This document shows positions 1 through 64,000 of a DNA stretch of 64,000 nucleotides, one piece after another. Within the stretch, counting starts at the first letter, position 1, and each line of letters begins with the position of its first letter. The notes below the pieces were generated by a model. It worked only from the letters and a program-made list of their open reading frames with translations. It ran no database searches and was not told where the DNA came from. Origin of the DNA: Podarcis pityusensis. Its lineage: Eukaryota. The position numbers and the translations under genes are program-made. Location: the NCBI GenBank assembly GCA_964106645.2, contig OZ067044.1; one strand, written 5' to 3'.

Positions 1-689
1 AAAAAAAGACCAATTCAGATGTTAATGTATAAATGTTTATGATTAATGCAAAGCATTCTCAAAGTGATAATTAAAGCACTATCGTGGTTTTAGATTGTAA
101 ATCTAAGAATAAGAGAAACTCAGAACAGTTCCAGAAGTGGCACACAAGTGACTTTGGTGATAGTCTAATCAAAATTCACACAGGCAAAATTTACTAACTG
201 CAGAAGTGGTAGCTTGCACAAGTTCCTCTGCATAAGTTCACCTTCAAATATACAAGAAGCACTGCCATCCAAATGCAGAAGTAGGTAGTAACTGCATTTG
301 TTGATGACACGTCTTCAATAACATCCAAAGCCACTTTCAGTGCTGACCTTGATGTAATGTTCTCTCATTCACACAACTATCCCACTCCAGGGAGATATAA
401 ATTTGTACCTGCTGCTCCATCCACAAGATACAAACAGCATTACCAGTGCTAACTACCTATTTAGAGACAATAACTGCATGACCCGAGTCTGAAAGACTTC
501 TATTCCTTTCTAAGAAGTGTTCATTACTGTCAGAGGCTGACAGTGAAAACCATTATGTCAAGCTACAGACACATGCAGTTCATGAGGCACTCTGCTTGCA
601 TCGCAGTCTCTGGAATAACAATAATTAAGAATAATAATAACAACAGCAATAACAGTACACAACATTTATATAGTACTGTAGTTTTGAGG

Positions 690-905
690 GCTGAAAGGAC
701 TTCGCATGTACCATATTGCAATAATCCTTACAATTATTATGTAAGGTAGGTAGCATTATTAGCCCCAAACTACAGCTGGGAGCACTGGAGCTAAGAGACA
801 GGTGTGCATGTAAAGCTACCAACTGAGTTCATAGCTCAGATGAGATTCCAACTAGGTCTTTCCTGGGTCACAGCTCACCCATTTAGATAACACACTACAC
901 CAGCT
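690..905 (-). mobile_element. Degenerate tRNA-derived SINE (MIR/Squam-like)
   Basis: Reverse complement begins ggtgtagtgtgttatcta...ggaatctcatctgagctatgaactcag, i.e. a tRNA-like head followed by a core; resembles 7950-8135. Confidence 0.45.
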
Positions 906-1027
906 TTAATACTTGTCCTTCACGTAACATCATTTATTCTTTCAGTATGGAAATTAACCTACTTGCATGTTGTCAACACTGCCTGGGATAGTGACTTTTT
1001 GAAATGTTATATATAGGTCTAGAAACT

Positions 1028-1160
1028 ACACACACCATACATTTTAAAGCACGTGGCTTCAGCCAAAGAATCCTAGAAACTGTAGTTTGTTAAAGGTACT
1101 GGGAACTGTAGCTCTGTGAATTCTTTTGGGGGAAGCCATGTGCTTTAAAGGTATATGGGT
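1028..1160. mobile_element. Palindromic MITE-like element
   Basis: Inverted arms ccatacatttaaagcacgtggcttc...ccaaagaat / attctttt...gaagccatgtgctttaaaggtatatgg. Confidence 0.55.
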
Positions 1161-1527
1161 CACATCCATAAAATACATTTAAAATACACTTAAATACGGT
1201 ATATGGTGTGGGTGTGACCCATATACCTTTTCTGGAATGATCAATGACCTGACTCTAACATTTGGAAGTTCAAAGACATAAATCAACTGCTATTTCATGT
1301 ATGCCAATAACAGGAAGCGGGTGTTATCAAGTAGAGTATGGTTAGGCAAACAAACAGCTGAATGTTTTCAGTCTTTAAAAATAACACCTACTAATCTTCT
1401 AAATATTTGCCTATAAAGCAATCCTGCAATACCCTTCAGTGACCTGAACAGAGTGAAGTAAAAATATAGGTGCAAGCAGGGACATGCAGTTATACACACA
1501 GAGGCACACACACAGGAAAACAGATAC

Positions 1528-1593
1528 CTGGCATTTCTATGATGGTAGTCAATGGACTGAGTGTGTTGAGACCAAGGCAGACTGACATAAGGA
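1528..1593 (-). CDS. RIMS2: RIMS2 66-nt symmetric cassette exon (S)PYVSLPWSQHTQSIDYHHRNA(R), phase 2->2
   Basis: ttctgctatgctttcag|T CCT TAT GTC...AAT GCC AG|gtatct. Same length, phase and residue pattern as the recalled mammalian RIM2 insert SHFLTLPRSRYSQTIDHHHRDGR. Confidence 0.78.
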
Positions 1594-1924
1594 CTGAAAG
1601 CATAGCAGAAACAAAAAATGAAAATGTAAGACAATGAAATGAAGACCGATGAACACACATCCTAAAAAGGAAACTGAAGGACAAATGACATGACAACACA
1701 GCAGCTACAAAATCATAGTCTCTAATCATTATAATTCTATAAACATAAACAAAAGCATGGGAAAAATGCACAGAATACTGAAAAACTCTGAAGGAGATGT
1801 TAATGGTATTTTTATCACCTAGATGAACAATGCTATGCTGCACTGTGATAATCTTCCTCTATTGCCCCAGTGCAAGCATTTGACATCTGTAAACCCTAGA
1901 GATATGGGGGAGCTTAATTCTATG

Positions 1925-2276
1925 CACTGAGCCTCTTGGGCTTGCTGATTGGAAGGTTGGTAGTTCAAATCCCTGCGAGCTCCCATTGCTCTGTTCCAGC
2001 TCTTGCCAACCTAGCAGTTTGAAAGCACGCCAGTGCGAGTAGATAAATAGGTACCGCCACGGTGGGAACGTAAACGGCATTTCCGTGCACTCTGGCACTT
2101 ATCACGGTCCTCCGTGCACCAGTAGCGGTTTAGTCATGCTGGCCACATGACCCAGAAAACTGTCTGTGGATAAACACTGGCTCCCTCAGCCTGAAAGCGA
2201 AATGAGCGCTGCAACTCCATAGTCGCCTTTGACTGGACTTAACCATCCAGGGGTCCTTTATCTTTACCTTTTACCT
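1925..2276 (+). mobile_element. Sauria SINE (5'-truncated)
   Basis: Diagnostic blocks gccaacctagcagtttgaaagcac, gtagataaataggtaccgc and agtcatgctggccacatgacc, plus a (tttacc)n-type tail. Confidence 0.9.
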
Positions 2277-5200
2277 AATCAGCCCACAGTTCATATAGAT
2301 AGGGGGCATCAAATTCAGCAAGTTTAGGCAGGAGAAAGAGGACATTCCCAGAGTGAGGACTCAAATTGTGATGACTGCTATGAAGTAGGTGGAAATCTAC
2401 AGAACCATGCCAAATTGCCTGGAAGCAAAATTGCTCCCTGACCCTGAAAGCAGAGACCAATGACAGTCCATAGCAATGTCCATCGAGCACTATCCTATCC
2501 TTGCAAGAAGGCAAGTGTTAAAGTACAGAGAAGAGGGTGGGAGGTTAAACTGGCTGATAACCAAGTGAAGAAGAAAATATATTCTCTTATATGCTCCAGG
2601 AATGTACCTGACAGTGGACAGTCTCCAGTCAGGTCCATTCCTGAAGCTCTGCCCCTCAGGGAGCCAGGCTGAATGCTGGTCGGCTTCCCTAGTCTCGCTC
2701 ATCTCTCAACCTCCTGCATGGCTGGAAGGTACACAAAGCGCTTCCCAGTCACATGGGAAATCCTGTCACCAACAGTTCCCCAAACCCCACCACATCGGGC
2801 TGTAAATGGCACTCCCTGGTACGTGGGGCAGAAGCCTTTTCCTACCCTCAACCTTTCTAGAATTAATTAAACCCAATGGTCAAGATATGAAGTATCACAA
2901 GGAACCTTGACGAATCTGGTATTTGCAAATTCTGATATGAACTCATCTGATCAGCACCTCCTGGACTAATGTCTAGATCAGTACTTAGTTAGCCTTCAGA
3001 TTTTACACTTCTCAAATATTCCATTGTGGTTCTAGGCTCCAAAGCATATCAAAATACCTTTAGAAATATGCATTAGGAAAAAATGCATTTAGCAATAGGT
3101 ATGTCAGGAGAAAATACATTTAGAAATGTAATTCTAAAATAAAAATCAAATATTTAATTTGTGAATTTTTTGTTGTGTATTTAAAAATATATTCACAGAT
3201 TATTATGGAAATGAGATGAAACGGATTTATGAGTGAATACATGTCAAACTGACACAGACTAGAAACAAACTGATTCACCCATTGCTACTCATATACCCAG
3301 CCCTTTTTATATTGGCTAAAAGTGACAAACAAATATTGAATGTTCTTTTCTTCATGATAAGTCAAATATTGTAGCAATAATGGATTGAGTATACAAGGTA
3401 CCATTTTATGGTATTTCCATTAGAAACAGTGGTGGTGGTGCAGGGGAGAGAACAAGGTGAGACAGTAACAAATGGAAAAATGCCTAATTCAAGATACCCC
3501 ACTATCAACCTTTCTAATGTCACCATTCATCTCTAGAGTTATAAAAACAATATTTTCATTTTATATTTAAGACAAAGTCAGATGGGAATGTTGCTAGATT
3601 CAGAATAATTTATGTGCAGATTAGGAAAGGCAACCCAGAATCAAAATACAACTGTACATATCAGTTTAAATTATTATAACACTTTGCTTTAGCATCATTC
3701 CAGTGGCAACTATTAAGAGGAAAGCTGGTTTCAGTCTTTTTCTATTCTGGAAAGACTATCACAAAACTTTTTTTCCAGTTTGGTACTGGTTTTATCAAGG
3801 TGACTTTTTATAGCAATTTCTTTCTCAAAGCATAAATTGTCATGGATCATGTCCTAGTAGCCTGTCATATCAAAATTTCTCATTTTGGCAGATCAAAATC
3901 AGTAGCTCTCATCACAGTATGAACAGCAATGCAGTATGATTTGTTGGTCTCGGGAGATACTTAAAGCTAAAGCTTGCACAGAGATTTAAGCTCTGCCATT
4001 CTGCAGAACTTGACTTGTCTGAGTCAGGAAAATGCAACCTCAGTATATATCCTGCCTTTATCAAGATGGAGCATACCATAACGAGGACCACTATATTCAA
4101 GAAATTACACTGGGCAGTAATACAATTCTGTGTTTATGCAGGTAATTTTCCATAGATTATTGGATTTGTCAGCTCTCTCAGTGAAAACAGTTACTCAGAG
4201 GACTGATGCCTTAGCAAAGGAAAAATAATGAGTTCACTTAAGCTGAACCTGGCAGGTATGGGTGATTTTGTTCCTCTTTCCTTTCCTGATACCTTATCCC
4301 TATTATAAATAAATCAATTTGAGACTTTATCAGCAACATTCATAGCTCTCCTGATCTTATTCTGACTTGAACTTAATTTGCACCTAACTAAGCTTTTACT
4401 GAATCTGTGAATATCAGACCTAGAGACAATTCTGGAGGACACCAATACTGCAAATATGCATTGTTGTAAAGAACAGCTACTGCTACTTTTTCAGGTTCGC
4501 ATAAGCTAAAACACAGCAATTTGAAATTTTAACCTATATTTCTTCTCATTACAAGAGCACACCAGAAATCTTTGAAAGTTAGCATCCATTAGTATTTCTT
4601 TTCCCTGGGGATAGCTAAAAGTCAACCCCACCCTTGTTTATTCCCTTTTGGATCCATTCCTAAGGTAGGTTGCAACAGCAGCAGCAACACCATGTAAATA
4701 CAAGCTTGGGGGGGGGGGAAATAGTGGGTCCCCAAATTCATGTATGACCTACTGCTGGGTCCTGGGACTGGAAAGGTTGAAGGCAATGCAGCACAATGAT
4801 GCCCCCAATAGTAGAGAGAGGTGTTTGTGTTGAATTAAGCAAGCAGAGTATTACACTGCCTTCAGGGTGAGTAGAAGATGCAAACTAAGGTGCCATTTTA
4901 AATTGATGACATCACCATTCCCACTCCAAGAATGTTATTTCTGAACCAGCCCAGAGTTACTGATACATTTGAGAAGGTTCAATTGTATTAGGCATGAGAC
5001 ATAAATAGTGAAGAAAGGTACATGAAAATATTCAGAGCAACACTATTGGAGGACCAACTGTACTAATGCTTCTTCCCAAAGAAAAGCTGTTAAAATGTGT
5101 TAATTTCATTCTGATTTCATGCATCAAATGGAGCGTGCCTCAGTTTTGTGAAATTAATACTTTGTAAATGGAAATATATTGTTTTGTAATATTCACAGAA

Positions 5201-7419
5201 TGCCTCATAAGTTCCTGCAGAACTATATTAAACATATATGAACAATGTCTGCGCATTTGATACACACAGTCAGTGTACCCATTTTGGAAATATCAGGATA
5301 TGCCAAAATCAGTTTGGTTAAGAAGATTATGGCAACTGTGGAGAAATTCACATGAAACTTTTCAAGCCTCTAAAAATCTTAGCCGAGAACCCAGCTGAAA
5401 ATACCCCCCCCCCCAGACACATTTGGGGAAGCTAAACTGTCAAGAGTATGAAGCAAATGTTTCTTAGTAGCAAATCTGACTTTCTGGAATAATCTTTTCC
5501 AAGTGTCAGTGGTCCCCCTTTCTGAACAAACTCCTTCAAAAATCCTATCTTTCTCAAACCTCTGGACTGACAGAGGAGGAGAATGTGCTTTGGGCTTGGT
5601 GCTGTTTTGAGTTTTAATGTTCACAGTTTTCTGTTTATGAATTTGTTTCATTCTATGAAATTGGTTTAAAGCAATGATGTAAGCTACTATATACAACTGT
5701 GGAATGGAAGAACATAACTGTTTTTAATTAATAACAAACTAATGCCTTGTATATTTCCATATAGAATGAGACAATATTGGATTCACGTTATACAGATTTA
5801 GTAGCTTTTGGTGTAACCTGTAATACTAGATTTGGATGCTTTAATGGGCAAGAATCCACTTTGTCAGATAAACAGCTAATCTGCTAAGTACAAGGCTTTT
5901 TGTATCTACACACACCACACATGTATAGACTGAAGAGAGATGTTATTACCAAGAGATACCTGTGGACTCATCAATGGAAGAGACAGGTGTGACCTATTAC
6001 TATGTAGAATGGAATGCAAACAAGTTCTAGGGTAAAAAAAATCCAACTGAGAGAGTGTGACCTTACTCATAATAAATTGGCACAGCAAAGTGGTGTTTGT
6101 TGTCTATTCATCTTGATTTGCCAATTCATTACCTGCAGGAATAGGTCACACTCAAGCTAAATAGACCATTTACCCTTTTCACTGGACCTTGATTGCATTT
6201 CACTCTACAGAGTAATAGGACACTCTATCCTTTATCTTCCCCCATTGTATGTGCATGTCATTCTGTTTATATCTGTATCAGAGAATATCGTTTCATGCAT
6301 CTGGAAAAGTAATATTTGGACCACAATAGGTTTTGCTACAGAAAATTTGTTAGTTTGGGATGCCACAAGATCCTTCAAGGGATAGGTGGCCAAACTGCAA
6401 GGGACAGTGGCTAATCTGCAGCATGAGTACCACAAGGGAAATGGAGAGGGCATAATTCTCCAGTGCTCTGCTGGCTTGGAGCTGCCCCTGGTTCATCAGA
6501 CATAGCCAACCAGGGGCCAGAGGGTAATATATAAACAATTAAATCTGGATATTTCTGAGCACATTTAGACTGGTTAAAAATGATCATTTCTTATGCAGAA
6601 AATAAGACATACTTAACCCTCAAGTAATTTCTGTCATACTTTCTTCTCATATATGAGAATGTATATTAATGTTGTTGACAACGATGTCTCTTTATTTCAC
6701 GTTGTTTTCACCAGTTTAAAATCACTTAGTTCTTTATTCAACTTAACAGAACTGTAAAAGCAGGAAACTATAAATAATTACAGCATTGACACTAAAATCA
6801 ATGAGACTTACTTCTGAAAAGATATGCAGCCTAATTCTCCTGCTGCCACAATGAGCTAGCAACTTAAAGGGCCAAATGTTGCTTCCCAGTGTAAGCATAT
6901 AGCCACTGACCCTTTCAGCCTCAACTTCAGAACTGCAGCAAGAAGCACATGCGACTTAAAGAGAAGAAATACCCTCAGAGCTGCAACCAGACTCTAGAAT
7001 TAGTGCACCAATGCAACCATATACTTAGTTAAGCTGCTAAATGATACAGTATTTTATTTCTTCATTTTGCACCATGTTTTTCTATCAGAGTTCCCAAGGT
7101 GGTTACGTAACGCTACACACTACAACTGCTCAGAAACTTTCCAATAAGCTTTTACTTGACAAAGTACTGACAATGTCAATTTCCCTCCTTTATTCTGGAA
7201 TCCTAGCTCTTTATACTTTAAGGCCAAAAACAGATGTGACAACAGCAAATCCTATTTGTTTAGACTCAAGTCTGCTCCATCACAGATAAATCAGTCTCAG
7301 TTTCAACAGCAAAATGAATATGCTGGCAAGGGAAGCTAAACACCTTACGTCCAATTATTATTATTATTATTATTACTACTACTACTGCTGCTGCAGTTGC
7401 TGCTACTTTATTTATTAAT

Positions 7420-7760
7420 CACCATACACTGTGAAGTCTTAAGGGAATTTACATCCAACAGACAACAAAAATAAAAATACAAAAATATATAAATATATAA
7501 ATACGCAACATTTTAACCTCTACATACCTCAGTAAGACCATCAATTAAACAGCCAAATAAAATACACCAAATAACAGCAACCAAACAACCAAACATCTGG
7601 GAGCACAGATATTTTAAACCTGGTATTGAAATGATGACAAAGTTGGCACCAGCTGAGACTCCTTGGGAAGAGCATTCCACAATCAGGAGCCACAACAGAA
7701 AATGTCATCTGCCTAGTAGCAACCCTCTGCACCTCTCTCAAATGAGGCATCCTTGCCTCA
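7420..7760 (-). mobile_element. Degenerate L2-type LINE 3' end with simple-repeat tail
   Basis: ggaagagcattccacaatcaggagccacaacagaaaa matches the L2 'AFS..AP.LWN.LP' 3' region in antisense; adjacent (tta)/(cta)/(ctg) microsatellite at 7353-7407. Confidence 0.5.
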
Positions 7761-7949
7761 CCCCACCCCAACTGAGCTCAGGGGGACAGGGGGATGGGGT
7801 GACAAATCTGAGAAGGTAAACCGCTCAAATTTTGCTCTCCTTAAGGAGAGCTTTTCCATGTCTCTTTTGCTCTATAAAGTGAGCCACCCCATTTTGTAGA
7901 CAATTTGGGCAGCACTATTTAAGCAAATGGATCCTTTGAAAACTCTTTG

Positions 7950-8135
7950 GTGTGGTGCACTGGTTAGAGTGCTCAATTTAGACTGGATACACCTGTCTTC
8001 AAATTCCCACTAAGCCACAAAGGTTACTGGTGTCAGCCTAAACTACCTGACATGGTTATTTTGAGGATAAAAGGTAGGGGGAGGCAAATACACCAAACTA
8101 AGCTCTTTGGAGAAAAGATAGTATAAAAAATAAAC
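7950..8135 (+). mobile_element. tRNA-derived SINE (Squam/MIR-like)
   Basis: A-box-like tgtggtgcactggttagagtgc, B-box-like gtcttcaaattcccac, core agcctaaactacc...ggttattttgaggataaaa, A-rich end. Confidence 0.65.
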
Positions 8136-9324
8136 AGAGAAGCTGGCTGTTTCATCCTTCAGCTAATGCACTATTAAATGACCATAGTTTTGGAACAATA
8201 AATATCTCAATGCAGAGGATATTTGTAAATACATTTTTAATGCACACTAGAGACTTTTCAAGCTTGATAACTTTTAGGAAAATATACTGTTTTAAATTAT
8301 GGTGCTTTCAGGCTCATAAAACTATTTTGAGGTAATGATGACCATGAGAGTAAGTAACAATCTTTGAAAGTTAGTTTTGGGTGTCTAATGGCAGAACAAC
8401 AGTACCATATATTCCAATCAAGTGCCAGATTATTGGGACAAAATGCTCTTTTTCTCTCTCTTTCTGGTGAACTGATTTTTGTTTTGCCCTTTCTTTCAGT
8501 GTCCTTGAAGAAAAAGGAAAGGGCTTGAAAAAGTCCCTGTTGACACACTTATCAGTATGTGCAGCACTGTGGCTGCATCAGTTATAAAGAAAGTCTGATA
8601 CCAGGCCTGCAAAGAATACTCAAAACTATCTGTTTAACTTTGGTATATTTTGTTCTGATGGCCCCAGAGAATAAGCAGTAGAAGAACAAATAGGTAAGCT
8701 ATTATAATTTACCGGGCCAACAACAGTGGCTTAAAGAGTATGCAGTTTCTGGTTCACATAATTCTGTCAAGCATCTGCCTGAAGTCGAGTTTTTAACTCA
8801 ATTGTCTGCATACTCTTTCAGCAGCATGAGTTCATCCATTAAAAGATAGCATCTTACCTAACGCCACACCATCTATAAGTGATGGCTTGAAAGAGTATTT
8901 CGGTGCTCTAGGCCACAGCTTTTTAAATTGAAAAGAACAGCAGAACGTATCAGTTCTGGAATATGTCTCTTATTCTGGAAATGGTGCCTAGAATCTGCTA
9001 CCCATAGTCTGCTATTTGTTATTTTAAGAATTATGTCTGTCTGTCTCCCCCTCTCTCTCTAATACATGTCAAAAAAGCCAAAGATTTAGCCAGCTTAAAT
9101 TTGCCTGGTCCAGTTTAACGTGCTGGTGAATCAGGCATTTAGCATTCTAAATTTAAGCACAATGGAGGAATTTGTGTTTAGGAAATTTAATTAAAGCTAA
9201 ACAGTTCAAAAGCACAATCCACTTCAAATTATACCATTACTTCAATAGCAGAGAAAGACACCTTAACTTTACCTCAAAATCAACTGTCACGCTGTTTAAA
9301 TTCTTAGTTAGGATCCAAACAATC

Positions 9325-9437
9325 TTTTATGTTTTACTATGTTTTTATATGCACTGTAAGCCGCCCAGAGTGGCTGGAGAAACCCAGCCAGATGGACGGG
9401 GTATAAGTAATAAAATTGTTGTTGTTATTATCATTAC
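9325..9437 (+). mobile_element. L2-type LINE 3' terminus fragment
   Basis: tgtaagccgcccagagtggctgg...cccagccagatgg.cggggtata...aataaaatt(gtt/att)n. A shorter copy lies at about 57700-57752. Confidence 0.65.
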
Positions 9438-10210
9438 GCCTGCTCTAGAACATTTGCTGCATCCCTCTTTCCACACAATATCAGGTACCTTTAATAGGGG
9501 GACTGTGGGATTTGGTAGATCAGAATTTTTTTGGGTTGGGGGACTGGTATTTCAACTAGTAGAAAACAACCACAGAGTTCCTGTGAATGCATCAAATCAC
9601 TTCAGGAATTTGGATAAGGATTTTTTGAATCCCTGCCAGACAAGAACTTTCTATAAAACGTTAAAACTTGCTACTAGCTGCTTCTGTCATTTATAATTAG
9701 AAATTATAGTAAATGATTCAGACAGTCTGAAATATTGCTTTTTGTTTGAAAAATAGTAACAGAAAAATTGTTAATGATATTACTCTTTTTTTTAAAAAAA
9801 GGAACTTTGATTTTTGTACATGTAAGATTGTGGAAGATATACTGGTATCTTGTTAGGTAAGGTGTTAAAAATACCGAAGTGTAAGTATATTATGAAACTG
9901 AGGGAGGTGAACATTTCAAATTCAATTTTCATTAACACAAGTTAATGAGGTGAAAAATGTCCTGTCTATTTTTTAAAACGGAAGCAAAAAATGCCTCAGG
10001 TAATGTTGCAGAGTAAGCAACATAAGCCAACTACAATCTCTGCTTCACTTCTATTTCATTAAAATTCCAAGATGTCAGTAGATCTCAGGTTGCTATAGAA
10101 AAGATTTCTCAAGCAACACTGTTTAAAAGGTACTAACAAAGTGTACTTCCTCATAAAACATATCCCCACCCTCCCCCAGCTCTATATATTAATCATGTGT
10201 CCAGCTAGAG

Positions 10211-10345
10211 CAGGCATCCCCAAACATGGCCTCCAGATGTTTTGGGACTACAACTCCCATCATCCCTAGCTAACAGGACCAGTGGTCAGGGATGATGGGA
10301 ACTGTAGTCCCAAAACATCTGGAGGTCCGAGTTTGGGGGTGCCTG
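10211..10345. mobile_element. hAT (Charlie-like) MITE with 8-bp TSD
   Basis: TIRs CAGGCATCCCCAAAC / GTTTGGGGGTGCCTG; TSD agctagag at 10203-10210 and 10346-10353; internally palindromic. Confidence 0.9.
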
Positions 10346-10852
10346 AGCTAGAGGTTTCTTTGAAGTTTTCATGGAAGCAGAGTTCTGACACTGGGAGCTG
10401 GTAAAGAGTGAACACCTTTTTAAAAAGCAAAACCCATCCATTTGTGCATGGAAGGGGTGTTTGCACAACAACAAAGTGTAGCATTATAATAATCAAACTG
10501 GGAAATCCTTGGATATTTCTAATCTCTACCAATACAATAAATAAATCCAAGTTTTCATTCTAACATGTGATTATTGTCAAAGGTAAAATAAAAGGCCCAT
10601 AGAATTGATTCAATTATTTGGCTAAAATGTTCTTCTTGCATGCTTTCTTCAAGCTTTCCTGACTGGTAAATGCAAACAATGGTACTATTTATATGTAATA
10701 AAGAATAATAATAGCAGGAAATAGCATGAGGCAAATTTAACTATTTCACTTTTGTAAACTGGAGATGCTGAGGTTTAAGTATCAATCTGAATTGATTCTG
10801 TTTTGTCTAAAATGTATTATTATTGTTTCCTCTTTTACATCTGAATATCTAC

Positions 10853-10969
10853 CTCTCTCTGTCTGGGGAGTTGTGGTCATCCATTATTCGATGTCTATCC
10901 ATTCGGTTCATGGTATTGTAATGTGCAGGAGTAGATCGGGTCCCTCGAGACCCCTGTTCCACATTCCTA
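10853..10969 (-). CDS. RIMS2: RIMS2 exon, 117 nt (114 nt with distal acceptor): (S)RNVEQGSRGTRSTPAHYNTMNRMDRHRIMDDHNSPDRE, phase 2->2
   Basis: tttcttcag|TAG|G AAT GTG...AGA GAG AG|gtagat. Homologous to the recalled RIM2 RNVEQG...MDRHRVMDDHYSPDRD. Confidence 0.93.
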
Positions 10970-12389
10970 CTGAAGAAACAAAACCATCAATGTCATGAAG
11001 GCGGAAATGAGCAGTTCTCTTTAAAATGAGCCCTGTTAATGAAAATGTTAGCTGTAACCTTTAACATCCTTGACTCTGACGAAATCTGTTCAAAGCTGAT
11101 ATGATTGGTTGCCTATGCATACATCTTATATAAAAATTGGCATGTACTGCCTTCTCGCTGAGGGGAAAAATTTGAAGAAGAAAAAATCAGACTCAAGGTA
11201 GGGAAGAGTTGGGAAATCTGCACCAGGAATATTTTCACCCCCTCTGTCATGATCCACAAACAATTCACTGCAATATTTAATTTTACTGCACATCACTTAG
11301 CCAATGCCATCTAAAAACAAAATGTGAAATCTACATAATTAACATTCCATTTCAGACAAAAGTGTGCAAATTGGAATTATTTATGCAAAATAAACATCAT
11401 TTGCCAACCAAACACTTATTAAACCTGAAAACCTGGAGATTTATTAGTTATTGTCCATTTCTTGATCATGGTTAAGGCAGGAAGGAAAGGAATGTGCAAT
11501 CCTGTGCCTGGCTTCTGATCATTTAGCCATGATTAAAAGTGCCAGTGTTGCATCTGCACCAGCACAGTATTGTTTTATTTGAATTATACAAAATATGATT
11601 TAGATGTTTTCCTTATGCTGGATATTTTTAAGAGGGGTACACAACACTCAACTCTTCATATTATCTTTCTCTCCTTTAGCAAGGACAGGTGGTTAAATGC
11701 CTGTCAGTTTAAACAATAACCATGGCCATCCCAAATTAAGGAAGCAATTTCTAAATACTTGGGGTACACACTGAGGAAGCATATCTGTCAATTAATAGAA
11801 AAATAAAATATGAAACAGCCCTGTAGGCATCCAAGACATTCAGAATAGAGATAAGGAAAAGCTAAACTAAGTCATCTCACTGTCAGAAGGGGGAATTTCC
11901 AGGTTCACAATGGACCACAATAAGGAATTCATGTCTGCTGCTACCTTTTGGTGCGGGAGTCTCCCACTAAAGCTCTGAACAGACTTGCTTAGCAATAACA
12001 AGGTAGTTGCATTATGTGTCCTCAGATCATGGCTGATTACTAAGAATGGCTTAAGCCTTGAGCAGGAGCAGTCCTGTAAATTTGGAGACTTAGTCACTTT
12101 TTCCTGATACCCCATAACACTAGCGTCCAGTTTGCCCATGTACAGGAAAAAATAAACTCATTCAGATACTGTACTTCCTAATCTAACTAAATGTGGCTGT
12201 GGAATCTATGGTCAAAGAGGCAGGGTGCAGAAGTCTCTCCATATATTGACTTAGCTGCTGTATCACAGAAAGTTTTAGGGGGGAAGTTTCACACAGAATT
12301 TGGGGTAGTTTTGCTTGGAACAATGAAGATAATTGAAGTTCAGATACCCAGAAGAGACTCTTCCATCTACATCCCATAGACAAATCTCT

Positions 12390-12525
12390 CAGGGTTTCTC
12401 AAACTTGGGTCTCCAGCTGTTTTTCGACTTCAACTCCCATCATCCCTAGCTAGCAGGTCCAATGGTCAGTGATGATGGGAATTGTAGTCCAAAAATAGCT
12501 AGAGACACAAGTTTGGGAAACTCTG
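12390..12525. mobile_element. hAT MITE related to 10211-10345
   Basis: cagggtttctcaaactt ... aagtttgggaaactctg; shared core caactcccatcatccctagcta...gatgatggga. No TSD recognisable. Confidence 0.75.
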
Positions 12526-13812
12526 CTAATTACATGATACCTTTTTAAGGTGGTTTTGGACCTGAATTTGATTCAAAAGCAGGGCATAAGTAAGTCTAAT
12601 AAATAATTAAGACTGCACTCTAGTTTCTTGTGTCCATTAACATTTAGGGTTGCTAGTATGATCTGGGGGGAATTAAGAATAAATTCTTTAACACACAAAC
12701 ATTATTTTCAGTTGAATGTGACTGAATGTGATTCTGTTGAATGTGATTTTGCAAGCTTCCAGTTACTGATATATAATTACAAGTCTCAGCAATTTATGAG
12801 TAATTTATGAGTAACTGACTATTGTATCTTTCACTTTCACTATTTTTATTGTTGGATAGAGAGAGAGAAAAGTATCAGTTTCCATGTTGTGGTAGATTGA
12901 TTTATACTAATAAAAAATGGTTGTGATCATGGTCCTCAATAAAGAACTTATTTTATAGCTTGCATGTTCAATGAGCAGAAATCTTCCAACTTAACAATAT
13001 CTAATATCTACCATGACAGGCAGGGTAGGAAATAACCAGCCACTGGTGGTTCTACAGGTTATTAATATTCCAACACAGGTTATCCTTTTGCAAATGAGCT
13101 TTCAAGAAAAAGTTACAATAAATTTATACATAACATAAAAACTAGGCTTAAAAATGAATAAATAATAGAGGCTAATATCAATATGAAACTTCTAACTGCA
13201 CTGTTGCTCTAAGCTGGAACAGACTTTATCCTAAATCTATATTTTACATCAATGAGCTGAAGATTTTTACATAAACATAAGGTCTTTCTTTGCTGAACAG
13301 AATTCAAGTGGCATTTTTAATGCTAATGTTGCAAAAGTCATACCATATCTAACAGTTGGGGGAAAATATTATTTCATCAGTTTCACCGGGATATGAACCC
13401 ATATAGGCAGTGTAGGATGGCAAATTAGTACAATACATAATCTGTATAAAGCTCAATAGTCACTACATCAGTTGCTGGCAAAAACACTTAGGAAAAAACA
13501 CCACAGAGAGGTTTTGGTTTTGTTTTGCTTGGATTGCAGAGATATAAATGAAGGAGCAATCATTCTTGCTCTGAATGGAAAGAATTACATTGTATGACTA
13601 GTCATTTACAAAGATAAGTGACAAAACAAATTATTAATAAGGTCCATTACTATATTATAAGCAAAAATATCTGTGTTACTACAGAAAAGCAATTGGATTT
13701 TCATATTCTCTCACCCATTATCTTGAGTTTAAAGGAATAATTTTAGTATCTACATAATTTCATGTCATATTCAAACCAACAAACCCAAGCCTAAATCATT
13801 ACAATAATTTAC

Positions 13813-13969
13813 CTTTGTAGAGGAGGGACACTGGGAGACCATGATCTTGTCCTTCCTATACTGTCTCCACGGTGAGGGGACCCTGACCGAGAGCAGTGAT
13901 TGGATGACATCACTTGTTCTGGCACTGATAGTGTTGAGCTTTGAAGATCTCGCCCATTATGTCGGTAAT
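13813..13969 (-). CDS. RIMS2: RIMS2 exon, 157 nt: (D)YRHNGRDLQSSTLSVPEQVMSSNHCSRSGSPHRGDSIGRTRSWSPSVPPLQ, phase 1->2
   Basis: cccgctcccag|AT TAC CGA...CTA CAA AG|gtaaat. Confidence 0.95.
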
Positions 13970-14204
13970 CTGGGAGCGGGAGGGAAGGTTGAGAGAGCTG
14001 AACTAACAGTACAGGTATGGTGACATTTCACTTTTTCTGTTTTGTTAGATTTGTACAGATGGCAGAAAAGTCGCACCCTGGAGAAAAGATGTCGCAATAT
14101 ATAATGCTGTCAAATTTTAAAAATAATTACAGGTAGAATTTATACACCACTTTTCAAATTGCTCACAGTGCTTCACATGTGCTGCCCAAGTAAAGACACT
14201 CATA

Positions 14205-15410
14205 AGGGCATAATGAAAGCCCTGCTGTATCAGACCAAAGGGACATCTAGTTCAACACCCTGTTTCACACAGTGGCCTACCAAGGGCCCCAAAGCAGGAC
14301 AATGGTAATAGCACTCTCCTACTAATGTTCCCCAGTGCAAATATTCAGAGGTATGCTGCCTTTGTTCCTGGAATATCAGAAAAACCAGTAACTGTTGATA
14401 TTCCCCATTGATTTCTCTGTGACATCAAAGTTAGTGGCCATCATTACATCCTGTGGTAGAAAATTAAATAATTTAACTATGTACTCTAAGAATAAGTATT
14501 TCCCTTTGTCTGTCCTGAATCCCCCATCATTCAGGTTCATTGTATAACTCTGGATTCTAGTACTTTGAGAAAGGCAGAAAATCTTATCGCTATCCAACTT
14601 GTTTGCCCCATGCCTGTTACTTGCTCTTTTACTAAACTAAACTAAACTAAACTAGACTAAACTAAAACTCTCTAAAATCTTTTTTAGTTTTTCTTTTAGT
14701 TTTTTCTAAACTAAAAACTCTCAAAAGTTGTAAGAACTTGTTCTTGACCTTGCTTTTCCCAGCCTCCCTCCCATTTGTGCTCCTTGTGTGTCATAGCTTT
14801 TTAGTTTGTAAATCTGAGAGTGGCCACTCTGGAAGACTTTTTGGCTAAAGGGTAGGGTGTAAATGCCTTAAATAAGCAAGGAAATAAAATAACATTTCTT
14901 ATAGAGGACTTGCTCCAGCCCCTTGATTCTGCACCTTTCCCAACTCTACAATATCCTTGTTGAGATGTAGCAATCTCAGTTTTCCAAGTATGGTCACAAT
15001 ATAGACTCGTATAAAGGCATAACAATATTAGCAGTTTTATTTTTAAACCTTTTGATACGTTGCTCCCTAACTCGCCTTTTCACAGCTGCCGCTCACTGTG
15101 TTGATGTGTTAATTGTGCTATCCCCCATAATCCCAACGTCTCTTTCCTCATCAGTCACTGCCAGCTCAAACCCCACGTTTTGGGAAATTTTGCCCCAATA
15201 TGCTTCTCTTTACATTTTCAATGAACTACATTTGCTTCTTTAATGCCTATTCACCAACTTTGCGAATATTCTTTTGGAGCTTTTCATAACCCCCTTTTGT
15301 TTTTATTACCCTGAATAATCTGGTACAGTCAGCAAATTTGGCAACCTCACTCCTCATCCCTAACTCCAGACCAAGCCCCAATTCAGATATTTGAGGGGTC
15401 CTGCTCTTTA
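14205..15410 (-). mobile_element. CR1 LINE 3' fragment, degenerate and interrupted
   Basis: Antisense RT remnant EVAKFADCTRLFRVIKT...LQ (FADDTKL motif) near 15250-15350; CR1 3' region GFRTDKGKYLF...LPQDVMMAT; CR1 3' UTR at 14205-14290. Confidence 0.8.
14631..14667. repeat. (ACTAA)n microsatellite
   Basis: actaaactaaactaaactaaactagactaaactaaa. Confidence 0.85.
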
Positions 15411-16766
15411 CACCATGTTCAAAGATTTTCCATAGCCCGGCATTCTTATTGGCTCTCATTTCAACTCCATGTCAAACTTTTCTTTAAAACAAACAAACAA
15501 AACCTTGTTCAGCCCACTGCTGACTTTTGTCCTGTTTTCTTGAGCCACAGTGACTCCCAAAAATATTCCCTAATGGAATTTCTATATGCATCTCCTCCAC
15601 TTTTGCCAACAACATGTGGCGTTGGTGCTTATGTTCTGTCTGAGTTTTTAAATAATTTTCTCCTTTCCTCATTCTTTATCTTTTCCACAGGCTCCCTTTG
15701 CATATATTGTCCATTCCTTAACCACCATGACTTAGGCCTACTGGTTTTATAATTTCCCTATTGCACTTGCTCTTCCCCCATATAGTTCTGCAGTCCTCAG
15801 TATACTAATCCCTATAATTCTGAGTGGGTCTAATCCCAACCAAACTTTCACTTTTTAAATAAAAAGCTGGGCTGTTCATGAACATTGTACAGTACTGTTA
15901 AAAGTTTAATTAACTCTGCAGTTGAAATGCCACTGAACATTCCATGACATCACAGAATTACCGCTAAGATGGGTGGCTAGATGACATATTCCTAGCCCCA
16001 TACATCAGCCTTTGCCAACAGAGATTGTTCCAATAAACGGTATTGCCTCACTTATTTTGAATCATTTAATTTCCTGTACATCAGTATCCACTATGAGAAT
16101 TAAACTAAACATTCAATAGTCAACATAAAAAATATGGGGGGGGGGGGGAATTCATGGAGGTTACAGTAAAGTATGAATTCAAATTTTCATTTATCAGGTT
16201 TAAAATAAAGTGATCCCTTACTTGGAAAATACTAATTTGTGGTATGTTACAGCTAATATGCTCATAATGCATTTTCACTCGTTCCATGGGGGAGCCCATT
16301 AGCGCTGCTAACACTTAGTATCTTAATTAAAAATCTGGAAGGCTGGGGGAGGTTGAAAATATGCCCATTCAATGTGCTGATTATATTATACAGGGAGCTA
16401 TTACAGAAACAAGGGAAGACAGAAAAACCATGAGACAGCCTTAAGAGAGCTTCAGCCTTTAAAAATGCAACTTAATACATCTAAGGCATAGGAATCAGCA
16501 AAATTATTTGCAGGGCAGTAACCATATCCATTACCTTTAGCAGAAGGCACAGATTTACAGCAGTCTTACTAAATTTATAGGTTCTCAGTAGCTGTTAAGA
16601 ATTGATTTTGGAAACTGCCAGTCCAATGATACATTACAAACAAAAGCGCTTTAGGAGGGGGCAATTTGGAGCAGAAAAGTAGCAGGAAATACTGCTTCCC
16701 TGTTCCATATTGCCTCACTCAAGCCACTTCTCCTGCCATGGGATTGCAAACTGGAAATGTGATTTG

Positions 16767-18935
16767 TTGTTGTTTTTTTTAAATAATATTTATTAGTAGT
16801 TTCAGAATTATAGAAAATAAAGAAAAAATAAAAAACAACACAATAATACATAAAAAAGACCAAAAAAACCGGAGAAACCAATACAACAGTATAGCAAAAA
16901 GATAAAAAAGGAAGACAAAAAAAACCACAAATCCCAAATTACATATCTATAACTTCCATTTGCTTGTTTAATTGACCTCCTCACACCTCCCTTCTTGCAT
17001 TCTAGTTCAATTAGTTATTTCAGCAAATTCTTTCCATCTTTCTCAATTTTTGTTACAAAATTTATCTTAACACTTTAACCTAATAATTAGCTCAACAAAT
17101 CCTTTCCATCTTTCCCCATATTCTGCTATTCAAATTACCTTAGTTTATTTAACCTTATCTTACCCTAAAATACCTTAAAACTTAAATCTTAGTTTTCAAA
17201 TATACATAACTCCTGGTATCATTTCTGCTAGAGTCATATAGTTTCATTCCAACATTTTCCCTAATATTCATCAATTTTAAGCTAATTCCCTAAATAGAAA
17301 GTTTTTATTTATATTTTTTTTCCAATCTTCATCCAATGTCTCTTCTTCCTGGTCTCGGATCGTGTCAGTCCTTACTGTCTATTCCATCTAGTCCATCAAC
17401 CTGGAAGCCTTATGTCCGAGGCCCTTAAGTCTCTTCCATGTCCCTTCTGCAGATCTTCTTCTTCTTGTTTATACTTGCCCTTTTCCTTGTCTTTTGTTGG
17501 TCTCTTTCTTAATTTCTTTCCTTTCTCATTGTGAAGTAGGTCTCTGGGGAATTCCAACCCAAAATTGTCTCCATCACTCTTCATCAAACCCGCCCATTCC
17601 CCACAGTCCCACTCCCCACAGTCATCGATATAATCCAAAAAGTATTTAAAAGCATATTTCCAGGTCTCTCCAAAGTTAGGAACCTCCTCAGCTCCAAACT
17701 CCCCCTGGCCCACTCCAACTTCAATCTTCAATGACAGCGGCTTATGCTCCTGTAGGGCCTCGGGTCTCTCCATTTGTATTATTTGAGGTGCAACCGCATC
17801 CTCCTCCATTATCTTCTGCACTTGCCCAGACAGTACAGGTTCATGAGTTGGTCCCTGAATGATTTCTGTATCAATGTTCCCTGTTTGTCCACAGTTATTA
17901 ACCACAACAGTCATCAAATCCATTTTCTCATTCATCAAATCCATCTTCTCGTGCATCTGTTCCAGCAAGGCACTTGTCTTGCATAGAGCAAGCACCCAAT
18001 CTTCCTCCCAGCTCATCTTTAGTCAAGGTCAGAAGAGACTGATCCCACGATCTTAATCTCACAGCTGTTGAGTCTTCAAGTATACTGCAGCAACAATTTA
18101 ACAAGCTCCCTCTAGAGGAGACAATTTCTATTTGTATCCATTTTTTTTTTTTTAAGGCAAGTCCAACAAAGGAAAATTACTTTCATTTTTCAGATATTTT
18201 GTTTCTTTAGAATGCAAAAGGCAACATTGGAATCAGTTTGTTTCTCTTCTTTAACTATCTGTCAAAGTATTCCATTCACAGTCGATGAACCTCTCCAACG
18301 ATTTCTGTCTCTGACACCCCGTTCCCAGGTTAGAGACGGTGGAAACTTATCCTTCTTCACTCCCTTACCTGCTAGGGTTGAACAAAGTTCCCCCCCTTTT
18401 CTTCTGCTTCCAAGGGGGTTTCAGTAATTCTAAATGAAGGAAATTTAAACTTTTTTGACAGCTTTCCAGGCTTTAGCTTACAAAATTTTTGCTTTAGTCT
18501 ATATACAAAAAGCGGAAGGCGGACTTCCTGTTTTGAACCTTCCCGCTTCGATGCCAAATTGAGATATTTCTTAATCCAATTTTCCGTTTCTACTCACGGG
18601 TACTTGTTTTAAATCCAATTGTCCCCAGGAAAAAGTCAGCGCTCTCCGGCAATGGCTGTGCGGCTTCACTCCGTGAAAATAGCAATCAGTTCGCAGCACC
18701 ACGCCACTCACCCCACTTCGCTCCGGTGCCCCAAAATGGGGTTCCCGGTGAGTGGGGGGGGCGCTCCTGGTGCCCTGCCAAACCCCACATTCCCAGGCTT
18801 CCTCCGCCTGGGATTTCTAGCGGGTCCCCACCTTCGCCGCGGTGGGAAGACCCAGTTTCCATGGAGCCCGTTCCTCCGATCGGAGGAACTCCGCCATTCA
18901 CCGATGGCGCTGACCCGGAAGTCCCGCTTTGAAGA
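16767..18935 (-). mobile_element. Full-length non-autonomous L1-derived retroelement (HAL1-like architecture)
   Basis: 5' end ...gcgggacttccgggtcagcgcc...atggcgg (L1-type, CpG-rich); one 206-aa ORF; decayed L1 ORF2 C-terminal remnant (about 17310-17400); 3' UTR homologous to the L1 at 48008-49125; AATAAA plus A-tail; candidate TSD gtgatttg at 16759-16766 and 18936-18943. Confidence 0.8.
17396..18016 (-). CDS. 206-aa ORF of the non-autonomous element; N-terminal heptad/coiled-coil-like segment, acidic middle, basic C-terminal patch
   Basis: ATG-initiated, uninterrupted, located at the L1 ORF1 position; LLEQMHEKMDLMNEKMDLM heptads; KGKKLRKRPTKDKEKGK basic patch. Translation not demonstrated. 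Confidence 0.55.
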   Translation of the reverse strand: MSWEEDWVLALCKTSALLEQMHEKMDLMNEKMDLMTVVVNNCGQTGNIDTEIIQGPTHEPVLSGQVQKIMEEDAVAPQIIQMERPEALQEHKPLSLKIEVGVGQGEFGAEEVPNFGETWKYAFKYFLDYIDDCGEWDCGEWAGLMKSDGDNFGLEFPRDLLHNEKGKKLRKRPTKDKEKGKYKQEEEDLQKGHGRDLRASDIRLPG

Positions 18936-19000
18936 GTGATTTGGAGTAGAGAAGCATCAGTCAAGCAAAGAGTCAAGCACTGTCTCTCTCTGCCACATGT

Positions 19001-19046
19001 AATTCTGCAAAGTCTGGGCCCCAAATTCTGCAAAGTCTGGGCCCCA
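19001..19046. repeat. 23-bp direct tandem duplication
   Basis: aattctgcaaagtctgggcccca x2, perfect. Confidence 0.9.
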
Positions 19047-19299
19047 AATGCTTCTGCTAAATCTGGGTACTCTAATGTGAGGTGGGTAAGGACCTGACAC
19101 AGCAGTGGTGAATTAACATGGAAATAGCCCAGCAGACAAGCACTCACTTGTATAAGGTGCAATCTGGTGAAGCAATTGTTTCCTGCATAGCAAAAAATCC
19201 TGAACTATATTCCAACATTTTAAAGTAGACATGTGGGGGGGAGGAAAGAAAGAAAACATTTCAAAGCTCTATTATTATCTTGTTCACCTCCTTCTTTCA

Positions 19300-19825
19300 C
19301 GTTTAATTTATGGCACTCCAAGGAAGGACTACAGAGTCTCATCAACCATTTTGTCCACACATGGGCTCCATGCATCAGCATTGGTGACCATATGCTTGAG
19401 ATGGTAGACAATTTTGGTTATGGGTTCCACCATAACCAGCAACCTCTTCATCGACACTGAACTGGACAATCATATTGGCAAGGCAGCCACGACAATGGCT
19501 CGTCTCTCCAAAAGTGTATGGGAGAATGTGATGCTAACAACCGATACCAAGATGAAAGTCTACAAGGCTTACATGTTGAGCACACTGCTTTATTGAAGTG
19601 AGTCATGCACAACTTAAACCTGCCAGGAAGAACACCTCAATTCCTTCCATGTGTGCTGCATCAAGATGATTTGCAGGACACAGCCCCAACCAAAGATGTG
19701 CTGTCCCAATCCCACATTCCCAGCATGTTCACACTCCTGTCTCAGTGATGTCTATGCTGGCTTGATCATAGTCACAGAATGGAAGACGGCAGGATCCCCA
19801 AGGACATGCTCTATGGGGAATGATC
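19300..19825 (+). mobile_element. RTE-clade (BovB-related) LINE fragment
   Basis: ELDNHIGKAATTMARLSKSVWEN...TKMKVYKAYMLSTLLY*SES then LCWL.H..RMEDGRIPKDMLYGE, the typical RTE region C-terminal to RT, with stops. Confidence 0.85.
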
Positions 19826-20329
19826 AATGATCATGGCCAATGATCACAAATAAGGGAGCTGGAGTCTCCAACACCATTTGGAGAATACAATATTGCCTAC
19901 CCTTGCCTTATGGCATGTGCCACCACTCTAGAAGTCAATCCATCACTTTTAAACCTCCCCTTTCCAAATAGCATAGGCCTTTAAATCTCCCCCACCCCCT
20001 AAATTACTCCCTTGAGGAATCCCAACAATAATTGGGACTACAGTGAGAAGGGGTATTTATCTCACTTCACCCCATGGCATGGTCCCCATGAAAAGTCACC
20101 CCCTTCCTAACCCCCCCCCAAAAAACCCACCCCCAAACAAATAGGACTGGGGAAAGGGAGACTGTGCCCTGCCCTATACAGGTTTTAGGTTGCAGGGAAC
20201 CTTTCAGATAACCAAGGCTATAAGGAGCACAGACAACACCAATGTCCAATTCCAGGCACACAGTGGTTCTAATCAGGAATGAGGCAAGCTGAGTGGCAGT
20301 CAGAGTAAGCAGAAGATCAGGTACAAGAC

Positions 20330-20780
20330 ACAGTGCTGTCAACAAGCTATTGTTCCAGCAGCTCTACCAGCCTTGCATGGAGGCTTCAAAGCCAGAGCTG
20401 TCAGAACCGCAAGCTGGGCTCAGCTGCAGCCTCTTAGAGGTTTCTGCAGAGAGTCCTCTTCATGAGGAGAGCTGCTCTTGAATAGTCCTTTACTCACTGG
20501 GAGTCCCCTTCTGCAACAAAACACTCCTGACTGTGAGGGTATCAGTCTGCCTCTTGAAGCTCTGCCATTCCCAGGGGTTGTTCTGTCTCTGCTTCAGATG
20601 CTGAGCTCCCTCTCTGTAGAGAGGGATTCTTGCCAGTTTCCCTTGAGAGTCCTGGCTCGTCCTCAGTTGCTGTTCTGGGCTATTCCTAAGTATCTGGGGG
20701 CTCCAAATCATCTTTCGCCAGATCATTCTTGGAGGAGGAGTCATCTGGTGAGGGTACGGCAGACTGCCCACCAATCTACA
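20330..20780. mobile_element. Possible LTR-like repeat remnant
   Basis: GC-richer block in AT-rich intron ending ...ccaatctaca; boundaries and TSD not established. Confidence 0.3.
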
Positions 20781-21939
20781 GAAGGCTATTTAGATTCCAG
20801 AGGTCTGGAAGCAAGCTGAGAAGTTCCAGCACAGAAAGAAGGAACAACGAGGAAAGAAATGTTTGTCAGCATCTCTACAAAGAAACTCTTTCTCTTCAAA
20901 GTGCTCTCCTGGCACAAAGACTATTGAATTGAATGTGGTTTCCACTGACAATATTTCTTTATGTAATATTTGCTAAGAAATACCAACTAAATGGGTACAA
21001 ACTAGATGGGTTTTTCAAACAAATAAAGTATAAAAAAATTAACACGTGCCAATCAGTACTGTGTAAAATCCCTCATCCTAAACATCCTGAACTATTTCCT
21101 AGAAGAGCTCTCACCTCCAAGCTTTCATGAGTATTTTCTTCTGAGCTGTCATCTTCTGGACTGAATGTCATACACACATTTCCTCCTTATGAATGATAAT
21201 GCATATCAAAATATGGCACAGCTATTTGACACTAACAGGGTAAAAGCAGTCCAGTTTCCCATTTCATGACAATATGCTACTGCTAGTGAGAATGAATTGC
21301 AGATATGGTCACTGTACTACATGAACCTAATTTGAAACTGATTCTGGAACTAGCACTCTGTTTGATGACAAAAAGGAACAATGAATAGGTACTTCCCATT
21401 CTTTTAACATGATGATTTAGAGACCATTTGTGCAGTGTGCCTAGGTCCTATAAACTGATCTGCTTTAAACATGCTACTAAAATCCAGAATGGATGTAACA
21501 TCTGCTTACTAAATATGCTCTAAGGGAACTGCTAACAATAAAATGTTCTTATGCCAAATAACTATATCTCTCTATGATGTACTTAACAAAGCTCAGGCAA
21601 AAGTGAAGCTAACAAAATCCCAATAGGGGATGACAGCAGTTATGATGAGCTGCCTACAACCACTGTGGTTGGATAGCATATTTAGTTTGTAGCTGTACTT
21701 GCTGTTGGGGCTCCTGCATAAGATAGCAGAGTTGTGCCTTCCTATATTTCAAAGTGTTAAACTATTTACATGCCAGAAGAGATGGGGAGGGGGAGGGGAC
21801 AGAAAAAGCAGCTTGAAGTAAAACATACCATGTGATACCTACACTCCTTAGAAGGAATTAACATTTCCACTTGCTCAACACTTCTGTTGGGATTCCAGAT
21901 CCCATTGGCATGCCAAGTTACCTCATGGCATGTCTAAAC

Positions 21940-23588
21940 ATGGTGTGTGGAGTGCCGCAGGGCGCAATCCTCTCCCCGATGCTTTTTAACATCTTTATAC
22001 GCCCCCTTGCCCAGATTATCTGGAGCTTTGGGCTGGGCTGCAGTGGCGTAGCGTGGGGGGTGCCAGGGGGGCCGGCCGCACCGGGCGCAACATCTGGGGG
22101 GGCGCGCTCGCTGCCTCCGGAGTCGCCGAAGAGCCTCGGGCGCAGGCTGTAGCAGAGCCCCATGTCTCGTGGAACCGACGAGCTGTGCGCGCGCCCGGGC
22201 TGAAGGCGTCCGGCAGGCAGCGGCTCTCAGCCCCGCGCGTCAGGGCCGCGGAGGACGTGCCAGGCAGCCCCTCCTCACAGCCCCGCCTCCGCTGCTGCTG
22301 CTGCTGGGCCATGTTGCATTTTCCTCGCCTCTCTGCCCCCCTCCTCCTCCGGGCAAGCGGCGTGGTTTGGGCGGCAGCGCCAGCAGCAACTCGACTCAGA
22401 TCGGCAGGTTAGGGGTTGGGGGGGGCGCAAATTACTTGCCTTGCCCCGGGTTAGGGGGCGCAAATTACTTGCCTTGCCCCGGGTGCTGACAACTCACGCT
22501 ACGCCGCTGCTGGGCTGTCACCAATATGCTGATGACACTCAGCTCTATCTGCTGATGGATAGCCACACCGACTCAGCCCCGAACGCATTGACCAGATGCT
22601 TGGAAGCTGTGGCGAGATGGTTTCGTGGGAGCCAATTGAAACTAAATCCTTCGAAGACAGAGGTCCTATGGCTGGGTCGGGATGACATGGGGATGAGGGA
22701 CCAACTCCCTTCTCTTGCGGGGGCCCAATTAGTGCCATTGCCTTCTGTTAAGAGTTTGGGTGTAATCCTTGACGCCTCCCTTCCCAAGGAGGCGCAGGTT
22801 ACAGCAACAGCCAAGGCGACATTTTTCCACCTTTGCCGCATCAAGCAATTGGTCCCTTACCTTTCCCGCCCCGACCTGGCCACAGTGATCCATGCGATGG
22901 TCACCTCCAGGCTTGACTACTGTAATTCGCCCTACGCGGGGCTGCCCTTGAAGCTGTCCCAGAAACTCCAGCGGGTGCAGAATGCTGCAGCGAGGCTCCT
23001 CACGGGGTCTCTGCCATGGGAGCATATTCACCCGGTGCTTTTCAAGCTGCACTGGCTCCCGGTGAAGTACAGGGTCAGATTTAAGGTGCTGCTTTTGACC
23101 TTTAAAGCCCTTCACGGCCTAGGACCCTCGTACCTATGGGACCACCTCTCCCGGTATGCCCCACAGAGAGCCTCAAGGTCCATAAATAGCAACACCCTAG
23201 TGGTCCCGGGCCCTAAGGAAGTTAGATTAGCTTCAACCAGAGCCAGGGCCTTTTCAACTCTGGTTCCGGCCTGGTGGAACGCTCTGCCTCATGAGACCAG
23301 GGCCCTGCAGGATCTGATTTCTTTCCGCAAGGCCTGTAAGACAGAGTTGTTCCGCCTGGCCTTTGGCTTGGAGCCAATTTGATTCCCTCCCTCTCTTTCT
23401 TTTTTCTTTTCCTTCTCCTCCTGCGATGAGGCATTTTAATATTTTAATGTTTCAATATTTTAATGTTGTATTTTAATTTTGTTTTACGTTGTAATCATTC
23501 AACTTGTTTTTATTATTGCTTGTTAGCCGCCCTGAGCCCGGCCTTGTCTGGGGAGGGCAGGGTATAAATAAAAAATTATTATTATTAT
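21940..23588 (+). mobile_element. L2-clade LINE, 5'-truncated, RT domain to 3' end, interrupted by a MITE
   Basis: CGVPQGAILSPMLFNIFIRPL...GLGC | HQYADDTQLY...KLNPSKTE...SRLDYCNS...LQRVQNAAARL...LHWLPV...FRKACKTELF; 3' end gccgccctgagccc...gggtataaataaaaaa(tta)n. Confidence 0.92.
22041..22509. mobile_element. GC-rich hAT MITE nested in L2, 8-bp TSD
   Basis: TIRs CAGTGGCGTAGCGTG / CACGCTACGCCGCTG; TSD ctgggctg at 22033-22040 and 22510-22517; internal duplication ggggcgcaaattacttgccttgccccggg x2. Confidence 0.93.
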
Positions 23589-23705
23589 AAACAAGCAGGC
23601 AGGTTTTTAATTAAAACACAACAATGAAAGAGTAAGCCAATCAACTTATCATGACAAATTATAAATATAAACTTTTTCAGTGTTAAAATCTTATAAATTT
23701 GTTAC

Positions 23706-23774
23706 CTGACACTACTCCTATTCCATCATCGCAATCATAGTCTGAGACTTCACTATCACTTATTCGTTTGGACC
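23706..23774 (-). CDS. RIMS2: RIMS2 exon, 69 nt: (R)SKRISDSEVSDYDCDDGIGVVS(D), phase 1->1
   Basis: ttttggcag|GG TCC AAA CGA...GTG TCA G|gtaaca. Confidence 0.95.
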
Positions 23775-25418
23775 CTGCCAAAAGAAAAAGAGGATCATAG
23801 GATTAATTATAGCCGTTCTATTAAATGAGTACTACATTTATTAAGGCTTGCTGGTCATTGTTAACAAGGCTCAATATCTTTCCATGTATGCTTTTGTCTC
23901 CTATAAAACAAATTATAGCTGTGAAAAGCAGAGAAAAGCAGTATTTTAAATGTTAATGGAGTGATAACAATACTTACCAAAATAACTAGAGCTTCATCAG
24001 CAAAAGCTGGCCCAAAGTCTATTATCAGACCTTAACACTAGGTCACGTAAGAAAAAATTGAGACTCTGGTTTAATTTTAAATATGCTTACCCACTTCTCG
24101 GTTTCCTACACAACAGCAGGCAGATATTGTTCAACAGTTTACAACCACATTTAACCTATTTGTCAACAATAAAATAATCCTATTGGACAGGAGGGGTCAC
24201 TTTAGCCCTCAATGTATATACAAATAAGATATGAAAGGACTAAATCATAGAGCTGAACAAGCTAGTAAAGATAGTCGAACTGAATGATATTGAACTTGTA
24301 TCTTTCATATACAGTAGAGAAGTTTATCTCCCTCAGCTGTTGTGTATTTTCCAAATGTAGTGAAATTAAGCAACAGGTAGCACAGAATAAGCTCCTCTCC
24401 TTCTTCCATTTTTGCAAGGAGCAAGGGTACTGTTATTCACTGTACACTGAAACACAACATGACCTCAATAAACACGTCCTTCCACTTAAATACCTTGCCT
24501 TTGTTTTGACAGCACAACTGTTTTGTATTCAGTGTACAAATAGAGCTCCATATTTTGGGTATAACATAAAAGCTATTGGAAATGGAAAACACAAAGAACG
24601 GGCAACCAATTTTATATGATTGATATTCTGAGGCTGAATTCATGTGCTGCATTTGAATTGGTATGTAACTCAGCTGATGAATTATACAACATGCTATAGG
24701 ATCCACATTTAGAATAAGAAATACTTAAGCATTCATAGAGCAGAAACAAGAGCTAAAATGTCTGAAGAACGAACATCCTACTTATAATTTCTCAAAGCAC
24801 AAAAGGAAGACAGACTACAGAACCAGCATTCTACAGTTATTTGTACTAATTTTGAAGCAACCCTTTTGTAAGCCCCTAAAAAGAAAAGAAAATTAATGGC
24901 TAGCAAAAACAAACAAAATCAAAACAATTTGATTTTCTTCTGTGACTGAAAATAAAAGTAGAAAATGAAATGTAGTCTGTCATTAGCAAGACTTTTGGAT
25001 TGGTTTTACCTCAAAGTTTGAGCTAGAGAACACTGACCAAAAGATCTTGGCATCAAATTAGTGGTATCAAATTGCTGGTATCAGCTTGTAGAAATTGAAC
25101 ACTGAAATACTATGAATGGATGGTGCAACTGAGAAACCATATAAACTCAAGTCTCAGAAGTATTGTTGCTGGGCCTTATTGTTGTTCAACATTGTTGTTA
25201 ATGAGTTGCATTATTGGAGAGTTTGCACAAAAAGTGTGCAGATGGCACAGAGTTGGAAAAGACTACAACTATTTTTAAAATTAGAATTAAGATCCACTAA
25301 ATGTAAACTGAAAAACGTAGCTGTAAAGGAAAAGGGTAAGATCCAACATAATGTTAGCACAAGAAGCTTGAAAGTTGACATCATTGTGCAAGCAGTAGCA
25401 CACCAACTTATCTCTCAC

Positions 25419-25453
<35 letters not shown>
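25419..25453. repeat. (TAA)n microsatellite
   Basis: About 11-12 perfect taa units. Confidence 0.9.
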
Positions 25454-26154
25454 GTGGTTGCACAACATAATTTGCAAGCATCAAAAACCCATTAGAATTG
25501 GCTCTTGTGCTGTGCTAACAACAAGGTTCTGATGAACAGACTAGCTGTTGTGTGAGTGGACTGCCACAATTGTATTTTTGACATTGACAGTGCCAAATAA
25601 AGAATGAGAATGCTAAGAATAGTGATCTTTAGAAGAAAAATACTGGTTGATTAACCAGTCATGAATCAACTTTTATGCAAAGGATCTGGGCTGTGTATGA
25701 AAGAATACTGCTAAAAATTAATGATACCAGCTGCTGTACAAGATTCAACCTGTTTCATTTTTGTACTATTTGCCTTATGACAACTTACACAGTAAGTTTT
25801 GCTTGCTATGAGGATTTGTGAAGGAAGATATTCTAGGGGACAAACCCTTCTCCCTCTCACCCTTCAGTGGGCAAGAAACAAATGAAGCTGAGAAAAATTG
25901 AGAAATGCTCTGTACTCCCATCACTTAGCAGCCTGCCCATCCCACCTTATTTCTCTTGGTTGTGGTGGTGGTACTTTTAACAGGAACCATGGGTGCATTA
26001 CCTTTGTCAATTATGTGAATTAAACCTGGTTATGGTATTCCAGTTTTGCTCTAACCAATATAATACAATATCACGTTTCTCATGAATTCCAAAATACTGA
26101 AGTTAATTTTTCGCTTTTACTTCAGCACTTCATTGTCAAAACCTTTTAATATGG

Positions 26155-26272
26155 GATGGTATTCAATTAGATTTTGCTCAGAGTAGACCCATTGAAATTA
26201 ATGGATATCAGTAAGTTGGGTCGATTAATTTCAGCAGGTCTGCTCTAAGTAAAACATAGTTGAATATCACCG
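26155..26272. repeat. Short palindromic interspersed repeat (MITE-like)
   Basis: ggtattcaattagattttgctcagagtagaccc...gaaattaat / attaatttc...ggtctgctctaagtaaaacatagttgaatatcacc; related copy at about 31358-31472. Confidence 0.6.
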
Positions 26273-27057
26273 ATGGCTGTCTCATTTCACAAACTGTATA
26301 CCAGATTCAACAAATCTACTAATATTATTATATACACCTTCACATGGCGACAAAACAAAGAAACAGTCCAGAAAAACATTGGATTTTTTCAGCAAATGCT
26401 TATAACACTAAGCAACTAAAATTAGAAATAACGCAAGGGCAAGGGCCTATCTCTGAAAAGCAGAATAAGAAACCCACAGCAGTTGAACTGGTGCACAACA
26501 AGCAGCAGAAGCATTTTATCAACAAAATAAATGGTGTATATGAAGCAAGCAATACACAGCATGCTCATAATTTACCTGAATTATATGAATAAATGCCTTT
26601 ATCTGGAAAAAATGTTAAAATGAAGTGATATCAGAAACAAATACACGAGGACTTGACATGCAACAGGCATGTATATCACCTGGCAACTTAGTTTTGGATA
26701 ACAGTTTTATGTGGAACAGCTAGTTAAAACTTTACACTACAATCCTATGCATGTTTTTCTTAGATTGAAATCTCACTGTGTTCAATGGGGCTTACACTGC
26801 ATTAAGTGTATTTAGAACTGCAGCCTAAGAGTTTGTTTTTTAAATCCATACAAACCAGAATACAATAGTTCCTGCAAACTGAACCACAAACGCTATTCCG
26901 GCAACTATTATGATATTATTTTCAACATATTCTAACGAACAATGTAATCCTATCCTCAAGCTACACCACCAAGCAGGGTTAGGGTTAGGACAGCCACAAA
27001 ATTCCTCATAGTGGAAAACCACAATGATGACAGTTTAAGAGACTTATGCCTCTTATG

Positions 27058-27316
27058 CAGGACCGTAGCTAGGGGATGGTGAGGTGGGCCCCCGCCAGGA
27101 GCGCAGGCGATGGGGGGTGGCGGCGCAAAATTGGCTACAAAATATGTCCATAAATATAAATATTGATTATTGCCTCATAAGAAATGGTTTTAAATAGGGA
27201 GTGAATTGAATGGGGGGGTTGGAGGAGAGGTGGAAAGAAGAGCTAATTTGTCCGTGGCTAGGGGGTGCAATCTGGGTGTTTCTGCCGGGGCGCAAGATCA
27301 CCTAGCTACGGTTCTG
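27058..27316. mobile_element. hAT MITE with 8-bp TSD
   Basis: TIRs CAGGACCGTAGCTAG / CTAGCTACGGTTCTG; TSD ctcttatg at 27050-27057 and 27317-27324. Confidence 0.9.
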
Positions 27317-27753
27317 CTCTTATGACACCAAAAACACATCAAGATCAGTCCTGGGCAAGTCCCCCTGGAGAGGACGTAACAAAGTTAGGATCCTACAACT
27401 GAAAGGACTCTACTTACAATCAATACCCGCCTTATCTCTGAAGGCAGGAGGAACCTAAGAAGGCCCTTGTTGTTTTGACAGTTTATACTGGAGCAGGCAG
27501 ACCTCAAGGTACTCAGTCTCAAGACATCTAGCACTTTGAAGTTGAAGTCCAACACCTTGAATCATTCTTAGAAATGAGCTGAAAATCAATGCAGCAGCCT
27601 ACAGAAATGCTGGTGATGTTTTCCATAGGCCTAGTCCCAACCAGCAATCTATTTGCTTTATTTTAAAGCAACTGAAGTTCTCTAACAGGGCTGTCCCACA
27701 TGAAATTTATTGGCAATAAGCTACACCTGTTACTTTCCTGGTAGTCATATAGC

Positions 27754-28313
27754 TGTCACAGGAATAGGACCCTTAAAATAAAGCCTCTCCTCCTTGCAGA
27801 GGGGAGGAGTTGTGAGCAGGAGCCGTTTCCCAAGTTGGCAGGGGGTGTTTCGGCCCCTGCCCAGCCATCCCGGCTGCCGTGCCACACCCCCAGGTAGCCA
27901 ACCAACCAGGTGGAGGCTTGGGGGCGGGGTTTCATCACTCAAACGCAGCCGGGTGTGGCCATCACCTACCTCTCCACTTTATGGGTATTCCGATAAAGGA
28001 ATCCGGTGGTCGTGGATCCTGTCCGACGCCCTTGCTAGTGGCTAGGGCCATGGCACGACCCCCGGTGACATCAGGAGGAGCTTTTAGCTGTATTTGCATC
28101 AACAGGCTCCTCCCACTGGTGGTTAACCCTTGATAGACTCACCCCTCCCTGAGGGGGTGGAGTCACTTGCTGTGGTTTATCCAGTGCCTAAGCCAATACC
28201 TCTCACATGCTGTAATCAATAAAGTTGTGGCCGTTTTTAGCCTTTAACCTTATATACTGTGTCCATGTGTCTTTCTTATCTTCAAGCGGGTGGCGGGTCC
28301 TTGAATCACAACA
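27754..28313 (+). mobile_element. LTR-like (solo LTR?) GC-rich repeat
   Basis: Begins TGTCACAGG, ends ...CACAACA; AATAAA in gcctaagccaa...aataaagttgtggcc, a block shared with 52150-52635. No clean TSD. Confidence 0.55.
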
Positions 28314-29904
28314 GAAAGGTTGCAAAGCCTTTAGATATGTTGATTTGAGAGTCCATTCCCCAGCTGACACAGTTCATTAAAACCTGTGGACATCTGTCTC
28401 TGCTTCTTTGACCATGAGCAGAGAGGGGGCTTCCCCTTTTCCTATTCATCCTACCTATCTTCACAGTTTTGTTTTTACTTTAACAGCCCTCTAACATTCT
28501 TTCTGATTTACTGTTCAAATCCTATGTATATGCTGTGCATGTTTTCTCAAAAGTTCCCCAAATTCAATGTGATTTCCTCCCAAATAAGTGTGCATAGGAT
28601 TGCAGCCTCAAATAACTTATCCGTGCATTACAATACAAATTATAATCATATCACCTGCGCAGAAACCATTCAAACATGCAAATTAACAAAACATGCCCAA
28701 AACACCAATTTCTTATAGGAGAAAAAATATGTGGACATATGAAGAAGAAATAATGTATATCATTATTTTGCTTTGGCCAAAGATCCAGCTAGTTTAGCAT
28801 TCTGTTTCCAACAGTGGTCAGCCAGATGTTTCTAGGAAACTTACATGCAACATCCCTTCCAACTCTACAATTCTATGATTTCATATGAAACCCTCCCCAG
28901 TTTGTTGCAAGCAACTGCTATTTTGTTGCTGCTGCCTTATAACATGGGGTTCCATCTCAAAACCATGTCTAATACTTTAGCAATTCCAACATTTTGAAAC
29001 TACCTATCCACTGAGGTGCATCTCATCTCAAAATTATACTTTTAGGAGGAAGATGTGCCTTGTTCATCAGGCTTTGGGAGGTGAAGTGTAATCTGTCTCA
29101 GGTTAGTTTTGTACTGAACTCCTTGAAGTTGCAAGTTTTCTTGTTGTTTTTTAGGGGTTTTTTTGCCTTTTCTACACATGCAACAGAATGATGTAGTCAA
29201 TGAACTGTAAAGTCCTGAGGTGGTAGAATAGAACATATCAAATATGCAGGTGAGGGTCACATTTTATTGGTCCCCATGTAAAAAAAAGGGGGGGGGCTTG
29301 TAAACAGTCAAGAGTAATTTTTGCATAGAACTTTGTTTATATGGGGGCAGATTCAAAAATGTGACTCATACCCCTGCAGTCTGAGGTAGTATAATTCACT
29401 GTATCACTTGAGGATTACACCTCCTCATTCTGCTCAATTTGTGTGTGAGGAAATCACATATAGAAGCAGAAGTCTCATTTAGGAAAGTTGCATTAGAGGT
29501 AGATTAACTGTCTGTATAGTAATCAAATTTCAGCATATCATGATTTGAAGCATTCTATTCTCCTGCAGATGTCTGTGCATGAATCCTCAAATTATATATA
29601 TTCACCATTATGAAGTGCCTATTAGCTGTTGCAAAGGCTAATGAATGATATACAAAATGCATTATATCAACATTTTTCATACATGATTGTATGGCTATGA
29701 GAAGGAAAAAAACCCAGAGGAGGCAAGCATGATGTTTCTTAATATAAGTATGACTCTCCATCAATAAAGTTCAGTAAAAATACTGAAGTCAAGAAAAGCT
29801 CAATATTACAGATGCTGGTTTTTCATTGCATGCACCTCACCTAGAAGAAATGCATTTTATTCCACATAGAAATGAATATGCCTTTAATAGAATGGAAAAC
29901 CTAC

Positions 29905-30058
29905 TTTGCAACCTTCGTGTGGGACTCTCTCCATGAAGCTGTCGGCGTGGCAAATACGGTGAAGGGTGGGGAAGTGGCAATGAGGAGACATCATGTGTCT
30001 GAAGTTTGTACCAATGAGGCTCATCATCCAGCAGTGCTGTTTCTAATTCAATTAGAAT
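29905..30058 (-). CDS. RIMS2: RIMS2 exon, 154 nt, C2A end: ILIELETALLDDEPHWYKLQTHDVSSLPLPHPSPYLPRRQLHGESPTRRLQ(R), phase 0->1
   Basis: ctttttag|ATT CTA ATT...TTG CAA A|gtaggt. Confidence 0.96.
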
Positions 30059-30419
30059 CTAAAAAGAGAATAAAACATGTCACAGTGCAAAGCACCACTT
30101 GCACCATAAATGTTTCATAAAGTCTACATTACGTTGTAGTCACATATTTCCAGCATATCGTGAAAATTTAATGGCCACTTTAGTTTCATAACAAATCTCT
30201 GTATTAGAAATCAATACGAGGAACAATGCAGTAAAAATGTGTTTAGGTCAGAAAGAGTAAATGTGACTAAAAGTGCAACCTATCCTCAAATTACCCCAGC
30301 TAGATGAGGATTACTGATGTTGCCAAAAATTGTATTTATCTAGCTCAAAAACTGAACTTCATTACAAATTGAGCACTATATCCTCAATAAATTCTTCTCT
30401 GGCTTAGAAAGTAAATTGA

Positions 30420-30700
30420 GTTTCTGGTTAGATTACTGCAATGCATTATATGCAGAGCTGACTCTGAAGATGGCTTTGGAACTTCAGCTGGTGTAGAATT
30501 TGGCAACCAGATTGCTCACTGGGGCATGATTGTTTGAGCATATTGCGCCAATCCTGGCCTGACTGCACTGGCTGCCAATTAGCTTCCGGGCCCAATTCAA
30601 AATGCTGGTTTTTGACCTATAAAGCGTTAAATGGCTCAGGAATGCAATACCTCAAGGACCATCCCTCCCCATACAAACCAATCTGGACCCTGCAATCATA
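30420..30700 (+). mobile_element. L2 LINE fragment (old)
   Basis: ttagattactgcaatgca (LDYCNA), ctgcactggctgccaatt (LHWLPI), gacctataaagcg (TYKA). Confidence 0.8.
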
Positions 30701-30921
30701 ATTAAAAACAAGTACATTTACATTAAATAATATAACATAACAACATAACACAGAACAGAGCAGCAGTTAACAGAAATGCAGAATGGGAGAAGAAATCTCA
30801 GTGGCTGTTTATATCAACAAACCCACAGGATTACTCTGCCCAACAAAAATTACATTAAATATATTTTTGATTCCCCCCCCCCCAATAACTCTTAATAGGC
30901 TACTTAAAATGCTCTGAATAC

Positions 30922-31093
30922 CTCTCCTAAAAATTCACTTTCTTCCTCACGAACACGTGCTTGGTCCCAAAGAGTAATTTCCAACATTCGTTCTCGAAAT
31001 TCTCTCCGATGAACTGGAGAATAAATGAATGTTTGGTTCCATTTGGGCTCCAATGTTTTCTTTACTGTTTTTGTTCTTCTTTTGTTCTTATCA
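30922..31093 (-). CDS. RIMS2: RIMS2 exon, 172 nt, C2A part 2: (S)DKNKRRTKTVKKTLEPKWNQTFIYSPVHRREFRERMLEITLWDQARVREEESEFLGE, phase 2->0
   Basis: attacag|T GAT AAG AAC...GGA GAG|gtattc. Confidence 0.96.
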
Positions 31094-33099
31094 CTGTAAT
31101 TGAGAAGTATAAATTAAGTGTTGCTATTCCATTGAATATGTGATTTATAAAACAAATGACTGCCAGAAGAAGATGACAAAGGCTTGCTTGAGACTTGCCT
31201 TCAGAAACTTCTTTGCAAATATATACAGCAAATACAAATGAATGCTCACAAGACCCCAATACTTTTCTATATGTAGGCATGTTCCTTATATTGTCTGAAG
31301 TAATGCTTTTTAGGCTGAAATTCTTTGAGTGTTCAATGGGGCTCACCCCCGGTTAATGGGTTCTAGCCAAATAAATGAGAGTAAATCCACTGAAATTAAT
31401 ATACCTATGTTAGTCATGCCTATTAATTTCATTGGGACTACTCTGAGTATGACTAACACTTAATGCAACCCAGTGTGCAGGGTAGCCCTCCAGATGTTTT
31501 CAGATTCCAAATCTCAGTATGTCCAAACAGCATAGCCAATGGTCAAAGGTGATGGAAGTTGAGTCCAGTAATATCTGGAGGGCAACACATTGGCTGCCCT
31601 TGTGTGTAGGACTGTATATGACTGTGCTGTTAATTTAATACTGCATAGGAGTCTGGTGTTAGCTTCATATTTCAGGAACAGGCCAGTATCCAAATAGCTT
31701 TTTTACACATATCTAATGACATTATTTTACTTGTTTCTTGAAACAGCAGACTCAGGTGACATACTAGAAACAATTAACATTCCTGTTCCAAAAATGGTTT
31801 GCCATTTGGCACTTGGGAGTGCTTTTTGAGAAATCCAGTGCCTCCTTAGGTATGCAAAACTAGTGCGCAGTCCTTTGGATCCAATCCTTGGTCTAGTTGT
31901 TTACACAATGAACATGGTCATCTTCATCATCTTCATCTCTTTATTTTTAGGCTAATTTTCCAAAGAACTGTGCCCAAAGTGGCTTACAACATTATTGCAG
32001 AGTAAACTTTCATGCGTAAGTCCAAATAAAATGCAGTTAGTCTTTAAGGAGCCACAGAACACTCTTTTAGTATTATTGTAAGAGATGAACATGGATCTTC
32101 CCTACTGAAATTGCTAATACACCTATGTATAAACTTCTGCTAAGTTTATTTTTAAAACAGCACCTCAAGACAAGATTTATTATCACTGGCACAACTTAAT
32201 CTAAGTTGATAAAAGAAATGGCTCTCTGGATCTTACCCAATGACAGAATCAAACAACTTACTTCAGAGTAGCTCTCTTATTATAACTAAACTCCTTTGGA
32301 ATATGTGGATTTTTTAATGTAGCCTTAATGACTTTATTTTAGACACTAAAGATTTGTTTACTTTGGAGAATTGAACTAGGTTATATTGGACAAGTTTCTC
32401 CTGTATAATTTGTTTAGTCAGAACTTCACAGCCTCACCTAATTAAATGCTTGAGTTGTTTAATTGCACTTTATTTCTAGCAGGTTATTTTTCCATATAAA
32501 GTAGATTTATTTTTGCCTACTAAGCTTATTCTTCCGGGGGTGGGGGAGGCAGGGGAGAGACTGCTTCACTGTTAGAAGAAAACAAATTCAATAGAACAAG
32601 CTACTTTTACTTTTGAACTTGAAAGGAAACACCCAGAGTAATTAAAGGAAAACATCTACACTATTTGCCTTAAAAGAAAAGCAACAACTGTGAAAATTAT
32701 AAAAAGGAAACATACGGCACTATAATTTCAAAGTGTGTACATTCTGGCACTTTCTTAATAATTAATAATAAACAAATTGCATTTCTTCTATACGTACATA
32801 GTATACGTATATGATACACCTACAGATGGTAAATTGCTTGGAAAAAATGCTTTCTGATAAAGATATCATAGCAGTGCCTTTTAACTGGCCCAATATATTG
32901 TGTGTGGGGGTGGGAATTATATGAACACTGACAGCATATTGCAAACTAGTATCAAAATTACCACAAGATTCAAAAACAAAATGTCACAATTTTGTCTCAT
33001 GTTTAAAATACCTAATTTGGATAGTTATAAGAATTCATAGCTGGTTGAAAATTGCACGTTCTAAGAAATATGGATAGTTCTAAAAAACTGAAATCACAT

Positions 33100-33150
33100 A
33101 CAGCAAAGCAAAGAAAAGCAAAGAAAAGAAAAGAAAAGAAAAGAAAAGAA
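33100..33150. repeat. (AAAAG)n/(AAAGC)n microsatellite
   Basis: aaagcaaagaaaagcaaagaaaagaaaagaaaagaaaagaaaag. Confidence 0.85.
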
Positions 33151-34198
33151 GGAAAACATCCAAGTGACAATGTGCTCTTCCATTTTTTCCATTTGCACAA
33201 ACATCTCTGCTTAGCCACTAGAATGATTCTCCCTCTCCTCCTACACCGCATGCTGTTCAAGGGGTCATTCTGACTCTCTCCAGATACAATTTCAAGGCAT
33301 GTGGGGGGAAGACAGGTGGGGAAAACCCTACTGAACAAGCAGAAGTTCTTACACAGGGCTTTCAGTGGCAGGGCTGGTTAGATTAATCCCTACTACAGTT
33401 AATGTAGTTATACAAAGTTATTTTTTTACTGATCACTGACCATAATAAAGAGGTTGATCAACTGATGGTTATATAAATAGCGAATTACTAAGATTTGGCA
33501 TCTCTCCCCCTCCTGCCACAATTTATTTCTCTTGATCAAGTTTCTCTTGGGCTTTAGCAAAAAGCACTGCCAAATCCAAGGTGTTCCGGCTCTTGCAGCA
33601 GGTTCAAGGCCAATGGGACTCCACTTGCTCCCCACTGCTTCAGCTCTGGACCCATAACAAAGATCGTCAAGCATGCCATCTGCTCAAACTTCTTTGATGA
33701 CTTCCAAGGTCAGATAGTAGACATGGTCTTGCGCTTGCTGAAGAAAAACAAGCCGTAGGCCGCTTGCATTCATTCTGCCACTCACATTTCTAACTGCACT
33801 AGGAGGGCAGTGTGCATGTGCAGCCTTTACCAATCTAGAAGGCCTGTAGGACAGCGTGGGGTTGTTCTGAATCATCATATTTTCCTGCCACTAAAGACCC
33901 TGTAAAATATCTCTGTAATTCTCAACATCCACTCACAAATTCTCATTAAGGGTTATGGAAATATATAAGATTGTTCATTGGGTTAACCAGGATTACTGCA
34001 AGCTACCACCATAGTCAACATTCCTTTCTCAAATGTCTGAGAAAAGCATAGTTATTATTACTTAGATAAACAATGGTAATCTGAATAGGCACATCATTCA
34101 GTAACTGAGATATTATGACCAATACTAGTTACCAAACATTACTATTTTTTCACAGAAATTTAATTTAAAGCAGTTAAGCCTTTTTTTTTCCATCCTAC

Positions 34199-34329
34199 CT
34201 TCTGTCAGGAAGAAAGTAAATCTTAACATAGGGATTCCTCGGCCTCCCATCTTCCCTTGAAGGAAGATCCTTTGCACCCAATATTGTGACTATCAACTGG
34301 TGACCAACCTTGTCATACCACAGTTTTAT
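34199..34329 (-). CDS. RIMS2: RIMS2 exon, 131 nt, C2A part 1: IKLWYDKVGHQLIVTILGAKDLPSREDGRPRNPYVKIYFLPDR(S), phase 0->2
   Basis: ctttacag|ATA AAA CTG...GAC AGA AG|gtagga. Confidence 0.96.
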
Positions 34330-36834
34330 CTGTAAAGAGAAATTCTGCATTAGTCAATCTACTTCTTTCATAATACAGTTATCCTTAAAAGTAAATGTAA
34401 CTTTTAGACTTCCACTGTATCTGTTTTACTATTACAGTATAGGTAACTTCATGGCATTCTAATTTGTAGCCTTAAGGCCCAAAATGATAAATGTGATGAA
34501 ACTTATTTTGTATGTATAATCTGTTTAGCACTATATTACATATGTAAAAATATGCAAAATTGTTTACTTTTGTTATGTATACGCTGTATATGTGCATGTG
34601 TGGAGCAACAGATATGCTAACATTTTTATATGCAATATGAATTCATGAAAGACTACTTCAGATTTTGATTAGTATTTGTAGAAAGACCATGAAATAAAGT
34701 TGTGTACATTACAGACCTGTTGACATTACAGTAATTGACCTGTTAAGGCATTTTACATTCAGTTTACAGAAGTCTTCTACATGCAAGTATATGGTAACCA
34801 ACTTAGTACTTCAACTCTGCACTGTACTTAAAGGTAATATGGCATTCACTCAGCCTTTTTTATTTCAATTTTTATAAAACAAATTCATCTGCTAGATTTG
34901 GAATAGCTTACAATTCCTGAAAAAACCTAACCAATAGAATGGGGAGATGACAGAACAGGGGTATTTAAGACTGAGGCTATCATATTGTGATCTATGATTA
35001 TTATTATCACATGTCATTTGCCATTTGCTTCATTTTGATGGAAGCAGGAACTTTCTCCATAGTGCTGAGCTGTGGCCCACACTCTTTGCAAAGAAAGACT
35101 GGCCACCTTGTCAGGGCCATGCCATTTCGTATTTACTCAAAACAATCCTAATTCACTTAGATATACCTTTAAATGTAGCAATAATTTTAGGAAGTTACAA
35201 TCGACTTAAGAGTGTTTACATTTGTAGAAAATCAAGAAAATGTTGTATTCGTTTCTTGATTTCTATTTCAGTGCAGATAGGATATCCATATTGCTTAGAT
35301 GTAATCTGATTTGAACAATATTGTCAATACTGGCTAGATAATATACAGAAGGGAGAATCTAATGATGTCCACCCGGTTGAGCAAAAGACTTCTCATTACA
35401 CAATGGGACTTCCTCTCCTTGCTAACAAAATCTACTTCAGGATTTGTCTCAATTCTCTGGAGCAGATTTTTTAGGTGAGGGGTGCAGTTGGAGGAAAGGG
35501 AGGGGAAGTGCCATTGAGCAAGTGGAAATCTATTCATGAAACACTAGATATCACCCATTATTTTTGAAGATTCTTTTCCTTTGATTGGGTTTTTAGTTAG
35601 GGAGGAGGAGCTTGCAGGAGCTGAACTGGAACAGTTGTCTGAATACATCTTGGATTAAGATACATCTTAGCATTCCCCCATACTGTCCACCCAACACAAA
35701 TTAACAAAAACTCTGTTATGAAAATGTTTGCAAAAACATGCCCTTATTTTTATTCTGAAATAATAATTTTGCATTTTAGTGACTTAATAAATTCTGAGAA
35801 CATTATGAGGCTTAATGCTAGCCAAAGAATTGAGAAGGCATTAGGATTTGCATGTAGACTTGACTCTCTGTCTCCCATTAAGTTCTCTGTGGCCTGTTTC
35901 ATGTAGTTATCTTTTAAAATAAGTGCTTTCCTTTCTAAACAATAACAAAAACTATAATTCATGTAACTCTGAACTTTCCATTTTTATATTTTCTTAAGCA
36001 GTGAAAGAGCATGAAAAGAATAAGCTTATACAGCATTTATACAAACGATGAGCATTTCCACAAAAATATTTTATAACAAAAGCAGGTAATGTTCTCTATA
36101 CAAAAAATATAAATAAAATGGTAAGCATGCAGCAAAGCAAGATAAGCATTATGACATTCTTACAACCTACAGTTGGGTTAATCTACAGTACCTTAAGGGA
36201 TTCCTAATGAAAAAAGGCAAACAACTTGTACCCAAATAAGATCAGAATATAGTCATCCCTAGTAGTCATGGGAAATTGTTTTGTAATCATTATTGTTTTT
36301 AATATTTCAACTACTGTGTCAAAATGCAAGCAAGGTACACATTCCTTAGACAAGGTACAAATTTATTTGCCCGTCTTCTGCTCAGGGAACTACTGTCATT
36401 TGGAAAATGCAAAAAAGGAAATTTTGTAATGAAAATGTGTGATTTAAAGAGACACCAACCTTGATACAATGAGGCCAAACATCCAAAGCATAAGGATCAA
36501 CTAATTCTAGTTCAAGGTATGTATTTATGCAACACACAGTTATTATCATTGCTGAAATCTGTGCTTGTTTAATTAGATATAGAAAAAAAGTAAAACTAAA
36601 CACTAGTTGTCTCTTTAAATTTTAGTTTAGTACAGTATTCTAATCACCATGCAGTTTCAAGCTGCTCACAAGACAATATGAAATTTGTTAATATGGTTTG
36701 AAGCAACACATTAAAATTAAAATGGGAAAATGGATCAAACTGTGACATTTCCCTACTATGCATTTTCCAAGTCAAACAAAACGTAGGAGAGGGGAACACA
36801 ACTTTAGTTTCTGTCAGGCAGATGAAGCCTTTAC

Positions 36835-36882
36835 CTGAACCCTAGGAACAAAAGGCGCTGTTCTTCTACTAAGGCTTTGGCT
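36835..36882 (-). CDS. RIMS2: RIMS2 48-nt symmetric cassette microexon SQSLSRRTAPFVPRVQ, phase 0->0
   Basis: Long U-rich tract ...ttttgcttaccag|AGC CAA AGC CTT...GTT CAG|gtaaag. Resembles the recalled RIM2 splice insert SQSLSRRT(T/A)PFVPRVQ between GQLS and IKLW. Confidence 0.88.
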
Positions 36883-39800
36883 CTGGTAAGCAAAATTAAA
36901 GAAAAAGCAATAAAACAAAACCAAAAAGACAACACGCTGGAAACTAAAAGACCAAAAGTAAAACAAGGACACACAACTTTAATAAAACACTGCTTTACAC
37001 CACAAACATGTTTATCTAATGAGAACTGTTAAATATGCAGTGCATAAATTAAATCTGCAATTGCATTATTAAAAAACTAAAATTCATGTATGTTCCTCCA
37101 CCAATCATACTTTCAACTGAATAAGAAATAACACAACCTGTTTCACATAGTGAGTGGCTTGCGTTAAAAGCTGCCTTATTTAGAAGAGGGAGACATTTTT
37201 ATGTGTGCAGTGTCGGTTATAATAAGTTAAGACAGTGGTGGGAACCTGTGTTCCCTCCAGATATTGTTGGACTCTTATCAGCCACTGGCAGCATAGCTAG
37301 CAGTCAGGAATACAGCAACATCTGGTGGATCACAGGTTCCCCACCATTAACTTAAGGTATAAAAAAAATAAGGTTACAATCCTATACACACTCATCTGGG
37401 AGTACCGTAATTCCCACTGGACCAATACGACTTAGTTCTGAGTAGACATGCTCAGGATCGCACTATAAGAAACACTGAGTGGAATTCAACATGCCACAAT
37501 TACAAACATTCCACCTGACCCAGCATATCTGCTTGCCAGACATAATGACCCGCCCTCCTCCCCGATGCTGTTCTGGGGGTTATCTCAATCCCCCCAAGGC
37601 AATTTCAGGGGCCGCAGGAGGGCGGAATGAGGGAAAGCCCTCTTACACAAGTAGAAGCTCTTGCACAGGACTCATTTGGTGAATCCGCCCATAATAACCA
37701 GTATAAAATGATGTATCAGAGACATAGATGCAATTCATTAGCAGATCTAAGACCATATATTTCATAGTTTCTCATCAACGTTTTCTTTACGGTTTCAGTC
37801 AATGGTAATGGGGGGGGACTGTGTTTGTTGTGAGCACTTAGTATTTCTAAAATAAAGCTATGCTACTCCAAGCTTATCATAATTAGGGGCGAAGCACAGC
37901 TAAGGTTAAGATTTTCAATGTCTGAAGAAGTACGTAACATAAGAAGTAACATCTCCTGAGATTATACAGAATGCATTTTCTCTAGCACTGAGCAACCACA
38001 GATTGCATGGATTTTAAAAGCAGGGTTTCCCTGTGAATATATACTCTTAGAAAATATGCTGCATTTCATTGGAGAGAGCATAATATTTAAATTTTCTTTT
38101 AAAATAAAGTTTGCAAGTTGAGTAATCATTGTGGGGACAAACAGAAAAGCAAGCACTGTTAGGGTGCTTCCAGGCGAATTTACAGTGCTACTCATGCACA
38201 CTTTTTTGCACCATCCACACAACATTATTGTGATCAAAATGTCAGTCTGTACTTTTTATTGGTTAAATCCAGATTTACCCAGCTGATACAAAATCTAATG
38301 ACTAAAAATAACCTGTTACACACCCACAGTCATTGCTGGTATAGCTTTCCCATTTTTAATGGGCAGTTTGTCACCTGTGGTGCAATGTTCTGGTGTGTGA
38401 CCTCTAACACCACATCCTTACTTTCATTTGCTTCTTGCCTGAGTAACAGCTGGCCATTTTGTTCACAGTTGACCAAAGGATATAAGCAGCATGTGAGCCT
38501 CTATGTGTTATGTCAAAAGAATGGACCCCTCTGCTGTTGTAAAAGTTTCCCCACTTCCCATCCATGGTGTTGGGAGGCAGCCGAGCCAATATTTAGCTGC
38601 TCAACCACAAGTGGGGCAGTGTAGGTCAATGGTTGCATTTTTCACAGGCAAAATGACCCTAGCATCTCCCAGTAAAATATTGTGGGTCAGTACAACTGGG
38701 AAATGTTTTATTTTACTTAAAGCATTTCTATTTTGCTCTTCAATTTCCAAAATCCCTAGAATGCCCTACCATAAAAGTGTAAAAGGCAATACAGAGTGCA
38801 TATATTATGGGGAATAGAATGTAAGCTGGGTGGTTAATGTGAGGAATCAGCAATTATGCTCATTCACTGGGACCCTGAAGAGTGTGCAGATAATCTGTCT
38901 GCAAGGAGGGAATTCCACACATTTCCAAGTCAATGTGCACCTATCAACTGGCCCGTAGTGGTTCTGGTCCTTGCACTCCAAGGAAGGGCTTCTTTCAGAG
39001 CAGCCTGTGACTTGCTGCCTCTTTCATGGTAAGCATCCTTATTCCCAAAATAATATCAAGACTGTACTTCTAACTCAATTAAATGCTTCCTAATTCATCT
39101 CCTTTTGCCCTGTGCCTGACCAGAAAAACTGGTTTCAATTTAAGCTTCTTTCTTGGATGCAGATGATGATGGTTACTATGTAAATTTGTATACCGCACTT
39201 TATCTGAAGATCACAACACTCAAGATACATTGCAGATCTCACTAATAAAGGTTGTTTTGCTACACTTGCTAAGTAGTTGTCCTTCAAAATGTGCTATATC
39301 AACATCAAAAAGAAGAATCAGCTTATGCTGAGTATATTTGAGGAATGTTTAGTCTGTTTACATAGCCTGTGTGTATGGATAAACCCCAAAGTAATTTAGT
39401 TGTACTAAGAGTTGTACTAAACATGCTTTGAACTGATTTAAAGTTTCATTACAGTCAAGAGTGCATAAATGTTGTGAAGTAAATAATAAAATACATGATC
39501 AAATGGATTTTACATTTTGTTGTAACATGCATACGCTGGTAAATAAACTGTACAAAAGTATCCTGAATAGGATTACCTCTAGTCCTAATCAGAGCCCCAT
39601 CTGAATTCTTTTTGACTTCATGATACGGCAAATATTTTTCATAAGTATTGCTTATGCTAGCAAACCAACAATACATTTCTGTCCGTTTCTTGGAGATCAG
39701 TATATTGCTAGTAGCTCTTCTGACATTACAGAGCAGTTATATAATTTTAAATCATTATGAATATTTTCTTCTTTACTGATTGCTTTTCCTCACACTTCTG

Positions 39801-42139
39801 CAAAGATTCAAAATGAACTAATGCATCCAATAAATAAATAAATAAATAGGTAAGAATAAGTATTTGAATCTAATCAACTAATTAAACAATATAATCCCTT
39901 CAAACCACAATAATCATCACCACAACACCAACATCTTGAGATTAATCCTGGTCACTGAAAGTTTGCCTTTTGAAAAATGTCAGGAAGAAATTCCACAATT
40001 ATGGACAGGATTTCACACAATAGTACAGAATTGGCTCAGTTTTAGGAGATTATGACAGTAGAACAGAGCGCAGAATTGCTCTATTAAGTGTGTATATAGC
40101 TCTATTAAGTGTGTATTTAAAAACAAAACCAAAGGTGTACATTTCTTCCAGGAGACTACAGTAATGTGCTTCCAAAGAAGCACTTCACAGTTAGGAAGTC
40201 ATCACATACTGTGTTCACTACAATTTATGAACAGTTTTAAAAGTCAGTGCCAAGGAGAACAATAGTCTAATCCCCAAGGTTACAGAAAGCTGCCTTATCA
40301 GACTGAATTAGTGAAAAGCACCCTTTGCCAATACTGTATTGTAGTTTCAAGTACCATGAGATATCCAGGAGTATGCAAAGCAATAATACAAGCCAATATA
40401 ATAAGAAATCAAAATATGAGTATTTCTATCATTCCTGTGTTTCTGGCTTTAGTTTCTATTAAGCTTATCTACATGAACCCCCCCCCCGCCCCTTATTCCT
40501 CACATTTTTGATGGCTACCAATGGGTGACAAAGTTGTTTTCACCACTTTTTATGTCAGTCATTATAGATGAACAGCATATGTGTCAAAGAACCACTTGGT
40601 GCTAAATGATTGTCTATCCACCACCTGTGTTTTCAGGTTGAGCCTTCATAACAGAATTGCTCCACACGTGTTGGTAATTTAACTGTTACAGTTATTTAAA
40701 ACTTTGTTTATACATCTCCCTTGCAAGGTTCTTAATGCTGGCCTACAGCAAGTTTTTGCCTGAACCACAAGGAAGGAAGAGGGAATCCAGTGACTCAGTT
40801 GTACTCAAGGGAACAGTGCACAGTTCATTTGTGGTTCCTGAATACAACTGCAGCATATGGGTCAGATGAAAAAGAAAGCAGAGTTGTGAGTCATCTAAAT
40901 ATTGACTCCACTTCAATATTATGCAAGATTTCCCCAGCTGAACAGTAGGATGAGCAAGATGGACTCCTGCAGTACTTCATACGGCAAATTCCTCTGAAGA
41001 CATGAGCAACCACCCATTTGAGACATTTCTGCTAGGGGCGACTTGAACTAATCATTTAATGAAAATCACTTAGCAGGTCTCGACAGCAAGATGTTGATAT
41101 TTCAATATCAACACTGTTAAAAGGTATCAAAAAGTCCGAGTGGACAACATCAACATCAGAGCAAAAATCCTAGACCAAGGCCACAACTAATTTCAGTCTG
41201 CGGTGCACCCAAACCTACTGCAGAAGACAAACCAACAGTATCAGTAAGGCCACTTCCCCAGAATAAAAACTGATTCCAATAGGTTTTATTCAGTGTAAGC
41301 AAGAGGCGCGCCAAAGGCACTTTAGAATATTCTTTGGTATAGAACAGAGACTTGGGAGGAATGAAAGGTTTTACAAAACTGTGCTTGCAATGCATTTTTT
41401 GCTACCCCTGTTGCCTGTTCATATGGTCCTAACAGTAGAGGTTACTCTTTCCATTGCTGGATCCTAGCAGAAGTTATATTTTGCTCCGTTGGGTGTTGTT
41501 TTATTCAATATTTCTGTCATAAGACATCAGAATGAGGATAGGAATCACTACCTTCTGTTCCTGCACTCACTCTGATTTGGCTTCATGACGATGCCATGCA
41601 AAATCTGGACTTGCTCTGAAATGGTGTAGATTCTATATAAAACTCAGTCAAGTTAATGGTTTTATACCACTTCAGCTCATTTCAAATAGATAGTGCAGAA
41701 AAAAATCCTCCTGGATTTTAAACTTTCTTCTTGAAAGGGCTAGTCTTTATAAAACATAGGGCATGATCAGCCAAAACTCAGTATTGGGAGTATTATGCAT
41801 TTGTTTCAATTTCTCCTGATGAAATCATTAGGTCTTAGAAGTGTTTAAATAAAGCTGGTTGGAACATACACTTTTTATCTTTCCAAAAGCATATTCTGTC
41901 AGGTGGGACACACATGCTAAGAGAAACTTAAAAACACACATCGAGTTGGTCTTTAGTGACCAAATTAATGGCTGTTTGAAGAAAAAGTGTTAGGGACACC
42001 TGAAAATCACTACACTGCCTAATGGGTGGGATACTTTCACTATAAAATGCTCTTGCACTGGTAGCCCAATAGATACAACATAGCAAATTAACATTGGCTG
42101 TAGTGACAGATGGTACTACAGCTAGTGGAACCCCTGTAA

Positions 42140-42474
42140 CGGGGTAGGGAACTTTTTCAACCCAGCAGGCCAAGATCGTATCACCACAAGCCCCACAGGC
42201 CAAGTCTGCCAGGAGTGCATGGCCATCCATCCATCCATTACCTGACATCATAATCACATCACGTGACAAAAATGCTACTGAAACAGCTTAGAAATGCTGT
42301 GCAGGCAAAGTGCAGTCCACACCTTTACCTGACTCCCACCTGATGTCACACAGGATGACATAACAGGGTAGATGGGTGTGGCTGGGGGGGGGGGAGAGAG
42401 AATGACCTCCCAGGCCAAATTAGGATTCCTGCTGCACCTAGTTATGCCTGTGAATGGAAGGTTCCTCATCCCTG
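42140..42474. mobile_element. Degenerate hAT (Charlie-like) MITE
   Basis: ggggtagggaacttttt ... ggaaggttcctcatccctg termini; internal inverted cctgacatca / tgatgtca blocks. Confidence 0.55.
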
Positions 42475-44557
42475 CCTTGCACTGAAGGAACATTGCCAGA
42501 ACCAGGGCAAAATGCCAGTGGAATTGGGGGAATGGTGGAGGAATAGCAAAATTTAGTCCAGATACTATGCTCAGGTGAAGGTCTGCTGCAAGCCCCAGCA
42601 AGCCCCAGCAGTGACAGGATGTTATACCTGCAGAAAAGGTGATACAAAACACTCACACTAAAGTCAGTGTGAAGGCCCAGATGACTTTCCTACTTCCTCT
42701 CCCACTGTCCTCAAAGTCACAATGGGGAAATAGGATTTTAAGTGAATCAGCAGCAAGTCATGGCACACCAGCTGATCACCCCCCAACTAGGGAACACAGT
42801 ACACATATCAAGAAGCATGGACTAGTGTTATATTAAATTGTCCATGTTTAGAAAATTATAAGCACAGAAGGGGAAACTAGTGATGGAACACATTGTACAA
42901 AAATGGGATCACTTTTAACAAGAAGTCAGCAGCCAGACAAAACATATATTGTAGATGAACCACACTTATAGTTAACAGGTACTAAACGTATTGAAATAAT
43001 TTAGAGATAAACGCCAACAAGGAACCTCAGCCCTACTTTTGCAAACAGTACTGAAAAGACAAGGCACCCAACACTGATAAGCAAGAGAAGGAGGATCACT
43101 AGTGAGAGAAACTATGCAAAACAGCATGACTTCTACACACCCTCCATCCATTATTTTCCTTGCGAAAAAACACATGAGTGTGTGCACTCAAATATCCATA
43201 ACTCACCCATTTTGGGAACTGAAATACAACTATCCTTCAAAATCTGAACTTTTCCAAAATTTGTATTGTACTTCTCTAACCAACATGTACAAAAATGCAT
43301 ATGTTAGGTAAAGGTGTGCAGAACATGCATACATTAGTTAAAATAAACAAAAATGCATTATTTGGGGGGAAGTTCCTTTAAAAATCTATTTATTAGCCAA
43401 AACTGCATTAAAAATGTGTGTACAGGAGAAAATCACGCTAAGATGCTGCCAAATTTTCATGAGGATTTTAAAAAATCAATGATAACAAATTGCTGCAAAG
43501 AGACTTGAATTTAAGACTGAAAAATGAGAAACCGAGAGAAACAAACATTTGCAGATTTGTCTATCCCAGGGGATAAAAATGGACGTGAACAATAGTCTAC
43601 TGCTTCCTAATGTAGGGTAAGTGCAGCTTCTCCCTCCAGAGAATTAGGTATTGTTCAAGTTTTTACAATCTGATTCCTATGTCTATTGAGGACTACAATC
43701 CATCATGTCAGACCAAAGGAAAAAGTAAGCTATGCTACTACAAGCTAGTTCCAAGAGAAATCAGAGTCCTTGTTCTCGTTCTGTCACAGTAAAACTCTAG
43801 TGGTTTCAATATAAGCAATGTGGGAAAACCCATGGGATATTATTACTATTATTATTATTATCGAACAAGAAAATCTCAGTCCCTGCCAAAGTTTCCCATT
43901 CTTCAGCAAATCCCAATGTTATTTGTCAGAACAAGTTCCCAATGGACTGCACATCCTGCTGCCAAAGAAATTGCCTTCCAATTTTGCTATATTTTGTGTA
44001 TTCACTTGACATAAATACATTCTGTATTCATTCTCTACCAACTACCACTTAAACATCAGCTCTTCCGAAATTGCTGATCATCATGCTCACACTTTTCAAA
44101 CTAATATCACTCAATAATATTTTGAATTGTTTTACTGGAAGCACTGGTGTAGATTTCAAATGTCACACACTTTTGAAAATCATTTTCGCGCTTCCAAGGA
44201 AAAAGAATAGGTTCATAGTCGCCAAAATGCTTTGTTCTCTGTGTGAAATCTTGTGCCACAGTGATAATTAGTAGAATGAATATGATCAAGAACTAGTGGA
44301 TAGATTCTCAGACTAGCTCAGGAAAGGGTTGTGGAAGCTTGCGCTTCAGTTCTTTCAAATTATTGAAGACATGAATAATTTTTCAGTCCCTTACATGGGA
44401 CTCTACATTTTCCTTGAATATGTTTTATAGAATCTGTTATGAATAGTTGTAGCCAACTGTGCACATTCATGATTTACATATGGAAATGAAAAATATAATT
44501 CTACAAACTGAAAATATTAGATATAAATATCCTGAATACAGGAGGAGATTGTAATTA

Positions 44558-44731
44558 CAGGCAACTCCAATTTTGCATATATTTGATGCATGCACAACTG
44601 TGCACCATGTTCAGCAGCAGAAGAGGGTGGAACAGGGCCAGGAACAAAACAGGGTGGGGTGGCCTTACGCATGCTCCACCAATGCACACAATGACTTGGA
44701 ACATAACCCCCGCGTAAATGGGGGTTGCCTG
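44558..44731. mobile_element. Tc1/mariner-superfamily MITE with TA TSD
   Basis: ta|CAGGCAACTCCAATTTT ... TAAATGGGGGTTGCCTG|ta. Confidence 0.75.
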
Positions 44732-44873
44732 TAATTCATGTTGAGAAATAGCTGAATAAAAGAATTAAGGATAGTAACAACTTCAGTATAAAGTTACCTG
44801 GCATTTTCCATTAACAATACTTTATTACAAGCAACAAAGTAAATAAGAACAAACTGAACAAATGTTTACATAC

Positions 44874-44986
44874 TGAAAGTTGTCCAGATAAGAACTGTGG
44901 AACATCCCTCAACATGCCTGGACTCATGGGAGAAGTGACTGAAATAGAAGGCCGGTCCATTTTTTGAGATTCAAACGAACTAGAAC
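44874..44986 (-). CDS. RIMS2: RIMS2 exon, 113 nt: (S)SSSFESQKMDRPSISVTSPMSPGMLRDVPQFLSGQLS, phase 1->0
   Basis: ctttcag|GT TCT AGT TCG...CTT TCA|gtatgt. Confidence 0.95.
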
Positions 44987-46280
44987 CTGAAAGTATAATT
45001 TATTTTACTTTATTAAACATATTCTGATTATATAAACATTAAGAGAAGGATCATTTGAACAAAAATACACAAATACACAGTGTGTTGAAAAGATAACAGA
45101 TAATCTTAAAACTTGATTTAATCTCTAAATATGAACATGATGAGCAAAACAATGGGTATAATTTAGCAAAAGCTAAGCACTTAAAGATCCATTATATTAA
45201 TGGAAACTTAAACATATGCTTGAATCATTGGGACTGGATTGAAGTCAAATCCTCTGTATCTTGAGGACTGCAGCTCAATTGCTACCACCTATATTAAAAA
45301 CGCTGCAAAACAAGAACTTGTTTTTGAATATTTGGGTTTGGCAGGATAAAGTCTCCTCAAATGAATTGTTTGCTTGTTATATTATTTTTAGAGTAAGTCA
45401 AGGAAATAACATTTTGCATCTTGAAAAAAATATTTTTGGTTACAAGCTTTATTTCTCCAATAAGAAGGTGCTATAGGGATCTTAATATCATTATGGTTTT
45501 TACATACAACAATAAATTAATGGTTGATACAATTAATTATGGGTTGTATCCAATGTTGTACAAGTGGAAGGCCGATCATGCCTCCAGATGGTCAGGGGGA
45601 CGAAACGAGCATTGTGGGCTATATCTTCCGGGGCTGGAGTGGGAGGGAATTCAATCCAAATGGCATGGAAGAATCTGCCCTATTTGGGATGATTCCCCCA
45701 ACCAACACTAAAGTGAAGAAGAAAACAGCATCTCAATCTTACACAGCTGTGCAGATGAATCTGCCAAAACTTAAGGTTTTGAGCTGTCACTCCGACGTTG
45801 CTGTTGGCATGCTCTATTCTTGATACCTGGCATATACCAAAACATTAATAAGATCCGTAAAGGCCAAATATTCAATCACTTTAAAATATTTGTATGGTGT
45901 AGTATTTTCTCTAAAATATAAAAATACTGATTTTAAATATTGAATATAATGAAATGCATTTTATTTAATAAGGCTGCAGCACACAGCATTAACAAAAAAG
46001 CAGGAAATTGAAGTTAGGATTGACGTCAATCCTATTTTTACCCGCTAGGTTGTTCTTCCCTTTTTAATAAAGAGAAGAGTGAATTTATAAAAGAATGCCA
46101 ACCCTAGCATTAGATTTCCTGACTTCTGATAGTTTATTATTGAAGAATGATAGAAAACATAGATAAGACACATAGAAGAACGATACCTATACAGATACAG
46201 ACAAAGAGGCAAAATTTAGAAGGAACACAAACATCTTTTCAATTTCCAGCTTGCATTCAATCCAGAAAAATGAAACTTAC

Positions 46281-46327
46281 TGGACTCCAACTGTGCATGT
46301 GTACTGTCAGGTATTCTGGGAATATCT
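46281..46327 (-). CDS. RIMS2: RIMS2 exon, 47 nt: (G)DIPRIPDSTHAQLES(S), phase 2->1
   Basis: ttgcag|A GAT ATT CCC...GAG TCC A|gtaagt. Phases fit both neighbours. Confidence 0.94.
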
Positions 46328-46909
46328 CTGCAATTATGAAAAACAAATCATGTTTATACTTTATGTATGTCCTATAGGGTTACTTAGCACATAACAATAT
46401 GAAGATAGAATATTACACTGCAAAATCACAGAAAATATACCGTTGTTTTTTCTATAAATATATAAATATTTCCATAGATGTAAAGATGCAGTTGTAAAGT
46501 GTGATAGAGATAGTTGTATAACATAAAAACTAACAAGAGTATCTTTGAAATTTATTTATTTATTTATTTATTTATTTATTGTCAACCCTTCACAAGCAGA
46601 CCCAATGGTAAATTACAATAATTCAAAATTCAAAACAGTCAAAATGAACTGCAGTCACAAGAATAGTGTACAACGGATGAAGTACACTCCAACTTCATAT
46701 ATATGTAGCAGGTCCCACAAATGTCTACGAATATCTGATAATGGGCAACATGTCAACAAAACGCACTGAAAGTGATCCAAGCAAACCATCTAAGTTGGAT
46801 ATTTTCTAACAATGGCATCCAAATCAGATCAGAAGTGAGAAGCATTTTTTGTTCCGGTAAACCATACCACCTCTCACCTCTTCAGCTCTCTCTACAGCCA
46901 TATGGAATG

Positions 46910-46911
<2 letters not shown>

Positions 46912-46946
<35 letters not shown>
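46912..46946. repeat. (CA)n microsatellite
   Basis: About 17 perfect ca units. Confidence 0.95.
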
Positions 46947-46951
<5 letters not shown>

Positions 46952-47355
46952 TGCACAAATTCTATTCATTTCAATAAGACGCAACTCTGCTTAGATTTTA
47001 TTTATTGATTTAGTTCCATAAAGATTTACATCTAGAGTTATTTAGCTTTTGAATGTGACTCCCTAGCTCTGCAATTCAAATGGTCTGGTTTACATGTAAC
47101 AACAAGAAACTATGGTTTCATTAAGAGAACAAGCTTGTAAAAGATTGTTGCCTACAACTTTCCAATCCCCTCTGGGGAACAAAGCAGGATATCAAACCAT
47201 GGTTTCAGTCTGCTTGGGGCTTTCAGAATGCTCCCTGTTGTTGCCACTGCCACCAGACCAGGGTAAGGGGAAGAAGGCGGGATGGTGGCCCAGGCAGATG
47301 GCACAAGCGAGCAGACTGGTGGAGCAGGCAGGCAGGCAGGCAGGCAGGCATGCTC

Positions 47356-47779
47356 TGTCAGGACTGGTCGTTGTCCTCTTCAGAACACCACACAAACGCT
47401 TCTTGTTCTTTTATAACTTTTTATTGCGTATTAAGAAACTTATAAATGGTTCTTCTCTTTAACTACTATTCCTCAGAGTCACTTATTTCAGATACCTTCT
47501 GAGCTCTGCTTCTCCGTGACCAGCCACTCTCAAAATGGCGAAGGCACCCTTCCTTTCGCTTTCCCACTCTTTTTTCTAACCTCCTCACTAGAGCTGGCTT
47601 ATATCTCCCCTCCTCCGAATCTGAGCTAGAACTTAACCCTTGCCTTTCCTGTGAACATCCTGTCCCTCCCTGTTGTTCCTGTTGCTCTCTTCTGTTAGAT
47701 TCACTGCTCTCCTCCCCCCCTTGGGGAAGGCTTTCTCCCTCTGAGAAACTGGAAACTTCTAACTAGCACTTCCCTGACA
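47356..47779 (-). mobile_element. Solo LTR (Gypsy/ERV-like)
   Basis: Inverted termini TGTCAGG...CCTGACA; tttatt (minus AATAAA) near 47420; degenerate flanks tgctc/cgcac. Confidence 0.65.
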
Positions 47780-48007
47780 CGCACACAGTTTAGGCCAACC
47801 TTCCTACACTCCCACTATTGTAATTGTTGTTGTTGCTACCACTGTTGGGGGGATGCGAATGAAGAGGATAAAGACTTTTGTCCTTCCCTGTTGTCACCGC
47901 GCCCCAACCAGAAAGAAGCCTGGATATTGCAGTGTGGTGGTAGCTGCAGGGTGGATGGGGTGAGGGGAAGAAAGGCTTTGTTCCCTTTATTCCCCTCCTC
48001 CTACCAA

Positions 48008-49125
48008 AAAACTAGGCTTCCAGGTGGAAAAATCAAAGTTGGAAACAGAATTGTTAGACCCTAAAGTTAAGAATTTGTCAAGAATGTATAACTTGCTGTT
48101 AAAATGGAATACTCAAGATGAAATGGTGAAATCTGCTATGATTAAATGGGCACAAGATGTTGGACATAATATTATGATGGCTGACTGGGAACAGTTATGG
48201 ACCACTGGTATGAAGTTTACGGCATGCAATGCCTTAAAAGAGAATTTAATGAAAATGATTTATAGGTGGTACATAACACCAGTCAAGCTTGCAAAAATCT
48301 ATCATTTGCCCGATAATAAATGTTGGAAATGTAATGAAACTGAAGGTACATTCTTTCACCTTTGGTGGACATGCCCAAAGATTAAGTCATTCTGGGAGAT
48401 GATCTATAATGAAATGAAAAAGGTATTTAAATATACCTTCCTGAAGAAACCAGAGGCCTTTCTCCTGGGCCTGGTCGGCCAATTGGTGCCAAAGAAAGAC
48501 AGAACTTTCTTTATGTACGCTACAACAGCAGCAAGAATACTTATTGCAAAGTATTGGAAGACACAAGATCTACCCACCAGGGAAGAATGGCAGATGAAGC
48601 TGATGGACTACATGGAACTGGCGGAAATGACTGGCAGAATTCGAGACCAGGGAGAAGAGTCGGTGGAAGAAGATTGGAAAAAATTTAAAGTATACTTACA
48701 GAAACATTGTAAAATTAATGAGTGTTAGAAGGATGCTGGAATGAAGCTATATGGTTTTAGTAGAAATGCAACAAAGAATTAAGTAAAAGCTGATTGATAA
48801 TGGGTTAAAATGAAAAAATTCAAGGTTAGACCGTTAAGATAAATTATAGAATAAAAATTGAGAAAGATGGGAAGAACTTGCTGAAATAGTGAATTGAACT
48901 AGAATACAAAAAAAGGGAGGTGTGAGGAGGTCAATGAAACAAGTAAAGGAAAGGTAAAGATATGGAAAATTGGATGTCTGTTTTAGTTTCTTCTTTGTTT
49001 TTCTTTTTTGCTGTATTGTTGTATTGCTTTTATATGTTTTGTTATTGTTTTTTCTCTTTTTTATTGTTGTTTTTTTTCTTTTTTCTGTAATTTTTAAACT
49101 TTTAATAAATATCATTTTAAAAAAA
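48008..49125 (+). mobile_element. Young 5'-truncated L1 (L1/Tx1 group) insertion, ORF2 C-terminus plus 3' UTR, 19-bp TSD
   Basis: Open 234-codon frame 48024-48728 with CCHC motif CWKC-x8-H-x4-C (CWKCNETEGTFFHLWWTCP); AATAAA plus A-tail; TSD attcccctcctcctaccaa at 47989-48007 and 49126-49144. Confidence 0.93.
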
Positions 49126-50215
49126 ATTCCCCTCCTCCTACCAATGGTAGAAGGACAGGGGGTTGGGGGAGCTGTGAGGAGATGGGGAAGAGAGGTTTGG
49201 AGGAAGGTATAAAAGAAAAGGAGGTGGTTGGCAATGGGCTGGTATGGTGGCAGGAAGTAGCTGCTGACAGGCAGTCTTAGCAAGCAACACAAGCTCTAAT
49301 CTATAACTTTAGGCTTACAAATGAATCAAACGAGGGACTATTTGCTTTTTATACTTAAATCAAAAGGGGGAATTTGGGTTTGAATTCCAAGAGTTCATTC
49401 TTAGGAAAATCATTAAACTCATCTGTGAGTTTAAACTCATGTGGGAATAACTAGTGGGATGAAAAATTGATTTTATTTATTTGTTTAAAATGAATAGTTT
49501 TTTATATTATTAAACTATCCTCAGAGTGACTAAAAAAATCAAACAATTAGATACTCTAAAACTAATAATACAAAACTAGAACCGCCGTTCTGAATAAATA
49601 CCGACAAAGTCACATGGAGATTAAAAGCCGTCGATGTTCATTAAAAGTTTGGGTAAACAGGACAGACTTAGCATGGTACCGGAATGATTATGATACAGTC
49701 ATGTCATCAGACCAGACTTCTCTGGATACCAAATTCCAAAACTGTGAACCGTCACTGAGGCCCTCTCTCTAAAAACCATCTGCATAGCCTCCAAAGATGG
49801 AGAAATATGGCCTTAGAAGATTTTGTTAATCAGAAGTCATTTTCATGTGGAACATGAAGGGCTTCAATCTCAGTCAAAAGCAGCACTTTAAACTCTGCCC
49901 AGAAATACATTGAAAACTAATGCAGATCTTTCAATATTGGCAAGATATGATAAATTCTAGTTAAATAAATCTGACAGATAACTTTTGAACTAGTTGATAT
50001 TTCCAAGCACTTCAAGAATAGCCCCCCATAGAACAGACTGCAGTAATCAAGAAAGGTACCAAAGCAAGAAGGAGGAGGCAAGCTGAGATTAAAGAAGCTG
50101 ATTCGTTACGGAACATTCATATGTACAGAAACAAAGCTGTGAAATTCAGTTTGGAGCCTAATTTTGTCATGCCTGTGTATATTCTAAACAATTCATGAAG
50201 GGAACCTGTACTTAC

Positions 50216-50339
50216 CCAATTGGCCTTGAAACTACAAGTTCCACTTGTGGCTCTGGTTTGGATTCTAGAATGATGTTGTACACTTCTTCAAAGGTGGCTC
50301 CTTGTAAAAGCCTTCCATTCCATTCTAACACTTCATCAC
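50216..50339 (-). CDS. RIMS2: RIMS2 exon, 124 nt, PDZ part 3: (G)DEVLEWNGRLLQGATFEEVYNIILESKPEPQVELVVSRPI(G), phase 1->2
   Basis: attgcag|GT GAT GAA...CCA ATT GG|gtaagt. Confidence 0.96.
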
Positions 50340-51451
50340 CTGCAATGGTAGCCATAAGAGTTTGTTTCAGAAGGAAAACTTGCCTGTAGGTTGTGTTCTT
50401 GCTGAATTGCTCACATTTGACTCTTTTTTAATCTAGAAAAGGTTTTTTAAAGTTATGTATCAGCCCTAACATTAACTAATAACACAGAAATATAATTCAA
50501 CCCAAATATGAATTCCTTCTAAGAGAAAATATTATTCTACAGGAAAATGTCTGTGAAGAAACACAGTTTTCCTACTGATGTAAATTAACAGAATAGCCTC
50601 AAAATAGAACAGCTGCTCCATTGGTTCCCTTCGTATTGTTCACCTTCTCTTATATTCTACAGAATAACCCAACTGAATTTGAAGGCATCCATTTCTAGAT
50701 TTTTCAAAAATGAACACACTGAGATAATAAGCCATCTGCATGTTAAACAGAGATGTAACAATCCTGTACCTGTGGGTGAGACCATCAAGTTGGGAGCATA
50801 GTTTAAGCAAGCTCCACTTTAGGTTGAGAACTAGAAACAGTATGTATATCTTCAAACAAAGGAAAAACTGTAATTGGGTCCCCCTAACAAAAGAGCGGGA
50901 ATCCTTGGCATATGACTTACATGGTCTATATATGAGGTACTTTCAATCTGTTTTAGTATTTTAACTTTGGTAATAAAAAAGGGTTGTTAAGGTAGAGTTG
51001 TAATGTTTTCTTGATTTTATTGCTTTATCTTTTGTAAACCACTATGAGGGTTTTTTTTAAACAATCAAGCAGTATGTAAATTTTATGAAATTAAATAAAT
51101 AAATAATATGACATCCCTGGGGGAAAGAAAGCAACAGAATAGAAATTGGTATAAATTAACATAATAAAAAATGTAAGTAAGCTATGCCACAGAAGCAGAA
51201 TAACTCAAAGAATGGATAATCTCAGCTCTTCCAAAGGAATATAAGGTTTGATTTTTTTAAAAAAATGTTTAAAATACAACCACAACTTTTAACCCTCAAA
51301 TAAAATATAACAATTAGAATAGATGAAGAGATTAACAGTGTTCTCAACAGCATAGAAGTAAATCACTGCATTTAAATCACACAATGCACCAAAAAACAAT
51401 TATTACTGACACTGCCCAGTTACATAATTCAGCTGAATGTTCCTCTCATAC

Positions 51452-51551
51452 CTGGCCTAAGGTGTCCCACTGTATCAGCTAAACTTCCTTTTTTTACTTT
51501 GGTGATAAATGCACATAGCCGACCTGATTCAGTCATTTTTCCTCCTACAAC
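51452..51551 (-). CDS. RIMS2: RIMS2 exon, 100 nt, PDZ part 2: VVGGKMTESGRLCAFITKVKKGSLADTVGHLRP(G), phase 0->1
   Basis: ccaaacag|GTT GTA GGA...AGG CCA G|gtatga. Confidence 0.96.
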
Positions 51552-51779
51552 CTGTTTGGAAGAAAGGGGGGGGGGGACACAGCAATTATTCATTCACTCA
51601 ATTTCTAGCCCATTCTTCCTCTCAAATGAGCCCTTCAAAGCAAAACACTTTTATAAAAACTTTAAAGCATTTTAAAAATCTGAAAACATATTAAAACAAT
51701 CAAATATATTCACTGCTAAGAATTTCAAGAAATAACTCCAAGTGCCCCAACTCACAACCCTCTAAATTCTTCTAGAAGC

Positions 51780-52880
51780 ACACTATGGACAATTGTATAG
51801 AATGTCACAAAAGATCAAGGAGAACCAACAGGTTACAGCCCACCTTCTTTCTCCTAATAAAGATAATCAAAAGGCTGTTTTGGTGCTAAAACTGAGTCTG
51901 AAACCAGACCTATTTCCTCCAGGCGCCTGTCCGCAGCTGACTGGCTCCTACACTCTTGATAACCCAGGAAAGGCTGCACCCTGACTCTTGAAAGACAGTG
52001 GGCATAACTGCCTTAAAGAGTAGGAAGGAACTCTTCAGGCCCGAGAGAGTGCACCTCACAACTATGGGTAACAAGCAATGGTTGGGCAACATTAGGCATG
52101 GCCTTTTGGAATGGCTGTCAGACTGTGAAGGGCCTTTTCAGGTGTAAGTAGTCTTGGCGGCGAGACTACGATTTTGCGGTCTCGGATGGCGGTTTCAGGC
52201 CTTGGGTGGAATCCTTTAGTCTATCTTCCCTAAATGGGGGGGGGGTGTGAAGCGGTGGCCCACGCCCCCCCTGCGGCGGCGATCCCAGGGTTCCCTGTTA
52301 AAGGGGTTGTTTTGAGGGGAGTCATTGGCCATACGCCAATAGGTTGTCAGTGGTCTCCCCTGCGTTGCAGCAAAATGGGGGGCGGGCTCTCTGCTTAAAC
52401 ATATGTTTCCCAGAGTCAGTCCAATCCCCACACATTTTGGATAACCTTGATGTTCCCCAGATCCCCGGCTGGGGACTGGGAAGGATAAACGCCCAATGCC
52501 TAAGCCAAGGTCTCCCTACATCGGAATCTTTAATAAAGTTGTGGCCAATTTTAATCCCATAACATGTTGTCATGAGTTATTATTCCACTAGGGAGTCGCC
52601 TGGGGTTTGGGGGGGGGTCTCAGCCTGTCCATACAAAGAGTGAGGTGTTGTATCTATCCCCTCCTACTTGATTTTGCCAGCCATGATGAGTAGGGATCAA
52701 GAGGGCACATAGTTAGCCTTACTGCTGCAAGTGTCCTGTCCATGTTCTCAAGCAGCAACAACTGAATCTGACCCCATAAGCTATAAGAAGATATGGACCT
52801 CCAATAGATCTGCACAAATTCTGGCATCAAGTTTGATATAGATCCAAGTGATTTTGCCCTCAAATTACTTTGCATATCGC
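51780..52880 (-). mobile_element. Old L2 RT fragment split by an LTR-like insertion (about 52150-52635)
   Basis: Antisense TMCPLDPYSSWLAKSSR (52660-52720) and ggtctggtttcagactcagttttagcacc (SGFR..FST; about 51880-51910) flank a CpG-rich block ending in aataaagttgtggcc. Confidence 0.6.
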
Positions 52881-53087
52881 ACACAGCAAGCTATTGACTG
52901 AACTATTGTTAATAATACCAGATACCATAGTCATGCAACCCAATTTCATTGAAATGGATGTTGCCCAAGATTTTAGTAATGTATGAAAAGGTAACATGTC
53001 TGTATAATGTAGGTTTCTTGCATCAGAACTATACCTTTAATCACTAGGATTCAACTGATAAATATATTTAAAAGCTCAGTTACCAAC

Positions 53088-53207
53088 CTTCAATCCAAGC
53101 ATTGCTCCAGAATCTCTAGGAACACTTCCATCTTTTAGTCGCTTGTTTAACAAAATCCGACCAATTAAACGGTCTCCATCTTTGGATGGTTGCCAGGTTA
53201 CAGGATG
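53088..53207 (-). CDS. RIMS2: RIMS2 exon, 120 nt, PDZ part 1: HPVTWQPSKDGDRLIGRILLNKRLKDGSVPRDSGAMLGLK, phase 0->0
   Basis: tactatag|CAT CCT GTA...TTG AAG|gttggt. 40 codons matching RIM2 (not RIM1) sequence as recalled. Confidence 0.96.
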
Positions 53208-54558
53208 CTATAGTAATATAGTTAACAGAGAGGGAAATCAATAGAATTCAGTCTCTGAAAAAGTCTCAGTATCAACTTCATTCCCATTTGCCAGTTTTAA
53301 GCATTGTGAAATGGCTATGATTACACCACTACTGGCTTTATATTTATATGTAAAGAATTAGAACTGATGTCAACCTATTAGGTCATCCAGTTTCTCCTTA
53401 AACATTTTACATGATTTTATTCCAAATGTGTCTACACCAAAGCTCTACTCTAAAGCAATTTATCAGTTAAGACAGATCATTATGGATTGACCATCATGTT
53501 ATTACTGTTCTAGATGTCACATTCCTTTTGTATCTATTCAAAATATTATATTTAAGCTACATTATGGATTATGGATTAAATCTTAATTAAAGAGATTGAA
53601 TTAAAATTTAATTCAACTGAGATAGTCCAAAAGTGTTTCATTACATTTCTTTTATTTTATATTTTTGTTATACTATACTTAACAGCCTAAATCCAGGCAT
53701 CCTTACCTGAAATAATTCCCATCATAATTTTAGCAGAACTTGCTTCCAACTGCAGGTACCTAAGTTCACAGTCTAGTATCAATTTAAGTTTAAGAAATGC
53801 ACAGTAATTTCATTATTAAATACTTCATTTACCACACACTCTTTACTTTATAGTGTATGGTAACTTAAAATATATATTTTAGCACCTTTGGTTTGTGTAA
53901 TCATAGCAATTTTTCACAGCTGTCTATCAGTTTCATGCCCTCACACATGCAGAAATCAGCATGCACAAAAATTATCCCTCATTAAATTTAATAACACTAA
54001 AAAGCCTCAAATAAAAAGTGAAAACAACAACCAAAAACACAAAGCAGATGGCAAGGACAAATACTACCCCATGATGCACAAAAATGACATGGCAACAAAA
54101 CAAATGAACAAACATGACATTGAAAGGGAAAAAAGAAAAACAACTTTTCTGTGTAAACTTATGTAATTTTGTCCCCACCCATTTTTTCCAACCTGGGAAT
54201 TAAACTATTAATTTAATTTCAGCCCCAGGGGCATTTAGCAGTAATCAAACATGCCAATCCAGAGGAGATCTCATTTTTATAAATCACTTTTCTGGTTTAA
54301 GGTGATGATCACCAAATACTATTGTGTGACCATAAAAGTGATGTTTATTTTTAGTGCCTGAATAATGTTTTCTCCTTATGCTTCAAGATGTAGAAACAAG
54401 CGAGCAATCCAGTGTTTGTGGTTTTGTTTTTCTTTTCTGCACCTGAAGAAATGTTAGATTAGACCTGCCTTATTATTACTGATCTGGTTTAATGAGTGAC
54501 AGAGAGCAAACAAAGACCAAATGAGCAGATTAAAATGCAGGCACCACAAAGCCAGTAC

Positions 54559-54767
54559 CTTTTCACTATGGCTATGCTCCTCATTTAGAGTCGTGCTACT
54601 ACAGGTGTCTACCCCAGAGTCTTTAATCTGAGGCTCAGACCATTCCAAGTCCTCTTCCAAAGAGTGGCCACCAAAATACACCATTTTCTTTTGTCTTTCA
54701 GATAAGGTGTTAGAGTCCGACAAAACTGCCTGCTCACTAGTTTTTCTTTTTCCCCTTTGACTGTCCC
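54559..54767 (-). CDS. RIMS2: RIMS2 alternative exon, 209 nt, (G)DSQRGKRKTSEQAVLSDSNTLSERQKKMVYFGGHSLEEDLEWSEPQIKDSGVDTCSSTTLNEEHSHSEK, phase 1->0
   Basis: cctgtag|GG GAC AGT...GAA AAG|gtactg. Lies inside ORF 54454..54837. The peptide GGHSLEEDLEWSEPQIKDSGVDTCSSTTLNEEHSHS is characteristic of RIM2. Confidence 0.93.
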
Positions 54768-54804
54768 CTACAGGTGTGGGATAAAAAGGATACAAAAAAG
54801 AAAA

Positions 54805-54810
54805 CATGCA
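54805..54810 (-). promoter_or_regulatory. RBFOX motif (UGCAUG) in the 114-nt intron between the two alternative exons
   Basis: Plus-strand catgca; about 72 nt downstream of the 65-nt exon donor and 38 nt upstream of the 209-nt exon acceptor. Function inferred. Confidence 0.5.
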
Positions 54811-54881
54811 GAGATGTAAATAAAACAAAGGAAACATGAAATGGTAAAGGAAACTGAATGGTAAGGCTCCACATGTCTCAC

Positions 54882-54946
54882 CAAAGACATTGGGGATGCC
54901 TCACTGCTATGCCAAGACGTATGGTCCCAGTTGTAATCCATGTCTC
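54882..54946 (-). CDS. RIMS2: RIMS2 alternative exon, 65 nt, (G)DMDYNWDHTSWHSSEASPMSL, phase 1->0
   Basis: Minus strand reads tcctcacag|GA GAC ATG GAT TAC AAC TGG...ATG TCT TTG|gtgaga. Matches the recalled RIM2 pre-PDZ peptide GDMDYNW(L)DHTSWHSSEASPMSL. Confidence 0.9.
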
Positions 54947-57900
54947 CTGTGAGGATCAGACAGACAAGATAGTGCAGTAACGGAAAAGTGAAAGAAAGGA
55001 CAGACAGATATAATAGACTTTGCATTTGTGTATCATCCTGCCTTTAGAGGTTTTGGCTCACTACCGTATTTTCTAGAAAAAAGCAGAAATTCCAAAAGAA
55101 TGAAGCTTATAAAGTGTGGAAGACAGTGAGCGAGTGTGTGCTTGCACATTATCTAGCTACATGGCATGTCAACGTGAAAGATTTGGTGTTTCTAACATCA
55201 CTTTACATTCCAAATATCACAAACGTGTATGAGAATATTAAAACCATTATGAACGGGGGGCGGGGGGAGGATGACGACTAAGGGCTGATATCATAGAACA
55301 TTGTAAGTTTTCCATTTATTTCAAAAGGGCTTACGCCTAGGTGTATGTGCGTAGGATGAGGATATTTGGCTGTGCTCTTAGATCATTAAATTGGAAATAA
55401 GCTCCACTGAAATCGCTGGGATGTAGACAGTAGAATGAAACAGGCTGCTGCCAATATAGGTTCATGACACAAGTAGTTAGCACAATGCTTATTTATTTTA
55501 TTTATATTAGTGACAAACCAATACAGCAATGCAGCTGTATTAGGGCAGAACACTGGATTTTCTGTCATATACGCAGCCCCACTAGAAGGTGTGGGGCAGT
55601 TTCTTTACCTATTTTGTTGCACCAGCACCAGGCTGGCACAGAATATCAGGATTCCTTTCCCAGATAAGGTCCAGCCCTACGCTTTCCTCAAAATGTTCTG
55701 CCACAATTTCAGCAGGTGAATCAGGGGTCTTTGCTGTGGCCAAGTCCCATCACCTACAGAGCCAGCAGAGGAATATCCCCACCGAACCCTAACCCCCAGA
55801 AGCAGTGTGGATAGATTAGTATTAGTCTGCCCTTCAGCTGAGATGTATATCAACTTTGTTAACACTGAACTAGAAAATAGGCTTAGAAGAAACTTTTAAA
55901 AAGTCATGTTCAAACTTTTTTCCCCTAAGAGCAATAATATAATACTAAATATAAACAACTACAACGAGGGGTTTAGAAATCTGCTTGGTTGAGAATGTGC
56001 TGTATAAAATATGGCTTCTAACATCTGACAGATTCACAGTAGCTTATCAACATTAGAATAAACAGCAAGTTTATAGCTTTCATGGTTGCCAAAGCAAACC
56101 TGAAAATAAGTAGACAGCTTTTGCAAATTTAATTTATTTAAATTATAATAATAGTGCCATGGTGGTAGGGCAAGTGGGCTCATGCATGGGACTCTCTTTA
56201 CTTTGTACAAGTCTTATTCTACTGTACACCCCACCCCATGTAAGCAAAATTACCTGCTTCAGTTCAGAAGATATATATTTCAAATTTTGGTTAAAAACAT
56301 CTTTCAGGTGATGCAACAAATATTAGGCCATAAAATGTGCAATGAATCTTTCCAAAAGCCACATTTTAGTTTAGCAGTAGTGGAATTTAGGGATTTTTTA
56401 AAAGTGCAGATATCTAAACCCCTTAACTATAACAATACATCTAAATAATGTAATGCTATGCTACATCCCACTATGCTGCCAAAATGTTTTCAAAATGTTG
56501 ACATACCTGCCAAAAAATGATAGACTGTTAAGAAAGAGTACAAAATAATCCTGGAATTAAATTTTGTTAAACTGAACATCAGCATTCATATGCTAAATTA
56601 TAAAAATTATAAAACTGTTTTTAATCCAAAACAATATTTAAAAAAACTATGTAAATATTATTTTATTAAGACAGTGACATAATTCTATGCATTCTTTCAT
56701 GTTTCGTTCCTCTTCTCCTTCACCTCTTTGTATGGATGCAACAAGCTCTAAGTAAGGGATGGGGATAAACATGTGGAGGGAGTGGGACAAAGAGGGGGGA
56801 AATAGGAAGGAGCAGAAGACATTTTTAGACCTAGCACTTTGACAACAAAAACATCAAATGTTCTTGTATGTGTCAAAGGTCACTTCCCTCTGCAAAAGAT
56901 CCAACATATTTTCTGCAGTGTTCAACAGGGCTACAACCCTGCATTCTAGGAGATTTAGCTGTTCAGGTACATTTGAGACCTGTAATAAAATGTAGTAAGC
57001 AGTGCTCCTGTTTGCAATTCCAGTCTGTGTAACACTCCTTTCCACCACCCACCATTCCCACCCACCCCATCACAGCCAACACTGCATCTCCATTGCATTG
57101 GGCTCTTTTGGATCCCTACCCCTATATTTTCACTTCTATCAACTTCCTGGCTCTCTCAAACCTGCTGATACCTTCCTCTTCTCCATGGGTGGTGCCCTTT
57201 CAGCTGCATAAGGATTCACACTTGGGGAATAAGTTTGCTTTTAGTATGTAGGAAAGTACTAAACACTTCACCACCATGCCCTACACTTCTCAGAAATACA
57301 GAATGCTACTCTAAAGTGTGATTTCTGGGACATTAAACCTTCTGAATTTATTTCAGTTCTAAAAATCCTGTGATGGTAGTCAGAGGTAAGAAAGGAGAGA
57401 TTTTCACTTTCCCATAAGTTCTATCCTCACCCCTAAACAATTTTCTGCTCTAACTTTAATGCTAAAGGGAAAGCTTGAAGACACCGACAACAACTCAACA
57501 GTCTTCAATTCTTAATTGTGCACAGGATTGTGGTAATGTGGACTGAAAGTTGTGCAGAATTCACACGCAGAGGATTTAGAACAAGGACCTTAAAATTGGC
57601 AGTTCAAATATGCAACAAAGAAAAATGAAGAATAATTTGGCTTCAAAGATACAAGGCAATAAGGGTGAAGTTCTACTAAAAGGGGAAAGACAACTTGAAA
57701 CCCAGCCAGACAGGCAGGGTATAAATATAAACAATAAAATTATTATTATTTAAGAAAACTGCTTCAAAAAGACATAACTATCGTGAATAAAATCCTGTAT
57801 TTGTACACATAGGACTAAACTAGGTGTGACACTAAATGCATCACTTGCAGTTACATTTTCTTTTTCCACTAATAGAAAGCCTGAGAGCCCCCAATTTAAT

Positions 57901-58149
57901 CAGGATCCTGTCACATGAGGAAAGGACTTTAATACTTTCCTCCATTTCCACAATCCTGACCAAAAATGCCCCTCAGAGAACAGTAACTAAACATGCTCTG
58001 CCCTAACAAAAATCAGAGCCCCCACACCTTACACACACTCCCTTGCAGATGATGGATTTAGTGTCCTGTCCAGTTTAATTCAGAAACTTATTTTTAGCTA
58101 GAACAGAAGACAATCATCTGAAGATTACTGAACACAAATAATTGGTTGA

Positions 58150-58430
58150 ATGGGGAATACCTGACTAGGCAGAAGTACACAGATCTCAGGACTGTAGTTG
58201 ATTTACAAGCTGAACATGAGTCAGCAAAGTGATACAGCTGCAAAAACAGGCTAATGTGATTTTAGACTGCATTAAATAGACCCATATTTTCCAAGTCAAA
58301 AGAAGTACTGTAATAGTTACACTTTACAGTCAAAACTTCATCTGAAATATTGTATTCATTTTCAGTTGTTGCACCTTAACAAGGACATAGACAAATTGGA
58401 ATGAGTTGAGAGGAAGGCAATGAAGAAAGA
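58150..58430 (+). mobile_element. CR1 LINE fragment (old)
   Basis: aagctgaacatgagtcagca...gctaatgtgattttagactgcattaa...aaggacatagacaaattgga (KLNMSQQ..AN.IL.CI..KDIDKLE). Confidence 0.75.
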
Positions 58431-61047
58431 AATGGTCAGTAGAAAGAAAAAAACAAATGTTTGTTTGTGGATACAGCTCATGGTTAGTGAGAAAAGAGCT
58501 TAACCACAAATATGGGTTCAGACAACATGTGAAACCAAACCTTAGCTTAACTCAGGGTAGTGGACCACCCAAAAAGACCAGGGACAAACAAAGCAGCAGT
58601 GAGTTCCTCTTCAGGAACTTGCACATTCATGTGGCCCCAGAAAGCCACAATTTGGTTTACCATGTGAAGTCCATTGATTAAATAAAATTGAAAAAAGAAA
58701 ACCTAATACTTTCTATAAAACTAGTTGTAAATCCCAAATATTTACAAATTTCCTAAAGGTATATATATTTTTAATTATCCTCCAGGGAAGCCTGAATAAT
58801 AGCTACTGAACAATAATACCAGTGTCATTGACACGGATGAGTTAATAGTCTGGTTCGCATACAACTCTAAACCATGGCTTATTACATTATGCTTTGTTCA
58901 TCCGAATCCTGTCTAGTAACTTAATTATGGTTTGTTTACTGTCAACAAACCACAATCTGAAGCCATGGTTATAAACAGGGTTATAAACATGGTTATAAAG
59001 CTGGGTAAAAGCAATGGATTTCAACAGACATCTAAAGCACAGAATAGTAGGCACTTGTCTAATCGTCGTAGAGACAGAGTTCCATAATGCTAGTGCAACC
59101 ACAAAGAAGGCCTTGCTGCTGGTAACCACACACTGAATGTGTGCAAACCAGTCTAATATGGCTGGACCTTGTTTATTTCATAACATAGACTTTCTAATTT
59201 ACTAACCTTTTTCCATGAGTCTGACTAGTATGGACAGCATAAGAATTACAGCAGTTATACAAAATATTAGTCCACTCACATAAAGGTAACTGAATTACTT
59301 ACTACAGCTGAAAATTAATTCATGTAGCTCACTTTATCATTATCAAAGACATTGTGGTTTCTCTGCTTCTGAAACATTTACTTAAGAAAAAGAAAAGGAA
59401 TTCCATCTTTTTTCTGTTGTCAGCAAGGGGATGCATTATGCTTTCAATCTGCCCATCATTTAAAGGATTTACAAATTAGCAGACAGCAAAATTCCCTGTT
59501 CAGGTAGGAGAAGCAACTAACATGGCTAGCAGTTGGGAAGGTTCCATTTATCCTTCCCTTATCCCCACCCAAACTCCTAAAACGGGAGTGATAAATTATC
59601 ACTGATAATCCCTCACCTGGAAGAAATGCTAATAACAGCCAGCCATGCTTCTTCACATACTTTCTGTCAGGAGTGGAGGCCCAGAAGCAAGCACTATTTC
59701 TACTGGTCAGAAATGTTCATAAGAAGATGGCAGGCAGCAGAAAAGCAGATAGACTGCCTGGACTGCCCCAGAGCAATGAATTGTTCTGTTCAGACTGAGA
59801 AAGCAGTCAAGAATAAACTTTACTGGGCCAGACTGATACCTAGTTGGCTCCATGTGTAACCTGATTCCTGCAGGGATGGAAGCTCCAGCGCTATTCCCAT
59901 CTCCTGCATTGATGTACCACAATTGTACAACAACTGTGGTCAGGCCAGCAGTTGGATGGATAGTTGGCGGTTGGAGGAGGTAGGTGGAAAGATAGTAAAA
60001 TACTATTTGAATGGGGATCCAAGCTTTATAAGGTTGGGGTGATTATCTACTATACATGTTCACAGGAGCTTAAAAGGATTGTTTTCTAAATCTACAATCT
60101 GTAACGCATATCTATTGTCAAAACATTACCTCAAACCATGCCAAACCATAATAGGTCCTTAAGAGTTTTGTTATACTACATTAAATCTTAAAAATAACCA
60201 GAAAAGAAAACTAAGAGTTATACACCGAGATAAGTTTTAGAAAAAGAGATAGTGCTTACATGGAAGTGTTTGCAAGTACAAGAGCATCATCTCTAGAATC
60301 AATTCTCATCTGTAACTTAATAGGCTGCCTGTTCACTGTAACTGAAGATCATCAAGATGTTTATTGATTTAAATCATGTTTCCCACTCTCGTCCTTTTCC
60401 CAATCACACTTAGTGATTTTTGCAACCAAAACTAGAGGATAATTGATCTTAGAACTTGGCTTGTAGTATGAGGTAACCAGCCAACAAATCAAACAACTTC
60501 AAAGTTGATCAATGAAACAAACAATTATATACTTTCTAAAAATCAGTATAAACATTTAATATATATTTTTAAAGCAGATCCAGCTTTAAGCAAAATCTTA
60601 AATATAAATAGTTCAACAATTTCATATTGGAAATTACAGCAGCCATTTGCTGCAAGGGCTTTAATGGGAAGAATATACAATTTATATGGCCAAACATACA
60701 TACAGTTCTGTGTGATTTTACTCCATGGCCCCCCTCCCCCCAATGAAAAGCTGCCTCACTCAGTTGTCAGTCTGAGCAAAGAAAAGCCGCATGGGTAATG
60801 GTTTATATCTTAAACCTTTCCTGTTGTTCTTTAATACATGGTGGAATAGATATTGGTATTCTGAATCTTTTCCCCGTGAGAGAAAAAGTGGCCTGGGACA
60901 ATTATTTTGACCTGAAAAAAATGATGAGAGGGGAGAGTTGAGAAGCAGCTTATTGCTTAGCGTTTGTTCTGGGCAAACTGGAAGCTAATTTATGCACCTT
61001 TTGGTTACAAAGCACAAGGAGGAAAATGGTATGGAATTCTAGATCTA

Positions 61048-62109
61048 CAGTGGTGCCCCGCAAGACGAATGCCTCGCAAGACGGAAAACCCGCAAGACGA
61101 AAGGGTTTTCTGTTTTGGAGGCGCTTCGCAAGACGAATTTCCCTATGGGCTTGCATCGCAAGACGAAAGCCCATAGGGAAATGCTGGCGGTCGGGAGCAA
61201 AGACTTTCGCCCACAGCCGGCCTTCAGAAGAGGACCTCTTCTGAAGGCCGGCGGGGGGCAAAAGTCTTTGCTCCCCCCCGCCTGCCTTCCCCCCGCCTGC
61301 CCCGGGCGATCTTAAAATGCTGGCGGGCGGGAGCGAAGCGTTCGCTGCCGACCCCCAGCATTTTAAAATCTCCCCCTGTCCCGGGGAGATTTTAAAATGC
61401 TGGGGGTCGGGAGCGAAGAGTTCACTGCCGACCCCCAGCATTTAAAAATCTCCCCGGGACAGCAGAGAAGTCTCTGCTGTCCCGGGGAGATTTTAAAATG
61501 CTGGGGGTCGGCAGCGAACGCTTCGCTCCCGACCCCCAGCATTTTAAAACGCTGTTTCGAAGCGGGGCGGGGGGCGGGAACACCTGCCCCAGCCGCCCCA
61601 CTTCGTAACACTGTTCCGAAGCGGGGCGGGGGGCGGGAACACCTGCCCCAGCCGCCCCGCTTCGGAACGCTGCTCCGAAGCGGGGCGGGGGGCGGGAACA
61701 CCTTCTGAAGGCGGGCGGGGGGCGAAAGTCTTTGTCCCCCCTGCCTGCCTTCCCAGGGGCTTTTAAATCGCCCCGGACAGCGGAGAAGTCCTCCGCTGTC
61801 CGGGGCGATTTTAAAATGCCGCCCGCCAGCATTTTAAGATCGCCCGGACAGCGGAGAAGTCCTCCGCTGTCCTGGGGTTTTTTAAAATGCTGGGGGTGGG
61901 AAGAAAAGCCCTTGTCCCCCCCCCCCCCCGACTTCAGAAGAGGTCCGGGGACAGACTGTCCCCGGACCTGGTCTGAAGGCGGTTTCCCTAGGAACGCATT
62001 GATTGATTTTCAATGCATTCCTATGGGAAACCGTGCATCGCAAGACGAAAAACTCGCAAGACGAAGAGACTTGCGGAACGAATTAATTTCGTCTTGCGAG
62101 GCACCACTG
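61048..62109. mobile_element. Large non-autonomous Tc1/mariner (Tigger/pogo-like) element with TA TSD and palindromic interior
   Basis: ta|CAGTGGTGCCCCGCAAGACGAA ... TTCGTCTTGCGAGGCACCACTG|ta; repeated subterminal cgcaagacg motif; no transposase ORF. Confidence 0.92.
61559..61702. repeat. 59-bp GC-rich tandem repeat, about 2.4 copies
   Basis: Unit gaagcggggcggggggcgggaacacctgccccagccgcccc(a/g)cttcg...ccg inside the Tc1/mariner element. Confidence 0.9.
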
Positions 62110-64000
62110 TACTCTGATTTTTAGTGGCAACTACTGTGAAGCACAGGCATTTATATTCTGATTTTCCTGTTTTTGATTTCCAAACTAATACAGTAAGTGA
62201 CATGTAATTCTAAAATTTTGCCTTGCAGACCAGTAGACAATACAGCTGTGATGGTATGTATATATGTCTACACAAGAGTAGTAGTTCATCGCACAAAGAC
62301 TCCATTTTTAGCACATTCCTCTAGTAAAATAGGGACATTCTATTCTAAACCAGTGTCATCACCCCACCCCCTATATACGTGCACTGCTGATGGTATATGG
62401 AAAAAGCGAAGGGCTGCCCGAGCTGCCCCAATGGCTGTTACCAAGAAGAGTATGTAGCAATACCATATAGGCAAATGTCTTGGTTATATGCAGGAGCCTT
62501 AGAAGATATATGGTAAAACCATGAGCCTTCTATCAGTTTGCCTTGGGCGTGAGAGGATGCACCCACACCGGATGTTTACAAGGCACCACACCAGCAATAT
62601 AGTCTCTACGGTCAGTGGCTATGACTTCCAAAGGACCCCATGCGCCTGTGTGATCCAGGTACCTGCTGCCACCATCCATCACCGTAGTTGGATCCGTTGA
62701 GCGCTACCAGCTGGCAGAGCTGAGGAGAACAGCAGCAGCAATCTGGCACCTTGCCCTCTTCCCACCCCTCAGGTCCCACTGTGCCACTGTGTGGGGCCAG
62801 GCTGCCTCCTCCTTTTCCCCACTCCCTTTCCCCACTTGCAGAATTTGGGACTCTGCATGACACAGTGAGAAACTGTGATGGCTTGAGGGGTTTTGTGACT
62901 GTCTCAGCATTTTCAGGGCAGTTGGAGACTATGTAATCACAATCCCGGCTACAAATGACACACTAAGACAACGCTTCTCTTTGAGAGCTCACTGTGATAT
63001 GCAAACTAGACTGATGTGTCACAAACTGGGTTGTACGGAACAAGTCCAAAGAGGGGAAATATTAATTGTGATGGAAGGTTCTAGAGGGTATTCAGTACTA
63101 CAGTGTTCATTACAATTGTCTGTTGCTTAACATACCCACCAACTTAAGTCTAGAAAGCCACTAAAATAACCTTCAAATTTTCAAAAACCTTCAGATTTTT
63201 CAAAATAGTGTCTGATTTCATAATGAATGTTCTACCAGTGGCAGCAATTATATTAATGTGTTCTAAGCTAGCAGGAGCCATAGGAAGCATTATACGACTA
63301 ACAGCACGTTGTTAAACAAAATGCCCATTATCCATCAGTTTAATTTCCTCCATGTAGCAACTCTTATGCTCTATTTTCTTCTCCTGTGGTTTCAAAATTA
63401 GTCACATTAAATATTGACAAGAATTCTATCATAAAAAATTAAAGTCCATCAACTGCAATAACAATATTAAGCATCTAGCTAGGAATTCATTTATTTATAA
63501 ATTACTTTAAATATTTGTATCTAATCTATCAATACACAGGACTGGAAACCTTGCATTAATGAGCCTGTACAAGTAGGAAAAAAACTATTACATTATTCCC
63601 AAGGTTTCCCAAGGTTAATCAAGAAAAATGGTTACGGACCTATGCACAATGCAGCCATGTGGTGTGCGAGCGAGCAATAAATAAATAAATAAGTACACAC
63701 ACAACTTTAGGTTGCATAAAATTAGCCATGCATTGGGCATGCATCCATGTGATCAAACAGCCTGTCTGCTGGTTGATGAGTTGTCTCTCATTAGCTGGAG
63801 TTCACCACTGCTTAGGTTCTCAATGGTGTGAACCACTTATGGAGTACCTCCCCTGCCTGCTGGTAGTGGGCAACATAGATAATCAGTCCCTGAGCTAGGT
63901 TTACAACCAAAAATCACCATCCTCCAAAATCTCTGCCCCCTCTTCTAAGGATCCATCCTGATGCTTATTCTGCTGAAGGAAAGTTGTGACAAAAGGAAAT

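Follow-up and report, generated by a model that had tools for sequence, protein, structure and literature searches.

The window (the whole stretch of DNA that was analysed, 64,000 nucleotides of Podarcis pityusensis with zero N) contains exons of the host gene RIMS2: an exon at 50339-50216 (minus) matches the RIMS2 PDZ domain in PDB (E 5e-20), and four further minus-strand stretches recognised by eye (51551-51452, 30058-29905, 23774-23706 and 13969-13813) are presumably exons of the same gene. One RIMS2 intron houses, in sense orientation, the L1-related insertion that concerns us here (Table 1); a second L1-related copy, at 48008-49125, runs antisense to RIMS2. Other repeats were also noted in the window. 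A non-LTR fragment at 21871-23382 (plus) includes the C-terminal portion of its reverse transcriptase (RVT_1, E 2e-5); a GC-rich insert near 22000-22480, with a 31-nt direct repeat at its bounds, apparently interrupts the fragment. The array at 61176-61926, which is GC-rich and consists of direct and inverted repeats nested in one another, probably represents the inside of a DNA transposon, and two short palindromic, MITE-like repeats at 10205-10347 and 12388-12517 are present in the flanks of two sibling insertions, L001 and L002, described below. An nhmmer match at 33085-33269 was rejected as a T-rich repeat.

Table 1. Features of the insertion and of the L1 copy with which it is compared
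Feature	Position	Strand	Remarks
Whole insertion, 2169 nt, full-length, subfamily A	16767..18935	minus	84% to full-length sibling L002 over 2157 columns, gaps included
TSD, 5' copy, 8 bp	18936..18943	minus	
TSD, 3' copy, 8 bp	16759..16766	minus	
11 additional nt that separate the TSD from the L1 start motif	18925..18935	minus	8 additional nt in L003 and none in L002
Lizard clade-1 L1 start motif, GACTTCCGG then ATGGCG	18892..18924	minus	spacer longer than in anole consensus
CpG-rich head	18524..18924	minus	GC 0.57, 26 CpG, o/e 0.82 (first 400 nt)
908-nt leader	18017..18924	minus	90% to L002, 78% to L003
Two short motifs, GTGGGA and GACCTTG	18024..18048	minus	just 5' of the ATG in 7/7 copies
206-aa ORF, intact	17396..18016	minus	
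Dead L1 ORF2 remnant, ~43 last codons	17261..17402	minus	overlaps the ORF stop codon
L1-type 3' UTR with T-rich stretch	16781..17260	minus	AATAAA at 16794-16789
Short A-tail, A8 then CAACAA	16767..16780	minus	
5'-truncated L1 of a related family, comparison element outside the insertion	48008..49125	plus	last ~234 ORF2 codons open; 19-bp TSD 47989-48007 / 49126-49144

The structural features that an earlier note had described for this insertion are all where it had placed them, barring the length of the ORF2 remnant. Its L1-type, CpG-rich 5' end comprises a clade-1 start motif and a CpG-rich first 400 nt; its leader of ~900 nt measures 908 nt; and its intact 206-codon ORF is open from 18016 to 17396 and encodes 206 aa. 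The AATAAA, the A-tail and the candidate 8-bp TSD are likewise present, direct repeats of this kind flanking the insertion (18943-18936 / 16766-16759) having a chance probability of ~0.008. No endonuclease or reverse transcriptase had been seen, and none is encoded: ORF listing, Pfam and translated comparison yielded no EN/RT frame in 16767-18935. The 11 extra nucleotides at the 5' end may be untemplated, may reflect an upstream start, or may be what is left of a degraded longer TSD.

At the 5' end, GGACTTCCGG begins at 18924 (minus) and ATGGCG occupies 18897-18892, an arrangement that agrees, in a comparison of the motif alone, with the consensus of lizard clade-1 L1 except for its longer spacer (PMC5381506). 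The clade-1 L1 of Anolis thus shares with our element its 5' start motif and a long CpG-rich leader; the leader here, however, is 0.9 kb long with one CpG-rich region, against ~1.3 kb and two such regions in Anolis (PMC5381506), and the element is without ORF2 or a canonical ORF1. We presume that the CpG-rich head is an internal Pol II promoter. The leader contains seven upstream ATGs in the window copy and 3-7 across copies, some of which could be removed from the mRNA if the leader were spliced. A donor-like GTGAGT (18600-18592, minus) and an acceptor-like pyrimidine tract with a CTAG end (18120-18110, minus) were observed in the leader, both conserved across subfamilies. As for the two short motifs just before the ORF, we take GTGGGA to resemble an RBPJ site and GACCTTG an SF-1/ERR half-site; alternatively, the two could act in the RNA, as reinitiation signals. 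The region around the ORF start codon showed no stable RNA structure. There is also an out-of-frame ATG behind an A-run ~125 nt 5' of the ORF (window 18141, minus; L002:3880; L005:201; absent from L003), and it may be an old ORF1 start. A 106-aa ORF in the leader was rejected as a gene, because a protein search with it matched nothing but itself.

At the other end, the stop-containing tail of L1 ORF2 reported in the earlier note is present, although it is ~43 codons long and not ~30: tblastn (E 5e-5) aligns 29 codons, 59% identical and interrupted by two stops, ahead of a frameshift, and the DNA similarity extends beyond the ORF2 stop. The claimed homology of the 3' UTR to the 48-kb L1 is borne out, the ORF2 remnant and 3' UTR together being 79% identical to 48599-49125, a value that is about equal for subfamilies A and B (see below). 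From this resemblance of its ORF2 tail and 3' UTR to the L1 in the window, the 48-kb copy shows the kind of L1 that donated the element's 3' end. It had been called a partner-type L1 in the same gene; both copies do lie in RIMS2, but a 5'-truncated relative that is only 79% identical is a candidate partner at most. The 3' UTR further contains an internal duplication of ~60-70 nt (17142-17012, minus) that is missing from the 48-kb L1. A metagenome scan with the ORF2 tail returned only distant L1s (27-30%).

Relatives of the element were located via protein searches, by way of their intact annotated proteins, a route that is biased to open frames; the searches returned relatives only from Podarcis lilfordi (87%, 76-78% and 34% identical) and from three sequencing-run contigs. 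The copies fall into subfamilies A (the window copy, L001 and L002), B (L003, L004 and L006) and C (L005), which are 25-35% apart in DNA, with identities between subfamilies of 71% in the ORF and 78% in the leader; A and B both occur in P. lilfordi. The three P. lilfordi insertions L001, L002 and L003 have the element in common with the window but, common repeats aside, not their flanks, either with the window or with each other. L001 is 5'-truncated and sits in an intron of a DUF5580 gene; L002 is full-length and lies inside a zinc-finger coding stretch; L003 is full-length and represents the second subfamily. The TSDs are 8 bp in the window, 16 bp in L001, 18 bp in L002 and 14 bp in L003, and those of the siblings all open with an A-run preceded by pyrimidines, which fits L1 endonuclease sites. 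TSDs of variable length, an A-tail, 5' truncation and cuts at pyrimidine/A-run junctions are marks of target-primed reverse transcription by L1. At L002:2600-5500 we observed in addition that the C2H2 zinc-finger coding stretch is split, that the annotated gene ends at the insertion, and that the 106-aa 'gene' is called in the leader.

These siblings bear directly on whether the window merely contains a single L1 that was deleted after insertion, or an assembly artefact. The short (8-bp) TSD of the window copy and its 11-nt offset could be read that way; however, the same internal junction and ORF recur at three further loci, each with its own TSD, and this explanation is effectively refuted. 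The earlier note had named the lack of any sibling with the same junctions as a finding that would speak against a mobile family, and had looked to many near-identical copies as its support. The same structure with individual TSDs was indeed found at three loci, although the accessible siblings, which come from other assemblies, are ~89-90% identical to the element and not near-identical. Because siblings occupy unrelated loci with their own TSDs, one of them 5'-truncated, we regard the element as a mobile family without a reverse transcriptase of its own, and almost certainly one of L1-dependent elements in lacertids. It may be inside existing automatic RepeatModeler libraries of Podarcis, and an unnamed repeat consensus that covers it may exist.

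Another key observation is that the ORF has been kept under constraint. A codon model was used in place of Nei-Gojobori values, since the latter ignore transition bias. Applied to seven copies from three subfamilies, it gave an omega of 0.53 (p 5e-8 against omega 1), a value to be read with the small sample of seven sequences in mind and with deep alignments that are protein-guided, which lowers omega; the other five frames scored 0.84-1.55 and contained 34-88 stops. Subfamily B alone gave an omega of 0.50 (p 3e-4); subfamily A alone (0.62, p 0.034) is not decisive because its +2 frame scores equally. Constraint is highest at the two ends of the protein, that is, at an N-terminal heptad helix and a C-terminal motif of 15 residues: omega is 0.38 for residues 1-40, 0.62 for 41-100, 0.72 for 101-165 and 0.19 for 186-206. 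In four close pairs compared at the DNA level, which are partly dependent, there are 6 indels in 2368 columns of ORF and 34 in 2590 columns of UTRs; four of the six in the ORF are multiples of three, against 5/34 in the UTRs (Fisher p 0.016), while the other two ORF indels add up to 18. Furthermore, a neutral frame of 206 codons would stay free of stops at 0.27-0.35 substitutions per site with a probability of only 0.001-0.003.

It is very improbable, and in our view largely refuted, that the ORF is a neutral passenger in a non-coding, internally deleted L1 and that its intact copies are a search artefact. Ascertainment through protein search, the weak signal in subfamily A and the premature stop in the ORF of one copy (L006) all lean that way; yet the omega is specific to the frame, indels are depleted, and the start region, the frame and the stop are common to three subfamilies that are 25-35% apart in DNA. 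Ascertainment may select intact tips, but does not easily explain what the subfamilies hold in common. A subtler possibility is that selection acts on translation and not on the protein, an open frame that ends near the 3' UTR keeping the RNA stable and ribosome-bound for capture by ORF2p. The near-neutral drift of the protein's middle, with many in-frame indels but the frame kept, and a structure model that is mostly low-confidence or disordered are compatible with this idea. We nevertheless consider it quite unlikely, given that amino acids are constrained at either end of the protein (omega 0.38 and 0.19) and given the pattern in the last 16 codons, where 11 synonymous alternatives, among them CTT/TTA/TTG for Leu and an exchange of TGA and TAA as the stop, stand against 6 amino-acid alternatives. 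The ORF thus very probably encodes a selected protein. Taken with the siblings, their individual TSDs and the 5' truncation, this upholds the proposal of the earlier note that we are dealing with a squamate L1-dependent family that has both L1 ends and a protein of its own.

The protein itself has a helix at residues 3-38 with a heptad pattern, an acidic middle that is, to judge from the model, probably disordered, and a basic C-terminus that ends in the nearly invariant 15-residue motif; in subfamily A the N-terminus bears an exact duplication of one heptad. Its net charge is acidic (-6 to -16), unlike that of an RNA chaperone. An AlphaFold model (pLDDT 43) comprises the helix 3-38 and zero strands and is too poor for fold matching. 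Searches of Pfam, PDB and Foldseek with the protein were blank, a profile found nothing in PDB at E up to 10, and Atlas yielded no match either (score 0.79, unnamed). Among 1.84 billion representative proteins there was no homologue outside the family; P0006, a nematode Ig-domain protein with 30 residues matched, was rejected as a low-complexity match.

As a control we used a distant L1 ORF1p from L008, a source that is not human and that we judge to be probably fish. The control recovered human ORF1p in PDB at E 6e-12, scored 0.95 in Atlas and has strands in its model; Pfam missed it too, so the blank Pfam result for the 206-aa protein carries no weight. No similarity of the 206-aa protein to any ORF1p was detected, including in comparison with the L008 ORF1p, and the RRM/CTD-bearing ORF1p that defines HAL1 was not detected in it, whereas the control was detected easily. 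Bearing in mind that the RRM and CTD are conserved in every vertebrate L1 family examined, lizards included (PMC5381506), we conclude that they are absent from this protein or eroded past recognition.

Where, then, does the protein come from? The ORF occupies the position of ORF1, opens with heptads and includes the exact duplication of one heptad, even though comparison with the distant L008 ORF1p was blank, and on such sequence features we give descent from ORF1 an even chance. The alternative is that the protein is not ORF1-derived but originated in the distal 5' UTR, in out-of-frame L1 or in captured DNA, and that it acts as an accessory factor (one that, for example, inhibits host silencing or serves as a decoy for it). 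Similarity to ORF1p is absent by every method; the ORF starts at 0.9 kb, against a mean of 1.3 kb for the 5' UTR of anole clade-1 L1 (PMC5381506); and the ORF diverges more between subfamilies (71%) than does the leader (78%). In addition, the last 12 nt before the stop (17410-17399, minus) match shifted-frame L1 ORF2 (48014-48025, plus) exactly, one base out of frame, with a p of 0.0008 for the last 40 nt of the ORF and 0.058 for the whole ORF. It is possible that this match represents an old deletion junction, but it was noticed post hoc and is limited to subfamily A, being absent from B and C. Given also the ORF1 position and N-terminal heptads, and the zero cellular homologues in 1.84 billion representative proteins, a non-ORF1 origin appears to us unlikely. 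Similarly unlikely is a broader version, that of a long-lived lineage of L1 parasites in which ORF1 was replaced by a protein of other origin (either new or assembled from pieces of out-of-frame L1) whose conserved C-terminal motif would bind a host silencing factor or the machinery of the helper L1; if true, this would be a LINE parasite with a genuine accessory gene and not a trimmed ORF1.

The reading that we favour, and hold to be moderately probable, is that of a protein-coding, non-autonomous L1 derivative of lacertids, with an adaptor in the form of an eroded ORF1p, that is mobilised in trans by L1. The L1-type CpG head would drive a Pol II poly(A) RNA; ORF2p of an autonomous clade-1 L1 would bind the L1-derived 3' end in trans, as the ends and the insertion marks suggest, and this helper ORF2p would use target-primed reverse transcription to insert the RNA. 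The protein of ~200 aa would most likely be a heavily eroded ORF1p that has lost its RRM and CTD, and it would serve as a two-ended adaptor between its own RNA and the helper particle: the N-terminal heptad helix may pair with the coils of helper ORF1p or self-associate, a free acidic linker would connect this helix to the C-terminus, and the conserved C-terminal motif may bind a fixed partner, either in the L1 particle or in the host. Since it is translated from that RNA, the protein would favour its own RNA. The adaptor role, to which we assign slightly less than an even chance, follows a proposal made for HAL1, HeT-A and Ag-Sponge (PMC5786205); non-autonomous LINEs that keep ORF1 probably multimerize with helper proteins (Kojima, PMC5786205).

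How does this family relate to known systems? The HAL1 (half-L1) elements of mammals encode ORF1p (Smit 1999, Bao and Jurka 2010, as summarised in PMC5753468 and PMC5786205). Our element resembles them in being non-autonomous and derived from L1, in keeping both L1 ends, in having a single ORF but no EN/RT, and in its L1-type insertion marks; it differs in its host, a lizard and not a mammal, and in its protein of ~200 aa, which is acidic, without known homologues and without a detectable RRM/CTD. The earlier label of HAL1-like therefore holds for the way of life, both L1 ends and a selected ORF included. It does not hold for membership: because HAL1 encodes ORF1p, and the search for an RRM/CTD-bearing ORF1p failed where the control succeeded, we do not file the element as HAL1. 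HeT-A (Jockey clade) and Ag-Sponge (CR1 clade) are likewise single-ORF LINE parasites whose protein is thought to join the helper particle, but they belong to other LINE clades and encode a protein that can be recognised as ORF1/Gag (PMC5786205). The RIME, NARTc, Bov-A and Vingi derivatives also retain both ends, 5' and 3', of the LINE from which they stem (PMC5786205), but they are non-coding, whereas the element here is L1-derived and has a selected ORF; the only clades with reports of such ORF-less bipartite LINE derivatives are RTE, Ingi, Vingi and R2 (PMC5786205). In the literature searched, which included few subscription papers, no lizard family of this kind is described, nor did we find a paper on a reptile HAL1.

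The finding extends HAL1-like parasites to reptiles. Coding LINE parasites that have been reviewed keep a recognisable ORF1p (PMC5786205); here, the protein that three subfamilies have retained lacks the RNA-binding RRM/CTD, and the constraint on it is limited to a short coil and a C-terminal peptide. This protein offers a small, testable construct for asking how a non-autonomous RNA beats the cis preference of L1 proteins. For those who work with lizard genomes, it also means that some 'hypothetical proteins' in lizard annotation are copies of this element.
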